In this document: positions 1-64,000 of the stretch, piece after piece
Layout: every line of letters begins with the position of its first letter
Numbering within the stretch: position 1 is the stretch's first letter
Origin: Caulobacter sp.
GTDB lineage: Bacteria; Pseudomonadota; Alphaproteobacteria; Caulobacterales; Caulobacteraceae
DNA length: 64,000 nucleotides
Assembly: GCA_021741355.1 (NCBI GenBank)
Contig: JAIOXZ010000012.1
Span: 18,409 to 82,408 of the forward strand
Reading direction: 5' to 3'
Notes under the pieces: generated by a model
Database searches by the model: none
Told to the model about the DNA's origin: nothing
The model's input: only the letters and a program-made list of their open reading frames with translations
Position numbers and translations under genes: made by a program

Positions 1-668
1 GCCAGGCCGATGGCCTCCGACACGCAGGCCATGGTGTTGGCGGTGAACATCCCGCCACAGGCGCCGTCGCCCGGACAAGCGTGCTGCTCGACCTGACACA
101 GGCGCTCTTCGGTGATGGACCCGGCGGAGAACTGGCCGACGGCCTCGAACACGTCCTGGACCGTCAGGTCCTTGCCGTCGAGCCGGCCGGGCAGGATCGA
201 GCCGCCATAGAGGAACACGCTCGGCACGTTGAGGCGCAGCATCGCCATCATCATTCCCGGCAGCGACTTGTCGCAGCCCGCGACGCCCACGAGCGCGTCA
301 TAGCCGTGGCCGCGCATGGTCAGCTCGACCGTGTCGGCGATGGCGTCGCGGCTGACCAGCGAGCTACGCATGCCCTCATGGCCCATGGCGATGCCGTCGG
401 TGACGGTGATGGTGCAGAACTCGCGCGGCGTGCCGCCGGCCTTCTTCACGCCCTCGGCGACCGCATGCGCCTGGCGCATCAGGGTCGTGTTGCAGGGCGC
501 CGCCTCGTTCCAGCAGCTGGCCACGCCGACGAACGGCTGGGCGATCTCCCGCGTGCCCAGGCCCATGGCGTAATAGTAGGAGCGATGCGGCGCGCGGGCC
601 GGGCCCTCGGTCACATGCCGGCTGGGCAGTTTCGACTTGTCCCAGCTTCCGTCCGGCTTCCTGGCCAT
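1..668 (-). CDS. ilvD: dihydroxy-acid dehydratase (5' part; runs off the left edge)
   Basis: Manual translation from ATG 668: MARKPDGSWDKSKLPSRHVTEGPARAPHRSYYYAMG...VASCWNEAAPCN...TVTDGIAMGHEGM...GCDKSLPG, which are IlvD motifs. Not listed in the ORF track (open-ended). Confidence 0.95.
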   Translation of the reverse strand, partial: MARKPDGSWDKSKLPSRHVTEGPARAPHRSYYYAMGLGTREIAQPFVGVASCWNEAAPCNTTLMRQAHAVAEGVKKAGGTPREFCTITVTDGIAMGHEGMRSSLVSRDAIADTVELTMRGHGYDALVGVAGCDKSLPGMMMAMLRLNVPSVFLYGGSILPGRLDGKDLTVQDVFEAVGQFSAGSITEERLCQVEQHACPGDGACGGMFTANTMACVSEAIGL

Positions 669-729
669 GGTTCTCGCTCCCGATTTTCGCGCGTTGGGGT
701 TAGCGCAGCAGGCGTCCGGGCGAAAGAGC

Positions 730-1845
730 CTAGGCGAGGAAGGCGTCAGCGATCCGCTGGGCGGGCTGCAGGGGATCGACGTCGATCTGGCCGAGGTTGG
801 TCAGAACGGTGACCGCCAGCGCCTCGTCCGGCAGCATCATGACGATGGACCGGCCGCCGACAATGCTGCCGGCATGCCAGGCGCGGCGACGCCCCTGCCC
901 GTCGGTGTCGACCTCCCAGGCGATGCCGAAATTGCCGCCGCCGGGCGTCCGGGCGCGATTGACGGTGAACATCCCGGCGCGGGCCTCAGGGCCCAGATAG
1001 CCGGGCCGGGTCAGGGCGCCGCAGAATCGCACCACGTCCGGCGCCGCGCCCAGCAGGCCGCCGGCCGGCCACTTGTAGGCCGGATTGATCGGCGGACAGC
1101 GGATGATGTTGGTCAGGTCCGGATAGACCGGCTGGTAGTCGCTGACCCGGCTGGCGACCGCGGCGCCGCGCACTTCCGGCGCGATACTGGCCAGGGCGAG
1201 CGGGCGGGTGACCTCCTCCGACAGCAGGCGGGGAAAGGCCTTGCCCGTCGCGGACTCCAGAACGGCGCCGAGCAGCACATAGCCGAAGCTGGAATACCGC
1301 ATCATCTCGCCGGGAGGGGCGATCAGCGGATCGTCGATGAAGATCGCCAGCTTGTCTTCGGTGTGAAGGTAGGTGCGAGCGTCGATCGCGCCGCCGGGCG
1401 CCGCCGGGTCGACGTCCCTTGGAATGTAGTGACGGATCCCCGCCTGATGGCTGGCGAGCTGGCGCAGCGTGGTGTTCTGGTGGGCCGGCGGCAGGTCCGG
1501 GCGATAGCGGCTGATCGGCGCGTCGAGGTCGATCACCCCCTGCTCCGCCAGGCGCATGACAAGCGCGCCGGTCATCACCTTGGAGACACTGGCCAGCCGG
1601 AACCGGTCCTCGGACGTCGCCGGCAAGCGCGCCTCGAGATCGGCCATGCCGAACGCTTCGCTCCAGACCAGCCCGCCGTCGTGCCAGACCGATACGGACG
1701 CCGCGGGGAACGGCGCGCGCGCCATCAGCTCGCCTGCGACCGCCCGCGCGCGGTCAGCCGCGTCCGTCTGCGCCCGCGCCAGGCCGGGGCCGGCGAGCGT
1801 CAGGGCGGCCGGAACCGCCAGAAGGGAGCGCCTGGAGATCTTCAC
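730..1845 (-). CDS. serine hydrolase, beta-lactamase class C/AmpC-like family, Tat-exported
   Basis: SRRSLL twin-Arg signal; FRLASVSK (SxxK), YSSFGY (YxN-like) and WHAGSIVG motifs. Confidence 0.88.
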   Translation of the reverse strand: MKISRRSLLAVPAALTLAGPGLARAQTDAADRARAVAGELMARAPFPAASVSVWHDGGLVWSEAFGMADLEARLPATSEDRFRLASVSKVMTGALVMRLAEQGVIDLDAPISRYRPDLPPAHQNTTLRQLASHQAGIRHYIPRDVDPAAPGGAIDARTYLHTEDKLAIFIDDPLIAPPGEMMRYSSFGYVLLGAVLESATGKAFPRLLSEEVTRPLALASIAPEVRGAAVASRVSDYQPVYPDLTNIIRCPPINPAYKWPAGGLLGAAPDVVRFCGALTRPGYLGPEARAGMFTVNRARTPGGGNFGIAWEVDTDGQGRRRAWHAGSIVGGRSIVMMLPDEALAVTVLTNLGQIDVDPLQPAQRIADAFLA

Positions 1846-1848
1846 CGC

Positions 1849-2325
1849 CTACAGCGCGCCCTCGATCGCGGCTTTCAGCTCGGCGTCGTCCGGCGTGGTG
1901 CGCGGGCCGAACACGTTGATCAGCGACCCGTCCTTGCCGACCAGCAGCTTGTGGAAGTTCCACACCGGCTCGGCCGGCTCGCCGACCTCGGCCACCGCCC
2001 ATTTGTAGAACGGGTGCGCGCCGTCGCCCTTCACGTCGACCTTGCTGGTCATCGGGAAGTCGACGCCGAAGTTGGTGCGGCAGAATTCCTGGATGTCCGC
2101 TTCCGTGCCCGGCTCCTGCCCGGCGAACTGGTTGCAGGGCACGCCCAGCACCACCAGCCCCTGGTCGCGGTAGTCCTTGTAGAGCCGCTCCAGCCCGTCG
2201 TACTGCGGCGTCAGCCCGCAGGCGCTGGCCACATTGACCACCAGCACCACCTTGTCCCTGAAGGTCGTCATCGGCAGAGCCGAGCCGTCGATGGCGGTGA
2301 AGTCGTAGTCGTAGGCGGTGGTCAT
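1849..2325 (-). CDS. glutathione peroxidase
   Basis: VNVASACGLTPQY, GVPCNQF, WNFHK motifs; start taken at MTTAYDYDF (ATG 2325, GGAG upstream). Confidence 0.95.
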   Translation of the reverse strand: MTTAYDYDFTAIDGSALPMTTFRDKVVLVVNVASACGLTPQYDGLERLYKDYRDQGLVVLGVPCNQFAGQEPGTEADIQEFCRTNFGVDFPMTSKVDVKGDGAHPFYKWAVAEVGEPAEPVWNFHKLLVGKDGSLINVFGPRTTPDDAELKAAIEGAL

Positions 2326-2392
2326 GCGAGGGGCTCCGTGGCTCTGCGGGACTATACCCGCCCGATCACGAAGACCAATGCCCCCCAAAACC

Positions 2393-2490
2393 CCGCTCAT
2401 CCTCGCGGAAGCGAGGACCCAGGTTTACGGCAGGTGCACTCACTTCAAGGGATGCCTGGCTCCCGGACGGGACATATGCTCGGGATTGCT
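2393..2490. repeat. REP-like palindrome doublet (copy A 2393-2439 plus degenerate inverted partner 2455-2490)
   Basis: CCGCTCATCCTCGC-GGAA-GCGAGGACCCAGG hairpin; partner CCTGGCTCCCG...CGGGATTGC. Confidence 0.85.
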
Positions 2491-2514
2491 AAAAGTGGAC
2501 CTACTTCTTATAAT
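2486..2514 (+). promoter_or_regulatory. sigma70-type promoter for the GIY-YIG gene
   Basis: TTGCTA (2486-2491), 17-nt spacer, TATAAT (2509-2514), 35 nt upstream of ATG 2550. Confidence 0.7.
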
Positions 2515-2549
2515 TGTATTTCTGGCAGTCGCGCGCGCTTGAGCCCCCT

Positions 2550-2834
2550 ATGCCCTTCTACGTCTACATCCTCGCAAGCCAGCGGATCGGCACCCTCTAC
2601 ATCGGGTCCACCGACAACCTCGTGCGACGGGTCGGTGAACACCGCGAAGGGCTGATCCCGGGGTTCACCAGCCGCTACCGCGTGAAGATGCTGGTCTGGT
2701 ACGCGGTATTCGAGACCCGCGACGACGCCTTCCGCCGCGAGCGGCAGATGAAGGTCTGGCGCAGGGCCTGGAAGATCGAACTGATCGAGAAGACCAACCC
2801 CGGATGGCGGGACCTGTATCCGGAGATTTGCTGA
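2550..2834 (+). CDS. small stand-alone GIY-YIG nuclease
   Basis: MPFYVYILAS...TLYIGSTDNLVRRVGEH...FETRDDAFRRERQMKVWRRAWK; 94 aa with YVY/YIG motif and conserved R and E. Confidence 0.92.
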   Translation: MPFYVYILASQRIGTLYIGSTDNLVRRVGEHREGLIPGFTSRYRVKMLVWYAVFETRDDAFRRERQMKVWRRAWKIELIEKTNPGWRDLYPEIC

Positions 2835-2847
2835 GCGCCCAAGAAGC

Positions 2848-2977
2848 CCGCTCATCCTCGTGCAAGCAAGGACCCAGGCTTTTCGATGCAGCAGCTCGCC
2901 GCGGTGATTGGCGAACAGCGGCTGACGTGCGTGCACCGGCCGTAAACCTGGGTCCTCGCTTCCGCGAGGATGAGCGG
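2848..2977. repeat. REP-like palindrome doublet (degenerate forward copy B 2848-2883, inverted copy C 2931-2977)
   Basis: Reverse complement of 2931-2977 matches copy A at 46/47 nt. Confidence 0.9.
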
Positions 2978-3083
2978 AAAAAAGGGGGAAGTCAGCAGCC
3001 CGTCAGCTGTTCGCGTGAGGGGCAAAGGTCAGGAAGGGGCTTAAAGCGGTCCCCCTGCGAGAAGCGCAACAACCCCCTAAACT

Positions 3084-3160
3084 CCGCTCATCCTCGCGGA
3101 AGCGAGGACCCAGGTTTACGGCAGGTGCAATCACCTCAAGGCCGATGCACTCACCTCAAG
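3084..3160 (+). repeat. REP-like palindrome copy D with a short internal tandem duplication
   Basis: 3084-3130 matches copy A at 46/47 nt; followed by TCACCTCAAGG twice (from 3131 and 3151). Confidence 0.9.
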
Positions 3161-3224
3161 GAATGTGTGGCGCCAGCAGGGCCAAACCATCGATGGCGGT
3201 GAAGTCGTAGTCCGAGGCGCTCAT
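3156..3224 (-). pseudogene. 5' stub of glutathione peroxidase (MSASDYDFTAIDGLAL...stop)
   Basis: 3190-3212 is identical to 2288-2310 (23 nt); its ATG overlaps the upstream ORF stop (ATGA); the frame stops inside repeat D. Confidence 0.75.
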
Positions 3225-3703
3225 GGATGGCTCTTCAGCGGGCTCCCGCTTCGCCGGCGCAGAGACATGGGCCAAGGCTCGTCGGGGAATAGTTCAACCT
3301 TAACACCGGCGCTGGTCACGGCGACCGGACTCCAGCCCGGGCACTCGTGGGCGTTTCGTCTTGAACCAAACTTGAACACGATGAGATGCCCGGTGGGCTT
3401 GTCCGCCACCGCGTAGGCCACCCCCTCCGGATCCCCTCGGTCGCAACCGGGATACTCTTCGAGCACCGCCGCCAAGGCTTCGCCAATCCGGGAATAGACA
3501 GCCTGATCCCTCGTCGGGAGGTAGAATTTGATCGGCGTCTCGCCATCGACGGAGGCGTTCACGGCGAACAGGTCGTTCATGTTCGCAACGACGGACTCGC
3601 TGGGATACAGCGCGAGTTGCGGCTCAGACGCGCGGGCAGGCGGGGTCGCCAGGATCACGAATGCCATAATGGGAAGCGCCAACGGGCGTTGACGGCCGAC
3701 CAT
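3221..3703 (-). CDS. hypothetical protein with probable signal peptide
   Basis: ATG 1 nt after the Gfo stop; N-terminus RQRPLALPIMAFVILATPPARA; two Cys; no motif recognised. Confidence 0.55.
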   Translation of the reverse strand: MVGRQRPLALPIMAFVILATPPARASEPQLALYPSESVVANMNDLFAVNASVDGETPIKFYLPTRDQAVYSRIGEALAAVLEEYPGCDRGDPEGVAYAVADKPTGHLIVFKFGSRRNAHECPGWSPVAVTSAGVKVELFPDEPWPMSLRRRSGSPLKSHP

Positions 3704-3704
3704 G

Positions 3705-4604
3705 CTAGAACCCCGCAGCCTGCTCAACCGCCAACGCCAGGTCCAGAGCCCTCGCCGCTTCCTGGCCCGTCACCACCGGCCGTGGCGACAGCCCCCGCAC
3801 CGCCGCCACGAACCCGGCGACGCTGGTTCCCAGCGGGTCCTTGCCCGCCGGCGTCTCCGTGAACGCCTCGTTCAGCGGGAACGGGGTGCTGTTCTTGAAG
3901 GCCCGGGTGACGAAGTCGATCTCCAGGACGCCCGACGGATAGACGATCCGCATGGTCCGCTCGCGCGCCTGCGCGTTGCGGGCGGCGGTGAAGATGGCGG
4001 TGAAGCCGTCGCCGAAGATCGCCTCGGCGCGGATGTCGTTTCCGTCGCCCTCGGCCTCGACGGCCAGCGGCTCAGCGTCGGTCAGCGACAGGGCGAGATC
4101 AATGTCGTGGATCATCAGGTCGAGCACCACCGACACGTCCTTGCTGCGGATCGACGGCGTGCCTTTTCGAACGGCCTCCAGCAGCAGGGGTTTTTCCGGG
4201 ATGTCGAGCAGGCCCATGGCCTGGGACACCACCCGCTCCTGATGGCCGCAGGCCAGCACCAGACCGCCTTTGGTCGCCGCGGCGATCAGGGCGTCGGCGT
4301 CCTCCAGGGTCGTGGCCAGGGGCTTTTCGACATAGACCGACCTGCCCGCCTTCAGGCAGGCCAGGGCCGCCGCGGCATGGGTCGTGGCCGGCGAGGCAAT
4401 TGTGACGATGTCGCAGGCGGCCAGCAGGTCATCCAGATCGCCCCAAGCCTCGACTCCGTGCTGTTCGGCCATGGCGAAACAGCGCTCGGGATGGACATCA
4501 TAGATGCCGGCGAGCTGGACCCCGTCCATCTCGGCGTACTTTTTCGCGTGATAGCCGCCGAACACGCCCGACCCGACGACTCCGGCCTTGAGTACCTTTT
4601 CCAT
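3705..4604 (-). CDS. Gfo/Idh/MocA family oxidoreductase
   Basis: GVVGSGVFG Rossmann motif, YVEKPLA, DLMIHDID. Confidence 0.92.
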   Translation of the reverse strand: MEKVLKAGVVGSGVFGGYHAKKYAEMDGVQLAGIYDVHPERCFAMAEQHGVEAWGDLDDLLAACDIVTIASPATTHAAAALACLKAGRSVYVEKPLATTLEDADALIAAATKGGLVLACGHQERVVSQAMGLLDIPEKPLLLEAVRKGTPSIRSKDVSVVLDLMIHDIDLALSLTDAEPLAVEAEGDGNDIRAEAIFGDGFTAIFTAARNAQARERTMRIVYPSGVLEIDFVTRAFKNSTPFPLNEAFTETPAGKDPLGTSVAGFVAAVRGLSPRPVVTGQEAARALDLALAVEQAAGF

Positions 4605-4697
4605 GGCCCGCTTCTAGCGCGGTTCGAAGGCTTCCGCGAGACCGGCAAAGGGCCTAAACAGTCGTTTGAAATTACACCGAAAATCGGGAGACCAACC

Positions 4698-5699
4698 ATG
4701 ACCGTGTCGCGCGAGATCCGCCTCAAGAGCCGCCCCGTCGGCGTGCCGACCGCTGACAACTTCGAGCTGGCGACCGTCGAGCTGCCCGCGCCGGGCGCCG
4801 GCGAGGTCCAGGTGCGCAACACCTGGATGACCGTCGATCCCTACATGCGCGGCCGCATGAACGACGTGAAGAGCTACAGCCCGCCCTTCCAGCTGGGCAA
4901 GGTGATGGACGGCGGCGCGGTCGGCGAGGTGATCGCCTCCAATGACCCGTCGTTCACCGTCGGTGATCTGGTCCAGAGCGGCTTCGGCTGGCGCGAGGCG
5001 TTCAACGCCCCGGCCTCGGCCGTGCAGAAGCTCAACACCTTCGGCCTGCCGCCGCAGACCTTCCTCGGCATCGCCGGCATGCCGGGCATGACCGCCTGGG
5101 TCGGCCTGCTGAAGATCGCCGCACTGAAGGACGGCGACGTCGTCTTCGTGTCCGGGGCTGCCGGCGCTGTGGGTTCGGTCGTGGTGCAGATCGCCAAGAT
5201 CAAGGGCCACACGGTCATCGGCTCGGCCGGCGGCGCGGAGAAGGTCGCCTTCCTCAAGTCGATCGGCTGCGATGAGGTCATCGACTACAAGGCCGAAGCG
5301 GACCTGACCGCCGCCCTCGCCCGCGTCGCGCCCAAGGGCATCGACGTCTATTTCGAGAATGTCGGCGGCGAGCACATGGACGCGGCCATCGCCAACGCCC
5401 GCCCGTTCGCCCGCTTCGCCCTGTGCGGCATGATCAGCCAGTACAATTCGACCGGCGAGATGCACGGCACGAAGAACCTGATCCAGGCGGTCGGCAAGAG
5501 CCTGAAGCTGGAAGGCTTCATCGTCTCCAACCACTTCCAGCACATGCCCGAGTTCCTGCAGGACATGTCCGGCTGGATCAACGACGGCAAGCTGAAGTGG
5601 ACCGAGACCATCGACGAGGGCATCGAGAACGCCCCCGGCGCCTTCCTCAAGCTGTTCAAGGGCGAAAACACCGGCAAGATGCTGGTCAAGCTGAGCTGA
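4698..5699 (+). CDS. NADP-dependent oxidoreductase (MDR, prostaglandin dehydrogenase/CurA-like)
   Basis: TVDPYMRGRM, GMPGMTAWVGL, VSGAAGAVGS, YFENVGG, NTGKMLV. Confidence 0.92.
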   Translation: MTVSREIRLKSRPVGVPTADNFELATVELPAPGAGEVQVRNTWMTVDPYMRGRMNDVKSYSPPFQLGKVMDGGAVGEVIASNDPSFTVGDLVQSGFGWREAFNAPASAVQKLNTFGLPPQTFLGIAGMPGMTAWVGLLKIAALKDGDVVFVSGAAGAVGSVVVQIAKIKGHTVIGSAGGAEKVAFLKSIGCDEVIDYKAEADLTAALARVAPKGIDVYFENVGGEHMDAAIANARPFARFALCGMISQYNSTGEMHGTKNLIQAVGKSLKLEGFIVSNHFQHMPEFLQDMSGWINDGKLKWTETIDEGIENAPGAFLKLFKGENTGKMLVKLS

Positions 5700-5705
5700 C
5701 GGCGC

Positions 5706-5783
5706 GGGGACATGTACCAAAGGTACGTGTCCCCCAATCGAGCAGTCTGGTTTAGGGGACACGTACCTTTGGTACATGTCCCC
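5706..5783. repeat. inverted doublet of 29-bp palindromes, probably terminator-acting
   Basis: GGGGACATGTACCAAAGGTACGTGTCCCC (5706-5734) and its exact reverse complement (5755-5783); 20-nt spacer. Confidence 0.9.
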
Positions 5784-5882
5784 GACGGCTTCCCCATCAC
5801 GAACGCGCGGGTTGTGAAGGCCGCGCTTCCTACGGCGGCCCGCGAAGGCTAAAAGCCCCGCCAATCTTTGGAGGGATAGCCC

Positions 5883-6788
5883 GTGTCGCGCCTTTTCAGC
5901 GCCTATGTGATGGTCGACTGGAGCGCCGCCGCCGCACCGCGGACGGGCAAGGATTCCATCTGGATCGGCGTCATCAAGCGCGACATCCGTTTTCGCCCGA
6001 CGTTCGAGGCGTTCAATCCGGCCACCCGCGACGAGGCGATGAAGGTGCTCGGCGATGTCCTCGCCGACCTGCGCCGCCGCAACGAGCGGGTGCTGGTCGG
6101 GTTCGACTTCGCCCTGGGCTATCCGGAAGGCACGGCGGCGAAGCTGGCGCTGAAGTCGCCGGACTGGAGCGGCCTGTGGGCGTTCATGGCCTCGAACGTC
6201 GTCGACAAGCCGACCAACGTGAACAACCGCTTCGCCGTCGCCGCCAAGATGAACCGGCTGATGACCGACCAGCCCTGGCCGTTCTGGGGCTGCCCGGCCA
6301 ATGACGCCCAGCGCTGGCTGACGACCACCAAGCCGGAGGCCGACGCCAGCGGCCTGCCGCAGCTGCGTCGCGCCGAGACGCTGACCCCGAGCAAGGGCAA
6401 GGGCGGCGCGAAGACCGTCTGGCAGGTGTTCGGCAACGGCACCGTCGGCAGCCAGGCCATCGTCGGCATCCCGCGCGTCAAGGCGCTGGCCGACCAGATG
6501 GGCGACAAGGCGAAGGTCTGGCCGTTCCAGACCGGCTGGAAAACCCTCACCGCTGCCGACGTCGAGGGCCTGGAAGCCGTGTTCGCCGAAGTCTACCCGG
6601 CGCTGGTCGAGGCCCGACCTGAGCCCGGCGAGGTCCCCGACCGCGCCCAGGTCCGCGCCCTGTGCGAGCACTTCCTCAAGCTCGACGAAGCCGGCGAACT
6701 GGGCGCCGCCTTCGGACCGGGCGCCGGCGCCGAGCCGGACGTGGTCGCGGTGGTCGAGGCCGAAGAAGGCTGGATCCTCGGGGTCTGA
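5883..6788 (+). CDS. conserved hypothetical, DUF429-like predicted RNase H-fold nuclease
   Basis: VDWS near the N-terminus, VGFDFALGYP, AEVYP motifs; GTG start. Confidence 0.5.
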   Translation: MSRLFSAYVMVDWSAAAAPRTGKDSIWIGVIKRDIRFRPTFEAFNPATRDEAMKVLGDVLADLRRRNERVLVGFDFALGYPEGTAAKLALKSPDWSGLWAFMASNVVDKPTNVNNRFAVAAKMNRLMTDQPWPFWGCPANDAQRWLTTTKPEADASGLPQLRRAETLTPSKGKGGAKTVWQVFGNGTVGSQAIVGIPRVKALADQMGDKAKVWPFQTGWKTLTAADVEGLEAVFAEVYPALVEARPEPGEVPDRAQVRALCEHFLKLDEAGELGAAFGPGAGAEPDVVAVVEAEEGWILGV

Positions 6789-6868
6789 CCCGAATGCGGC
6801 GCGTCGGCGATTGACTTCCGCCGACCGCCGTTCACCCTCCCCGCATCATCGCCTGGGGAGGCGCGCCG

Positions 6869-8104
6869 ATGACCACCGCCACTGAACGCTTCGGATCCAT
6901 TGACGCCGTCCGCGGCTTCGCGGTGCTGGGCATCCTGCTGATGAACATCGTCGGCATGGGGATGCCGACGTTCGCCTACGTCGATCCGACCTACTACGGC
7001 GACCTGACCGGCGCGAACTTCTGGGCCTGGGCGATCAACTTCGTCGTCACCGACGGCAAGATGCGGGCGCTGTTCACCATGCTGTTCGGGGCCAGCATGC
7101 TGCTGATCGCCGACCGGGCGGAAGGGCGTACGCCGGGTCCGGCCGCAACTCACTACCGCCGGGCGTTCTGGCTATTCGTGATCGGCATGATCCACGCCTA
7201 CTTCCTGTTCTTCGGCGACATCCTGGTCTGCTACGCCATCGCAGGCGCGATCGCGTTCGGCTTCCGCAAGCTGGGGCCGCGCGCTCTGATCCTGCTGGGC
7301 GTGCTGATCCTGGCGGGGCTGCTGGCCTACAAGATCATCGACGCGCAGCACCTCCACGCCCTGCAGGCGGCGGTCGCGGCGAACACCGCCGACGCCACCC
7401 AGCTCGCCCAGTGGAAGGAGGCGCAGCTGTTCCTGAACGCCCCTGCGGAGATGGGCGCCACGGAAATCGTCAAGATGCGGGGCGACTTCTTCGACGCGCT
7501 GGAGAGCCGGGCGTATGCGGCGCTGATCGTCCAGCTGGGCTACCTGCCGCTGGACGCCATCCCGGAGGCCGTCGGCCAGATGCTGATCGGCGCGGGCCTG
7601 TTCCGGCTGGGCTTTTTCACCCTCGGCTGGTCGAGCCGGGCTTACGCGGCGATGATCGCGGTCGGCTACCTGATCGGCGTGCCGGTGACGGCCTGGCTGT
7701 GCTGGTCGACCGTCGCGGCCGACTTCGAACCGGTGCGGCAGCACAGCCTGTTCGTGCTCACCGCCGCCCCTCGCCCGTTCATCGCCCTGGCCCACGCCAG
7801 CGTGCTGATGCTGGTCATCCGGGCCGGCGCTCTCAAGGTCCTGACCAACCGGCTGGAGGCCGCCGGGCGGATGGCGTTCAGCAACTACCTGATGACCTCG
7901 ATCATCACGACCTTCGTCTTCTGCGGCTTCGGCTTTGGCCTCTACGGCCAGCTGGAGCGGCATGAGCTCTACTATGTGGTGCTCGGCGTCTGGGCGTTCA
8001 TCCTGTTGTGGAGCCGGCCGTGGCTGGCGCGGTTCCAGTACGGGCCGTTCGAGTGGATCTGGCGCTCGCTGGTGATGTGGAAGCGCCAGCCGTTCCTGAA
8101 ATAG
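6869..8104 (+). CDS. DUF418 (YeiB-like) membrane protein
   Basis: IDAVRGFAVLGILLMNI; GRMAFSNYL; QYGPFEWIWR; multiple TM segments. Confidence 0.9.
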   Translation: MTTATERFGSIDAVRGFAVLGILLMNIVGMGMPTFAYVDPTYYGDLTGANFWAWAINFVVTDGKMRALFTMLFGASMLLIADRAEGRTPGPAATHYRRAFWLFVIGMIHAYFLFFGDILVCYAIAGAIAFGFRKLGPRALILLGVLILAGLLAYKIIDAQHLHALQAAVAANTADATQLAQWKEAQLFLNAPAEMGATEIVKMRGDFFDALESRAYAALIVQLGYLPLDAIPEAVGQMLIGAGLFRLGFFTLGWSSRAYAAMIAVGYLIGVPVTAWLCWSTVAADFEPVRQHSLFVLTAAPRPFIALAHASVLMLVIRAGALKVLTNRLEAAGRMAFSNYLMTSIITTFVFCGFGFGLYGQLERHELYYVVLGVWAFILLWSRPWLARFQYGPFEWIWRSLVMWKRQPFLK

Positions 8105-8115
8105 GGCGGCCTGAC

Positions 8116-8259
8116 CTCCCTCCCCTTCATGGGGAGGGACAGACCGCGAAGCGGTCAGGGTGGGGAAGTAACGGGCCGTTCTGGATGCATCCGGGCAGCG
8201 GGCGACTCCCCCACCCGTCCGGCCTTCGGCCGTCCACCCTCCCCATGAAGGGGAGGGAG
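8116..8259. repeat. CIR-type intergenic palindromic repeat
   Basis: Perfect 23-bp terminal inverted repeats CTCCCTCCCCTTCATGGGGAGGG; inner hairpins; GACTC at 8204. Confidence 0.88.
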
Positions 8260-8264
8260 AATGG

Positions 8265-9638
8265 TCAGCTCGCCTCGCGCAGGCTGTCGCGGCCGGCCTT
8301 GAGGCGTTCGGCCACCAGGAAGGCCAGCTCCAGCGCCTGTTCGCCGTTCAGACGCGGGTCGCAGTGGGTGTGGTAGCGGTCGCCGAGCTCGCCCTCGAGC
8401 ACCGCGCGGGCGCCGCCCGTGCATTCGGTGACGTTCTGGCCGGTCATTTCCAGATGTACGCCGCCGGGGTGAACCCCCTCGGCCTCGGCGACATCGACGA
8501 AGCCCTTCACCTCGGCGAGGATCTTGTCGAACGGCCGGGTCTTGTAGCCGTTGCCGGCCTTCAGCGTGTTGCCGTGCATCGGGTCGGTGGCCCAGACCAC
8601 CGAGCGGCCGGCCTTCTTGGTCGCGGCCATCAGGCGCGGCAGGCGTTCGGCGATCTTGTCGGCGCCGAACCGGCCGATCAGCGTCAGCCGCCCGGGCTCG
8701 TTGGCCGGGTTCAGGGTATCGATCAGCCGCAGCAGGTCGTCCGGCTCCAGCGTCGGGCCGACCTTCATGCCGATGGGGTTCTTGACCCCGCGGGCGAACT
8801 CGATGTGCGCCCCGTCCAGCTGGCGCGTGCGCTCGCCGATCCACAGCATGTGGGCCGAGGTGTCGTACCAGTCGCCCGAGGTCGAATCGATCCGCGTCAT
8901 CGCCTCCTCGAAGCCGAGCAGCAGCGACTCGTGGCTGGTGAAGAACTCCACCTGCTTCATGCCCGGATGGCTCTCGGGCGTGACCCCGATGGCGGCCATG
9001 AAGGCCAGGCTCTCGCTGATCTTGTCCGACAGCTCGCGGTAGCGCGCGCCCTGCGGACTGTCCGCGACAAAGCCCAGCGTCCAGCGGTGGATGTTGTGCA
9101 GGTCGGCGTAACCGCCGCCGGCGAAGGCCCGCAGCAGGTTCAGCGTCGAGGACGCCTGGCCGTAGGCCTTCAGCAGCCGCTCGGGGTCCGGCGCCCGCTC
9201 GGCTTCATTGAAGTCCATGCCGTTGATGTTGTCGCCGCGATAGGACGGCAGTGTCACCCCGTCGATCGTCTCGATCGGCTCGGAGCGCGGCTTGGCGAAC
9301 TGGCCGGCGATGCGGCCGACCTTCACCACCGGCTTGCCGCCGGCGAACGTCAGCACCACCGCCATCTGCAGGATCAGGCGGAAGGTGTCGCGGATGTTGT
9401 CCGCGTGGAATTCCTTGAAGCTCTCGGCGCAGTCGCCGCCCTGCAGCAGGAAGGCCTTGCCCGCCGCCACATCGCCCAGCAGGCTCTTCAGCCGCCGCGC
9501 CTCGCCGGCGAACACCAGCGGCGGCATCCGCCGCAGTTCGGCCTCGACACGCTCCACCGCCCCCGCATCCGGATAATCCGTCGGCAGGTGCTTGGCGGGC
9601 TTGGCTCTCCAGGACGACGGGGTCCAGCGCTCGGTCAT
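8265..9638 (-). CDS. class II 3-deoxy-7-phosphoheptulonate (DAHP) synthase
   Basis: [49 protein letters not shown]. Confidence 0.96.
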
Positions 9639-10240
9639 GATCTCAAACTCAAAAAGTGGACGCCGTCCTTATCGCACTGCGGCATTGAAGGCAAAATAAT
9701 GCGCCCGGCGGGTGTGAGGGGCGCGACCGAGGCATGGCCATGCGCGAAGGTTGCGGATGCAACGACTGTTGCGGTGGAGATGGGGTGCCGCGGCTCCGGC
9801 GGAAGGGCGCAGGGGGCAGACTGTATCGGTTTCACGAAAGCACCCTCTTTACCGACCCGGACAGCGACGCCGGAAGGCGCGCCCTCCCCTATTGTACGCC
9901 CGTGGCCGGTGGCGGGGGATTGAGGCGAAGGAGTTGAGGGAAAACAGGGTGTTGCGGGGGTGGAGGCGAGGCTCGGGGCCTACCTGGTTGGGCGCCGGCG
10001 GTTCTGGCCGGGAGGCCGGCCGCAGCCGGGGACAGGCCGCGAACGGGGAGTCGATTGTCCCGCGATGTCTCGTGTTGTCTCGTGACTATACATCTCGGGA
10101 GTCTCGCATTGAGGCCAATAGCGCTCCAGACTTCTGGCCGGCGTTCGAACCATCTGCCCGGTCGGTTGATGGTGGGTGCAGCGGCGGTGGAGCAGGTTGC
10201 AGCCTGGCAGGTATATGAGCCCTATGGCGGGGGGCGATGA

Positions 10241-11758
10241 ATGAAGGATCGCGAGCGAGGAGTTTTACGGGCCGGAATCGCGTCCGGATACGTCGCCGCC
10301 CTCGGCCTGGTCGTGGCGACCAACGGCATCGCCTGGGCCGCCGGGCCGCGACTGGCCGGCGCCAACCTGGCGATGCTGTTCCTGGCGCCGGTGCTCGTCA
10401 GCGCGGTCGGCTTTGGCCTGGGCCCAGCCCTGCTGGCGGCCTTTGCGGCGGCGGTGAGCTTCAACTTCCTGTTCATCGAGCCCCGGTTCACCTTCTGGAT
10501 CGGCCATCCGGCGGATCTGCTGACCTTCAGCATGTTTTTCGCCGTGGCGATGGCCACCGGCTGGCTTGCCGGCCGGGAGCGGGATCAGGCGCAGATGGCC
10601 CGCCGTCACGCCGCCACGGTCGGAACACTGCTGGCGGCCAGCCGGGCGCTGGCGGCGGCCACCACCCCGGACGAAGTGGCCCAGGCTCTGGCCGACCAGT
10701 TGATGTCTGTCGGCGCCGGCGCCGCCGTGGTGGTTCTGCCCTCGGCGGCGGGGCCGCGCATCGCCGGCGGACCGGCAGGGCTGGACCGGCTGGGGCCCGC
10801 CGCCGCCGAGGCCGCCCGGGACGTGCTGGAAGCCGGGCGCGCGACCGACGACACCGCGACAGGGTATCGCTTCCAGGCGCTCGACGGCGCCGGCGGACGG
10901 GTCGCGGCAATCGGCCTCCGCGCGTCCACACCCAGGACCGATACGGCCGCCGAGGCGCTGGTATCCGGCCTGCTGCGGCAGGGTGCGGTCGCGCTGGAGC
11001 GGGCGGAACTGGCGGCGGCCACCGTCGAGAACCAGGCGCTTCGTCGCGCCGACGACCTGCGCTCGGCGCTGCTGAACTCGATCAGCCATGATTTCCGTAC
11101 GCCGCTGTCGACGGTGCTGGGCTCGGTGACCACCCTGCAGGACTACGGCGACCAGCTGAAGCCGGCGGTGCGACGGGACCTGCTCGACAGCATCCGCGAG
11201 GAGGCGCAGCGGTTGAACCGCTACGTCGGCGACCTGCTGGACATGGCCCGGCTGGAGGCCGGCGCCCTGACGCCGAAGCGGGAGTGGGCCGACGTGCGAG
11301 AAATAGTCGCCTCGGCCCTGGCGCGGATCGGTGATCGGATGGGAAGCCGGCGCGTCGTGCGCGACTTCGCCATCGACCTGTCACGGGTGAAGCTGGACCG
11401 CACGCTGCTTGAACAGGCGATCCTCAATGTGCTGGAAAATGCCGTCGCCTACGGACAGGACGGCACGCGCATCGAGGTCGCGGCCTACGAAGACGCCGGT
11501 CAGGTGATGATCGCCATCGAGGACGAGGGGCCGGGCATCGGGGCGGACGCGGTGAAAGTGATCTTCGACAGGTTCCGGCGGCTGGAACGGGCCAGTGACC
11601 GGGGCGAGGGTCTGGGGCTCGGACTGTCGATAGCAAAAGGCTTCATCGAAGCCATGGGCGGACGAATCGCCGCAACCAGTCCGGTAGCCGATGGCCGGGG
11701 GACCCGGTTCCTGATCTCCCTGCCGAAATCCATTCACACGCCGAAGGGGCTGCTGTGA
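10241..11758 (+). CDS. kdpD: KdpD-like sensor histidine kinase lacking the N-terminal KdpD/Usp domains
   Basis: DUF4118-type TM block (AAVSFNFLFIEPRFTF), GAF-like linker, H-box SISHDFRTPL, ENAVAY/DEGPGI/GLGLGLSI. Confidence 0.85.
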   Translation: MKDRERGVLRAGIASGYVAALGLVVATNGIAWAAGPRLAGANLAMLFLAPVLVSAVGFGLGPALLAAFAAAVSFNFLFIEPRFTFWIGHPADLLTFSMFFAVAMATGWLAGRERDQAQMARRHAATVGTLLAASRALAAATTPDEVAQALADQLMSVGAGAAVVVLPSAAGPRIAGGPAGLDRLGPAAAEAARDVLEAGRATDDTATGYRFQALDGAGGRVAAIGLRASTPRTDTAAEALVSGLLRQGAVALERAELAAATVENQALRRADDLRSALLNSISHDFRTPLSTVLGSVTTLQDYGDQLKPAVRRDLLDSIREEAQRLNRYVGDLLDMARLEAGALTPKREWADVREIVASALARIGDRMGSRRVVRDFAIDLSRVKLDRTLLEQAILNVLENAVAYGQDGTRIEVAAYEDAGQVMIAIEDEGPGIGADAVKVIFDRFRRLERASDRGEGLGLGLSIAKGFIEAMGGRIAATSPVADGRGTRFLISLPKSIHTPKGLL

Positions 11759-12447
11759 CGACCCATCGCCCGCGCATCCTGGTCATCGACGACGAGCCGC
11801 AGATCCACCGATTCCTGACTCCGGCGCTCGAGGCGGCAGGTTATGAGCCAATACGCGCCGACTCCGGCGAGGCCGGACTGCGGGAGCTGGCCCGGCGAGC
11901 TCCGGACGCGGTGGTGCTGGACCTCGGCCTCCCTGACATGGACGGGAAGGATGCCCTGGAGCGGGCGCGGCGCTTCTACGAAGGTCCTGTCCTGATCCTG
12001 TCGGCCCGACACCTCGAGAAGGAAAAGATCGACGCATTCGACCTGGGCGCCGACGACTATGTGGAAAAGCCCTTCAGCGTCGGCGAGCTGCTGGCGCGGC
12101 TGCGGGCGGTACTGAGGCGGGGCCCGCATGTGGAGGCGGCGCCGCAGACCGTGGTGGCCGGAGATCTGGAAATCGATCTGGCCATGCGCATCGTTCGCCG
12201 GAGCGGGACCCTGGTGCGGCTATCCCCCAAGGAATTCGAGCTGCTGCGCGGCCTGGTCGCGGCCGGGGGGCGGGTGGTCACCCACCGCCAGCTGTTGACC
12301 GCCGTCTGGGGACCGGCGCATGCCCAGGATGTGCAGTACCTGCGCGTTTTCGTCGGCCAGCTGCGCCAAAAGCTCGAGGCCGATCCGGCCGCGCCCCGGC
12401 ATTTCGTCACCGAGCCGGGAGTGGGCTACCGCTTCCTGGCCGGCTAG
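11755..12447 (+). CDS. kdpE: KdpE-type OmpR-family response regulator
   Basis: IDDEPQIHRFL, DLGLPDMDG, QYLRVFVGQLRQKLEADP, TEPGVGYRF; 4-nt overlap with the kinase stop. Confidence 0.92.
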   Translation: MTTHRPRILVIDDEPQIHRFLTPALEAAGYEPIRADSGEAGLRELARRAPDAVVLDLGLPDMDGKDALERARRFYEGPVLILSARHLEKEKIDAFDLGADDYVEKPFSVGELLARLRAVLRRGPHVEAAPQTVVAGDLEIDLAMRIVRRSGTLVRLSPKEFELLRGLVAAGGRVVTHRQLLTAVWGPAHAQDVQYLRVFVGQLRQKLEADPAAPRHFVTEPGVGYRFLAG

Positions 12448-12707
12448 TCGGTCGCCCGCAGCAGCTCGGCCGCCCGGTTGAAGAAGCGCTCGGCGGGCGT
12501 TTCAGGATGATCGACGGGCGTCGACAGGGCCGCCGCCAATTCGACACCCGCGAGGATCGCGGTCAGGTCGCCCCTCTGGCGAGCCTCGTCGCGAATGCCC
12601 TGCGTCATGACCTCCAGCGCCACAGTCAAATCGACGCCCGCCTCGGCCCTGGCGAACAACTGATCGAGACGGAAGACGCAGTCGCTGACGACACCCGGCG
12701 CAGCCAT
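12444..12707 (-). CDS. small hypothetical protein (87 aa)
   Basis: AGGAGCAGGACC-ATG ribosome site; GC-rich third positions; 28 nt downstream of kup. Confidence 0.6.
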   Translation of the reverse strand: MAAPGVVSDCVFRLDQLFARAEAGVDLTVALEVMTQGIRDEARQRGDLTAILAGVELAAALSTPVDHPETPAERFFNRAAELLRATD

Positions 12708-12735
12708 GGTCCTGCTCCTGTCGCGAAAGGTCGGG

Positions 12736-14637
12736 CTAGACGGACACCTGGGTTCCCATCTCGACCACGCGCCCGGGAGGGATGCTGAAGAAGTCCGTCG
12801 GGTTGGCGGCGTTGCGCATCAGGAAGATGAACAGCTTGTCCTGCCACAGCGGCATGCCGCTGTGGGCCGAGGCGATCACCGAGCGGCGGCCGAGGAAGAA
12901 GGACGTCGACATGATGTCGAACTTCATTCCCTTCTGCCGGCACAGACCCAGCGCCTTGGGCACGTTGGGCGTCTCCATGAAGCCGTAGTGCAGCGTCACC
13001 CGGCGGAAGTCCTCGTTGATCGGCCCGAGTTCCACCCGGTCCTCCGGCGGCACGCGCGGAATGTCGGCTGTCTGGACCGTGAGGATGACGTTCTGCCGGT
13101 GCAGCACGCGGTTGTGCTTGAGGTTGTGCATCAGGGCGACCGGGGCCACCGTCGGGTCGGAGGTCAGGAACATGGCCGTACCCTCGACCCGGTGCGGCGT
13201 ACGCGCCTTGAGGGTCTCGGCCAGGTCGGCCATCGGAATGGAGTCCCGGTGGGCCTTGGCGGAGAGAATTCGCGTCCCGCTGATCCAGGTCCACATGATC
13301 AGCACAAGACCCAGTCCAAGGACGATCGGGAACCATCCGCCCTGGGCGAATTTCAGGGTGTTGGCCCCGAGGAAAATCAGGTCGATCGCCAGAAACGGCG
13401 CGCAGAGAGCGGCAGCCGCCCACAGCGGCCACTGCCAGTGCCGGCGCGTGATGATGAACAACAGCAGCACAGTGATGACCATCGTGGCGGTGATGGCGAT
13501 ACCGTAGGCGGCGGCCAGGTTGGACGAGTTGCGGAAGATGACCAGCAGGGCCAGAACCCCGACCATCAACATCGTGTTGATCGCCGGCACGAAGATCTGT
13601 CCGGCGATGGTTTCGCTGGTGCGCTTGATGGTCATCCGCGGCAGCAGTCCCAGCTGCACGGCCTGCTGGGTGACCGAGAAGGCGCCGGTGATCACCGCCT
13701 GGCTGGCGATCACCGTCGCAGCCGTTGTCAGGATCAGCACCGGCCAGTAAGCGAATTGCGGGATCATCCTGAAGAACGGATTGGCCGCCGCCGCCGGATC
13801 AGCCAGCACCAGGGCGCCCTGGCCCAGGTAGTTGATCATCAGGCAGGGGAAGGCCACCGTCAGCCAGGCCGTCCGGATCGGACCCTTGCCGAAATGGCCG
13901 ACGTCGGCATAGAGCGCCTCCGCCCCGGTCACCACCAGGAACACGCTGCCGAGCACGGCCGTCCCCAGCACCCAGTTGTGGAGGAACAGGTTGATCCCGT
14001 AGTGCGGGCTGAGGCCCAGCAGGATCGAGGGTTCGCGGACGATGTGGTTCAGGCCCATGGCCGCCAGCACGACGAACCAGACCAGGGTGATCGGGCCGAA
14101 ATAGCGACCGACGCTGGCCGTCCCCCGCGACTGGACCATGAACAGGGCCACCAGGATGACGGCGGCCGTCGGCAGGACGAAGGGCCGGAAGGCTTCGCCG
14201 ACGCCGGGAGCGTCGACCACCCCCTCGGCCGCCGACAGCACCGAGATGGCCGGGGTGATCAGGCCGTCGCCGTAGAACAGCGCCGCGCCGATGATGCCCA
14301 GCAGGAAGACCATTCCGGACCGCCGGCCCATGGCCTGCTGCGCCAGGGCCATCATCGCCAGGGTTCCGCCCTCGCCCTTGTTGTCGGCCCGCAGGACCAC
14401 GACCAGATACTTGATCGTCACGATCAGGGTCAGGGCCCAGAACACGAGCGACACCACCCCCAGGGCGGCCATGTCGACGGGAATTCCCTTCGTATGGGCC
14501 AGCGCTTCGCGCATGGCGTACAAAGGACTCGTGCCGATGTCGCCGAAAACAACCCCGACGGATCCGAGCGTCAGCGCCCAGAACCCGGGATGTCTGGAAG
14601 CCACTGCCGTGGGGCTGGCTGCAGGGGAAACGCTCAT
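12736..14637 (-). CDS. kup: potassium transporter Kup
   Basis: GVVFGDIGTSPLY, DNKGEGG, GAEALYADVGHFG, LAAAYGIAIT, VVEMGTQVSV. Confidence 0.97.
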   Translation of the reverse strand: MSVSPAASPTAVASRHPGFWALTLGSVGVVFGDIGTSPLYAMREALAHTKGIPVDMAALGVVSLVFWALTLIVTIKYLVVVLRADNKGEGGTLAMMALAQQAMGRRSGMVFLLGIIGAALFYGDGLITPAISVLSAAEGVVDAPGVGEAFRPFVLPTAAVILVALFMVQSRGTASVGRYFGPITLVWFVVLAAMGLNHIVREPSILLGLSPHYGINLFLHNWVLGTAVLGSVFLVVTGAEALYADVGHFGKGPIRTAWLTVAFPCLMINYLGQGALVLADPAAAANPFFRMIPQFAYWPVLILTTAATVIASQAVITGAFSVTQQAVQLGLLPRMTIKRTSETIAGQIFVPAINTMLMVGVLALLVIFRNSSNLAAAYGIAITATMVITVLLLFIITRRHWQWPLWAAAALCAPFLAIDLIFLGANTLKFAQGGWFPIVLGLGLVLIMWTWISGTRILSAKAHRDSIPMADLAETLKARTPHRVEGTAMFLTSDPTVAPVALMHNLKHNRVLHRQNVILTVQTADIPRVPPEDRVELGPINEDFRRVTLHYGFMETPNVPKALGLCRQKGMKFDIMSTSFFLGRRSVIASAHSGMPLWQDKLFIFLMRNAANPTDFFSIPPGRVVEMGTQVSV

Positions 14638-14728
14638 GACAGGCTCCGGCCGCCCCGAGAGTCAGGGCGTGGTGGAGTCTGTTCTGGCGCCGGGCCGCGT
14701 TGGGTTTCGATTGGGAAGACGGGTCACG

Positions 14729-14750
14729 CGCATAAGGACCGCATAAAGAC
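14729..14750 (-). promoter_or_regulatory. candidate KdpE/OmpR-family box upstream of kup
   Basis: Tandem 11-mer CGCATAAGGAC/CGCATAAAGAC (10/11 identical); minus strand GTCTTTATGCG-GTCCTTATGCG; about 92 nt before the kup ATG. Confidence 0.65.
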
Positions 14751-14783
14751 TGCGGGTGACCGAGCTCGCTCGCCCCCCTCCCC

Positions 14784-16166
14784 CTACCCCAACTCCGCCG
14801 GCACATACTTCTCGCGCATGGTCACCAGTTCCTCCGCCGCCGTCGGGTGAACGGCACACGTCGAGTCCCACTGCTGTTTGGTCACGCCCATCTTCACGGC
14901 GATGGCGGCCATCTGGATCATTTCCGGGGAGTCGGGGCCGACGACGTGGACGCCGACGACCTGCTGGGTGTCCTGGCGGACCAGCAGCTTCATCAGGGAG
15001 CGTTCCTCGCCGCCGTAGAAGGTGACCTTCATCGGGCGGAACACGGCGCGGTAGACGTCGATGGGGCCGTAGGCCTTGCGGGCCTCGGCCTCGCCCATGC
15101 CGACCGTGCCGATCGGCGGCTGGGAGAAGACGGCGGTGGCGACCATGTCGTGGTCGAAGGTGGTCGGGTTGTTGCGGAACTCGGTCTCGGCGAAAGCGGC
15201 GCCCTCGCGGATGGCGACCGGGGTCAGGTTGATCCGGTCGGTCACGTCGCCGACGGCCCAGATGTTGTCGACGCTGGTCTTGCTGAATTTGTCGACCTTG
15301 ATCGCGCCGCGTTCGTTGAGCTCGACGCCGGCGGTTTCGAGGCCCAGGCCCTTGACGTAGGGCTCGCGGCCGGTAGCGAACATCACCTGCTCGCTGGTGA
15401 ACTTCATGCCGTTGTTGAGGGTGCTGACAATGCCGGCGTCGGTCTTTTCGAGGCTGTCGTGCTGGCAGCCCAGGACCACGGTGATGCCGCGGCGCTCCAT
15501 CTCGCGCTCCAGGTGGGCGCGGATGTCGTCGTCGAAGCCGCGCAGGACGTTGGCCCCGCGATAGAGCAGCGTCACCTTGCTGCCCAGGCCCGCGTAGATG
15601 CCGGCGAACTCCACCGCGATATAGCCGCCGCCGACGATCAGGATGCTTTCGGGCAGATGGTCGAGGTGGAAGGCCTCGTCCGAGCTGATCGCGTGCTCGA
15701 TGCCCGGGAGGTCCGCCGGATAGGTCGGCCGGCCGCCGGTGGCGATGAGGATCTTCTCGGCGGTCACCATGCGGGCGTGGTCGCCGAGGATTTCGACAGT
15801 GTGGGTGTCCTTCAGCACGGCGCGGCCGTGCAGAAGATCGGCGCCGGCCTTCTGCAGGTTGGTGACATAGATGCCCGACAGGCGCGCGATCTCGATGTCC
15901 TTGGCCTGGAGGAAGGTCGGCCAGTCGAAGGTCGGCTCCTGGACGGTCCAGCCGAAGCCGCGGGCGGTCTTGACCTGGTGGGAGAATTCGCTGGCGTAGA
16001 CCATGAACTTCTTGGGCACGCAGCCGCGGATCACGCAGGTGCCGCCGACCCGGTACTCCTCGGCGACCCCGACGCGGGCGCCGGTCATGGCGGCCAGCCG
16101 CGCGGCGCGCACCCCGCCGGAGCCTGCGCCGATGACGAAGAGGTCGTAGTCGTACTTGCTGGCCAT
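14784..16166 (-). CDS. gor: glutathione-disulfide reductase
   Basis: GAGSGG, GGTCVIRGCVPKK, GGGYIAVEF, HPTAAEE. Confidence 0.96.
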   Translation of the reverse strand: MASKYDYDLFVIGAGSGGVRAARLAAMTGARVGVAEEYRVGGTCVIRGCVPKKFMVYASEFSHQVKTARGFGWTVQEPTFDWPTFLQAKDIEIARLSGIYVTNLQKAGADLLHGRAVLKDTHTVEILGDHARMVTAEKILIATGGRPTYPADLPGIEHAISSDEAFHLDHLPESILIVGGGYIAVEFAGIYAGLGSKVTLLYRGANVLRGFDDDIRAHLEREMERRGITVVLGCQHDSLEKTDAGIVSTLNNGMKFTSEQVMFATGREPYVKGLGLETAGVELNERGAIKVDKFSKTSVDNIWAVGDVTDRINLTPVAIREGAAFAETEFRNNPTTFDHDMVATAVFSQPPIGTVGMGEAEARKAYGPIDVYRAVFRPMKVTFYGGEERSLMKLLVRQDTQQVVGVHVVGPDSPEMIQMAAIAVKMGVTKQQWDSTCAVHPTAAEELVTMREKYVPAELG

Positions 16167-16204
16167 CAGGGGCTCCCGGCGGATTTGTCGGGTGGGATAT
16201 GGCC

Positions 16205-16888
16205 CTAGGGAACCAGCTTGACCACCCCTTCGTCCGTGCCGATCAGCGCCTCGTCGGCCAGATCGAGGAACAGGCCGTGGTCGACCACCCCGGTGATGCT
16301 CTTGAGCGCCGCGCCGAGGGCCGCCGGGTCGTCGATGCCGCCGGAGCCCAGGTCGTAGATCACGTTGCCGCCGTCGGTGACCACCACGCCCCGGTCGGCC
16401 GTGCGCAGGCGCGGCGGCGGCAGGTCGAACTCGGCGGCGATGTCGGCCAGCCGCCGGCCGGTGTGCGGGTGGCCGAAGCGGACCACCTCGATCGGCAGGG
16501 CGAAGGCCTGGCCGAGTTTCTTCACCTGCTTGCCGGCGTCGGCGATGACCACACAGCGGTGCGAGGCCTCCCAGACCAGCTTCTCGCGCAGCAGGGCCGC
16601 GCCCGCGCCCTTGATCAGCGACAGGCCCGGCCCGATCTCGTCGGCGCCGTCCACGGTCAGGTCGATGGTCTTGACGTCGTCCAGCCCGACCAGCGGGATG
16701 CCCAGCTCGCGGGCCAGGTTGGCGGTGTTCTCCGAGGTCGGCACGCCGCGGATGTCCAGCCCGCGCGCGGCCAGCGCCCTGACGAACCAGACGGCCGTCG
16801 AGCCTGTGCCAAGGCCCACGACCATGCCGGCCTCGACGAGGTCAGCGGCGGCGGCGCCGGAGATGCGTTTCTGGTCGTCAGGGGTCAT
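16205..16888 (-). CDS. rpiA: ribose-5-phosphate isomerase A
   Basis: GLGTGST, DLTVDGADE, IKGAGAALLREK, TDGGN, GVVDHGLF. Confidence 0.96.
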   Translation of the reverse strand: MTPDDQKRISGAAAADLVEAGMVVGLGTGSTAVWFVRALAARGLDIRGVPTSENTANLARELGIPLVGLDDVKTIDLTVDGADEIGPGLSLIKGAGAALLREKLVWEASHRCVVIADAGKQVKKLGQAFALPIEVVRFGHPHTGRRLADIAAEFDLPPPRLRTADRGVVVTDGGNVIYDLGSGGIDDPAALGAALKSITGVVDHGLFLDLADEALIGTDEGVVKLVP

Positions 16889-17466
16889 GGGGTGCTCTTG
16901 GGGGCTAGCGCCCGCGTGACGGCAAAGCTCGTCTGACCGGGCTCATCCTGGATCATGAAGGCAACGAGTTCACCGGCCAGGGCGGCCGCCTTGACCTGAT
17001 CATCGTCGTTTGCGGGAAACGCCGTTCTGCCACTGACCATGTTCCGGAACACGTACAGGGATCCACCACTGTTCTCGGTCGCAGGGACGCCGGCGATCCA
17101 TCCGCGTGCGTCATCGACGGCGACGGCATCGCGCTTGCCACTGACGCTGCACACGACAGCGTCGACCGAGGGCACGCCGAAGCCCGCAGGCTGCCGGGCG
17201 AGGATCAGCAGGCGGGTCGGAGCGGACGGCGATCCCAGCATGAAAATCCGGGCGCCTGACAGGCCGTCGGCATCGACCACGGCTCCCTCGGGCTCCACGA
17301 AGCCCAATCGCCTGGCCTCCGCCGCCGCCGTCTCGACGTCGAGGCGCGTAGCCATGCAGACCGACTGGAAAGCAGCGAACATCCCGGAGGTTTCGGCCGC
17401 CCCCGCCATGACCGGCGCCGCCAACAGGACGACGGCCCCTGCCCCTGCCATGAGCAGGCCCCTCAC
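16885..17466 (-). CDS. exported hypothetical protein (tandem paralog 1)
   Basis: GTG 17466 (or ATG 17451) overlaps the upstream stop; signal peptide; its stop overlaps the rpiA ATG; aligns with 17463-18044. Confidence 0.7.
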   Translation of the reverse strand: MRGLLMAGAGAVVLLAAPVMAGAAETSGMFAAFQSVCMATRLDVETAAAEARRLGFVEPEGAVVDADGLSGARIFMLGSPSAPTRLLILARQPAGFGVPSVDAVVCSVSGKRDAVAVDDARGWIAGVPATENSGGSLYVFRNMVSGRTAFPANDDDQVKAAALAGELVAFMIQDEPGQTSFAVTRALAPKSTP

Positions 17467-18044
17467 GACGCCGCCTTCGTGCGGCTGAGCATCAGCAGGC
17501 TGACGCCGCCGAGGCCGGAGACGGTCAGGACGTTCATGTCCGAGGCCAGCAGCGCCGCCTTGACGGCCGGCTTGTCGTCGAACGACAGGGGCGCGCGGCC
17601 GCCGCCGGTCTGGCGGAAGCCGTGGAAGCCGATGCCCATGACGGTCTTCGATGCCGGCACGCCGATCCACTTGCGTCCGGCGGCGAGGCCCGCGTCGTCC
17701 TCGCCCTTAACCCCGACGCCGCAGGCGATGGTCGTCGAGGCCGGCATCCCGTCCTTCGGCTTGCCCTTGCCGCGGCCGGCCAGGACGAAGAACTCGCGGC
17801 CGTCGACGGTCTTCTCGTAGCCCTGCATGTCGTCCATCCCGCCGACCCTGGCCTTCTTCTTCGCCGGGGCGAAGCCATTGGCCGCCGCGCGGGCGGCGCT
17901 GCGCTCAGGGTCGAGCTCAGGGCCGCAGATGGTTGTGAAATAGCCGAACAAGCCGGCGTCACCGGCGGCCAGCGCGGGCCGCGAAGGCGTGGTGGCGGCC
18001 ACGGCCAGCGTCGCCAGGATCAGGACTGTCGGAACAGGGCGCAT
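17463..18044 (-). CDS. exported hypothetical protein (tandem paralog 2)
   Basis: Signal peptide MRPVPTVLILATLAVAATTPSRPALA; two conserved Cys shared with paralog 1. Confidence 0.75.
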   Translation of the reverse strand: MRPVPTVLILATLAVAATTPSRPALAAGDAGLFGYFTTICGPELDPERSAARAAANGFAPAKKKARVGGMDDMQGYEKTVDGREFFVLAGRGKGKPKDGMPASTTIACGVGVKGEDDAGLAAGRKWIGVPASKTVMGIGFHGFRQTGGGRAPLSFDDKPAVKAALLASDMNVLTVSGLGGVSLLMLSRTKAAS

Positions 18045-18098
18045 GCACCTTGAATGCCATGGCGCGACCAGACCCGCCAGCCGCCGCGTGGTCTGCGC

Positions 18099-18485
18099 CT
18101 ACCAGGCCAGCAGCTTCAGGTTCGGAATGTCACTGAAATCGGCGGGGTTCAGTGTAACGAGCGTCGCGCCATGGACCAATGCCTGGGCGGCGATCATGCG
18201 GTCGAGGATTTTGCGGCGGGAATAGCCGGTCGAAGCCAGAATGGCGCGATACGCGTCAGCGGCGGGGTCGTCGAACTGCAGAACGGGCACGGATTCCAGC
18301 AGCGCGCGGAGGCGTGGCAAGCGAACAGCGGTCTGGAGAGTGTCAGCGAAAACTCCGCTCTCAAGTTCGATCCGCGTCGCCATGGCGAGGAAAAGATCCT
18401 CCTTTAGAGCGAAGACCCGTCGGGTGATTTCGACATCACCGTCGCGCAGGTGAATGGCGACGCTGGTGTCCAGAACGACGGCCAC
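18099..18485 (-). CDS. vapC: VapC PIN-domain toxin
   Basis: VLDTSVAI, RIELESG, DRMIAAQA, TLNPADF acidic PIN motifs. Confidence 0.92.
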   Translation of the reverse strand: MAVVLDTSVAIHLRDGDVEITRRVFALKEDLFLAMATRIELESGVFADTLQTAVRLPRLRALLESVPVLQFDDPAADAYRAILASTGYSRRKILDRMIAAQALVHGATLVTLNPADFSDIPNLKLLAW

Positions 18486-18488
18486 TGG

Positions 18489-18728
18489 CTACAAACCGGG
18501 GCGGTCGGCAAAGATGTCGCTGTCCCGCTCCTGAATGGAGGGAGGCTTGGGAAGCGCATCCAGCTTCGCGATCATTTCGGCGACCGACGGGCGTTTGGGA
18601 CAGATGGTGATCACATCCCCGGAGCGAACGATGGTGAGCTCGATGCCATCATCGTAGGCGATTTTGCGGGGCAGCCGGACGGCCTGGCTGTTGCCGCTCC
18701 TGAAGGTCTTGCTGGTGACGGTGGTCAT
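18489..18728 (-). CDS. vapB: VapB antitoxin (AbrB/MazE/SpoVT fold)
   Basis: TFRSGNSQAVRLP; 79 aa; GGAGA ribosome site. Confidence 0.92.
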   Translation of the reverse strand: MTTVTSKTFRSGNSQAVRLPRKIAYDDGIELTIVRSGDVITICPKRPSVAEMIAKLDALPKPPSIQERDSDIFADRPGL

Positions 18729-18740
18729 GGGATCGTCTCC

Positions 18741-18758
18741 GTATGCACACGTATATAC
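18741..18758. promoter_or_regulatory. probable vapBC operator/-10 region
   Basis: GTATGCACACGTATATAC: GTAT/ATAC inverted ends plus a GTATATAC palindrome, 12 nt before vapB. Confidence 0.5.
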
Positions 18759-18781
18759 CAAAAGACTGCGCGCTCGAAAAG

Positions 18782-20128
18782 CTACCCCTTCTTCCGTGCA
18801 ATCTTCATTGCCCTGAACCGGGCCGCCCAGCCGGGCTTTTCGGCCTGCACGCCGCGTTCGAGGGCCAGGGCGTCCGGGGCCACGTCCTTGGTGATCACCG
18901 AGCCGGAGCCGGTGTAGGCGCCGGCGCCGATGGTCACCGGGGCGACCAGCGAGGAGTTGGAGCCGACGAAGGCCCCCTCGCCCACATGGGTGTCGAATTT
19001 GTCGAAGCCGTCGTAGTTGCAGAAGATCGTCCCGGCGCCGATGTTGGCCTTCGCGCCGATCGTGCCGTCGCCCAGATAGGACAGGTGGTTGGCCTTGGCG
19101 CCCTTGCCGACCTTGACCTTCTTCACCTCGACGAAGTTGCCGATATGGGCGTCCTCGCCGATGTCCGCGCCGGGCCGCAGGCGGGCGTAGGGGCCGACGA
19201 TCGCGCCGCTGCGGACGATGGCGCCCTCCAGATGGCTGAAGGCGCGGATCACCGCGCCGGTCTCGACCGTCACCCCCGGCCCGAACACCAGGTTGGGCTC
19301 CAGGGTCACGCCGCCGGCGATCTGCGTGTCGAAGGACAGGAACACCGTCTCCGGCGCGGTCATCGTCACGCCCTCGGCCAGCAGGGCTGAGCGGGCGCGG
19401 GCCTGCCACAGCGCCTCGGCGCGGGCGACGCCGGCCTGGTCGTCGGCGCCCATGACGGCGGTTTCGGAAGTGAAGGCCACCCCCACCCGCTTGCCGGCCG
19501 CATTGGCGATGCCGACGATGCTGGTGATGTAGTACTCGGCCTTGACGTTGTTGTTGTCGACGGCGGCCAGCCAGTCGAACAGCGGCCCGGCCGGCGCGCA
19601 GAGAATGCCGGAGTAGCAGGCGCGGACGGCCTTCTCCTCAGGCGACGCGTCGCGGGCCTCGACGATGCGCAGCAGTCGGCCGTCCGCGTCCTGGATCATC
19701 CGGCCATAGAGCGCCGGATCGGCCGCCTCGAAGGCCAGCATAACCAGATCGTCCCCGGCCGCGCGGCGCTCGAACAGCGGGGCGAAGTCGCCGGCCGTCA
19801 GCAGCGGGCAGTCTGCGTTGGTGACGATCACCTCGCCGGTGAACCCGGCCAGGGCGTCCTTCGCCGACAGCACAGCATGGGCCGTGCCCAGCGGCGGGTC
19901 CTGGATCGCGACGGCGGCCTCGCCCAGCCGCTTGCGCACATGCTCGGCGACGGCCGGGCTGTGGGTCCCGCAGACCACGACCACGCGGTCGCAGCCGGCG
20001 GCCTGAACCGCGTCGATGGCCCGGTCGAGCATGGTCCGGCCGCCGATCCGGTGCAGGACCTTCGGGGTCGGGGATTTCATACGGGTGCCCTGGCCGGCGG
20101 CCATGATCACCGCGGCGCGCTGGCTCAT
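18782..20128 (-). CDS. glmU: bifunctional UDP-GlcNAc pyrophosphorylase / GlcN-1-P acetyltransferase
   Basis: [40 protein letters not shown]; hexapeptide repeats. Confidence 0.97.
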
Positions 20129-20182
20129 CGGTTCGACTCGTAACGTTGCATTCCGGTGAGCTTTACCCGAAAGCCTGTGACG

Positions 20183-20899
20183 ATGCATGACCTGAGCAAG
20201 CCCCTCGCCGGCTGGACCATCGCCTTCGACCTCGACGGCACCCTCGTGGAGACCGCGCCCGACCTTGTCGGCGCGCTGAACGTCATCCTCATCGAGCAGG
20301 GCATGGCTCCCGCGCCGATGACGGCGGTGCGGCAACTGGTCGGCCACGGGCTGCGGGGCATGCTGCTTCGCGCCTTCGCCATGGCCGACCGGACCATCAC
20401 CGAAGAGCAGATCGCGAAGCTTCGGCCGCGGATCGTTGAGGTCTACCGCGCCCGGATCGCGCAGGAGAGCCGCCCCTTCCCCGGTTGCCTGGAGGCGTTG
20501 GCCGATCTGCGGGCGGATGGGGCAAGGCTGGCGGTCTGCACCAACAAGCCCGAGGCGCTGGCCCGGCTGCTGCTGGACAAACTCGACATGACCCGCCTGT
20601 TCGACGCCATCGTCGGCGGCGACACCCTGCCGGTGCAGAAGCCTGATCCAGCGCCGCTGCTGGCGGCCATCGCGGGCGCCGGCGGCGATCCGGCGCGGGC
20701 GGTTCTGGTCGGCGACGCCTCGCCGGATGTCGGCGCGGCGAAGGCGGCGGGCGTCCCCTGCGTGATCTGCGCGTTCGGCTACAACGACCTGCCGCCGGAC
20801 GAACTGGGCGGCGATGTCGTGATCAGCCACTTCGACGCCCTGGCCGGCGCAGTCGCCGACATCGCGGCGTCTTGCCCGACGGCGGCCGAGTCGCTATAG
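20183..20899 (+). CDS. gph: HAD-family hydrolase, phosphoglycolate phosphatase-like
   Basis: [26 protein letters not shown]. Confidence 0.85.
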
Positions 20900-20929
20900 A
20901 CGCCGCCTCCCGGGCGAGAGCCTTGGAAC

Positions 20930-21004
20930 GGATGCGTAGCTCAGCGGGAGAGCACCTCGTTCACACCGAGGGGGTCACAGGTTCAATCCCTGTCGCATCC
21001 ACCA
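20930..21004 (+). tRNA. tRNA-Val (anticodon CAC)
   Basis: GGATGCG/CGCATCC acceptor stem, CCTCG-TTCACAC-CGAGG anticodon arm, GGTTCAATCC T arm, encoded CCA. Confidence 0.97.
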
Positions 21005-21090
21005 TTCTGCTTCGCCCTCCGGGCTTTGCAGAACAAGCCCTGCCCCTTCATTCGAAGCAGAATGCCCTCCGAAGCCTCGGCGAAGGCGGG
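21003..21090. repeat. tRNA-adjacent hairpin element
   Basis: 12-bp perfect inverted repeat CATTCTGCTTCG (21003-21014)/CGAAGCAGAATG (21053-21064), then CCCTCCGAAGCCTCGGCGAAGGCGGG. Confidence 0.55.
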
Positions 21091-21130
21091 CGGGCGGCGG
21101 CGCCACAATGCACACTTTCACACACCAATC

Positions 21131-21162
21131 TTGAATTCAGCCGGTCGTGTGTATAAATACAC
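21131..21162 (+). promoter_or_regulatory. hicAB promoter with overlapping palindromic operator
   Basis: TTGAAT (21131) then TATAAATA; palindrome GTGTAT-AA-ATACAC (21149-21162) ends 2 nt before the GTG start. Confidence 0.65.
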
Positions 21163-21164
21163 CC

Positions 21165-21353
21165 GTGAACAGCCGCGAAATCATCTTGGCCATCGAAGCC
21201 GACGGGTGGGTCGAGGTGGCCCAGAAGGGCTCGCATAAGCAGTTCAAACACCCGACGAAGAAGGGCCGCGTCACGGTCCCGCATCCGAAGAGAGATTTCA
21301 CCATCGGCACCCTGCGCTCTATCGAAAAGCAGGCCGGCCTGAAACTGAGGTAG
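21165..21353 (+). CDS. hicA: HicA toxin
   Basis: DGWVEVAQKGSHKQFKHP...VTVPHPKRD...GTLRSIEKQAG; 62 aa. Confidence 0.93.
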   Translation: MNSREIILAIEADGWVEVAQKGSHKQFKHPTKKGRVTVPHPKRDFTIGTLRSIEKQAGLKLR

Positions 21354-21356
21354 TCC

Positions 21357-21749
21357 GTGGCCCACTATATCGCCCTGATCCACAAGGACGCTGACAGCGA
21401 CTACGGCGTCTCGTTTCCCGATTTCCCCGGCTGCATTTCCGCCGGGGTGACCCTGGACGAGGCCCGCGACATGGCCGCCGAGGCGCTGGCCTTCCATATC
21501 GAGGGTATGGTCGAGGATGGCGAGGCTATTCCCGAGCCGTCATCGCTGGAACAGGTCATGGCCGATCACGAGAATCGCGACGGTGTGGCGATCCTCGTCG
21601 CGACCGAGATCCGGTCGAAGACCGTGCGGGTGAACATCACCCTGCCCGAAGACACATTGCGCGACGTCGACCGCTACGCGGAAGCCCACGGGTTTACGCG
21701 GTCGGGGTTTCTGGTTCAGGCGGCAAAGCGGGTGATGGAGAAGGCGTGA
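21357..21749 (+). CDS. hicB: HicB antitoxin with C-terminal RHH domain
   Basis: YGVSFPDFPGCISAG, VRVNITLPE, TRSGFL. Confidence 0.93.
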   Translation: MAHYIALIHKDADSDYGVSFPDFPGCISAGVTLDEARDMAAEALAFHIEGMVEDGEAIPEPSSLEQVMADHENRDGVAILVATEIRSKTVRVNITLPEDTLRDVDRYAEAHGFTRSGFLVQAAKRVMEKA

Positions 21750-21780
21750 GTCATCTCCATTAAAGCCGGAGCTTCGACGC

Positions 21781-23568
21781 CTAGTCTGGATTGACCCGCT
21801 CCCATGTCGGCTGCCCTCGGTCGGGTTGGCCGGCGCTTTCAGGACAAGCCTGCGGTTCAATGTTCAGCGGAACCCTTCGCCCGCTGACCGACAGATCGGC
21901 CCAGATGTTCGGCAGCGTCGCGACCTTGCCGGAGCCAACGGCAACGCCATCCCCGTTGCAGTTCAAGGCATCGGTCCGCCCCACGACCTGCCACTTACCG
22001 GGCGAGACCTCCTGGTAGACCGTCACGATGCCATTGAAAGCGAGCAGGATCTCCTCGTGCTTGTCGCCATTCATGTCCGCAAAGGTCGCTTCACATTTGT
22101 CGGACTTGCCGTCGCAGGCCGGCTCCGGCCGGACATCATCGTCCCAAGCTCGTGTCAGGAACGCGGCCGGGAGGGTCCGGTCCTTCGGCCAGACCAGGAT
22201 CTGTTTCACGCCGCCAGACTCGGGCGCCTGGGCGTCGCGGCCCCATTTGTTTGTCCAATTCAGCGCCTCGGCCGCCCGCTTGCCGACGTCGCCGCCCTTC
22301 TTGACCAGCCGTTGCAGCGCCGCATGGCCGTATTTCTCGCCATCGAAGCGCAGGAATCGGTAGTCGACCTTGTCGGGCTTGACCCGGCCGTCGGCGATCC
22401 GCGCCATCTGGTCGTTCACCGACAACCGCGCCGGGTCCGCCAGCGGCGAGAACAGGGCCAGGATCAGGCCGACCGTGACGAAGGCGGTGACGACGTTGGC
22501 GGTCTCCAGACGCTTCATCCAGACGCCCGGCAGCACGGCCGCCAGACTGTAGCCGACCGCGTAGAAGATGCCCGCCACCACGCAGGCGGCGGCGATGATC
22601 CGGTCCGGTGTCAGGCCGTACTGGCCGATCCGCAAGCTGAGCGCATAGGCCGCGACCCCGACCAGCGGGAGCAGCAGCAACCCGCCGATCCGGCCGGCCC
22701 AGCGCAGGACCAGCGGCGTCGGCGTGTCCGGCTCGCCGTCCTGGTAGGCGGCGTTGATCAGCACGATCATCACCGCCGCGGCGCTGAGCAGGATGGCGGC
22801 GGCGCTGCGGGTCTTCCACAGTGGCTCCAGGCCCGTGAACGGCAGGGCCAGCATGAAGGCGCCGGTCAGGAACACCAGCACCGGCAGCAGCCAGGACAGC
22901 AGCGTCAGCGCCACCGTCCGGATGCCGCGGATCAGGCCGTGGCGGACGTCGGTCAGCTGTACGGCGGCGGCGAACATCGTCGTGGTGGCCGGAATGGCGA
23001 ACCAGGATTTCCGCGTCAGTTCTTCTACGAATTCAATGCCGATCAGCTTGAACAGCGCCGCGCCGAGGAACAGCACCAGCCAGAAGACGCCGACAAAGCC
23101 GGCCGACATGACCAGTTGCACGCCGTGCTTCCAGGCCTGGTCGAAATAGGTCGGGAACCGGGCGATCAGCCTGCGGTCGCTGTCCGCGGCCGAGACCAGA
23201 TGGTGGGTGATGAACAGGACTGCGGCGAGGAACACCATCGCCTGGCCCGAAATCCACTCGACGACCTCGTGCGCCGCGCGCCGGTCGATATCGTGGGCCC
23301 CAAGGGCCGCCAGACCGGCCGCCGCGGCGAGGGTCCAGATCACCAGGGTGCGGCGGCGCATGTCCGCCAGCCCACCCAGCACGACGAAGGGCGTGAACAG
23401 GACCACGGCCGCGAGGACCCCGAACAGCACCCCGCTGGTCGCCGGCCAGACCTTGTTGTCCGCCGCCTCGGTCAGGGCCCAGAGAGCGACGCCCTGCACC
23501 AGTCCCGTGCCGATCCGCGCCAGACCGATCGTGCGGGTCTGGCCTTCATCGTCCATGCCGTAGGCCAT
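21781..23568 (-). CDS. DUF4153-like multi-pass membrane protein
   Basis: About 10 TM segments, RIGQYGLTPDRI, DPARLSVNDQ; C-terminal soluble domain. Confidence 0.75.
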   Translation of the reverse strand: MAYGMDDEGQTRTIGLARIGTGLVQGVALWALTEAADNKVWPATSGVLFGVLAAVVLFTPFVVLGGLADMRRRTLVIWTLAAAAGLAALGAHDIDRRAAHEVVEWISGQAMVFLAAVLFITHHLVSAADSDRRLIARFPTYFDQAWKHGVQLVMSAGFVGVFWLVLFLGAALFKLIGIEFVEELTRKSWFAIPATTTMFAAAVQLTDVRHGLIRGIRTVALTLLSWLLPVLVFLTGAFMLALPFTGLEPLWKTRSAAAILLSAAAVMIVLINAAYQDGEPDTPTPLVLRWAGRIGGLLLLPLVGVAAYALSLRIGQYGLTPDRIIAAACVVAGIFYAVGYSLAAVLPGVWMKRLETANVVTAFVTVGLILALFSPLADPARLSVNDQMARIADGRVKPDKVDYRFLRFDGEKYGHAALQRLVKKGGDVGKRAAEALNWTNKWGRDAQAPESGGVKQILVWPKDRTLPAAFLTRAWDDDVRPEPACDGKSDKCEATFADMNGDKHEEILLAFNGIVTVYQEVSPGKWQVVGRTDALNCNGDGVAVGSGKVATLPNIWADLSVSGRRVPLNIEPQACPESAGQPDRGQPTWERVNPD

Positions 23569-23708
23569 TGGAGTCCCCCCCTAATGGGTGAGAGCGTTAC
23601 GCAACACAGGGGCGAATACAATCTCGCGCAACGCGCACGCGCGCTTTGCGTTAGGATGAACGCGTGGCAGGGTTCTGGCGCGACCCAAAGGACCATTGCG
23701 ATCCCCGC

Positions 23709-24824
23709 ATGAGCAAGCCCGCCGACTTCAAGCTCCAGCAGGGGGACACAGGCGCTACGGTGGTCCTGTCCGGCGACTGGACAGCCGAAGGCATGGGCGA
23801 CGCCGACAACCGCCTGGCCGGTATCCTGGATGGCTCGAAGGCCATCTCCGTCGATTTGATGGCCATGGGACGCTGCGACACCGCCGGCGCCTATGCCATT
23901 CTACGGGCCGTTGAAGGCTGCGCGAGCGGCGGGGCGATCGTCGCCAAGCCCGAGACCCGGCGTCTGCTGGACCTGGTCGCGGCCGCCGTCGAGGCGGAGC
24001 CGACGCCGACCGTGCGCGAGATCGGCATCTACAACCTGCTGGTCCGGGTGGGTCAGGGCGTCTTCAACATCATCAACGAGGTGATCGAGACCTTCGCCTT
24101 CATCGGGCGGCTGACGATGTCCGGCCTGCGGGGGATCGCCCGGCCTGGCAAGGTCCGCTGGGCGCCGATCTTCGCCCAGTGCGAGCGCGCGGGCCTGGAC
24201 GCCCTGCCGATCGTGGCGACCGGCACCGCCTTCATCGGCGCGGTCGTGGCGCTGATCGGGATCAATACGTTGAGCGACTTCGGCGCGACGGTGTTCGTGG
24301 TCGAGACGATCGGCATCGCCGTGCTGCGCGAGTTCGGCATCGTCATCACCGCCGTCCTGATCGCCGGCCGTTCGGCCTCGGCCTTCGCCGCCGAGATCGG
24401 GGCGATGAAGATGCGCCAGGAGATCGACGCCATGCAGGTCATGGGCGTGGACCCGTTCGACGCCCTGGTCCTGCCCCGCTTCATCGCGCTGTTGATGATG
24501 ATGCCGCTGCTGACGTTCGTGGCGGACCTTTCGGGGATGGTCGGCGGGATGCTGGTCACCTGGAGCATGCTCGACCTGTCGCCGACCTTCTTCATGCAGC
24601 GGATCGTCGACAACGTCGGGGCGACCCACTTCTGGGTCGGGATCTCCAAGGCGCCGATCATGGCCGCCGTCATTGCCGGCATCGGCTCGCGTCAGGGCAT
24701 GGAGGTCGGCGGCGACGTCATCTCGCTCGGCCAGCGGGTCACCTCCGCCGTGGTCCAGGCGATTTTCACCATCATCGTCATCGATGCGATTTTCGCCGTT
24801 CTCTACATGAAGCTGGACGTATGA
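23709..24824 (+). CDS. mlaE: MlaE-type ABC permease with N-terminal STAS-like domain
   Basis: LREFG...GRSASAFAAEIGAMKMRQEIDA; TSAVVQAIF. Confidence 0.92.
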   Translation: MSKPADFKLQQGDTGATVVLSGDWTAEGMGDADNRLAGILDGSKAISVDLMAMGRCDTAGAYAILRAVEGCASGGAIVAKPETRRLLDLVAAAVEAEPTPTVREIGIYNLLVRVGQGVFNIINEVIETFAFIGRLTMSGLRGIARPGKVRWAPIFAQCERAGLDALPIVATGTAFIGAVVALIGINTLSDFGATVFVVETIGIAVLREFGIVITAVLIAGRSASAFAAEIGAMKMRQEIDAMQVMGVDPFDALVLPRFIALLMMMPLLTFVADLSGMVGGMLVTWSMLDLSPTFFMQRIVDNVGATHFWVGISKAPIMAAVIAGIGSRQGMEVGGDVISLGQRVTSAVVQAIFTIIVIDAIFAVLYMKLDV

Positions 24825-25633
24825 ACGGCCTGGTCGACGAGCATGACACCGACGTCGCGCCGATCGAGATCATCGGTCTGCGCTCGCAGTTCGGCGACCA
24901 CGTGATCCATGAGGATCTCGATCTGACGGTCAATCGCGGCGAAATCCTCGGCGTCGTCGGCGGGTCCGGCTCAGGCAAGTCGGTGCTGATGAACTCCATC
25001 ATCGGCCTCAAGACGCCCGACGGCGGCACCATCAAACTGTTCGGCCAGGATATCGACACCGCCACCCGCCAGAACTGGACGTCGATCGAGCGCCGCTGGG
25101 GCGTGTTGTTCCAGCAGGGCGCGCTGTTCTCGTCCCTGACTGTGCGCGAGAACGTCGCCGCGCCGCTGTTCGAGCACACGCGCCTGTCGCGCGCCGAGAT
25201 CTACGAACTGGCGGACCTGAAGATCGCCCTGTCAGGCCTGCCGTCCCGCGCGGGAGCCCTGCGGCCGGCGGAGCTGTCCGGCGGGATGATCAAGCGGGCG
25301 GCGCTCGCCCGTGCGCTGGCGCTGGACCCGCAACTGCTGTTTCTCGACGAGCCGACCGCCGGACTGGATCCGATCGGCGCGGCGGCCTTCGACGATCTCA
25401 TCGCCGACCTGTCGTCGAGCCTCAACCTCACGGTTTTCATGATCACCCACGACCTCGATACGCTTTACGCCATCACCACCCGTGTGGCGGTGCTGGCCGA
25501 CCGGAAGGTCGTCGCCGCCGCGCCGGTGCGTGAACTGGAGCATTCCAGCCACCCGTGGATTCAGGAATACTTCCTGGGACCGCGAGGTCGTGCCGCAGCA
25601 GGGTCACGGGCAATGACGGGACACAGCGTCTGA
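24821..25633 (+). CDS. mlaF: MlaF-type ABC ATP-binding protein
   Basis: GGSGSGKS, LFQQGALFSSL, LSGGMIKR, FLDEPTAGLDP. Confidence 0.92.
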   Translation: MNGLVDEHDTDVAPIEIIGLRSQFGDHVIHEDLDLTVNRGEILGVVGGSGSGKSVLMNSIIGLKTPDGGTIKLFGQDIDTATRQNWTSIERRWGVLFQQGALFSSLTVRENVAAPLFEHTRLSRAEIYELADLKIALSGLPSRAGALRPAELSGGMIKRAALARALALDPQLLFLDEPTAGLDPIGAAAFDDLIADLSSSLNLTVFMITHDLDTLYAITTRVAVLADRKVVAAAPVRELEHSSHPWIQEYFLGPRGRAAAGSRAMTGHSV

Positions 25634-26571
25634 TGGAACGAAACGCCAATTACGCCCTGGTGGGCGTCGCCTCCCTGGCCCTCGTCATCGGGCTCGTGGT
25701 GTTCATCGTCTGGCTGGCGCGCCTCCAGGTGAACCGTGACTTCGACGAGTACGACATCCTGTTCATCGGCCCGGTCCGCGGCCTGTCCGAAGGCGGTGAG
25801 GTGCACTTCAACGGCATCAAGGTCGGGGAGGTCACCAAGATCGCGCTTGATAGCCGCGACCCCAACCGGGTGATGGCGCGGGCGCGGATCACGTCCGACG
25901 TCCCGATCCGAGAGGACTCCTTCGCAACCCTCGAGCCGCAGGGGATCACGGGCGTCAACTATGTGCAGATCACCGCGGGAACGCCGTCCAAGCGGTTGCT
26001 GAAGACAACCGTGGAAAGCGGCGAAATACCTATCATCCGGAGCCAGAACAGCGCGCTGTCGGACCTGCTCCAGGGCGGCGGCACGGTGCTGTCGCGAACC
26101 ATCGAGGCGCTGGATCGGGTCAACCGGGTGCTGTCGGACGAGAACGTCAAGGTCTTCGGCGCCGCGCTCAACGACGTCCAGGCGATCACCGCCGAGGCCC
26201 GCGAGCGCAAGGCGATCATCGCCGACGCCCAGAAGGCCCTGCAGAGCATCGATGCGGCGGCGACCGAAATCACCGAGCTGAGCCGATCGACCAAGGGCCT
26301 GGTGGACGGAGACGGCCGGCGCACCCTGGCCGAACTCAGCGAAGCCGCGGCTGAACTGAAGGCCGCGACGCGCGACGCCCGCGCCATGATCGGCAAGCTC
26401 GACGGCCCGACCACCGAGTTCGCCGACACCGGCCTGCCGCAACTGACCCGGGCGATCACCTCGCTCCAGGCCACCGCAGAGTCCCTCGACCGGCTGGTCG
26501 GTGAGGTTGAACAGAATCCGCAGGGCGTCGTCTCCAAGGCGCCTGCCAGAGAAGTGGAGGTTCAGCCGTGA
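25633..26571 (+). CDS. mlaD: MlaD/MCE-domain protein
   Basis: N-terminal TM, GLSEGGEVHFNGIKVGEV, QGITGVNY; helical C-terminus. Confidence 0.9.
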   Translation: MERNANYALVGVASLALVIGLVVFIVWLARLQVNRDFDEYDILFIGPVRGLSEGGEVHFNGIKVGEVTKIALDSRDPNRVMARARITSDVPIREDSFATLEPQGITGVNYVQITAGTPSKRLLKTTVESGEIPIIRSQNSALSDLLQGGGTVLSRTIEALDRVNRVLSDENVKVFGAALNDVQAITAEARERKAIIADAQKALQSIDAAATEITELSRSTKGLVDGDGRRTLAELSEAAAELKAATRDARAMIGKLDGPTTEFADTGLPQLTRAITSLQATAESLDRLVGEVEQNPQGVVSKAPAREVEVQP

Positions 26572-27194
26572 ACCGTCGCCTGACCGCCGCCGCGCTCGCG
26601 CTGGCCGCCATCGCCCTGTCGGGCTGTATCTCGCTGTTTCCCAAGGCCGAGCCGGCGCAACTGTATCGCTTCGAGGCCCGGCCGCAGCCCCAGTCGGCGC
26701 CGGCGCCGGCGGGGCCGCTGTTCGGGGTGCTGCGGCTGGGCACAAGCTTTCCACGCGCCTCCGGGGGCGACCGCATCCTGACCATCAACGACCGGGGCGA
26801 GGCCGCCTATATCGCGGGCGCCCGCTGGGTCTCGCCGGCGTCAGTGCTGTTCGACGAGCAGGTGTCCACGGCCTTCCAGGGCGCCGGACGGGCGCGGCTG
26901 ATCAGCCGCGGCGAGGTGATCAAGGCCGACTTCTCGCTCAAGCTCGATGTCCAGGTCTTCGAGACCCTCTACGATCGGGGGCCCAAGGCCGCCCCGGAAA
27001 TCGTCGTGTCGGTCCGGGGCGTGGTCACCCGCAATCGCGACCGCGCGCTGATCGGCGACCGGGTCTTCGCCGCCCGCATCCGGGCCGGCGAGAACCGCGT
27101 CAGCGCGATCGTGCCGGCCTACAACGCCGCCCTCACCCAGGTGCTCGGCGAGCTCGTCGGCTGGGTCAATTCGGTGGATACGTCGGACGGCTAG
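26568..27194 (+). CDS. PqiC-like ABC auxiliary lipoprotein
   Basis: LSGC lipobox; ARWVSPA motif; fourth gene of the MCE operon. Confidence 0.85.
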   Translation: MNRRLTAAALALAAIALSGCISLFPKAEPAQLYRFEARPQPQSAPAPAGPLFGVLRLGTSFPRASGGDRILTINDRGEAAYIAGARWVSPASVLFDEQVSTAFQGAGRARLISRGEVIKADFSLKLDVQVFETLYDRGPKAAPEIVVSVRGVVTRNRDRALIGDRVFAARIRAGENRVSAIVPAYNAALTQVLGELVGWVNSVDTSDG

Positions 27195-27203
27195 GTATTG
27201 GAT

Positions 27204-27315
27204 GCTCCCCACTGCGTGGGGAGCTGTCACGCGGAGCGTGACTGAGGGGAGTTGAAGTGCGCCGACTCTCCTCCACCGCCTCCGGCGGTCCCCCTCCCCG
27301 CGAAGCGGGGAGGAT
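27204..27315. repeat. CIR-type repeat with non-matching (hybrid) arms
   Basis: Left arm GCTCCCCACTGCGTGGGGAGCTGTCAC...; right arm ...GGTCCCCCTCCCCGCGAAGCGGGGAGGAT; GACTC at 27264. Confidence 0.8.
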
Positions 27316-28718
27316 CAGCCGACGCCGAACAGCGTCTTCAGGTACGGATTGAGCAGCCGGCCGTCCGGGTCCAGCTCGCGGCGGATCTCGAGGAAGTCGT
27401 TCCAGCGCGGATAGAGGGCGGCGAGGTCCGGGCCCTTGAGCGAATGCAGCTTGCCCCAGTGGGGCCGGCCGCCGTGGCGGCGGAAGATCGGCTCGATCAG
27501 CTCGAAGAAGAACTGGTAGTCGTCGCGATAGTAGGCGTGGACGGCCACCGACCCGCGCGGCTCGCCCTGGAACGGCGACAGCCAGGCGTCGTCCGGCGCG
27601 ATGCGGCGGACCTCGATCGGGAAAAAGACGTCGGGACGGTGCTTCTCGATCGTCTCGACCACCTCTTTCAGCGCCGCCAGCTGGGTCTCGTGCGGCAGGT
27701 GGTATTCCATCTCGTTGAACCGGACCGGGCGTTCGGTTGAGAGCAGCTTCCAGCCCTCATCGACCGCCGTCTCGGGCTTTGTCCCGCCGAGCAGCGCCTT
27801 CGCGGCGGCCTTGCGCAGACCGGTCGAGAAGCCGAGCAGGTTGCGCAGGCCCTTCAGCGCATCGAGGAAGGCGTCGTCCTGACTGGACTCGCGCACCGTC
27901 GCCGGCTCGTCCGTCTCGTCATGAGAGATGTTGGCCGCGAGCCCGGTGAAGGGCACGGCGTAGAACTCGAAGTTACGGTGGTCCGCCCAGCGCTCCTCGG
28001 CCTTCGCCATCGCCTCCTCGAACGGCTCCAGCCACACCCGGCGGCGGAGGCGGCGGTTGGCCGTCGTCGACAGGCGCGCCTTCGAGATGATCCCCAGCGC
28101 GCCCAGGGACACCCTGGCGGCGCTGAACAGCTCCGGACGGGTCGTTGCGTCGCAATCCAGCACCGCGCCACCGGCAGTGACCAGGGTCAGGGCCGTCACG
28201 TCGCCGTGGATCGCCTTCAGCGTGCTGCCGGTGCCGTGGGTCGCGGTGCCGAGCGCGCCGCCGAGCGACTGTTTGTTGATGTCGGGCAGGTTGGCCATCG
28301 CCCGGCCCTTCGCGGCGAGCGCCGGGCCGAGCGCGCCGAGCCGGGTGCCGGCACGGACCGTGGCCTCGTCACCATCCCAGCCGACGACGCCGCTCATGGC
28401 GTCGAGCGAGACCAGTGTCCCGTCGGTGGCGCAGAGGCCGGTAAAGCTGTGGCCGGCTCCGGTGACGCGCACCGGCGCCGCGCCGGCCTTGAGCAGCGCG
28501 GACAGTTCCGTCTCGTCCTTCGGCGCGCTGCGCTGGGCCGGATAGCTGTGCTGGATGCCTGACCAGTTGCGCCAGACCGTGTGGCCCTTGCCGTCGGTCG
28601 AGGGCGGCGCGGGTGGTTCGGGCTTTTCCCGGTTGGCCCCACCGATGGCGACCGCGCCGCCTCCGATGACCGCGGTCGCCGCCCCGCCCGCGATCAGCGC
28701 TCGCCGCCTCGAGATCAT
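27315..28718 (-). CDS. Tat-exported FAD-linked oxidase (ALO/GULO family; SphC-like)
   Basis: SRRRALI Tat motif, WRNWSG, GAGHSF, THGTG, RPHWGK. Confidence 0.88.
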   Translation of the reverse strand: MISRRRALIAGGAATAVIGGGAVAIGGANREKPEPPAPPSTDGKGHTVWRNWSGIQHSYPAQRSAPKDETELSALLKAGAAPVRVTGAGHSFTGLCATDGTLVSLDAMSGVVGWDGDEATVRAGTRLGALGPALAAKGRAMANLPDINKQSLGGALGTATHGTGSTLKAIHGDVTALTLVTAGGAVLDCDATTRPELFSAARVSLGALGIISKARLSTTANRRLRRRVWLEPFEEAMAKAEERWADHRNFEFYAVPFTGLAANISHDETDEPATVRESSQDDAFLDALKGLRNLLGFSTGLRKAAAKALLGGTKPETAVDEGWKLLSTERPVRFNEMEYHLPHETQLAALKEVVETIEKHRPDVFFPIEVRRIAPDDAWLSPFQGEPRGSVAVHAYYRDDYQFFFELIEPIFRRHGGRPHWGKLHSLKGPDLAALYPRWNDFLEIRRELDPDGRLLNPYLKTLFGVG

Positions 28719-28731
28719 GTCGTCCCCCGAC

Positions 28732-29214
28732 CTAGCCGGCCGACTCTTCGTGGTCCGCCATGAAGCGTATGAGAGCCTCCAGATCGGCCGGGGTGCAAGT
28801 CGCACACTGCCCGCCGGCCGGCATGGCGTTGAATCCGAGGATGGTGTGGTCAACGAGCACCGGCATGCCCTGCTTCAGGCGCGGCGCCCAGGCGGCGGCG
28901 TCATGCACCATCGGCGCGCCGGACTCGGGTATGGCGTGGCAGGCCTTGCAGGAGGTGTCGTATAGCCCGGCAAGACGCGCGTCGGCAGGCTTCAGGAGGG
29001 CGGCCTGCTCCGGCGTGGGGGCGGGTTTGGGTGCGGGCGAGCAGGCGGCGAGTGTCGTTGCCAGCAGGGTCGCGCTGAGGGTGCGTGCGTGGTTCGAGAC
29101 GCGGCCTGACGGCCGCTCCTCACCATGACGAGCGGTTCTGCCATCCGACCATCTCGTCATCCTGAGGAGCGCGAAGCGCGTCTCGAAGGACGCACGAAGC
29201 CCATGCAATCCCAT
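28732..29214 (-). CDS. lipoprotein cytochrome c5 (SphB-like), with a palindrome inserted in-frame at the N-terminus
   Basis: LAAC lipobox, CKACH heme motif, MPAGGQCATC; GGAGG 7 nt before ATG 29214; no ATG/GTG/TTG between the repeat and the lipobox. Confidence 0.85.
   Translation of the reverse strand: MGLHGLRASFETRFALLRMTRWSDGRTARHGEERPSGRVSNHARTLSATLLATTLAACSPAPKPAPTPEQAALLKPADARLAGLYDTSCKACHAIPESGAPMVHDAAAWAPRLKQGMPVLVDHTILGFNAMPAGGQCATCTPADLEALIRFMADHEESAG
29084..29196. repeat. 113-bp bipartite palindromic element inside a CDS
   Basis: Arms of 49 and 44 nt in inverted orientation (CGTCATCCTGAGGAGCGCGAAGCGCGTCTCGAAGGACGCACG type); 20-nt spacer. Confidence 0.88.
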
Positions 29215-29216
29215 CC

Positions 29217-30113
29217 CTAGCCCTCCAGGCCGTGCAGCCGCCGTGCGGCCGTCAGGGTGTTCTGCAGCAGGCAGGCGATGGTCATCGGCCCGACCCCGCC
29301 CGGCACCGGCGTGATCCAGCCGGCGACCGCTTTCGCCTCGTCGAACGCCACGTCGCCGACCAGACGGGTCTTGCCCTCGGCGGCGCGAACCGGGTCGCGG
29401 GACGGAAAGCGGGTGATGCCGACATCGATCACGGCCGCGCCCGGCTTGATCCAGTCGCCCCGGACCATCTCGGCGCGTCCGACCGCGGCCACAAGGATAT
29501 CGGCCTGCCGGCAGATGCCGGGCAGGTCGCGACTGCGGCTGTGGGCGATCGTTACGGTGCAGTCCGCAGCCAGCAGGAGCTGGGCCATCGGCTTGCCCAT
29601 CAGGTTCGAGCGACCGATCACCACAGCGTTCAGCCCTCGCAAGTCGCCCAGCGCGTCCTTGAGCAGCATCATACAGCCGACCGGCGTGCAGGAGGTCAGG
29701 GCCGGCAGGCCGCTGGCCAGCCGGCCGGCGTTGGTCACGGTCAGGCCGTCGACATCCTTGTCCGGCGAGATGGCGGCGACGATTCGGGCCTGGCTGAGAT
29801 GATCGGGGACCGGGAACTGGACCAGCAGGCCGTGGATCGCCGGGTCGGCGTTCAGCCGGCCGACCAGCGCCAGCAGATCGGCCTCGCTGACATCGCCCGG
29901 CAGCTTGTGGGTTTCCGAATACATGCCGGCGGCTTCGGTCTGGACGCCCTTGTTGCGCACATAGACCTCGCTGGCCGGGTCTTCGCCGACCAGAACCACC
30001 GCCAGGCCGGGCGTGACTCCATGATCGGCCTTCAGCGCAGCGACCTCTGCAGCCACCTGCGCCCGAAGTCGTTCAGAGAACGCCTTGCCGTCGATGATCG
30101 TCGCATGCGTCAT
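29217..30113 (-). CDS. folD: methylenetetrahydrofolate dehydrogenase/cyclohydrolase
   Basis: YVRNK, KDVDG, PCTP-like [26 protein letters not shown]. Confidence 0.97.
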
Positions 30114-30182
30114 GCGAAACTGCCTCCCGCAACCTGGGTGGCCCCTACCCGTTCACTGCCCGCCGCGCAATCAGGACCCGCC

Positions 30183-30677
30183 ATGGACATCAACCGCCTC
30201 TTCACCCGCTTTGCAAACCAGGTCTCGAAATGGGCGGGGCGGCCCTTCTCGTTCGCCCTCTGTGTCGCCGGCGTGGTGGCCTGGGCATTGACCGGGCCGG
30301 CCTTCAACTATTCCTCGAACTGGCAGCTGGTGATCAACACCTCGACGACCATCATCACCTTCCTGATGGTGTTCCTGATCCAGAACACCCAGAACCGCGA
30401 CAACGCCGCCCTGCACGCCAAGCTGGACGAGCTGATCCGGGTCGGCGATTCCGACAACAGGTTCATCGGCATCGAGCATCTGACCGATCAGGAGCTGGAG
30501 GTGATCCTGGCGGAGTGCGAGCGCGCCGCGAAGGACCTGCACCAGGAACTGCACAACGAGCGGCGCAAAGCCGCCGCGGCCGGGACGGCCAAGGACGATG
30601 ACGCGCCCGGCCATCCCATGCCTGCCAGCGGAAAGCCTCCGGCGCGCAAGCGCGCGACGAAGCGCAAGCCCGCCTAG
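30183..30677 (+). CDS. low-affinity iron permease family (Fet4-like) protein
   Basis: WQLVINTSTTIITFLMVFLIQNTQNRD...KLDELI. Confidence 0.88.
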   Translation: MDINRLFTRFANQVSKWAGRPFSFALCVAGVVAWALTGPAFNYSSNWQLVINTSTTIITFLMVFLIQNTQNRDNAALHAKLDELIRVGDSDNRFIGIEHLTDQELEVILAECERAAKDLHQELHNERRKAAAAGTAKDDDAPGHPMPASGKPPARKRATKRKPA

Positions 30678-30708
30678 CCTTCGGGCGGGGGCGTGCTATC
30701 TGCGGGGG

Positions 30709-31890
30709 ATGGCCTCGACCTCCGCAACCTGTGCCGACGTCGTCCTGGTGGGCGGCGGGCTGGCCAACGGACTGATCGCCCTGCGCCTCAAGGCGCTGCG
30801 GCCGGCGCTCAAGGTCATCATCGTCGAGCATGGCGAAACCCTGGGCGGGCGGCACACCTGGAGCCATTTCGCGACGGACGTCAGTGCAGCGATCAGCACC
30901 TGGCTCGACCCGCTGATCGTGCACCGCTGGGAGGGCTATGACGTCCGCTTTCCGGCCCACCGCCGGACGCTGACGACGCCCTATCGCTCGGTGACCTCCG
31001 ACCGCTTCCACGAGGTCGTTCATGCGGCGCTCGGCGACGACGCCTGGACCGGTGTCGCCGTGACGGACGTGCGGCCCGATCGCGTGGTGCTGGAAGACCA
31101 GCGGGTGATTGAGGCCCGCTGCGTGATCGACGGCCGCGGGCCGCGCCCCAACTGGGACCTCGTGCTGGGATGGCAGAAGTTCGTCGGGCTGGAGGTGGAG
31201 CTCGCGGCGCCACACGGCCTGTCCCGCCCGATCATCATGGACGCCACGGTCGACCAGCTCGACGGCTACCGGTTCCTCTACGCCCTGCCCTTTTCACCGA
31301 CCCGGCTGCTGATCGAAGACACCCGCTACGCCGACGGCCACGATCTCGACCGCGAGACGCTGCGGCGGGACATAGAGGCCTACGCCGCCGCCCAGGGCTG
31401 GACCATCAAGTCCGTCGTGCGCGAGGAGATCGGGGTGCTGCCCATCGCCCTGGCCGGCGACATCGACGCCTACTGGCGGGCCTCCGATCTGCCAGAAGTC
31501 GGGCTGCGCGCCGCCCTGTTCCAGCCGATCACCGGCTATTCGCTGCCGGACGCCGCGCGACTGGCGGACGAGATCGCAGACTTGCCGGACCTGACCACGG
31601 CGACAGCGCGGGCCTGCGTCGAGGCGCGCTCGAAGCAGCGCTGGGCGGAGCGCGCCTACTACCGGCTGCTCAACCGAATGCTGTTCAAGGCCGCGCAGCC
31701 TGGTCGCCGCTATGTCGTGCTGGAGCGGTTCTACCGCCTGTCGCAGGGGCTGGTGGAGCGGTTCTACGCCGGGCGGATCACGCTGGCCGACAAGGCCCGC
31801 ATCCTGATAGGCAAGCCACCGGTGCCCGTCGCGGCTGCCCTGGCGGTGCTGTCCGAACGATCGGTAATTCCTGGGGACGCAGACACATGA
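30709..31890 (+). CDS. crtY: lycopene beta-cyclase
   Basis: VGGGLANGL, HTWS, QKFVG, MDATV.Q.DGYRF.Y, EDTRY, GYSLP. Confidence 0.95.
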   Translation: MASTSATCADVVLVGGGLANGLIALRLKALRPALKVIIVEHGETLGGRHTWSHFATDVSAAISTWLDPLIVHRWEGYDVRFPAHRRTLTTPYRSVTSDRFHEVVHAALGDDAWTGVAVTDVRPDRVVLEDQRVIEARCVIDGRGPRPNWDLVLGWQKFVGLEVELAAPHGLSRPIIMDATVDQLDGYRFLYALPFSPTRLLIEDTRYADGHDLDRETLRRDIEAYAAAQGWTIKSVVREEIGVLPIALAGDIDAYWRASDLPEVGLRAALFQPITGYSLPDAARLADEIADLPDLTTATARACVEARSKQRWAERAYYRLLNRMLFKAAQPGRRYVVLERFYRLSQGLVERFYAGRITLADKARILIGKPPVPVAAALAVLSERSVIPGDADT

Positions 31891-33374
31891 GCAAGCCGCG
31901 CGCGGCTGTTATCGGTTCCGGCTTCGGCGGCCTGGCCCTGGCCATCCGTCTGCAATCGGCCGGGATCGACGTCACGGTGTTCGAACGCCGCGACAAGCCG
32001 GGCGGCCGCGCCTACGTCTGGGAGGACGAGGGCTTCATCTTCGACGCGGGTCCCACGGTCATCACCGACCCGGACTGCCTGAAGGAGCTGTTCACGCTCA
32101 GCGGTCGCAAGATCGAGGACTATGTCGAGCTGCTGCCGGTCGACCCGTTCTATCGCCTCGTCTGGGAGGACGGCGACGTCTTCGACTACGTCAACGACCA
32201 GGACGAACTGGACCGTCAGATCGCCGCCCGCAACCCCGCCGATGTCGAGGGCTATCGCCGCTTCCACGCCTATTCCGAAGAGCTCTACCAGAAGGGCTAT
32301 GTCGAGCTCGGCGCCGTGCCGTTCCTCGACTTCGGCCGCATGATCGCCGCCGCGCCCGCGCTGATGAAGCTGCAGGCCTGGCGCAGCGTCTATGACAAGG
32401 TGGCGAGCTTCGTGAAGGACGAGCACGTTCGCCAGGCGCTGTCGTTCCACAGCCTGCTGGTGGGCGGCAGCCCGTTCGCCACCTCCTCCATCTATGCCCT
32501 GATCCATGCCCTGGAGCGGCGCGGCGGCGTGTGGTTCCCGCGCGGCGGAACCGGAGCGCTCATCCGGGCTCTGGTGAAGCTGTTCGAGGACCTCGGCGGC
32601 AGGATCGAGCTCGATGCGCCGATCTCGAAGATCACCACCGCCGGCGGCCGGGTGACCGGCGTCATTCGCCATGACGGCGAATTCGAAGCGTTCGACACCG
32701 TCGCCTCCAACGCCGACATCATGCACACCTACCGCGAGCTGCTGGTCGACGATCCGCGCGGCAAGGCGGCCAGCAAGGCGCTGGAGAAGAAGCGCTGGAG
32801 CCCCTCGCTGTTCGTCATCTACTTCGGGCTCAAGGCGGAACACCCGCAGATCCGGCACCACACCATCTGCTTCGGACCGCGCTATCGCGAGCTGATCGGG
32901 GACATCTACAACAAGGACACGCTGTCGGAGGACTTCTCCCTCTACCTGCACAATCCCTGCGCCACCGACCCCGGCATGGCGCCGCCCGGGGGCAGCGCCT
33001 TCTACGTGCTGTCAGTCGTGCCCAACCTGGAAACCGCCGACATCGACTGGGCGACGGAGGGTGAAGCCTATCGCGACAAGATCCTGAAATACCTCGAGGA
33101 TCGCTACATCCCCAACCTGGCGCGCGACCTCGTCACCTGCCGCATCTTCACGCCGGACGACTTCACAACAGAGCTGAACGCCTGGAACGGCGCGGCCTTC
33201 TCGCTGGAACCGATCCTCACCCAGAGCGCCTGGTTCCGCACCCACAATCGCGACGACAAGATCCCCAACCTCTACTTCGTCGGGGCCGGCACCCATCCGG
33301 GCGCGGGCATCCCGGGGGTCGTCGGGTCGGCCAAGGCGACCGCGGCGCTGATGATCCCGGACCTCACGCCGTGA
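31887..33374 (+). CDS. crtI: phytoene desaturase
   Basis: IGSGFGGLA, FDAGPTVIT, YFVGAGTHPGAGIPGVVGSAKATA. Confidence 0.96.
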   Translation: MSKPRAAVIGSGFGGLALAIRLQSAGIDVTVFERRDKPGGRAYVWEDEGFIFDAGPTVITDPDCLKELFTLSGRKIEDYVELLPVDPFYRLVWEDGDVFDYVNDQDELDRQIAARNPADVEGYRRFHAYSEELYQKGYVELGAVPFLDFGRMIAAAPALMKLQAWRSVYDKVASFVKDEHVRQALSFHSLLVGGSPFATSSIYALIHALERRGGVWFPRGGTGALIRALVKLFEDLGGRIELDAPISKITTAGGRVTGVIRHDGEFEAFDTVASNADIMHTYRELLVDDPRGKAASKALEKKRWSPSLFVIYFGLKAEHPQIRHHTICFGPRYRELIGDIYNKDTLSEDFSLYLHNPCATDPGMAPPGGSAFYVLSVVPNLETADIDWATEGEAYRDKILKYLEDRYIPNLARDLVTCRIFTPDDFTTELNAWNGAAFSLEPILTQSAWFRTHNRDDKIPNLYFVGAGTHPGAGIPGVVGSAKATAALMIPDLTP

Positions 33375-34324
33375 GCGAGGCGCTTCCCGGACCGGACCTG
33401 GTTCAGGCCAGCCGCGAGACCATCCAGAAGGGCTCGCAGAGCTTCGCCGCGGCCGCCGCGCTTTTCGATCCGCAGACCCGCGCCGACGCGGAGATGCTCT
33501 ACGCCTGGTGCCGGCATTGCGATGACGTCATCGACGGACAGACGCTCGGCCATGACCGCGAGGCGCTCGACCCGGCCGAGGTCGAGGAGCGGCTCGTCGG
33601 CCTCTACGCCCAGACCCGCGCGGCGCTGGCGGGCCATCCGACCGACGATCCCGCCTTCGCCGCCTTCCGCGAGGTGGCGGCCCGGCGCGACCTGCCCGAG
33701 CGCTATCCGATCGAGCTGATCGACGGCTTCGCCATGGACGTCGCGGGGCGTCGCTACGAGACGATCGAGGACACGCTCGACTACTGCTGGCACGTTGCCG
33801 GCGTCGTCGGGGTGATGATGGCCATCGTCATGGGCGTGCGGCCCGACGACCTGCAGACCCTGCGCCGGGCGCAGGATCTGGGCCTGGCCTTCCAGCTGAC
33901 CAATATCGCCCGCGACATCGTCGAGGACGCGCAGAACGACCGCATCTACCTGCCCGCCGACTGGCTGGCGGCGGCGAGCGTGCCGGAGGACGCGGTGGCC
34001 GCGCCGGAGCACCGCGCGGCCGTCGCCGGCCTCGCCAGGCGTCTGGTCGAGGCGGCCGAGCCCTACTACGCCTCCGCCCGCTGGGGCCTGCGCGGCTTGC
34101 CCTTCCGCTCGGCCTGGGCCGTGGCGGCGGCGCGGGGCGTCTATCGCGAGATCGGGGTCAAGGTGGTGGCGCGCGGCGCGAAGGCCTGGGACGAGCGGGT
34201 GTCGACCTCGACCGCGGAGAAGCTCGGCCTGGCCCTCGGCGGCGGCCTGATGGCCCTGCGCGGCGCGACGCTGGATCGCTGGCGCGCGCCGCCGGCGCGG
34301 CCGGCGCTGTGGAGCAAGATCTAG
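33371..34324 (+). CDS. crtB: phytoene synthase
   Basis: KGSQSF, YAWCRHCDDVID, YCWHVAGVVG, AFQLTNIARDIVED. Confidence 0.96.
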   Translation: MSEALPGPDLVQASRETIQKGSQSFAAAAALFDPQTRADAEMLYAWCRHCDDVIDGQTLGHDREALDPAEVEERLVGLYAQTRAALAGHPTDDPAFAAFREVAARRDLPERYPIELIDGFAMDVAGRRYETIEDTLDYCWHVAGVVGVMMAIVMGVRPDDLQTLRRAQDLGLAFQLTNIARDIVEDAQNDRIYLPADWLAAASVPEDAVAAPEHRAAVAGLARRLVEAAEPYYASARWGLRGLPFRSAWAVAAARGVYREIGVKVVARGAKAWDERVSTSTAEKLGLALGGGLMALRGATLDRWRAPPARPALWSKI

Positions 34325-34836
34325 AGCGGCGCTTCTGTGCCGTCGGGCGCGACGGTGCGGAGGTCGACATTGCGCGCCTCCAGCTGGGCTTTCAGCTGGC
34401 GCACCGGCGGCGCCATCAGGAAGCCGAAGGAGACGCACCCATCCTTCGTGTGAACCGCATGGTGGAAGCGGTGGGCCTGGATCAGGCGCTTCCAGAACGC
34501 CGACTTGCCGCTCAGCGGCACAGGGTAGCGGCGATGCACCAGCCCGTCGTGGAACATGAAGTAGATCGCGCCATAGGCGGTGATCCCGAGCCCGACCGGC
34601 AGCATCCAGTCCAGCGTGGTGTTCACGCCCAGCCAGATCGCCACGATCGCCGGCGCGGCGAACACCACGGCGAACAGGTCATTGAGCTCGAACAGGCCCT
34701 CGCGCGGCTCGTGATGCGACTTGTGCCAGACCCACATGAAGCCATGCATGACGTACTTGTGCATGACGAAGGCGAAGCCTTCCATGAAGGCCAGCGCGCC
34801 CAGGAACAGGGCCAGGCTGATCGCAAACTGCAGCAT
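34321..34836 (-). CDS. crtZ: beta-carotene 3-hydroxylase
   Basis: His boxes HKYVMHG, HKSHH, HDGLVH, HRFHH; ELNDLF. Confidence 0.95.
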   Translation of the reverse strand: MLQFAISLALFLGALAFMEGFAFVMHKYVMHGFMWVWHKSHHEPREGLFELNDLFAVVFAAPAIVAIWLGVNTTLDWMLPVGLGITAYGAIYFMFHDGLVHRRYPVPLSGKSAFWKRLIQAHRFHHAVHTKDGCVSFGFLMAPPVRQLKAQLEARNVDLRTVAPDGTEAPL

Positions 34837-34844
34837 CGTAATCC

Positions 34845-36035
34845 TCAGCGGACGAGGCGCGTCGCCGCCTGGGCCAGCATGAGACCGAGCAGGCCGGTGA
34901 CCGTCAGCACCGCCCAGGCAGGATACACCGCCGAGAGGCCCGCGTCCCGCCAGAGGATCGACTGATAGGCCTCAATCGTCCAGGCGTGGGGCGTCGCCCA
35001 GCCGGCCATCTGCAGCCACGGCGGCATCAGGAAGCGGGGCACCATGCTGCCGCCGATCGCCGCCAGGATCAGGATGATGAAGGTCGACAGCATCTGGCCC
35101 TGGTCGCGCGTCTTGCAGAACGACACGATCGCCAGCGCCAGACCCGCCGCGCAGATCGACGCGGCCACGACCGTGACCAGCCACGGCCCCACATGTTGCA
35201 GGACCGGAACGCCGTAGATCAGCTGCGCCGTGGCGAAGATGGCGAGGGCCTGGACCATGCCCTGGGCGACCAGGAACAGGAACTTTCCGGTCACCACCGG
35301 GCCCATGCCGCGCGTGCCGGCGAGGATGCGGTCGGCCACGCCGCTGCGGCGTTCGTCGATCAGCGACAGGGCGCCGGTCATGGCCGAGAACAGCGCGAAC
35401 AGGATGCTGACCGCGCCAGCGTAGTAGGCGATCGTGCCGCCGCCCTTCTTGGCGCCGGCGATGTCTTCGCGGGCGAACAGGGTCGGGCCGGCCGGCTTTG
35501 TCTCGCCCTTGGCCAGAACGGCCCCGGCGGCGGTCGACACGGCGATCTGCCGCTGGCTGTAGCCGCCGACGGCCGGGGCGGTCTCCACCAGCGTTCGGGC
35601 CAGCAGGACGTCCGGCATCGCACGGGCCATCGTCTGCTGCACGCGCGCCATGGTCAGGGGCGCGGCGACCGCGCGGCTGGGGTCGGAGACGACGAGGATC
35701 GGGGCGCCGGGCGCGCCGGGGTCGCCGGCGATGATCACCCCGGCGTCGGCCTTGCCGGCCTTCACCAGGCGCCGGACCTCCGCGCCGGTGTCCGGGGTCG
35801 TGCGCTCGGCGCGGACATCGGGATCGCTGAGCAGGGCGGTGGCGAGGCGCTGCGAGGCGGGCGTGCGGGCATCGTCGGCGATGGCGAGCTTGAGCCTCAC
35901 GTCCTCGCCGGTGGCGCCGGCGAACACCGCCGAGAAGATCAGGAACACCAGCGGCGGCAACAGGAAGGTCATCACCAGCGCGCCGCGGTCCCGCCACAGC
36001 CCGAGCGCCATGACGCGGAACATGGCCAGGATCAT
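34845..36035 (-). CDS. ABC-2 type exporter permease
   Basis: One N-terminal TM, large extracytoplasmic loop, five C-terminal TMs; GGSMVPRFLMP, TPHAW. Confidence 0.9.
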   Translation of the reverse strand: MILAMFRVMALGLWRDRGALVMTFLLPPLVFLIFSAVFAGATGEDVRLKLAIADDARTPASQRLATALLSDPDVRAERTTPDTGAEVRRLVKAGKADAGVIIAGDPGAPGAPILVVSDPSRAVAAPLTMARVQQTMARAMPDVLLARTLVETAPAVGGYSQRQIAVSTAAGAVLAKGETKPAGPTLFAREDIAGAKKGGGTIAYYAGAVSILFALFSAMTGALSLIDERRSGVADRILAGTRGMGPVVTGKFLFLVAQGMVQALAIFATAQLIYGVPVLQHVGPWLVTVVAASICAAGLALAIVSFCKTRDQGQMLSTFIILILAAIGGSMVPRFLMPPWLQMAGWATPHAWTIEAYQSILWRDAGLSAVYPAWAVLTVTGLLGLMLAQAATRLVR

Positions 36036-36970
36036 GCGGCGCGCCTCCAGTCGGCGACGAGGCTGAACAGGTTCTGCAATGACGGCGGCCGCACGCGGAT
36101 CTCCCGCGGGATCATCCCCAGACTCCGCAGGCGCCGATCGAGCTGCGCCGCGGCGCTGTAGCCGCCTTCGTCGAGGCGGGCCCAGAGATTGCCCTTGCGC
36201 CGCTCCAGCCCTTCGGAGGCGAGGATGCTCTCGCCGTCCATGTCGGGTTCGACGTCCATCTGGACGAGGATTTCCATCTCCTGACCGAAGGCCTGCTCGA
36301 TCAGGGCGCGGGGCGAGCCCTCGAGGACTTTGCGGCCCTCCTTGAGGAATCCGACGCGGTCGGCCAGGGCGCCCGCCTGCTCCAGGTCGTGGGTGACGAT
36401 CAGCACGGACACGCCGGTGTCGCGCAGACCGCGGATCACTGTGTCGAGCGCCTCGCGCGCATCGACGTCCACGCCAACGGTCGGCTCGTCGAGGATCAGC
36501 AGTTGCGGCTGATGCAGGATCGCGGCGGCGATGTTGACCCGCCGGCGATAGCCGCCGGACAAGTGCTTCACCGGCACGTGCTCGCGGTCGGCGGTTCTGG
36601 TGAGTCGCAGCGCGCGGACTACCGCGTCTCCCAGCGCGCGCCGTGGAACGCCGGACAGCCGCCCGAAGACCTGCAGGTTTTCGCGCACGGTCATATGGTC
36701 ATAGAGCGCGATCTCCTGGGGCACGAGGCCGAGGCGCGCGCGCGCGAGCGGCGAGGTGAAGGGATCGTGGCCATCCAGCGCCACCTCGCCGGAGGTCAGC
36801 TTCAACCGGCCACAGATGGCGCCGACGAGGGTCGACTTGCCTGCGCCGTTTGGGCCCAGCAGGGCGTAGATCTCGCCGGGCCGCACGGCGAGGTCCACGC
36901 CGCGAAGCACCTTGCGGCTGCCGTACTGGTGCTCGGCGCCCCAGACGTTGAGGATCGGGCGGTCGGTCAA
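36032..36970 (-). CDS. ABC-2 type exporter ATP-binding protein
   Basis: GPNGAGKS, LSGGYRRR, ILDEPTVGVD; TTG start overlapping the crtE stop. Confidence 0.9.
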   Translation of the reverse strand: MTDRPILNVWGAEHQYGSRKVLRGVDLAVRPGEIYALLGPNGAGKSTLVGAICGRLKLTSGEVALDGHDPFTSPLARARLGLVPQEIALYDHMTVRENLQVFGRLSGVPRRALGDAVVRALRLTRTADREHVPVKHLSGGYRRRVNIAAAILHQPQLLILDEPTVGVDVDAREALDTVIRGLRDTGVSVLIVTHDLEQAGALADRVGFLKEGRKVLEGSPRALIEQAFGQEMEILVQMDVEPDMDGESILASEGLERRKGNLWARLDEGGYSAAAQLDRRLRSLGMIPREIRVRPPSLQNLFSLVADWRRAA

Positions 36971-37851
36971 GCCGCCGCCCTTCTCGCTTCGAAGAGATCG
37001 TGAACGTAGCGCGCGAGGAGCCCCTGCCCCACGCCGGCTCTCGCCAGGCCGGCCCAAGAGGCCTGAAGGTGGGCGTCGCGGGCGGCCCGGGCGCCCTCCA
37101 GCCCGATCGCTGACACCAGCGTGGTCATGCCGGCGTCCTTGCCGACGTCCTTGCCGAGGTCGGCGCCGCCCTCGACGTCGAGGATGTCATCGTGGATCTG
37201 GAACGCCAGGCCGAGATGGGTGGCGAACTCGCCGACGCCCAGCACCGCCAGCGACGAGGCGCCGGCGATCAGGGCCCCGGCCTCGGCGGCGGCGACCATC
37301 AGGACGCCGGTCTTGCGATGATTGAGCATCTCCAGCTCATCTGCCGCGCGCTGGCGATCCCTGTCCTGCAGGTCCATCGCCTGACCGGCGACGAGGCCCG
37401 AGAAGCCGATGGCCCGGGACAGCCGCGCGGCCAGATCGGCCTTCAGCGGTCCCGCCAGTCCCGCCGCAGACGCGACAACGCCATAGGCGAGATTGAGCAG
37501 CCCCACCGAGGCGAGGATCGCCGTCGCCTCGTCGAAGGCCTTGTGCGTCGTGACCCGTCCGCGACGCAGGTCCGCATCGTCCATGCAGGGCAGGTCGTCG
37601 AGGATCAGGGACGCCGCGTGAACCATCTCACAGGCGCAGGCGACGTCCAGCGCGGCGGCCGGATCGCCGCCGAATTCACGGGCGGTCAGCAGGGTCAACA
37701 TCGGCCGGAACCGCTTGCCCGGCGACAGCAGGGCATAGCGCGCGGCCTCGGCCAGCCGCGCCGGTCGCGCGTCACGGTCCGGAGTCAGCTCCGCCAGGCG
37801 ACGCTCCACGGCGGCCTGGCATTGCTCGATAAAGGCGGCGTCGTCGTCCAT
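36967..37851 (-). CDS. crtE: geranylgeranyl diphosphate synthase
   Basis: GKRFRP, HAASLILDDLPCMDD..LRRG, KTG, FQIHDD; located in the crt cluster (alternative start 37881). Confidence 0.92.
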   Translation of the reverse strand: MDDDAAFIEQCQAAVERRLAELTPDRDARPARLAEAARYALLSPGKRFRPMLTLLTAREFGGDPAAALDVACACEMVHAASLILDDLPCMDDADLRRGRVTTHKAFDEATAILASVGLLNLAYGVVASAAGLAGPLKADLAARLSRAIGFSGLVAGQAMDLQDRDRQRAADELEMLNHRKTGVLMVAAAEAGALIAGASSLAVLGVGEFATHLGLAFQIHDDILDVEGGADLGKDVGKDAGMTTLVSAIGLEGARAARDAHLQASWAGLARAGVGQGLLARYVHDLFEARRAAA

Positions 37852-37965
37852 GCCCTGCAGCGCCGTCCGGCTGTCCCCCAAGCGGACGGCCCATTTGAGG
37901 GAGGCCGCACGGGAGCGTCAACCGGCGATGCAGTTCCTGTGCAGATGATCCACCGGCGGACCCGG

Positions 37966-38589
37966 TCAGGCCGCGACGGCCTCGCCCCACTCGCTCCAGC
38001 CGAGCACGCGGGGCGTGCCGGGCAGGTACATGCGTTCACTGCTGGTCACGGTGAAGCCGGCCCCCAACACCGAGGCGGTGATCGGTCGTGTCAGGTGACA
38101 ACCGCCGGCGATGGCCTTCCACATCGGCTCCAGCCGGCCCTGCCATTTCGCCACGCCGGCGTCGGGCGCCAGGCCGTGCTCGCAGAACAGGAACCGGCCG
38201 CCCGGCTTCAGCACCCGCTGCGCTTCCGCCAGCGCCGCGGTCGGCGACTGGACCGAGCAGAGGGTGAAGGTGCAGACCACGCAGTCGAAGCTGTCGTTCT
38301 CGAACGGCAGGGATTCGGCCGTGCCGGCCTGGATATCGACCTTGAGCCCCTCCGGCCGTTCCGCCGCCAGGGCGAAGGCGCGCAGTTCGTCCGAAGGGTC
38401 GACCCCGGACACGCTCGAGACCTTCGAGGGGTCGTAGTACTGCAGGTTCAGCCCGCCGCCGATGCCCAGCTCCAGCACCTTGCCGGCGGCCTTCGGCACG
38501 ACCTTCACGCGCTGCTTCATGATCGGCTTGCTTGCGCAGGCGCAGCCGATCAGCTTCGGCATGATGTGCCGGTCATAGAAAGACGTCAT
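37966..38589 (-). CDS. class I SAM-dependent methyltransferase
   Basis: VLELGIGGG, FDCVV, VLKPGG. Confidence 0.9.
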   Translation of the reverse strand: MTSFYDRHIMPKLIGCACASKPIMKQRVKVVPKAAGKVLELGIGGGLNLQYYDPSKVSSVSGVDPSDELRAFALAAERPEGLKVDIQAGTAESLPFENDSFDCVVCTFTLCSVQSPTAALAEAQRVLKPGGRFLFCEHGLAPDAGVAKWQGRLEPMWKAIAGGCHLTRPITASVLGAGFTVTSSERMYLPGTPRVLGWSEWGEAVAA

Positions 38590-38590
38590 C

Positions 38591-39037
38591 TCAGTCCTGC
38601 CCCCGCATCCATTTCGCCACCGCCCAGGCGTGGCCGTCGTGCCGCAGCCGACGGATCGCCTCGGTCGGATCGATCCACACCAGCGTGTGGTCGTCCTCGA
38701 TCTTGAGCCCCTCGTCCTCGCCTGTCACCTCGACCGCGTAGACGCCGGCGACGTTGTTGACCGGCTCGTCGTCGGACAGGACGAAATACTGGCGGATGCC
38801 GGTGATCCTGGGGCCGGCGGTCACGACCAGCCCGGTCTCCTCGCCGAACTCGCGGATCAGGGCCTGGACCTCGTCCTCGCCCGGATCGATCGCGCCGCCG
38901 GGCAGGTCGAAATAGTCGCTGCCTTCAGCCGTTCGGACGCGTACCAGGGCGATCGTCTGCCCGCGCCGCGCGATGCCGAAGGCCGCCGGACGCTCGCGAT
39001 GAATCGCGCCGTCGACCGGCCGGCCGAACTGCGGCAT
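38591..39037 (-). CDS. NUDIX hydrolase
   Basis: PGGAIDPGEDEVQALIREFGEETG Nudix box. Confidence 0.92.
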   Translation of the reverse strand: MPQFGRPVDGAIHRERPAAFGIARRGQTIALVRVRTAEGSDYFDLPGGAIDPGEDEVQALIREFGEETGLVVTAGPRITGIRQYFVLSDDEPVNNVAGVYAVEVTGEDEGLKIEDDHTLVWIDPTEAIRRLRHDGHAWAVAKWMRGQD

Positions 39038-40053
39038 CAGTCCGTGCCCACGATGTTGTCCCAGGGATCGGCGACCTTGCCGGACTCGATGTCCGCGACG
39101 CTCACCTGGGGCCAGCCAACCTTGACGGTTCCGCTCTCGCGCCAGGCCATGACGATCAGGTCACGCAACTCCGCCGCGCCGACGGCCAGACGACCGGTCG
39201 AGAACGTCGCGCCGCGCGGATCGCCTGGGGTGAAGGCGCCCTCCTTGATCATCCGGTACAGCGGTGTGACGAGGGCGTTGCTCGCTAGCAGATAGTCGAC
39301 CACCCGCTTGTTGATCGTGCAGTCGCAGGTCCGCACCGCCGGCATTTCGGCCAGGACGGCTTCACGCGTCACGCCGCTGAGCGCCGGCGCCGCGTCGACG
39401 CTCTGGTGGACCCGCTCGGTGGAGAAGCCCTCCGGGTTCGGATAGTCGCCCCAGCCGTTGTAGTGCGAGGTCACGTGCAGCGGCTGCGCGCCGTCGCCGA
39501 CGTAGTGCGCCAGGTTGCCGAGGTTGGCCAGCAGCAGCGCCTCGCGGCGCACGCGGTCGCGCTTGTACCAGGCCTTCTTTGCGCCCTTGGCCCGCTTGCC
39601 GGCGGCGACATCGACACGCCAGTAGGCGAAGTCCCGGACCATCTGCTGATAGCCGTCGATCATTGCGTACTGGAGGTAACCGGCCTTCCAGCTGTCGGTG
39701 CCGGCGGCGCGCAGGGCCGTCTCGTATTCGGCCCGCGTCGGCTGCATGTCCGTGAGCATCGGGCCGCCGAGGATCTTGCCGTCATCGTCCAGATCGACGA
39801 AGTGCGCCGAGTCGCGATTGTGATCGTGGATCCGGCCGGACCCCTTTGACCGGTCGGGCTCGCGGGCCAGTTCGCCCATGTCGACGACGGCCTGCTTGCT
39901 GCGCAGGAAGGCCGGAACCTCTTCGGGCAGCGTCTTCAGCGCCAGTTCACCGACGATCAGATGCCCAAGCCGCCCCCAGGCGGTCGCGGAGACGGGCGCC
40001 AGGCAAAGCGCCGCGGCGGCGGCGACGGCGGCGAAACGGAAGACTGGACGCAT
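39037..40053 (-). CDS. S1/P1 nuclease family protein, exported
   Basis: Signal peptide then WGRLGH; HYVGDGAQPLH; HFVD. Confidence 0.88.
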   Translation of the reverse strand: MRPVFRFAAVAAAAALCLAPVSATAWGRLGHLIVGELALKTLPEEVPAFLRSKQAVVDMGELAREPDRSKGSGRIHDHNRDSAHFVDLDDDGKILGGPMLTDMQPTRAEYETALRAAGTDSWKAGYLQYAMIDGYQQMVRDFAYWRVDVAAGKRAKGAKKAWYKRDRVRREALLLANLGNLAHYVGDGAQPLHVTSHYNGWGDYPNPEGFSTERVHQSVDAAPALSGVTREAVLAEMPAVRTCDCTINKRVVDYLLASNALVTPLYRMIKEGAFTPGDPRGATFSTGRLAVGAAELRDLIVMAWRESGTVKVGWPQVSVADIESGKVADPWDNIVGTD

Positions 40054-40077
40054 CGACGATCTCCAACGACGAGGCCG

Positions 40078-40662
40078 TCAGCTGATCCCCAGCGCGGCCT
40101 CCACGCGCCCGATCCAGGCGACCACCCGCGGATAGTCCGCCAGATCGAAACCGCCCTCGTGCGCCACCCGGGTATAGGCGACCAATGAGACGTCGGCGAG
40201 ACTAACCTGATCACCGACCAGGAAGGCCGTGTCCTCCAGCGCGTCCTCAAGCCGCTGCAGCGCCGCCCGGCCGCGCTCAACGAGCTTGGGATCGAGTTCC
40301 TCGCGCGGCTTGCCCAGGTAGGCCATCTGGAACCGGGCCACCGCGACGTAGGGCTCGTGGCTGTACTGCTCCCAGAACAGCCACTCGAACATCTTCGCCC
40401 GGTCATAGGGATCGGCGGGAATCAGCGCTGATCCCTCGGCCAGATGGACAATGATGGCGTTCGACTGGGCCAGCGCCCGGCCGTCCGGCAGGATGACCAG
40501 CGGCACCTGACCGGCCGGATTCAGGGCCAGGAAATCCGGCGTCCGCGTCTCGCTGCGCAGCACGTCCAGTTCGCGCCAACGGTATGGAATCGCGAGCTTT
40601 TCCGCCGTCCATTTGACCTTCAGACAGTTGCCGGACTTGCCGTCGCCGTAGATCGTCAGCAT
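40078..40662 (-). CDS. glutathione S-transferase family protein
   Basis: SGNCLK, NPAGQVP, QSNAI, SLADVSL. Confidence 0.92.
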   Translation of the reverse strand: MLTIYGDGKSGNCLKVKWTAEKLAIPYRWRELDVLRSETRTPDFLALNPAGQVPLVILPDGRALAQSNAIIVHLAEGSALIPADPYDRAKMFEWLFWEQYSHEPYVAVARFQMAYLGKPREELDPKLVERGRAALQRLEDALEDTAFLVGDQVSLADVSLVAYTRVAHEGGFDLADYPRVVAWIGRVEAALGIS

Positions 40663-40755
40663 CCCATCGTTCTCCTAAAGGTTGACCCGCTCGGGTTGTT
40701 TCTCGCGCCGATGGCGGCTAGACAGCGGCTCCGAGAAACAAACAGGGGGGCGCGT

Positions 40756-41271
40756 TTGAAACGCATCCTGCCATGCCTCGCCGCGCTGGCTCTGGGGACG
40801 TTTACCCCGCCGGCGTTTGCGCAGTCCGCGGTCGATCCGATCGCTGACCTGATCCAGAACGCCCTCCAGGACTCCGCCCCGCCCGCGCCCGAGCCCGCGC
40901 CGGACTGGGTCTTGAAGGCCAGCCTCTATCACACCGGCGCGCCGGGCGTCGGCGCCCGGGACTCGCTGGGCTGCCCGACGGTCGCCATGCGCACCGCCGC
41001 GATCGACCGGACGATGATCCCCCGGCGCACCATCCTGTTCATCAAGGAAACGGTCGGCATGCCGATGCCCGACGGCTCGGTTCACGACGGCTACTGGTAC
41101 GCCTCCGACGTCGGCGGGGCGATCAAGGGCAACCGCATCGACCTGTTCACCGGCTCGGGCCGCGGATCGATGGCGCCGATGATGAAGCTGAACATGCGCG
41201 CCGTGACCGTCTCGAAGGTCGGCACGTTCGAGGGCTGCCCCAAGGCTGACCGGAAGATCGCGGCCCGCTGA
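40756..41271 (+). CDS. 3D-domain (MltA/RlpA-like double-psi barrel) exported protein
   Basis: TTG start, signal peptide; AAIDR...IPRRT; ASDVGGAIKGNRIDLFTG. Confidence 0.82.
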   Translation: MKRILPCLAALALGTFTPPAFAQSAVDPIADLIQNALQDSAPPAPEPAPDWVLKASLYHTGAPGVGARDSLGCPTVAMRTAAIDRTMIPRRTILFIKETVGMPMPDGSVHDGYWYASDVGGAIKGNRIDLFTGSGRGSMAPMMKLNMRAVTVSKVGTFEGCPKADRKIAAR

Positions 41272-41272
41272 G

Positions 41273-41569
41273 ATGGTCGTCGTCACCGGCTGGATCCTCG
41301 CCAGGCCCGGGACGCTCGCCGAGCTGATCACCCTCTGCCAGGCGCACAGCCGTCGCTCCCGCGCCGAGCCCGGCTGCCTCAGCCATGACCTGTACATCGA
41401 CAGCAAGAACGGCCTGAAGCTGTTCTTCTTCGAGCGCTGGGCGGACCGCGCCGCGCTGGAGGCCCATTTCGCCGTGCCGGAGTCGAACGCGTTCATGCGG
41501 GCGGTTCGCGGCCTTTCGGCGGGCGGGTCGAAGGGGCCGGAGATTTTGGACATCATTCCCTCTCCCTGA
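41273..41569 (+). CDS. antibiotic biosynthesis monooxygenase (ABM) family protein
   Basis: SRAEPGCLSHD, FFERWADRAALEAHF; the last codons and stop lie in the repeat arm. Confidence 0.85.
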   Translation: MVVVTGWILARPGTLAELITLCQAHSRRSRAEPGCLSHDLYIDSKNGLKLFFFERWADRAALEAHFAVPESNAFMRAVRGLSAGGSKGPEILDIIPSP

Positions 41570-41713
41570 GGGGAGAGGGAGGGGCCCGCCGTGCAACGGC
41601 GGGAGGGTGAGGGGTTACGGCGTTCGCCGCATGTCCCCGACCGTCCCTAACCCCTCAACCTCCCACTCGCCTGCGGCTCGCGGGTCCCTCCTTCTCCCCT
41701 CCGGGAGAAGGGA
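41556..41713. repeat. CIR-type intergenic palindromic repeat (ends approximate)
   Basis: Left TCCCTCTCCC..GGGAGAGGG hairpin, right TCCTTCTCCC..GGGAGAAGGGA hairpin, GAGGGTGAGGGG/CCCCTCAACCTC inner arms. Confidence 0.8.
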
Positions 41714-41718
41714 AGTTC

Positions 41719-42456
41719 CTAAATATCCCCGCCCACATTCGGCGGCGACGGCGCGCGGGCGACGTGGATGCCGCACTCGGTCTTGTCCTGTCCGGCCCAG
41801 CGGCCCGCGCGGATGTCCTGGCCCTCTTCGACCGGATTGGTGCAGGGCCAGCAGCCGATCGACGGAAAGCCCTGCGCCACCAGCGGATGGGCCGGCAGAT
41901 CAAACTCGGCGATGTAGGCGTCGAGGTCGTCCTTGCCCCAGTTGGCCAGCGGATTGAACTTCAGCTGGTGCTCGGCCTCCTCGACGACCGACAGGCGCAG
42001 ACGGTCGCCGCCGTGGAAGCGCTTGCGCCCGGTGAGCCAGGCGTCGAAGCCCTCCAGCGCCTTGTCCAGCGGGATCACCTTGCGGATGTTGCAGCACGCG
42101 TCGGTGTCGGTCTTCCAGAGGTCGGCCTTGGGATCGTGCACGGCGATGTCGGCGAACCGCGGGCGCAGGTCGCGCACATCGGTCAGGCCGAGACGCGCGG
42201 CCAGCTGCTTGCGGTAGTCGAGGGTCTGGCCGAACAGCATGCCGGTGTCGAGGAACAGCACCGGGATATCTTTGCTGACCTGGCTGGCCAGGTGCAGCAG
42301 CACCGCCGACTCCGCCCCGAAGGACGAGACCAGGGCCAGCCGCGGCCCGAATTCCGCATAGGCCGCCTCGATGACCGTGCGCGGATGGGCCGCGCGCAGT
42401 TCGGCGTCCAGACGGGCCGCCAGGGAGAGCGACCGCTCGAGCTGATCGAAGGCCAT
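41719..42456 (-). CDS. cysH: phosphoadenylyl-sulfate/APS reductase
   Basis: SSFGAES, FLDTG, CCNIRK, SIGCWPCT, KTECGIH. Confidence 0.95.
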   Translation of the reverse strand: MAFDQLERSLSLAARLDAELRAAHPRTVIEAAYAEFGPRLALVSSFGAESAVLLHLASQVSKDIPVLFLDTGMLFGQTLDYRKQLAARLGLTDVRDLRPRFADIAVHDPKADLWKTDTDACCNIRKVIPLDKALEGFDAWLTGRKRFHGGDRLRLSVVEEAEHQLKFNPLANWGKDDLDAYIAEFDLPAHPLVAQGFPSIGCWPCTNPVEEGQDIRAGRWAGQDKTECGIHVARAPSPPNVGGDI

Positions 42457-42956
42457 CAGCCCCGCTCCTCGAAGACCGGCGGGCGGGCGTCGACCGCGCG
42501 CTGGTAGACATGACGGAACCGGCCGGCGGCGGCGGCCCAGTCCTCCGCCGTCGCGCCGTCGGCGGGCGCGAACGCGTCCATGCCGCAGCGGACCATGAAC
42601 CCGGCCTGCTCGCGCAGGACATCGCCGACCGCCCTCACCTCGCCGCCATAGCCCAGCCGCTGACGCAGCAGGGTGGCGGAGGTGTAGGCGCGGCCATCGC
42701 GGTATTTGGGGAAGACCACCGCGACCAGCGCCAGGCGCGGCAGGTCGTAGGCCAGGTCCTCGACCGCCTCGTCCGGCTGGACGCGCACGCCGACCGTCCG
42801 TCCGGCGCCGACCAGGGCGTCGCCCTCGGCCTGGAAGCGGGTCAGGGACAGGATCACGGCCCCGGCGGCGGGAATGGCGTCCTCGTCGGCGATATCGGTG
42901 AAGACGTCTTCGGCGGCCGAGAACCGGCCGTCGGCCAGCTTAATGAGCGTCGGCAT
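42456..42956 (-). CDS. DUF934 protein
   Basis: VFPKYRDGRAYT, EVRAVGDVL, MVRCGMDAF; usual position between cysI and cysH. Confidence 0.88.
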   Translation of the reverse strand: MPTLIKLADGRFSAAEDVFTDIADEDAIPAAGAVILSLTRFQAEGDALVGAGRTVGVRVQPDEAVEDLAYDLPRLALVAVVFPKYRDGRAYTSATLLRQRLGYGGEVRAVGDVLREQAGFMVRCGMDAFAPADGATAEDWAAAAGRFRHVYQRAVDARPPVFEERG

Positions 42957-44598
42957 AGACGGCCTCCTTGAACGGAGCCATGCCCAGGCGTCGGACCGTG
43001 TCGAGGAACCGCTCCTGGCCCGTGCGGGCAGAGAGATAGGTGTCGACCAGCGCCTCGATGGCGTCCGGCACCTTGTCGGCCGACATGCCCGGGCCGAGGA
43101 TCTGGGCCAGCGAGGCGTCTTCCTGGCCCGAGCCGCCGAGGCTGAGCTGGTAGAATTCCTCGCCCTTCTTGTCGACGCCCAGGATGCCGATGTTGCCGAC
43201 ATGGTGGTGGCCGCAGGCGTTGATGCAGCCGCTGATCTTGATCTTCAGCTCGCCGATCAGCTCGGCGCGGTCGGCGTCCTCGAACCGCTGGGCGATGGCC
43301 TGAGCGATCGGGATGGCCCGCGCATTGGCCAGGGCGCAGTAGTCCAGACCCGGGCAGGCGATGATGTCGCTGATCAGGCCGATATTCGGCGTGGCCAGAC
43401 CGGCCGCCTCCAGCGCCCCGTGCACGGCCGGCAGGTCGTCCAGCTTCACGTGCGGCAGCACCAGGTTCTGTTCGTGCGTCGCCCGCACATCGTCGAGGCT
43501 GTAGCGCTCGGCGAGATCGGCGACGGTCTCCATCTGTTCCGCGGAGGCGTCGCCGGGCGTTGCGTGATGGGCCTTCAGCGAGATCTCGACGATCGCGTAG
43601 CCGGGCTTCTTGTGCGGTTTGACGTTGTTGCGAGCGAACCGGGCCAGCGCGGGGCTGGCGGCCTTCGCGGCCTCGAACGTCTCGGATCTGGCAGGCAGGC
43701 TGTCGAACGCCAGCGGCGTGAAGGCGCCGCGGATCCGGGCGAGCTCCGTGTCGGGCAGATCGGCCGGGGCCGAGTCGATCTTGCTCCACTCCTCCTCGAC
43801 CTGACGGGCGAACTCCTCCTTGCCGAGGGCCGCGACGAGGATCTTGATCCGCGCCTTGTAGATGTTGTCCCGCCGGCCATGGCGGTTGTAGACGCGCAGG
43901 ATGGCCTGCAGGTAGCTGAGCAGGCTGCCGACCGGCAGATGCTCGCGGATGGTCGGGCCGACGTAGGGAGTGCGCCCCTGCCCGCCGCCGACGATCACCT
44001 CGAAGCCCAGCGCGCCATCGCGGCTGCGGCGCAGCACCAGGCCGATGTCGTGCACGCGGGCCGCCGTGCGGTCCTTCGCCGAGGCGGTGACCGCGAACTT
44101 GAACTTGCGCGGCAGGAAGCTGAACTCCGGGTGCAGCGTCGACCACTGGCGGATCACCTCGGACCAGACGCGCGGGTCGTCGATCTCCTCGGCGGTCGCG
44201 CCGGCGTAGGGATCGGCGGTCACGTTGCGGATGCAGTTGCCGCTGGTCTGGATGGCGTGCAGGTCGACCTCGGCCAGCTGGTCGAGGATGTCCGGCGTAT
44301 CGCCCAGCTTGATCCAGTTGAGCTGCAGGTTCTGGCGGGTGGTGAAGTGGCCGTAGCCCTTGTCGTAGGTGCGCGCGATGTGGGCCAGACGGCGCAGCTG
44401 GCGGCTGTCCATCGAGCCGTAGGGAATGGCGACCCGCAGCATGTAGGCGTGCAGCTGCAGGTACAGGCCGTTCATCAGCCGCAACGGCTTGAACTGGTCC
44501 TCGGTCAGCTCGCCGGCCAGTCGCCGGGCGACCTGGCCACGGAACTCCGCCGCCCGGTCGGCGACGAATTCCCTGTCGATGGCGTCGTAGCGATACAT
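42940..44598 (-). CDS. cysI: nitrite/sulfite reductase hemoprotein
   Basis: HFTTRQN, TSGNCIRN, LPRKFK, ACPGLDYC, KISGCINACG. Confidence 0.93.
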   Translation of the reverse strand: MYRYDAIDREFVADRAAEFRGQVARRLAGELTEDQFKPLRLMNGLYLQLHAYMLRVAIPYGSMDSRQLRRLAHIARTYDKGYGHFTTRQNLQLNWIKLGDTPDILDQLAEVDLHAIQTSGNCIRNVTADPYAGATAEEIDDPRVWSEVIRQWSTLHPEFSFLPRKFKFAVTASAKDRTAARVHDIGLVLRRSRDGALGFEVIVGGGQGRTPYVGPTIREHLPVGSLLSYLQAILRVYNRHGRRDNIYKARIKILVAALGKEEFARQVEEEWSKIDSAPADLPDTELARIRGAFTPLAFDSLPARSETFEAAKAASPALARFARNNVKPHKKPGYAIVEISLKAHHATPGDASAEQMETVADLAERYSLDDVRATHEQNLVLPHVKLDDLPAVHGALEAAGLATPNIGLISDIIACPGLDYCALANARAIPIAQAIAQRFEDADRAELIGELKIKISGCINACGHHHVGNIGILGVDKKGEEFYQLSLGGSGQEDASLAQILGPGMSADKVPDAIEALVDTYLSARTGQERFLDTVRRLGMAPFKEAVYADAH

Positions 44599-44603
44599 GC
44601 GGG

Positions 44604-44966
44604 CTACTTCCTGCGGATCAGATCGACGCGGCCGGTCGAGCGGGCCGCGCCGGCGGCGGCGCGAATGGCCTCGACCGATGCGCCGCCCTCGGCCTGCTTG
44701 CCGTGCGTGGGTTCGTTGGTGGGGCCGAGCGCGCGCAGGCGCTCGCGGTAGCTGACGGGCGCCCAGCCGCCGCCGGATTCGACGACGTCGATCAGGTAGG
44801 GGTCGACGATCACGGTGGGCTGACCCTTGGCGGTCTCGACCGCGGCGGCGCCGGCGGCGTCGTCATCGGCGAAGAACTGGGCGTCGGCGAAGCGTTCAAT
44901 CCAGGCGCCGGCCTTCCAGAACACGACCTCGCCGTCGATCAGGCGGTTGGCGGTAAGGGCTTTCAT
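44604..44966 (-). CDS. DUF2849 protein
   Basis: LTANRLIDGEVVF, RERLRALGPT; usual partner of cysI. Confidence 0.88.
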   Translation of the reverse strand: MKALTANRLIDGEVVFWKAGAWIERFADAQFFADDDAAGAAAVETAKGQPTVIVDPYLIDVVESGGGWAPVSYRERLRALGPTNEPTHGKQAEGGASVEAIRAAAGAARSTGRVDLIRRK

Positions 44967-45883
44967 TGGCCGGCTCCCGATCCTCCCCGCTTGCGGGGAG
45001 GGGGACCGCCGAAGGCGGTGGAGGGGAGACCGTGCACCGACTCCCCTCCACCATGCTCCGCATGGTCCCCCTCCCCAGCGACGCTGGGGAGGATTGAGGA
45101 AGGGAGGGCGAGGCTCATCGCCTCGCCCACGATCAGCAGCGCGGGGCCGGAGAGGCCTTCCGCCGTCGCGGCCAGTTGGCCGAGCGTCGTCGGATACCGC
45201 GCTTCATCGGCGCGGCTGGCGTTGACGACGATCAGGGCCGGGGTGGCGGCGTCGCGGCCAGCGGCGGTCAGGCGCTGTGCGATCAGGCCGGCGGTCGAGA
45301 GACCCATGTAGATGACGACGGTCTGGTTGGCGCGGGCCAGATGGTCCCAGTCCAGGTCCGGGTCGCCGTGCGCGGCGTGGCCGGTGACGAAGGTCACGGC
45401 CTGGGCCAGTCCACGATGCGTCAGCGGGGCGCCGGCGCCGGCGGCGGCGGCCAGGGCGGCGGTGACGCCGGGGACGACCTCGCAGACGATGCCGGCGGCG
45501 CGGCACTCTTCCAGCTCCTCGCCGCCACGGCCGAAGATGAACGGGTCGCCGCCCTTCAGGCGGACCACGTCGAGACCCTGGCGGGCGAAGGCGACCAGCA
45601 GGCGGTTGATGTCGTCCTGCGGCAGGGTGTGACGGCTCTTGCGCTTGGCCACATCGATCAGACGCGCGCCGGGCGCGGCCATGGCGAGGATGTCGGCGGA
45701 GACCAGTCCGTCGTGAACGATGACCCCGGCCGCCGCGATCAGCCGCGCGGCCTTGAGCGTCAGCAGCTCCGGATCGCCCGGACCGGCGCCGACCAGCCAG
45801 ACCTTGCCTGGCGCGGTCGCGGTCGTGACGCCATCAAGCGCGACGAGGCGACGGGGTTGGGATGCGCGGGAGACCCGGGACAT
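44963..45883 (-). CDS. cobA: uroporphyrinogen-III C-methyltransferase with a repeat-encoded C-terminal extension
   Basis: VGAGPGDPELLT, RLKGGDPFIFGRGGEE, VPGVTA, VTGH, IYMG. Confidence 0.93.
   Translation of the reverse strand: MSRVSRASQPRRLVALDGVTTATAPGKVWLVGAGPGDPELLTLKAARLIAAAGVIVHDGLVSADILAMAAPGARLIDVAKRKSRHTLPQDDINRLLVAFARQGLDVVRLKGGDPFIFGRGGEELEECRAAGIVCEVVPGVTAALAAAAGAGAPLTHRGLAQAVTFVTGHAAHGDPDLDWDHLARANQTVVIYMGLSTAGLIAQRLTAAGRDAATPALIVVNASRADEARYPTTLGQLAATAEGLSGPALLIVGEAMSLALPSSILPSVAGEGDHAEHGGGESVHGLPSTAFGGPPPRKRGGSGAGQ
44980..45094. repeat. CIR-type palindromic repeat lying in-frame within the 3' end of cobA
   Basis: ATCCTCCCC...GGGGAGGAT terminal inverted repeats, GGTGGAGGGG/CCCCTCCACC inner arms, GACTC at 45039. 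Confidence 0.9.
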
Positions 45884-45890
45884 GGTGCGA

Positions 45891-45903
45891 TAGTTTCTCT
45901 ATA
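45891..45903. promoter_or_regulatory. possible LysR-type T-N11-A box
   Basis: TAGTTTCTCTATA, within ATAG-N5-CTAT dyad symmetry, between divergent cobA and the LysR gene. Confidence 0.3.
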
Positions 45904-46056
45904 AGGTCAGACGAGTCGGGGCGGGACGAACCGGAACGGTCCGCCCCGCCACTCGTCCGCTGGCGAAAGGGCCGTTAAGCCACCGGACGCTTGCAAACTG
46001 GGTTCGCGGCGCCCACTTCGCAAACCAAGAGTTCTGCCGGGGGCCTCAGGATTTCT

Positions 46057-47013
46057 ATGGAACGATCAAACGAGCGCCGACGGCTTCCGCCGCTGAACGC
46101 CCTGCGCGCCTTCGAGGCCGCCGCACGCCACCTGAACTTCAGCCGCGCGGCCGACGAACTGTCGGTGACGCCGGGCGCCGTCAGCCAGCAGATCCAGAAC
46201 CTCGAGGACTACGTCGGCGCGGCGCTGTTCAAGCGCACGCCCAAGGGGCTGTTGCTCACCGACGCCGCCCAGACCGCCCTGCCCGCACTGCGCGAGGCGT
46301 TCGACCGGCTGGCGGAGGCCGCCGGCCTGCTGACCGCCGCCGTCGACGGGCGTCGCCTGACCCTGACCGCCGCCCCGTCCTTCGCCGCCAAGTGGCTGGT
46401 GCCGCGCCTGGGCAAGTTCGAGGAGGCGCAGCCGCAGGTCGACGTCTGGCTCAGCGCCGGCATGGAGGTCGTCGACTTCGCCAGCGGCGAGGTCGATCTG
46501 GCCATCCGCTACGGCGGCGGCCGCTACCCGGGCCTGGAGGTCACGCGCCTGCTCAGCGAGACGGTGATTCCGGTGATCAGCCCGGCCCTTCTGGCGACCC
46601 ATCCGCTGGATGATCCCTCGGAACTGACCAGCCATATCCTGCTGCACGACGGCTCGCCCGACGCCGACGATTCCTGCCCCGACTGGGCCATGTGGCTGGC
46701 CGCGCGCGGCATCAAGACGGTCGATGGCACGCGCGGTCCGCGCTTCAACCAGTCCAGCCTGGTGATCGAGGCGGCGGTCAACGGCCGGGGCGTCGCCCTC
46801 GCCAAACGCACCCTGGCCCAGGCCGACCTCGACGCGGGGCGGCTGGTGACGCCGTTTCCCATCGCCACCGCCGTGGACTTCGCCTATTACGTCGTCCACC
46901 CCAAGACCAAGGGACGACTGCCGCAGGTGAAGGCGTTCGTCTCCTGGCTTTCCTCGGAGGCCGCCGCCCATGAGGCGGCCCTCCAGACCATGGACAACGG
47001 CGCCGGTATCTGA
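46057..47013 (+). CDS. LysR-family regulator, GcvA-like
   Basis: LPPLNALRAFEAAARHLNFSRAADEL; KWLVPRL; VDLAIRYG. Confidence 0.93.
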   Translation: MERSNERRRLPPLNALRAFEAAARHLNFSRAADELSVTPGAVSQQIQNLEDYVGAALFKRTPKGLLLTDAAQTALPALREAFDRLAEAAGLLTAAVDGRRLTLTAAPSFAAKWLVPRLGKFEEAQPQVDVWLSAGMEVVDFASGEVDLAIRYGGGRYPGLEVTRLLSETVIPVISPALLATHPLDDPSELTSHILLHDGSPDADDSCPDWAMWLAARGIKTVDGTRGPRFNQSSLVIEAAVNGRGVALAKRTLAQADLDAGRLVTPFPIATAVDFAYYVVHPKTKGRLPQVKAFVSWLSSEAAAHEAALQTMDNGAGI

Positions 47014-47014
47014 C

Positions 47015-47347
47015 GTGGCCAGAGATGTTTTGAACGCGACGGGCGACCGCATCGCGCCCCTCGAATGCACTACCATGGCCGAGGTCCGGCAGGGTGTTGA
47101 CGCCCTCGACCGCGCCCTGGTCGCCCTGCTCGCCGAGCGTCAGGGCTATATGGACGCCGCCGCCCGCATCAAACCGGACCGCAATGTCGTGCGCGACGAG
47201 GCCCGCATCGAGGACGTTGTGACCAAGGTGAAGGCCGCCGCCCGCGAGGCCGGTCTGTCCGAAGCCATCGCCGAGCCGGTCTGGCGTACCCTGGTCGACC
47301 GCTGCATCGCCTACGAATTCGGCGTCTGGGACCGCACGCGGGGCTAG
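47015..47347 (+). CDS. chorismate mutase (AroQ/PchB-like)
   Basis: EVRQGVDALDRALVALLAER, ARIK, VRDEARIE; GTG start. Confidence 0.88.
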   Translation: MARDVLNATGDRIAPLECTTMAEVRQGVDALDRALVALLAERQGYMDAAARIKPDRNVVRDEARIEDVVTKVKAAAREAGLSEAIAEPVWRTLVDRCIAYEFGVWDRTRG

Positions 47348-47396
47348 ATCGAACGCGCAGAACCGCGCACCCTCCGGGTTCGTGGGGGGCCTCGGC

Positions 47397-49418
47397 ATGC
47401 GACGCTGGACAGCAGTTGTCATTGGATTGGTCGGCGTTGCGCTGATCGCCTGGGGCCTGACGCGCCGCCCGCCGGAAAAGCCGCAAGCCGTGGCGACCGG
47501 CGCCGCCTTCACGGTCGCGGACCTGCACCGCATCTCAGACGTCGCCGAGCCGGTGTTCGCCCCCGGCGGCGCGAGCCTCGTCTACAGCGTCACCACGGAC
47601 AATCTCGACACCGACGCCCAGGTCAGCGACCTCTGGCGCGTCGACTGGGCGACGGGCGAGGCCAGCGCACTGACCAAAACCCCGAAGGCCAGCGAATGGG
47701 CGCCATCGTTCAGCGCCGACGGGCGCTGGATCGTGTTCCTCGGCGACAAGGATGGCGAGAGCGACACCCAGCTCTGGCGCATGCCCGGCAAGGGCGGCCG
47801 CGCCCGGCAGGTCAGCGAGATCCCCGGCGGGGTCAGTGACTACGCCCTCTCGCCCGACGGCGGGAAGGCCGTCGTGGTCGCTGAGACGGGCGGCCCCAAA
47901 GCCAACGCCGCCGGCACCACGCCGCCGATCGTCATCGACCGCTACCAGTTCAAGGAAGACACGCGCGGCTACCTCGACACCCGCCGCCAGCAGCTGCTGA
48001 TCGTCGATCTGAAGACCGGCGAGACAACGCCCCTCACCCGCGGCGACTTCGACCACTGGCTGCCGGCGTGGTCGCCGGACGGCAAGTCGATCGCCTTCGT
48101 GTCCAAGCGCCGGGGTCCGGATCCCGACCGCAACATCGACTTCGACGTCTACGTGGTCCCGGCGAGTGGGGGCGAACCGCGCCGGATGGGCGATTTCGCC
48201 GGCGCCGACTCCGATCCCGCCTGGGAGTCGCGTCCCGACTGGTCGCCCGATTCGAAGCGGCTGGTCTGGCTGCGCTCGGCCGAGGACAAGTGGATCTACT
48301 ACAGCCCCTGGCAGATGGTCGTCGGCGATGTCGCCACGGGCCAGGCGGCGCCGGTGGCGTGGATTGACCGGTCGGTCAATCGCCCGCGCTGGTCGCCGGA
48401 TGGCAGGAGCCTGCTGGCCCTGATCGAGCAGGACCGGGACACGCTGCTGGCGCGGATCGACTCGGCCAGCGGCCGCATCGACTACCTGACCGGCGGCCCG
48501 CGCTTCGCCTACGACTTCGCCGCCGGCGCCGACGGACGCATCGCGGTGCTGGATGGCCCCTCCGACGCGCCCTACGAGTTGCGAACCGTGGGGCCGGGCT
48601 CCCGCCCGCTCACCCGCCACAACAGCTGGCTGGCCGGCCGCAAGCTCGCCACGACCCGCGATGTCAGCTTCCTCAGCGACGGGATCGAAATCCACGGCAT
48701 CCTGACGCTGCCGCCGGGCTACGACCCCGCCAAGCGCTACCCGACCATCGTCAGGCTCCACGGCGGGCCGGTCTATCAGTACAGCCACGAGTTCATGGCC
48801 GACTGGCAGCTCTATGCGGCCAAGGGCTACGTGGTGCTCGGCATCAATCCGCGCGGCTCCTCCGGACGGGGCTTCGACTTCGCCCGGGCCATCTACGCCG
48901 ACTGGGGCAATGTCGATGTCCGTGACATCAAGGCCGGCGTCGACTGGCTGATCGCGGCGAACATCGCCGATCCCGAGCGGCTTGGCGTCGGCGGCTGGAG
49001 CTATGGCGGCATCCTGACCAACTACGTCGTGGCCAGCGATCCGCGCTTCAAGGCTGCGATCAGCGGGGCCGGCATGTCCAACTTCCTCGGCGGCTACGGC
49101 GCCGACATGTACATCCGCGAGTACGAGCTCGAACTGGGGCTGCCCTGGCGCAACACCGAGACCTGGACGCGCCTGAGCTACCCCTTCCTGCACGCCGACC
49201 GGATCACCGCGGCGGTCATGTTCCAGTGCGCGGAGGAAGACACCAACGTGCCCTGTCTCGGCGCGGAGCAGATGTACCAGGCGCTGAAGTCCCGGGGTCT
49301 GAACACCCGCCTGGTGGTCTATCCGGGCGAGTTCCACGGCGTCTCGACGCCCAGCTACCGGGCCGACCGGCTGACGCGGAACCTCGCGTGGTATGACCGG
49401 TATCTGAAGACGCGGTAG
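47397..49418 (+). CDS. S9 family (prolyl oligopeptidase/acylaminoacyl) peptidase
   Basis: WD40-like WSPDG repeats, LHGGP, GWSYGG, EEDTNV, GEFHG. Confidence 0.93.
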   Translation: MRRWTAVVIGLVGVALIAWGLTRRPPEKPQAVATGAAFTVADLHRISDVAEPVFAPGGASLVYSVTTDNLDTDAQVSDLWRVDWATGEASALTKTPKASEWAPSFSADGRWIVFLGDKDGESDTQLWRMPGKGGRARQVSEIPGGVSDYALSPDGGKAVVVAETGGPKANAAGTTPPIVIDRYQFKEDTRGYLDTRRQQLLIVDLKTGETTPLTRGDFDHWLPAWSPDGKSIAFVSKRRGPDPDRNIDFDVYVVPASGGEPRRMGDFAGADSDPAWESRPDWSPDSKRLVWLRSAEDKWIYYSPWQMVVGDVATGQAAPVAWIDRSVNRPRWSPDGRSLLALIEQDRDTLLARIDSASGRIDYLTGGPRFAYDFAAGADGRIAVLDGPSDAPYELRTVGPGSRPLTRHNSWLAGRKLATTRDVSFLSDGIEIHGILTLPPGYDPAKRYPTIVRLHGGPVYQYSHEFMADWQLYAAKGYVVLGINPRGSSGRGFDFARAIYADWGNVDVRDIKAGVDWLIAANIADPERLGVGGWSYGGILTNYVVASDPRFKAAISGAGMSNFLGGYGADMYIREYELELGLPWRNTETWTRLSYPFLHADRITAAVMFQCAEEDTNVPCLGAEQMYQALKSRGLNTRLVVYPGEFHGVSTPSYRADRLTRNLAWYDRYLKTR

Positions 49419-49424
49419 GCCGCC

Positions 49425-49766
49425 CTACCCCTTCAGCGACTTCAACGCCCGTTCGTGGCGGTAGGCGGCGATGTCGAACAGGGCGGCGTCCAGCGCAGCG
49501 TGCACGTCGGGCAGCGCATGGACGCCCTGGATCTCCGCCCGCTCGCAGGCGTCGCCCAGGGCGTGGGCCCCGACGCCGCGCGCGGCGCCCTTCACGGTAT
49601 GGACCGCGTCGCGCCAGGTTTCGGAGGTCGAGCTGATCATCGGCGACCACATCTGGGCCTGTTCCTGGAACAGTCCGAGGACCTCGTCGATCACCTCTTC
49701 GTCGCCCGCGGCGAACTGTTCCAGATACGGAAAATCGACCGCCCCGGTAATGTCGCGTCTGGCCAT
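49425..49766 (-). CDS. shpA: single-domain histidine phosphotransferase (Hpt), ShpA-like
   Basis: MARRDITGAVDF...DAVHTVKGAARGVGA...LDAALFDIAAY; resembles Caulobacter ShpA as I recall it. Confidence 0.8.
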   Translation of the reverse strand: MARRDITGAVDFPYLEQFAAGDEEVIDEVLGLFQEQAQMWSPMISSTSETWRDAVHTVKGAARGVGAHALGDACERAEIQGVHALPDVHAALDAALFDIAAYRHERALKSLKG

Positions 49767-49850
49767 CAGTATCGCCCTTGCGTCCCCGGAACTTTCGGCT
49801 ATGTTCCGCGCCCTCGCCGCCGGGCCTCGCAGAGGCCTGTCCGTCGATAC

Positions 49851-49926
<76 letters not shown>

Positions 49927-49960
49927 CTTTTCTCTCGGAAAAGTAGCGGGATCGCTCAAC

Positions 49961-49984
49961 GGGGCGGCTTTCACAGGCCGCCCC
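49961..49984. terminator. GC hairpin between convergent tRNA-Lys and the monooxygenase
   Basis: GGGGCGGC-TTTCACAG-GCCGCCCC; no clear U-tract. Confidence 0.45.
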
Positions 49985-50017
49985 GCCGCGCGACTCGGCC
50001 CCGTCGCGGGGGCCGGC

Positions 50018-51520
50018 CTACCGGTACTGGAAGGCGCCGTCGTCGAGATCAATCGTCGGAAAGAGATCCTTCTCCGCCCAGTAGTCCTGGGTGTGCTGCC
50101 ATTCGGGCTTGTCGCCCTTCTTCGGCAGCAGATGCATGCCGCGCATCAGATAGCCCGGGTTGAAGTTCTCCGGATCCATCCAGTCGGACAGCGGCATGTC
50201 CTTGTCTTCCGGCCGCAGCGTGGGGGTGACCATGGTCGCCCTCTTCGCCTTCATGTGATTCAGCAGGCGGGCCACGAAGTCGCCGATCAGGTCCGCGCGC
50301 AGGGTCCAGCTGGCCCGGAAGTAGCCGAACACCCAGACCATGTTGGGAACGCCGGTGAACATCATGCCGCGGTAGGTCACCGTGTCGGCGAAGTTCAGCG
50401 GCTTGCCGTCGATGGTGAAGGCGATGTCGCCCAGGACGCTCAGGTTGAAGCCGGTCGCGGTGACGATGATGTCGGCTTCCAGTTCCTGGCCGGACTTCAG
50501 CAGAATGCCCTTCTCGGTGAAGCGCTCGATCTCGTCGGTAACGACCGACGCCTTGCCCGACACCACGCCCTGGAACAGGTCGCCGTCCGGCACGAACGCG
50601 ATCCGCTGCCGCCAGGGACGGTATTTCGGCGTGAAGTGCTTCTCGATGTCGAAGTCGGGGCCGACGAAGGCGCGGACGCCTTCCAGCAGCTCGTTCTTGA
50701 CCGCCTCGGACTCCTCGACGGCTCGCTTGGTGAAGGCGGCCTGGTCGAACAGGACCTTGCGGCGGACGATCTCGTGGATCCAGGTCTCGTCGATCTTGAG
50801 CTCGCGCAGCACGTTGGCCAGCTCGTTCTCGTTGCGGCCCGGAATGAAATAGGTCGGCGAGCGCTGCAGCAGGGTGGTGTGGGCGGTGTCTCCGGCGATG
50901 GCCGGCACCAGCGTCGCGGCGGTCGCGCCCGAGCCGATCACGATGACCTTCTTGTTCTTGTAGTCGAGGTCGTCCGGCCAGGTCTGCGGGTGGACGATCT
51001 TGCCCTTGAAGGTCTCCATCCCCTCCCACTCGGGCGTGTAGCCCTCCGAGTGGCGGTAGTAGCCCTGGCACATCCAGAGGAAGTTGCAGGTGAACCGGAC
51101 CGGCTGATTGGTGTCGGACCGGAAGCCCTCGACCGTCCAGCGGCGGTCCTCGGTGGACCAGGTGGCGGCGGTGATCTTGTGACCGTAGCGGATATGGCGA
51201 TCGAGATCGTTCTCCTCGATCACCTCGCCCATGTACTTGAGGATTTCCTCGGCGCTGGCGATCGGCGCGCCGACCCAGGGCTTGAACCGGTAGCCGAAGG
51301 TGTAGAGGTCGCTGTCCGAGCGAATGCCGGGATAGCGGTGCATCCACCAGGTCCCGCCGAAGTTCTCCAACCCTTCCAGCACCACATAGCTGGTTCCGGG
51401 ACACTGGGTCTTCAGATGGTAGGCCCCGCCTACGCCCGAAATCCCCGCGCCGACGATGAGGACGTCGAAATGCTCGGTGGTCGAGGCGGCAGGTTTCGTC
51501 AGGGTGTCGGTGGCGCTCAT
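50018..51520 (-). CDS. flavin-containing (Baeyer-Villiger-type, EthA/AlmA-like) monooxygenase
   Basis: GAGISG, GGTWWMHRYPGIRSDSD, HPQTWP, GSGATA, QRSPTY, TATG. Confidence 0.92.
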   Translation of the reverse strand: MSATDTLTKPAASTTEHFDVLIVGAGISGVGGAYHLKTQCPGTSYVVLEGLENFGGTWWMHRYPGIRSDSDLYTFGYRFKPWVGAPIASAEEILKYMGEVIEENDLDRHIRYGHKITAATWSTEDRRWTVEGFRSDTNQPVRFTCNFLWMCQGYYRHSEGYTPEWEGMETFKGKIVHPQTWPDDLDYKNKKVIVIGSGATAATLVPAIAGDTAHTTLLQRSPTYFIPGRNENELANVLRELKIDETWIHEIVRRKVLFDQAAFTKRAVEESEAVKNELLEGVRAFVGPDFDIEKHFTPKYRPWRQRIAFVPDGDLFQGVVSGKASVVTDEIERFTEKGILLKSGQELEADIIVTATGFNLSVLGDIAFTIDGKPLNFADTVTYRGMMFTGVPNMVWVFGYFRASWTLRADLIGDFVARLLNHMKAKRATMVTPTLRPEDKDMPLSDWMDPENFNPGYLMRGMHLLPKKGDKPEWQHTQDYWAEKDLFPTIDLDDGAFQYR

Positions 51521-51648
51521 GGACGTTTCCTCTGCCGGGTTCGTCCCGGACGCTATGGTTCGAAGCCAGAGTTCAATGCCCCGGCTATGTTATCGTTGAT
51601 CAGGATCAAGCCGCACTCAAGGACCCGCGGCGATTTTTACGCTCTTTG

Positions 51649-52434
51649 TCAGACCGGCTCGTCGTTGAAGCGGATGTTGCCGCGCTCGAGCCCCTTCAGC
51701 ACCACCTCGATGCCGCCGGAGCGGATCATCCACTCGAGACGGTGATCGCGGTACTGGCGCTTGAACAGGCCCGCGTCGACGATCCCGGCGACGGCGGTCA
51801 TCGCCTTGACCGCGTCGCGCGCAGCGTCAAAGGCCGCGGCGACCGACGACCTGCCTCGCGACCGCTCAAGCCAGGCGGCCAGAGGCGAGCCGTCCGCCGG
51901 TCCCATCCCGAACCCCGCCGCGCCCTGGACATAGGGAACCGCGCTCAGGTCGGCCCAGCCGAAGGTCTCGCCGCCGAACCAGGGGCCCTCGCCCAGCTGT
52001 TTCTCGAGCCAGACGTTCAGGCGGCCGATCTGGGCGCCGGCGTTGGCCAGCAGGGTCTGCGCCAGTTCGCCCTCTGCGCGGCGGAAATAGGTGATCTCCG
52101 ACAGACCCCAGTTGATCGCCTCATAGTGGGTGTCGCAGACCTCCTCGAGCATCCGGGCGCGGGCCCGCGCCAGCGGATCGGCGGGAAGCAGCGCGGGCGT
52201 CGGAAAGCGGTCCTCGATGAACTCCAGGATCACCGTGGAGTCGAAGATCGGGGCCCCGTCGACAAACAGCACGGGCACTTCGCCGCGCGGACTGGCCGCC
52301 CGGAAGTCACCCGGCGTGGCGCCTGAGCCGATGGCTTCCGGTGTGCGGACCGTGAAGGGAACGCCCTTCTCGGCCAGGGCGATCTTGACCTTCTGGGCGT
52401 AGGGCGACAGCGGATGTTCAAGGAGCTCGATCAT
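51649..52434 (-). CDS. glutathione S-transferase family protein
   Basis: HPLSPYAQKV, SPRGEVP, DSTVILEFIED, GWADL. Confidence 0.9.
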   Translation of the reverse strand: MIELLEHPLSPYAQKVKIALAEKGVPFTVRTPEAIGSGATPGDFRAASPRGEVPVLFVDGAPIFDSTVILEFIEDRFPTPALLPADPLARARARMLEEVCDTHYEAINWGLSEITYFRRAEGELAQTLLANAGAQIGRLNVWLEKQLGEGPWFGGETFGWADLSAVPYVQGAAGFGMGPADGSPLAAWLERSRGRSSVAAAFDAARDAVKAMTAVAGIVDAGLFKRQYRDHRLEWMIRSGGIEVVLKGLERGNIRFNDEPV

Positions 52435-52494
52435 GTCGCCATGGGGCGGGATCGGCGAACGGGCGTCAACGGGGACGCAAGGGAAGCCCGGCGC

Positions 52495-52533
52495 AAAAAA
52501 CGGACCCCGGCTCGATCACTCGAACCGGGGCCG
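52495..52533 (-). terminator. intrinsic terminator with no CDS immediately upstream
   Basis: Minus strand CGGCCCCGGTTCGA-GTGA-TCGAGCCGGGGTCCG-TTTTTT. Confidence 0.8.
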
Positions 52534-52620
52534 AATACGGCGGGTGGCCAGGACAGACCGACCCGCAGGGACCCCGGACCCCCTCCGACAGGAAACCAGG
52601 ACGCCCTATCCAGCCCGGGA
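52495..52620 (-). ncRNA. candidate small RNA (5' end unknown)
   Basis: Orphan terminator plus an upstream hairpin with a UGUCCU loop; G-U pairs work only on the minus strand. Confidence 0.45.
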
Positions 52621-52802
52621 ATGCGTCGCCGACCAGTGCGGAAGCGTGGCGGGCCGCGGAATCTTCCCAGTTCCCTTCGCACCTGCACAATTTGGCGGCG
52701 ACCTGCGCGTGCGCTGCGCAAGCGATAGCCACGGGATCAGGCTATTCCCGGCCCTGACCGCCGGTTGCGTCGTCCGGCTGATTTTGCGATGCAGCGTTCC
52801 AG

Positions 52803-53981
52803 ATGACCCAGCCCGCCCCCTCACAGCGTCGCGCTGACCTCGACTGGATCCGGGTGGCGGCCTTCGGCCTGCTGATCCTGTTCCACGTCAGCCTCGTCTA
52901 TGCGCCCTGGGACTGGCACGTTCACAGCACCCACACCTTCGGTTGGCTGGAAGAGGTCACCGCGATCACCGGCCCGTGGCGCCTCACGCTGCTGTTTCTC
53001 GTATCAGGCGCCGCGCTGCGGTTCATGAGCCGCCGCTACACGCCCGGTGAGGTTCTGAAGGCGCGGCTGGCGCGGCTCGCGCCGCCGCTGATCTTCGGCG
53101 TCCTGTTTCTCGTTCCGCCACAAGCCTGGCTGGAGGCGGTCTCGAAGGGCAGCTGGGACGCCGGCCTCCTCGCCTGGTGGCTCAAGGACTTCAGCCCTGC
53201 GGGGCTGGCCGACGGCGTGCCGCTGAACCACCTGTGGTTCGTCGAGTATATCGCGGTCTACAGCCTCGCCGCCGTCGCCCTGATGACCCGCCCCGGCTGG
53301 CTGGCGAAGCTTGAGACCGGTCTGGAACGGGTGCTGTCCGGATGGCGCCTGCTGGCCGTCCCGATCGTCTTCTTCATCCTCTCCCGCCAGCTGCTGTTCC
53401 CCTGGTTCGGCCAGACCAACCAGCTGTGGGGCGACTGGTACAACCACCTGATTTCCCTGGGCGTCTTCCTGTTCGGCTTCGCGGTCGCCGGACGGGAGAT
53501 GATCTGGAAGACCTTTGAGGCCCAGCGCTGGCGCGCGCTCGGCGTCGCCCTGGTCTCGATCCCGCTGCTGATGGCCATCACGGCCTCGCCCGACGGTCTG
53601 TTCTGGTTCGGCTGGCCCCGGCGCATCGCCTACGGCCTGGAGCAATGGTCGGTGATCGCCACCATCCTCGGCTTCGGAAGTCTGTACCTGCGCAAGACCG
53701 ACGGTCCGGTGCTGCGCTATCTGACCGACGCGGTGTTCCCCTGTTATCTGGCGCACCAGACGATCCTGGTGATCGTCGCCTTCCTGCTGAAGCCCGCGGG
53801 CCTGCCGGCGTTCGTCGAGGCGAGCCTACTGGTGACGGCGACACTGGGCGGCAGCGTGCTGGTCTATGAGCTGGTGCGACGCAGCGGCCCGATGCGACCG
53901 CTCTGGGGCCTCAAGCGCCATGCCGCGCCGAAGACAGTCGCGGACGCGTCCCCGGAACCCCGCCCGGCGGAGGTTGCGTGA
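52803..53981 (+). CDS. opgC: OpgC/MdoC-type glucan acyl(succinyl)transferase
   Basis: RRADLDWIRV, LFLVSG, HLWF, YLTDAVFPCYLAHQT; close to opgH. Confidence 0.8.
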   Translation: MTQPAPSQRRADLDWIRVAAFGLLILFHVSLVYAPWDWHVHSTHTFGWLEEVTAITGPWRLTLLFLVSGAALRFMSRRYTPGEVLKARLARLAPPLIFGVLFLVPPQAWLEAVSKGSWDAGLLAWWLKDFSPAGLADGVPLNHLWFVEYIAVYSLAAVALMTRPGWLAKLETGLERVLSGWRLLAVPIVFFILSRQLLFPWFGQTNQLWGDWYNHLISLGVFLFGFAVAGREMIWKTFEAQRWRALGVALVSIPLLMAITASPDGLFWFGWPRRIAYGLEQWSVIATILGFGSLYLRKTDGPVLRYLTDAVFPCYLAHQTILVIVAFLLKPAGLPAFVEASLLVTATLGGSVLVYELVRRSGPMRPLWGLKRHAAPKTVADASPEPRPAEVA

Positions 53982-54703
53982 CACCGTTTCGCCGCCGCCG
54001 GGTCCTGCTGCGTATCGGTATCGCTGCGCCGATCCTGGCGCTGGCCTGCACCCTGATCGCGGTCGCCCTGTTCCCGGGCTTCAACCACGCCACCCAGTTC
54101 CTCAGCGAACTGGGCGCCGGCGGCGCCAGACATCCGCAGGTGTTCAACGGCGGGGTCGCCTTTTCCGGGATCGGGGCGGGCATCGCCGGGATCGGCTTCG
54201 GCCTGGCGGTCATGGCGCTGGGCGGCTCGCGGATCGCCGCCGGCCTCATCGCCCTGGCGTTCGTGCTGGCGGCGATCGGGCTTGTGGTCGGGAGCATCTA
54301 TGTCTGGCCCGATCCCCGGCACCTGTTCATCAACCTCGGGCTCGGCATCCAGTTGGCGCCGTTGTTCCTGCTGTGGGGCCTGCGCCGCGCGGCGGGCGTC
54401 AGCAGGCTGCGCTGGTTCCTGGTCGCGGTCTTCGTGCTGATGGCGTTCCTGACGGTGATGACCAAACACCTCGTCCTGCCGGGCACGGTGAACCCGCAGA
54501 ATGTCGGCTGGTGGGAGCGGGCCTTCGCCATCGTGCTGGTCGGCTGGGTCGGGGTCGCAGCGTTTCTGCTCGAACGGCGACTCATCGCGCTGGCGCTGGA
54601 GAGCGCGGAGACTGTCCCTGACGATGCGACTCGTCTAGGGGACCGGGGCGCGCTGGTCACGGACGCCTCTCAATTGCGTGATGACCGCTCGATCACGAAC
54701 TGA
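53978..54703 (+). CDS. DUF998-like membrane protein
   Basis: FPGFNHATQFLSELGA, GWWER; multiple TMs; GTGA overlap with opgC. Confidence 0.7.
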   Translation: MTPFRRRRVLLRIGIAAPILALACTLIAVALFPGFNHATQFLSELGAGGARHPQVFNGGVAFSGIGAGIAGIGFGLAVMALGGSRIAAGLIALAFVLAAIGLVVGSIYVWPDPRHLFINLGLGIQLAPLFLLWGLRRAAGVSRLRWFLVAVFVLMAFLTVMTKHLVLPGTVNPQNVGWWERAFAIVLVGWVGVAAFLLERRLIALALESAETVPDDATRLGDRGALVTDASQLRDDRSITN

Positions 54704-54861
54704 TCACGACCGATTTTGCGGCGCCACCGCGAAAAAGCGCATTTTCTGCACGGGTTATCGACAAAACAGCTTGCGAGGTTGCACCGCAACATAACATAAG
54801 CGTGATCGCAATTCCCTGACCCGCTGGCTGCGGATTCTCCCTCTCGATCACGGCGACCAAG

Positions 54862-56799
54862 ATGGACGGTACGAGCAACCTGGCGATCCAGTACGACACC
54901 CCGGCCTACGCCGGGTCGTACGCCGCCGCGCCCGAGCGTGAACACCTGCCGGCGCCCGCCCCCCTGGCCATGCCGCGCCAGCCGCTGCTGGATGGCGGCG
55001 TCATGGCCGACCGCGCGCCGCTGACCTCGCCCGCCGACATCGTTCGCCGCCGCACCATCCTGTTCACCGCCACCCTGCTGCTGACGGCCCTCGCCTCGTG
55101 GGAGCCAGTCCGGCTCTACGCCAAGGACGGCTTCCTGCCGTTCGAGGTCCTGGGCCTGGGCCTGTTCCTGGTCCTGATCACCGCCATCTCCTGCTGGTTC
55201 TGCAGCGCCGTCATCGGCATGACCCTGCTGCTGACCCAAGGCGACAAGGATGAACTGGGCTTCGGCGACGTCGCGCCCCGGCCGACCGTGCGCACCGCCC
55301 TCTTGATGCCGCTCTACAATGAGGACGCCCAGGCCTCGTTCGGCCGCCTTGCGCAGATCGAGCGCTCGCTGTCCCAGCTGAGCGTGACCCAGGCGTTCGA
55401 CATCTTCGTCCTCAGCGACACCACCGACGACCGCGTCGCCGTCAGCGAGTGGGCGGCGTTCCAGACATTCCGCCTGCAGTCCAACTGCCGCGTCTATTAC
55501 CGCCGTCGCCGGGAGAATACCGAGCGCAAGGTCGGCAACCTGTCGGAGTGGGTCCGTCGTTTCGGCGGCGCCTACAGCCACATGATCGTGCTCGACGCCG
55601 ATAGCACCATGACCGGCGAGACCATCCTGCATCTGGTCGACGGCATGGAGCGTCATCCCGGCATCGGCCTGATCCAGACCACCCCGGCGATCGTCGAGGG
55701 CAAGACCCTGTTCGCCCGCGCCTCGCAGTTCGGCGTGCGTCTGTACGGCCGCGTCGCCTCCGCGGGCCTGGCCTGGTGGTCCGGTTCGGAGGCCAGCTAC
55801 TGGGGCCACAACGCGATCGTCCGCGTCCGCGCCTTCGCCGACTGCTGCGGCCTGCCCAGCCTGCCGGGCCGCAAGCCGTTCGGCGGCCACATCATGAGCC
55901 ACGATGTCGTCGAGGCCGGCCTGCTGCGCCGCGGCGGCTGGGGTGTGCATGTCACCCCGACCCTGACCGGCAGCTACGAAGAGACCCCGCCCAGCCTGCT
56001 GGAGTTCATGAAGCGCGAGCGCCGCTGGTGCCAGGGCAACCTGCAGCACATCGCCCTGCTCCGCGCGCCGGGCCTGCACTGGATGAGCCGCTTCCAGCTG
56101 GTCGTCGGCTTGATGGCCTATCTGGCCTCGCCGATCTGGCTGCTGTCGCTGATCGCCGGCCTGTACATCCAGATCCACAACAAGCCCGACTGGGGTTCGT
56201 GGTGGTACTTCCTGCATCCCGAGCTCAACCCGATGCTCTGGGCCTCCCTGCTGACCACCGGCATGCTGCTGGGCCCCAAGCTGATGGGCGTGGCCCTCGT
56301 GCTGAGCCGCCCGCAGGAGCGTCGCGCCTACGGCGGGACCAAGGTGCTGCTGAAGAGTGTCGTGGCCGAGATGGGCCTCTCCGCCCTGACCGCCCCGATC
56401 TACATGATCGGCAACACCCGGGCGGTGTTCGAAATCCTCATGGGCAAGGACGCCGGCTGGCACGCTCAGAACCGCGACGCTGACGGCCTGTCGCTGGCCG
56501 ACGCCAAGGTCAGCTTCCGCAACGAGTTCTTCGCCGGCATGTTCTTCCTGACCGCGCTGGCGATGCGGCCCGACCTGCTGCTGTGGATCTGGCCGATCTT
56601 CGTGCCGATGCTGCTCGCCCCGCGGATCGCCGCCTGGACCTCCAGCCGCGCCGCCGGCCAGAAGGCCTTCAACGCCGGCCTGCTGATCACCCCGGAAGAG
56701 CGCGCGGCGATGGCGGCCACGGTCGAAACGCACAAGGGCGCCGAAGTGGTCCCGATGCCGGTCCGCACGGTCAACCCGGCGCTGATGGCGGCGGAGTAG
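54862..56799 (+). CDS. opgH: glucans biosynthesis glucosyltransferase H
   Basis: MPLYNED, LSDT, RKVGN, VLDADS, YWGHNAI, SHDVVEA, RERRWCQGNLQH. Confidence 0.95.
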   Translation: MDGTSNLAIQYDTPAYAGSYAAAPEREHLPAPAPLAMPRQPLLDGGVMADRAPLTSPADIVRRRTILFTATLLLTALASWEPVRLYAKDGFLPFEVLGLGLFLVLITAISCWFCSAVIGMTLLLTQGDKDELGFGDVAPRPTVRTALLMPLYNEDAQASFGRLAQIERSLSQLSVTQAFDIFVLSDTTDDRVAVSEWAAFQTFRLQSNCRVYYRRRRENTERKVGNLSEWVRRFGGAYSHMIVLDADSTMTGETILHLVDGMERHPGIGLIQTTPAIVEGKTLFARASQFGVRLYGRVASAGLAWWSGSEASYWGHNAIVRVRAFADCCGLPSLPGRKPFGGHIMSHDVVEAGLLRRGGWGVHVTPTLTGSYEETPPSLLEFMKRERRWCQGNLQHIALLRAPGLHWMSRFQLVVGLMAYLASPIWLLSLIAGLYIQIHNKPDWGSWWYFLHPELNPMLWASLLTTGMLLGPKLMGVALVLSRPQERRAYGGTKVLLKSVVAEMGLSALTAPIYMIGNTRAVFEILMGKDAGWHAQNRDADGLSLADAKVSFRNEFFAGMFFLTALAMRPDLLLWIWPIFVPMLLAPRIAAWTSSRAAGQKAFNAGLLITPEERAAMAATVETHKGAEVVPMPVRTVNPALMAAE

Positions 56800-56805
56800 G
56801 CCCCC

Positions 56806-56985
56806 CTTCCTCTCCCTGTTGGGAGAGGGGGACCATGCGAAGCATGGTGGAGTGGGAAGCGCGGCCATGAGCCGGGCAATCGTGATGATCGAGATGCTGC
56901 GAAGCGCGCTGCAACGGGTCCGCCAGAGGCGTGTCCCTCACCACCACCCTGCGGGTGGTCCCCCTCTCCCAAGCGGGAGAGGAAG
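56806..56985. repeat. CIR-type repeat with a long central spacer
   Basis: CTTCCTCTCCC...GGGAGAGGAAG terminal inverted repeats; GGACCATGCGAAGCATGG inner hairpin. Confidence 0.85.
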
Positions 56986-56987
56986 AC

Positions 56988-58838
56988 TCAAGCCGGTTCG
57001 GCCACCTTCGCGCCGGCGCCTTCCAGCCGCGCCTTCAGGGCGTTCAGCTGGCTCCAGAGCTCGGCCGGCATGCGGTCGCCGAACTTCTCGTAGAAGGCCG
57101 GGATCAGCGAGGCTTCCTCGCGCCACACATCCACATCGACCGTCTTGAGCAGGCGGACCTGCGCCTCGGTGAGGCCGAGGCCGACCGTATCGAGCGAGCC
57201 CGGCGCCGGGACGCGGCCGATGGCGGTGTCGACCGCCTGGGCGTCGCCCTCAAGCCGCTCAAAGATCCACTTGAGCACCCGGCTGTTCTCGCCGTAGCCC
57301 GGCCAGACGAAGCGACCGTCCGCGCCCTTGCGGAACCAGTTGACCATGAAGATGCGCGGCAGCTTCTCGGGGTCGGCGTTGCCGCCGACCTTCAGCCAGT
57401 GGCCGAAGTAGTCGCCCATATTGTAGCCGCAGAACGGCAGCATCGCGAACGGGTCGCGGCGCAGCTCGCCGACCTTGTTCTCGGCCGCGGCGGTGCCTTC
57501 CGAGGCGACCGTCGAGCCCATGAACACGCCGTGCGCCCAGTCGAAGGCTTCGGTTACCAGCGGCACGGCGCTGGCGCGACGGCCGCCAAACAGGATCGCG
57601 CTGATCGGCACGCCCCGGGGATCATCCCACTCCGTCGCGATCACCGGACATTGCGCGGCGTCGACGGCGAAGCGGGCGTTCGGATGGGCGGCGGGCTCGG
57701 GGCTTTCGGGCGTCCAGGGCCGGCCGCGCCAGTCGGTCAGGTGCGCAGGCTTGTCGTCAGTCAGGCCTTCCCACCAGACGTCGCCGTCCTCGGTCATGGC
57801 CACGTTGGTGAAGATGACGTTCCGGTCGAGCGCCTCGATGGCGTTGCGGTTGGTGCCGATGCCGGTGCCCGGCGCCACGCCGAAGAAGCCGGCTTCCGGG
57901 TTGATCGCATAGAGCCGGCCGTCCTCGCCGAAACGCATCCAGCAGATGTCGTCGCCGATCGTCTCGGCCTTCCAGCCGGGAATCGTCGGCTGCAGCATGG
58001 CCAGGTTGGTCTTGCCGCAGGCGCTGGGGAAGGCCGCCGCCACGAAGCGCACCGCGCCCTTGGGGCTGGTCAGCTTGAGGATCAGCATGTGCTCGGCCAG
58101 CCATCCCTCGTCGCGGGCCATGACGCTGGCGATGCGCAGGGCGTAGCACTTCTTCCCGAGCAGGGCGTTGCCGCCATAGCCCGAGCCGTAGGACCAGATC
58201 TCGCGGGTCTCGGGATAGTGGACGATGTATTTGATCTCGTTGCAGGGCCACGGCACGTCGGCCTGGCCTTCCGCGAGCGGCGCACCCAGGGAATGGACGG
58301 CCGGCACGAAGAAGCCGTCCTCGCCCATCTGGTCCAGGGCCTGCTTGCCCATGCGGGTCATCACCCGCATCGAGACGGCGACATAGGCGCTGTCGGTGAT
58401 TTCAACGCCGAGCGCGCTGATCGGCGAGCCGATCGGACCCATGCTGAACGGTACGACGTACATGGTGCGGCCGCGCATGCAGCCGTCGAACAGCAGCTTC
58501 AGGTCGGCCCGCATTTCCGACGGGTCGAGCCAGTTGTTGGTCGGTCCGGCGTCGATCTCCTTCTCGGAGCAGATGAAGGTGCGGCTCTCGACCCGCGCCA
58601 CGTCCTTGGGATCGGAGGCGGCGTAGAAGCTGTTGGGGCGCTTTTCCGGATTCAGGCGCTTGAGCGTGCCGGCTTCGATCAGCAGTTCGGTCAGAGCGTC
58701 CCACTCCGCGTCCGACCCGTCGCACCAGTGTACGCGCGCCGGCTTCGTGAGCGCGGCGATCTCCCGCACCCAGGCGATCAGTCGTGCATGTCTGGTCGGA
58801 GCCTGGTCCAGGCCCGGAACAATTGATTCGCCGCCCAT
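56988..58838 (-). CDS. pckG: phosphoenolpyruvate carboxykinase (GTP)
   Basis: [60 protein letters not shown]. Confidence 0.96.
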
Positions 58839-59105
58839 CACCGGCGTCCTCCTTGTAACGGGCGTCTCGAAACCGGCCTTTGATGGCTCTTGTGTCGACG
58901 CCTTGCGCAGGGGTCTTCGGTAACGGGCGAGGGCCGCGCGGGCAAGCTGAAAGCGCTTGTGTCCATCGTCTGGACAAGGACTTTGGGTGGGAAATCACCG
59001 TTGCCGTAACGTCGCCCGCCCGGGCGTGGCACGCACAGGGCGATGTCCGTTGCGCCGCGCCGCGTCAGCGAACAGGATCGCCGCTGAACCATCCCGGGGA
59101 GTCGG

Positions 59106-61220
59106 ATGCGCTGGATCTGGAGAGGCCTGCTCGCTGTCGCGGGGCTGGCGCTGGGCGTTGTCGTCACGGTGCTGCTCGTCAGCGCGGTCGGCGCGCCGCG
59201 CAAGGCCGACCTGACGCCGCTGATCGAGACGGCGCGCAACTACGACGTGGTCATTCGCCGCGACCGGTTCGGGGTGCCGCATATCCTCGGCAAGACCGAT
59301 GCGGACGCGGCCTTCGGCCTGGCCTTCGCCCATTCGGAGGACGACTTCGAGACCATCCAGACCGTCGCCCTCGCCACGCGCGGAACCCTGGCCGCCAGCG
59401 AAGGCCTCAAGGCCGCGCCGGGCGACTACATTGTCAGCCTGCTGGGGGTCTGGAAGACGATCGACGCGAAGTACGACCGCGACCTACCCGCTGACGTGAA
59501 GGCGGTGCTGCAGGCCTACGCAGACGGGGTGAACTACTACGCCGCGCGCAATCCCGGGAAGGTGACGCCCGGCCTGCTGCCCCTGACCGGCAAGGACATC
59601 GCCGCCGGCTTCGTGTTCAAGACGCCGTTCTTCTACGGCCTGGACGGTGAACTGAAGCGACTGACCAACGCCACCGAGGACGGCCTGCCCAAGGGCTCCA
59701 ACGGCGTGGCGATCGCGCCGTCCCGGTCGTCGGACGGCGCGACGCGTCTGCTGGTCAACTCGCATCAGCCCTACAGCGGCCCGGTCGCATGGTACGAGGC
59801 GGTGGTCGAGAGCGGCGAAGGCTGGCACGTGGCCGGCGGGTTTTTCCCCGGCTCGCCGTTCATGCTGCACGGTCACAACGCTGACCTGGGGTGGGCCAAC
59901 ACGGTCAACAATCCCGATCTCGTCGACATCTACCGGCTGACGATCAATCCGGAGAACAAGGACGAGTACCGCCTCGACGGCAAATGGCGGAAGCTCGACA
60001 AGTCCACGGCGAAGCTGCGCGTCAAGCTGTGGGGGCCGTTCAGTTGGACGGTCAGCAAGGAGGTGCTGGGTTCCGCCCATGGCCCGGTGATGCGGACGAA
60101 GGGCGGAACGTTCGCGATCCGCTACGCCGGCATGGATACCGTCCGACAGCCGCTGCAGTACTGGCGGCTCGACAAGGCCCGCTCGCTCGAGGAGTGGAAG
60201 GCGGCGATGGCGCTGCAGGCCCTGCCGAGCATCAACTACGTCTACGCGGACGCGAAGGGCAACGTCGGCTACGTCTACAACGGCCTGTTCCCGAAGCGCC
60301 GCGAGGGCGTCAACTGGTCCGGCGTCCTGCCCGGCGACAGGTCGGACCTGATCTGGACCGGCTACCTGCCGTTCGACCAGGTCCCGCAGGTCTGGCAGCC
60401 GAAAGGCGGTCTGGTGTTCAACGCCAACAACACGCCGTTCGAGGCCACCGCGTTCGGCGATGGCCTGGACCCCTACGCCTTCAGCCCGACCATGGGCATC
60501 CAGACCAACATGACCAACCGTTCGCTGCGGCTGGTGGAGACCTTCGCGGCCGACGACCAGATCACGCCCGAAGAGTTCCGCGCCTGGAAGTTCGACACGG
60601 CCTACAGCCACCGCTCGTCGGTCGCGGCGGTGGTCGGCGAACTGCTGGCGCTGGATCCCAAGGGCGACGAGGAGATCATCGCCGCCCAGGCCATCCTCGC
60701 CCGCTGGGACTACACGACGAAGGTCACCAGCCGTGGCGCGGCGCTGGCCATCCTGACCGCCCAGCCGGTGATCACGGCCCGCGACAGCCACGATCCCAAA
60801 GGCCCGACCCCGCGCAAGGCACTGCTTGAGACGATCAAGCTGCTGAAGACCAACTTCGGCCGGCTCGACCCCGAATGGGGCAAGGTGAACCGCATCCGCC
60901 GCGGCCGGGTCGACCTGCCGATCGACGGCGGGCCGGACACCCTGCGCGCCGTCTATGGCAAGCCCGGCGACGACGGCCGGCTGACCGCGCTCGCGGGCGA
61001 CACCTTCATCATGTTCGTCAGCTGGGACCGCAACGGCGTCCTCTCCAGCCAGAGCATCCACCAGTTCGGCACGGCGACGATGGACGCTTCGAAGGCGCAC
61101 TACAGCGACCAGGCCCCGCTGTTCGCCGCGATGCGCTTCAAGCCGGTGCTGTTCACCGAAGCGCAGCTCGCGGGCAATGTGGTGGAGACCTATCGGCCGG
61201 GGCAGCGGGCGGCAAAGTAA
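59106..61220 (+). CDS. penicillin acylase family (Ntn hydrolase, S45)
   Basis: RDRFGVPHI, GSNGVAI catalytic Ser, NSHQP, GWANTVN, FNANN. Confidence 0.92.
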   Translation: MRWIWRGLLAVAGLALGVVVTVLLVSAVGAPRKADLTPLIETARNYDVVIRRDRFGVPHILGKTDADAAFGLAFAHSEDDFETIQTVALATRGTLAASEGLKAAPGDYIVSLLGVWKTIDAKYDRDLPADVKAVLQAYADGVNYYAARNPGKVTPGLLPLTGKDIAAGFVFKTPFFYGLDGELKRLTNATEDGLPKGSNGVAIAPSRSSDGATRLLVNSHQPYSGPVAWYEAVVESGEGWHVAGGFFPGSPFMLHGHNADLGWANTVNNPDLVDIYRLTINPENKDEYRLDGKWRKLDKSTAKLRVKLWGPFSWTVSKEVLGSAHGPVMRTKGGTFAIRYAGMDTVRQPLQYWRLDKARSLEEWKAAMALQALPSINYVYADAKGNVGYVYNGLFPKRREGVNWSGVLPGDRSDLIWTGYLPFDQVPQVWQPKGGLVFNANNTPFEATAFGDGLDPYAFSPTMGIQTNMTNRSLRLVETFAADDQITPEEFRAWKFDTAYSHRSSVAAVVGELLALDPKGDEEIIAAQAILARWDYTTKVTSRGAALAILTAQPVITARDSHDPKGPTPRKALLETIKLLKTNFGRLDPEWGKVNRIRRGRVDLPIDGGPDTLRAVYGKPGDDGRLTALAGDTFIMFVSWDRNGVLSSQSIHQFGTATMDASKAHYSDQAPLFAAMRFKPVLFTEAQLAGNVVETYRPGQRAAK

Positions 61221-61821
61221 TGAAGCTCTACTGGCACCCGGTTTCGCTGATGCCCTGGCGAGTGCGTATCGCCCTCGCCGAAAAGGGACTGGCGTACGAG
61301 GAGGTGGTCATCGACCTGCCGGGCGGCGGCTCTCACCAGCCTGAGTTCCTCGCCCTCAATCCGTCCGGCAGGTTCCGGTGCTGGAAGACGAGGGAATGGC
61401 GTTCGCGGAGTCGACCGCCATCCTGGAATATCTCGAGGACGAACACCCCGAGCCGCCCCTGATGCCCTCTTCCGCCCAGGCGCGGGCCGATGTTCGCCAG
61501 CTGATGTGCTGGAGCAACGGCCCCTGGATGATGTCGTGGAAGCGCTGGGTGGCGCCCGCCTCGATGGGATTCCCCGATACCGCCGAAATGCGGGCGCAGG
61601 GCCGCGCCGAACTCGAACACCATGTCGCCCTTCTGGCCGCCCGGCTGGAGCGGGCGCCCTGGCTGGCCGGCGACTACTCGCTTGCCGACATCTGCTATGC
61701 GCCGCTGGTGCTCATGGCGGAGCGGATGGGCCTGTCGGTCGAACCGGCCGTCGCTGACTGGCAGGACCGACTGCGCGCGCGGCCGGCGGTGCGGGCCGCG
61801 ATGGGCCCGATTCTCGGCTGA
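61220..61821 (+). pseudogene. glutathione S-transferase with a 1-nt frameshift near 61370
   Basis: Frame 1 MKLYWHPVS...LALNPSG; the expected VPVLEDEG..AESTAILEYLED continues in another frame. Confidence 0.8.
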
Positions 61822-61871
61822 CGCCGGGTCACGGTTGCGGCGGGACGCCAGATCGTTAGCGTCTGCCGGCG

Positions 61872-62951
61872 ATGACGCCGACCCAGAACCCCTACGCCGC
61901 GGTTGCGGACAGTCTGCAGTCCGCCCGGGCCCTGCCCGGCCCGGCCTATGTCGATCCGGCTGTGTTCGCCGAGGAGCGCCAGCGGGTATTCGCCGCGGGC
62001 TGGCTGCCCGTTGCGCGGGTCAGCGACCTTGCCGCGCCGGGCGACTACCGCTCCGCCGACCTGGCCGGAACGCCGGTGGTCGCGACCCGCGACAAGGCCG
62101 GGGACCTGCACGTCCTCTCGCGCGCGTGCCGGCATCGGGGCATGCCGGTTGTCCAGGGCGCCGGCAATGCGGCCAGCCTCAACTGCCCGTACCATCTCTG
62201 GCGCTACGGCCTCGACGGCCGGCTGCTCTCGGCGCCGGCGATGGACCAGTCGACGGCCTTCGACGTCGAAGCCTGCGCCCTGCCCGCCGTTCGTCATGAG
62301 GTCTGGGGCGGCTGGCTGTTCGCCAATCTCGACGGCGCCGCCCTGCCCTTGGCCGAAGCCCTGGCGCCGCTGGCCGAACGACTGGCGCCCCTGAACCCCG
62401 ACCGGCTCGTCACGGCCGGCGTGCTGACCTATGAATCGCCGTGGAACTGGAAGGTGATGGTCGAGAACTTCCTCGAGTCCTATCACCACATCGGACCGCA
62501 CGCGGCGAGCCTGCAGCAGACCAATCCAGGCCTTTCGACCCGGGCGACCAGCGACAGCGACCGGTTCAGCATCCTCGAGAACCCCGGCGCCTCCGACGAC
62601 ATCGGCAGCTTCGTGGTGGCCGTCGCCTTTCCCGCCACCCTGATGTTTTTCACCGAAGGCGTGGCGCCGTTCGGGGTCTGGTACGAGCTCTGCGACATCG
62701 GCCCGACGCGGTTCACGCTGAATATCCACATGCTGGCCCCGCCCGAACTGGCCGCCGTGCCCGAGATCGTGGCGGAATTCCGCGACCAGGTCGCCGCCGT
62801 GCATGGCGAGGACATTCCGGTCTGCGAGGGCGTCCAGAGGGGCGTCAGCGGCGACCTCTACACGCCAGGCCCGCTCAGCCACCTCGAAGCGGGTCTATGG
62901 GCCTTTCACCGGCATCTCGCCGCCTGTTTCAACTCCGGGAGTTCGACATGA
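61872..62951 (+). CDS. Rieske non-heme iron oxygenase alpha subunit
   Basis: CRHRG...CPYH Rieske motif; NWKVMVENFLESYHH; EDIPVCEGVQRG. Confidence 0.93.
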   Translation: MTPTQNPYAAVADSLQSARALPGPAYVDPAVFAEERQRVFAAGWLPVARVSDLAAPGDYRSADLAGTPVVATRDKAGDLHVLSRACRHRGMPVVQGAGNAASLNCPYHLWRYGLDGRLLSAPAMDQSTAFDVEACALPAVRHEVWGGWLFANLDGAALPLAEALAPLAERLAPLNPDRLVTAGVLTYESPWNWKVMVENFLESYHHIGPHAASLQQTNPGLSTRATSDSDRFSILENPGASDDIGSFVVAVAFPATLMFFTEGVAPFGVWYELCDIGPTRFTLNIHMLAPPELAAVPEIVAEFRDQVAAVHGEDIPVCEGVQRGVSGDLYTPGPLSHLEAGLWAFHRHLAACFNSGSST

Positions 62952-64000
62952 GCGACTACCATGACGTGGTCATCGTCGGCGGCGGCATCGGGGGTTCGGC
63001 CCTCGCCGCGAGCCTGGCGGCGGCCGGCGTCGACGTGCTGTTGCTGGAACAGACCGAGGTCTACCAGGACCGGGTTCGCGGCGAGTGGATCGCCCCCTGG
63101 GGCGTGACGGAGGTCCGTCGCATGGGACTGCTGGACGTTCTGCGGGACGCCGGCGGCCACTATGTCACCCGCCACGTCACCTACGACGAGACTCGCACGC
63201 CGGAAGAGGCCGAGGCCAGAACGCTGCCGCTGGGCATGTTCGCGCCCGAGGTGCCCGGTCCCCTGACCCTTGGCAATCCACACCACTGCCGGACCCTGTT
63301 CGACGAGGCGGCGCGCCGTGGCGCCACAACGCTGCGCGGGGCCATGGTCACGGCCGTGACGCCAGGCGCTACGCCGGCGGTCACCTTCCTGCACAACGAT
63401 ATCGAGAAAACGGTCCGCTGCCGGCTGATCGTCGGCGCCGATGGCCGCACCTCGCAGGTCCGGGAGGCCAGCGGCATCCATCTGAATCAGGACAAACCGC
63501 ACCACTGGTTCGCCGGCATGCTGGTCGACAAGGCCCCCGACTGGCCTGACGACCTGCAGGCGATTGGCACGGAAGACGACTTCAACTTCCTCGCCTTCCC
63601 CCAGGGTGACGGCAAGGTGCGCCTCTACGGCGGTTATCCGCTGGAACAGAACCGGCGGTTCTCCGGTCCCGAAGGCCCGCGCAAGTTCCTCGACGCCTTC
63701 CGCGTCAGCTGCAGCCCGATCAACGAGACCCTGGTCGCCGGCGAGCCGGCCGGGCCGGTGCTCAGCTTCTTCAACAACGACACCTGGACCGACCAGCCCT
63801 TTGCCGAGGGCGTGGTGCTGATCGGCGACGCGGCGGGCTGGAACGACCCGATCGTCGGCCTTGGCCAGTCAATCACCTACCGCGACGCCCGAACGGTGCG
63901 CGACGTGCTGGTCGGTGGAACCGACTGGTCGCCCGCCGCCTTCGCCGACTATGGCGCCGAGCGGACCGAACGCATGCGTCGCCTGCGGTTCTGCGCCTCG
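62948..64000 (+). CDS. FAD-dependent oxidoreductase/monooxygenase (3' end beyond window)
   Basis: Manual translation from ATG 62948 (ATGA overlap): VGGGIGGSALA, DRVRGEW, GADGRTS, LIGDAAGWNDP. Confidence 0.88.
   Translation, partial: MSDYHDVVIVGGGIGGSALAASLAAAGVDVLLLEQTEVYQDRVRGEWIAPWGVTEVRRMGLLDVLRDAGGHYVTRHVTYDETRTPEEAEARTLPLGMFAPEVPGPLTLGNPHHCRTLFDEAARRGATTLRGAMVTAVTPGATPAVTFLHNDIEKTVRCRLIVGADGRTSQVREASGIHLNQDKPHHWFAGMLVDKAPDWPDDLQAIGTEDDFNFLAFPQGDGKVRLYGGYPLEQNRRFSGPEGPRKFLDAFRVSCSPINETLVAGEPAGPVLSFFNNDTWTDQPFAEGVVLIGDAAGWNDPIVGLGQSITYRDARTVRDVLVGGTDWSPAAFADYGAERTERMRRLRFCAS

Follow-up and report, generated by a model that had tools for sequence, protein, structure and literature searches.

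The window, a 64,000-nucleotide stretch of Caulobacter sp. DNA, contains a predicted four-gene operon in which an ABC transporter lies between two carotenoid biosynthesis genes. Direct reading of the sequence places all four on the minus strand. The first, crtE (36967..37851, from an ATG), encodes a GGPP synthase-type polyprenyl synthase (PF00348, 156 bits) and has an alternative in-frame upstream TTG start at 37881. It is followed by an ABC ATPase (NBD; 36032..36970, 312 aa; PF00005, 115.8 bits), an ABC-2 (type V) permease (34845..36035, 396 aa; PF12698 and PF01061) and crtZ (34321..34836, 171 aa), a beta-carotene 3,3'-hydroxylase gene assigned by homology and by its His motifs (HKSHHE, HDGLVH and HRFHH). 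Converging on this operon from the opposite side, on the plus strand, are crtY (lycopene beta-cyclase, 30598..31890; PF05834, 330 bits), crtI (phytoene desaturase, 31890..33374; PF01593, 182 bits) and crtB (phytoene synthase, 33371..34324; PF00494, 231.7 bits). The CrtY domain begins at residue 47, and the true start of the gene may lie somewhat 3' of 30598. The crtI ATG and the crtY stop have one base in common, the GTG start of crtB overlaps the crtI stop, and the crtB and crtZ stops overlap tail-to-tail by 4 nt.

Compared with NCBIfam, the crtE product scored 248 bits with FPPsyn and 198 bits with CrtE, both below the cut-offs. In its motif HAASLILDDLPCMDD, an Ala and no aromatic residue is found five positions ahead of the first DDxxD, an arrangement that fits a C20 product. 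The window copy of CrtZ gave no Pfam match, homologues 73% identical to it carry PF04116, and it is 49-54% identical to the product of the Pantoea ananatis/stewartii gene that is also positioned tail-to-tail with crtB. Directly upstream of crtE, the minus strand encodes a UbiE-like methyltransferase (37966-38589; Pfam Methyltransf_11) and a Nudix hydrolase (38591-39037; Pfam NUDIX). These two genes are kept with the operon solely in Caulobacterales (L001-L010, L015, L025 and L035), and their membership in the exporter system is uncertain. A DUF2141 gene, the Caulobacter lipoprotein, a 146-aa membrane protein, crtW, idi2 and a second polyprenyl synthase were not found in the window.

The gene junctions are established at the nucleotide level. 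The crtE stop TGA (36969-36967) and the ATPase start TTG (36970-36968) share the tetranucleotide TTGA, and the ATPase stop TGA (36034-36032) and the permease ATG (36035-36033) likewise form ATGA, each a 4-nt overlap. The permease stop (34847-34845) is followed by 8 nt (ggattacg) and the crtZ ATG at 34836. Shine-Dalgarno-like motifs (AAGGG, TGGAGG and GAGGA) precede the three internal starts. Both overlaps and the 8-nt gap had been described in the initial annotation and were confirmed on the minus-strand sequence; its placement of the transporter within the biosynthetic operon is borne out by the same spacing, with transcription as one mRNA being inferred. The minus-strand frames have a GC3 of 0.87-0.95, compared with 0.68-0.75 in the overlapping plus-strand ORFs, and are therefore regarded as real genes. 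The TTG start of the ATPase agrees with the N-termini of homologues at nine further loci, among them Bradyrhizobium ORS278, which has no crtE upstream of the ATPase. The 4-nt ATPase/permease overlap was found again in 70 of the 93 loci with both genes, and comparably tight junctions were observed in the Caulobacter, Devosia, Arsenicitalea and Aureimonas operons. This arrangement is not a product of chance. As far as sequence can indicate, the two overlaps, the short gap and the Shine-Dalgarno-like motifs point to co-expression.

A promoter and terminator scan found no internal promoter- or terminator-like site on the minus strand of the operon; no sigma-70-like site was detected, and the three terminator-like matches were all on the plus strand, at chance level. 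Scanning for sigma-70-like sites is uninformative for Caulobacterales promoters. The window derives from a lake-water metagenome; the sole RNA-type run yielded contigs of 230-750 nt, many less than 90% identical and none extending across gene junctions. Rfam and tRNA scans of the whole window identified two tRNAs only; neither a riboswitch nor any known regulatory RNA appeared close to the operon.

The ATPase is a separate protein with demonstrably intact motifs: Walker A (GPNGAGKST), Q-loop, signature (LSGGYRRR), Walker B with the catalytic Glu (LLILDEPT) and H-loop (THD). The four motifs given here are conserved in 10 lineages, and the protein carries a conserved C-terminal extension of ~75 aa. 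Membership of the permease in the ABC-2 family is established by profile scores above the curated cut-offs, namely ABC2_membrane_3 (PF12698, 107.5 bits; cut-off 31.6), ABC2_membrane (PF01061, 75.4 bits; 26.9) and PF12679 (32.9 bits; 27.2). Its layout comprises TM1 (~2-38), an alpha/beta domain of ~155 residues (~43-198) and TM2-TM6 (~199-395), and the motif GGSMVPRFLMPPWLQ..GW.TP.AW.IEAY in the TM5-TM6 interval is nearly invariant. In the AF2 model (mean pLDDT 80.8), helices and strands at 49-191 are predicted between H26-38 and H199-222, so that a folded domain separates TM1 from TM2 in an ABCH/ABCA-like layout. The large extracytoplasmic loop noticed in the initial annotation is thus real, and is modelled as this alpha/beta domain. 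Model confidence drops in stretches of the domain (pLDDT <50 at residues 40-47, 177-184 and 193-197), and its orientation towards the periplasm is inferred from the Arg-rich N-terminus and by analogy. Purifying selection was evident on both proteins, with dN/dS values of 0.15-0.24 for the ATPase and 0.23-0.38 for the permease that match those of crtE and crtZ.

In Foldseek searches, the top 50 PDB matches of the permease were all ABCH, ABCG, ABCA or NosY proteins, which establishes the six-helix type V fold. Tribolium castaneum ABCH-9C (PDB 8yzp, 8z01, 8z0i), an exporter of ceramide and cuticular-barrier lipids, was in its ceramide-bound form the best PDB match by both sequence (phmmer E 0.002) and fold (Foldseek E 9e-9; TM-score 0.54 on the query permease). 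As in the permease, its type V ABC-2 fold carries an extracellular domain in the interval from TM1 to TM2. Its substrate, extruded from the membrane, is a highly hydrophobic lipid, and we count the match as support for export by the pair. ABCH-9C differs in being a eukaryotic half-transporter whose NBD and TMD form one polypeptide, whereas the ATPase of the pair is encoded by a separate gene; identity to the permease is only 17-18%, and substrate and cellular setting differ. The type V fold also links the permease to ABCG and ABCA exporters (Foldseek E 4e-4 to 5e-3), including ABCG5/G8 for sterols, ABCG25 for abscisic acid, ABCG2, and ABCA7/ABCA3 for phospholipids, and the ABCA proteins have a large extracytoplasmic domain after TM1, as does the permease. 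Abscisic acid is itself a carotenoid-derived molecule. The ABCG and ABCA proteins are only 10-14% identical to the permease, are eukaryotic, and have other domain orders and no common gene context. Since the ABCH-9C, ABCG and ABCA7/ABCA3 matches are all lipid exporters, the fold supports a lipid-exporter reading of the permease.

Bacterial systems offer likenesses in gene organization. Like the pair, DrrAB (daunorubicin), NodIJ (Nod factor) and SagGHI consist of separate NBD and ABC-2 permease genes located inside the cluster that makes the product they export. The best NCBIfam matches were to these families: DrrAB (TIGR01188 / TIGR01247; drrA 192.8 vs 312.45, drrB 40.6 vs 223.05), nodI (TIGR01288; 170.9 vs 424) and SagH (41 vs 450). 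With scores so far below the cut-offs, assignment of the pair to DrrAB, NodIJ, SagH or any other named NCBIfam family was rejected. DrrB and NodJ are shorter permeases and are not known to carry the 155-residue periplasmic domain. In the Corynebacterium glutamicum operon crtE-cg0722-crtBIYeYfEb, a transporter-like membrane gene, as we understand it, directly follows crtE, resembling the pair in position and differing from it in family. We take cg0722 to be of the MMPL/RND type, in a Gram-positive host with C50 carotenoids, and its role to be unresolved. The functional analogue is HpnN, a cluster-encoded transporter for an isoprenoid membrane lipid that is reported to be needed for placing hopanoid in the outer membrane of an alphaproteobacterium (cited in bioRxiv 10.1101/2020.12.21.423902). 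Unlike the pair, HpnN belongs to the RND family, is proton-driven, forms a single large polypeptide and handles a different lipid, hopanoid.

Linkage of the pair to carotenoid genes is deep. Among loci with at least 2.5 kb of sequence on both sides, a carotenoid gene was found within 3.5 kb in 52 of 55. After removal of redundancy, the linkage held in 27 of 32 clusters (70% identity) and in 9 of 10 (55%), and it is kept through at least 14 gene orders and at least seven families of Alphaproteobacteria, that is, over independent lineages as well as arrangements. The initial annotation had proposed examining whether this permease clade co-occurs with crt genes across Alphaproteobacteria, with mostly unlinked orthologues as a refutation; the outcome was strongly positive (52/55; 27/32), and no such pattern was seen. 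When contig-edge loci were left out, the direct downstream neighbour was a carotenoid gene in 92 of 99 loci (crtZ in 62, crtW in 20 and a crtP-like gene in 7), so that the most constant neighbour of the exporter is an enzyme introducing the polar end group. Upstream, crtE is kept next to the ATPase in 62 loci.

Writing a for the ATPase, P for the permease, single capitals for crt genes and a double slash for the break between gene groups, the order is E-a-P-Z//BIY in Caulobacterales, idi//E-a-P-W-Z//BIY in Devosia soli, D. lucknowensis and Arsenicitalea, idi//E-a-P-Z//BIY in Aureimonas, and a-P-W-Z//B-I-Y-idi-E in Rhizobium. A Neorhizobium plasmid carries a-P-W-Z alone, a-P is convergent with crtW-B-I-Y in the canthaxanthin cluster of Bradyrhizobium ORS278, and metagenome loci displayed BIY//E-a-P-Z, Y-a-P-Z and a-P-Y//W. 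Even for a homologue at 36% identity, the order is still crtE-a-P-crtW-like. In the C30 cluster of Methylobacterium, the order is crtN-like/DUF2141/a/P/crtP-like/acyltransferase/GT2, and on a Microvirga ossetica plasmid DUF2141-a-P adjoins a squalene-route C30 cluster. Neighbours described as "CrtI-like, 33% identity" were considered as counter-evidence to linkage and rejected as such; they are crtN/crtP-type genes of C30 clusters, found alongside the acyltransferase and GT2 genes whose function is proven in M. extorquens AM1. No crt gene was nearby in 5 of the 32 non-redundant loci (L012, Beijerinckiaceae; L014, L077 and L091, Microvirga; and L098). CrtZ is encoded on 109 plasmids (95 from Pantoea and 5 from Paracoccus), only one of which also carries the permease, itself present on only 2 plasmids of that collection. 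The exporter is not generally required for xanthophyll production. The ORS278 crt genes yield canthaxanthin in E. coli without the pair.

Carotenoids are synthesised at the inner membrane, and to our knowledge no bacterial carotenoid-moving protein has been identified. Our literature search turned up neither a description of an ABC transporter in these carotenoid clusters nor a published transport test; the words "ABC" and "transporter" are absent from the papers on the AM1 cluster and on the squalene route. In M. extorquens, carotenoids are reported in the outer membrane with no transporter named, and outer-membrane carotenoids tune lipid packing in Methylobacterium (bioRxiv 10.1101/2020.12.21.423902). 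From association and fold only, we lean slightly towards the pair being an ATP-driven machine that takes xanthophylls out of the inner membrane for passage toward the outer one. At present, the pair is the strongest candidate for removing polar carotenoids from the inner membrane, though unproven and without experimental evidence; substrate class, direction of transport and destination are all inferred. The pair would be produced from the CrtE/CrtZ mRNA through translational coupling and would assemble as a homodimeric type V exporter of two NBDs and two six-helix permeases, each with its periplasmic domain. With energy from ATP, it may pull finished carotenoids with polar ends from the inner membrane and expose them at the periplasmic face, en route to the outer membrane.

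In the window organism, the putative substrate would be zeaxanthin, from CrtE-B-I-Y-Z; in relatives, it may be canthaxanthin, astaxanthin-type xanthophylls or C30 acyl-glucosyl carotenoic acids. The initial annotation had envisaged a dedicated exporter of zeaxanthin or a precursor. The candidacy as an exporter stands on the linkage and the lipid-exporter fold, but a substrate restricted to zeaxanthin or a precursor is unlikely in view of the varied clusters. The common factor appears to be polar carotenoids generally, because the clade occurs in canthaxanthin, astaxanthin-type and C30 acyl-glycosyl clusters and because the enzyme forming the polar end is its constant companion.

The constancy of an end-group oxygenase as neighbour, the translational coupling to the enzymes and the absence of a periplasmic or outer-membrane partner from the window could also be read as a contribution to carotenoid biosynthesis within the inner membrane, without export. 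Examples would be beta-carotene or intermediates being flipped or presented to CrtZ, CrtW or CrtP, or the leaflet distribution being set. We consider this unlikely. CrtZ and CrtW function without the pair in Pantoea and Paracoccus, and likewise in E. coli; a large periplasmic domain and an ABCH/ABCA/ABCG-like fold are typical of extruders; and one clade couples the pair to a secreted DUF2141 protein. More doubtful still is that the pair exports a companion of carotenogenesis instead of the pigment, such as toxic oxidised or cleaved apocarotenoids, photo-oxidised lipids or another isoprenoid lipid. Linkage to crt genes does leave the transported molecule unidentified, ABC-2 exporters take many amphipathic compounds, and the best NCBIfam matches (DrrA, NodI and SagH) all fall below the cut-offs. 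However, the linkage spans C40 hydroxy/keto carotenoids and a C30 acyl-glycosyl acid, whose by-products would differ, and the coupling to crtE and crtZ implies that the pair is made stoichiometrically along with the pathway, not as a stress response.

We give least credence to the idea that the pair is a general-purpose ABC-2 efflux pump, captured by an ancestral crt cluster, since inherited or transferred along with it, and without any role in carotenoid biology. The Caulobacterales synteny, which includes folD, would suit such a history, being vertically inherited and therefore counting as one event, as would the few unlinked relatives. Against it, adjacency to crt genes has held through at least 14 gene orders and survived changes of partner (crtZ, crtW, crtY, crtP-like and crtE), the convergent orientation in ORS278 and the switch between the unrelated C40 phytoene and C30 squalene routes, and purifying selection on the pair equals that on the crt genes.

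Returning to export of polar carotenoids, we also raise, only tentatively and at somewhat less than an even chance, a wider possibility in which the pair powers, from the inner membrane, a trafficking pathway dedicated to carotenoids and widespread in Alphaproteobacteria, with secreted carriers and recognition of the polar end. Carotenoids would then have their own equivalent of the Lpt (LPS), Lol (lipoprotein) and HpnN (hopanoid) systems. The polar end group, not the carbon skeleton, would be recognised, which would explain service to both C40 hydroxy/keto and C30 acyl-glycosyl carotenoids. The window encodes no partner for the periplasm or outer membrane, so the route past the inner membrane remains unexplained there. 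In Methylobacteriaceae, a gene for a small secreted DUF2141 protein with a signal peptide is coupled to the exporter pair, and this protein may be its periplasmic acceptor; elsewhere, YceI-like proteins or a lipoprotein could possibly act as carriers.

The pair provides a concrete, conserved candidate for a carotenoid transporter. Its clade was observed in Bradyrhizobium ORS278, a genetic model with a characterised carotenoid cluster, and its presence in M. extorquens AM1/PA1 is inferred from a Methylobacterium sp. locus; with the pair in established genetic models, the question of carotenoid transport can be reduced to one knockout. If the proposal is true, metabolic engineering would gain a native xanthophyll exporter, where xanthophyll engineering today relies on generic pumps and leaky-envelope mutants (PMC10742120). 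DUF2141 is also found beside crtG in Sphingomonadales and Qipengyuania in independent reports (PMC5989583, PMC9241875), and the context of the pair gives a likely role to this protein, left unexplained beside crtG in Sphingomonadales (PMC5989583).

On the minus strand of the window, the transporter pair lies between two carotenoid genes, in the order crtE (36967..37851), ABC ATPase (36032..36970), ABC-2 permease (34845..36035) and crtZ (34321..34836). The crtE gene starts with ATG, an in-frame TTG at 37881 also being possible, and its TGA (36969-36967) overlaps the TTG start of the ATPase (36970-36968) as TTGA. The ATPase TGA (36034-36032) overlaps the permease ATG (36035-36033) as ATGA, and an 8-base spacer (ggattacg) separates the permease stop (34847-34845) from crtZ. 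Each of the three internal starts has a Shine-Dalgarno-like motif before it (AAGGG, TGGAGG and GAGGA). The ATPase N-terminus read from the TTG aligns with nine homologues, including that of Bradyrhizobium ORS278, which has no crtE upstream; the start is therefore independent of the crtE overlap. Codon composition supports the four minus-strand frames as real genes, with a GC3 of 0.87-0.95 versus 0.68-0.75 in the overlapping long plus-strand ORFs.

The plus strand carries crtY (30598..31890), crtI (31890..33374) and crtB (33371..34324), with crtI coupled to both of its neighbours and crtB converging on crtZ. Since the gene set comprises crtE, crtB, crtI, crtY and crtZ, zeaxanthin is the predicted product. 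No Pfam match was obtained for the CrtZ of the window, which shares 49-54% identity with the tail-to-tail neighbour of crtB in Pantoea ananatis/stewartii. The stop codons of crtB (+) and crtZ (-) overlap tail-to-tail by 4 nt (34321-34324), so no terminator would fit where the convergent operons meet; crtB and crtZ are likewise convergent in Pantoea. The DNA derives from a lake-water metagenome, and the nearest genome is that of a Caulobacteraceae isolate (permease identity 95%).

The ATPase has its full complement of catalytic motifs and a C-terminal extension, likewise conserved, of ~75 residues; the permease scores well over the cut-offs of the Pfam families ABC2_membrane_3 and ABC2_membrane. 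An AlphaFold2 model of the permease, built with 64 homologues as input (mean pLDDT 80.8), presents TM1, an alpha/beta domain at approximately residues 43-198 and five further helices. The large extracytoplasmic loop described in the initial annotation is thus borne out, with parts of this periplasmic domain poorly modelled. The top PDB match, both in sequence and in fold (Foldseek E 9e-9), is the insect ceramide exporter ABCH-9C, followed by ABCG sterol/hormone exporters, ABCA7/ABCA3 and NosY. The pair fell below every cut-off for DrrAB, NodIJ, SagH or any other named NCBIfam family. Compared with relatives at 70-83% identity, the ATPase has a dN/dS of 0.15-0.24 and the permease one of 0.23-0.38, within the range of crtE and crtZ. 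The pair is thus a type V ABC exporter that is catalytically intact, under selection and co-encoded with crt genes, and that has a periplasmic domain; a single transcript shared with the crt genes has not been demonstrated.

The pair had been proposed as a dedicated carotenoid exporter or flippase, a reading under which its permease clade should co-occur with crt genes. We collected 112 related loci from species-representative genomes, metagenomes (profile search), exact-protein look-ups and annotated plasmids, and located carotenoid genes on them by tblastn and Pfam. The expected co-occurrence was found: of the 55 loci with 2.5 kb or more of sequence on each side, 52 have a carotenoid gene within 3.5 kb, and after clustering of the permeases, 27/32 clusters at 70% identity and 9/10 at 55% were linked. 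Five non-redundant loci remained unlinked, carotenoid genes having been sought only near the pair and not genome-wide. In the 99 loci whose downstream side is not cut off by a contig edge, the gene directly following the pair was crtZ (62), crtW (20), a crtP-like gene (7), crtY (2) or hpnE (1); crtE is the upstream neighbour in 62 loci. The permease family is small, with 203 clusters (50% identity) at E < 1e-30 among 1.84 billion representatives. Carotenoid linkage seems to end near 31-36% identity, since a homologue at 36% retains the order crtE-ATPase-permease-crtW-like and one at 31% is surrounded by glycosyltransferase and GDP-mannose genes. Xanthophyll synthesis does not require the pair; CrtZ is encoded on 109 plasmids (95 Pantoea, 5 Paracoccus), only one of which also carries the permease.

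Such linkage could be no more than inherited synteny, but the permease tree contains at least seven deep clades whose gene orders differ, which argues against this as the sole explanation. Writing crt genes by their final letter, the ATPase as a, the permease as P and the break between gene blocks as a slash, in Caulobacterales E-a-P-Z converges with B-I-Y, and folD lies beyond. Devosia soli, D. lucknowensis and Arsenicitalea aurantiaca share idi2 / E-a-P-W-Z / B-I-Y, although their outer flanks differ, and in Aureimonas fodinaquatilis E-a-P-Z / B-I-Y has a UDP-glycosyltransferase gene and idi2 on its upstream side. The order is a-P-W-Z / B-I-Y-idi-E for Rhizobium sp. Leaf321 and R. soli; a Neorhizobium plasmid has a-P-W-Z only, and other lineages have B-I-Y / E-a-P-Z, Y-a-P-Z or a-P-Y / W. 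In Bradyrhizobium sp. ORS278 (L106, CU234118.1 6742103-6763326), the pair is convergent with crtW-B-I-Y, with crtE divergent, and overlaps the end of crtW by 4 nt within a classic, experimentally studied canthaxanthin cluster; a full-text literature search found no discussion of it beside crtW.

One deep permease clade, in which the adjoining genes scored as CrtI-like (33% identity), belongs to C30 clusters. A Methylobacterium sp. locus encodes, in order, a crtN-like gene, DUF2141, ATPase, permease, a crtP-like gene, an acyltransferase and a family-2 glycosyltransferase, in agreement with META1p3670 (crtN) to META1p3663 of M. extorquens AM1. From this locus we infer that in AM1, too, the pair sits between crtN and crtP. 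In AM1, crtP, the acyltransferase and the glycosyltransferase are genetically proven to yield an acyl-glucosyl C30 carotenoic acid; the genes in between, and any transporter, go unmentioned (PMC10448405). A plasmid of Microvirga ossetica has DUF2141-ATPase-permease in convergent orientation to a set of genes that includes ispH, hpnE, an hpnC/D fusion, GT2, an acyltransferase gene and two members of the crtI family. These loci indicate that a single transporter clade accompanies both the phytoene (C40) and squalene (C30) routes, whose products have polar end groups in common.

The association between the pair and carotenoid genes is deep, withstands rearrangement and is strongest with the enzymes that make polar ends. 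We consider some functional tie to carotenoids highly probable. With confidence only somewhat above even, we favour a model, inferred without experiment, in which the pair would take polar carotenoids out of the inner membrane once their synthesis is complete and pass them on toward the outer membrane. This model fits the reported presence of M. extorquens carotenoids in the outer membrane (bioRxiv 10.1101/2020.12.21.423902), and it parallels the hopanoids, which use the likewise cluster-encoded transporter HpnN (reference cited in the same preprint). The pairing of a crtX-like UDPGT with the exporter in A. fodinaquatilis suggests that zeaxanthin glycosides may be among the cargoes, transport again being inferred; this UDPGT-family gene (L108, 5133-6419) lies two genes upstream of crtE. 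A full-text search found no description of a carotenoid-cluster ABC-2 transporter, and a 2023 carotenoid-engineering review covers secretion by generic pumps and envelope mutants only (PMC10742120). The protein family is already known; its pathway role and conserved cluster membership appear undescribed. An open question of carotenoid transport thereby becomes a simple knockout in existing model strains.

Possible periplasmic partners were observed in several lineages. In the Methylobacterium/Microvirga clade, the ATPase is directly preceded by a DUF2141 gene of ~140 codons (2-nt gap in Microvirga), as in the related loci L085 (8668-9015), L104 (7599-8012), L088, L084, L091 and L077; in the last two it accompanies the pair even without a nearby crt gene. 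The products contain two conserved cysteines and a signal peptide that has an Ala-X-Ala cleavage site, from which we infer that they are secreted. DUF2141 genes adjoining crtG have been seen, and left unexplained, in Sphingomonadales and Qipengyuania (PMC5989583, PMC9241875). Given this, their secretion and their position beside the pair, a role as periplasmic carotenoid acceptor is plausible. A search of the whole window found no DUF2141 gene. In K31-type Caulobacter loci (L016, 7560-8072 and 11756-12196; also L017-L020 and L029-L033), the gene before crtE encodes a lipoprotein of 170 aa (lipobox LGAC) and the gene after crtZ a four-helix membrane protein of 146 aa. Neither belongs to a Pfam family, and both may be lineage-specific exporter partners. 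At a further locus (L107, 13530-15439), two YceI-like genes and a cytochrome b561 gene adjoin crtW, beside an ATPase-permease-crtY unit. YceI-like proteins are a family of periplasmic polyisoprenoid-binding proteins, and those at this locus could be another kind of periplasmic carrier.

Directly upstream of crtE in the window, on the same strand, are genes for a UbiE-like methyltransferase and a Nudix hydrolase (37966-39037, -). Among the loci compared, those of the window's clade and the Brevundimonas-like ones (L009, L010, L015) retain both genes beside the operon, an arrangement that is not conserved in Caulobacter of the K31 type or beyond Caulobacterales. The hydrolase is a weak match to Idi type 1, itself an enzyme with a Nudix fold. 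Approximately 7 kb from crtY, an MCE/Mla-type lipid-trafficking ABC system (23664-27194, +) comprises a fused STAS-MlaE protein, its ATPase (~24848-25546), MlaD and an ABC_trans_aux lipoprotein. At the corresponding position, L001 and L004-L007 also give an ATPase match, which suggests that the synteny of this system is conserved.
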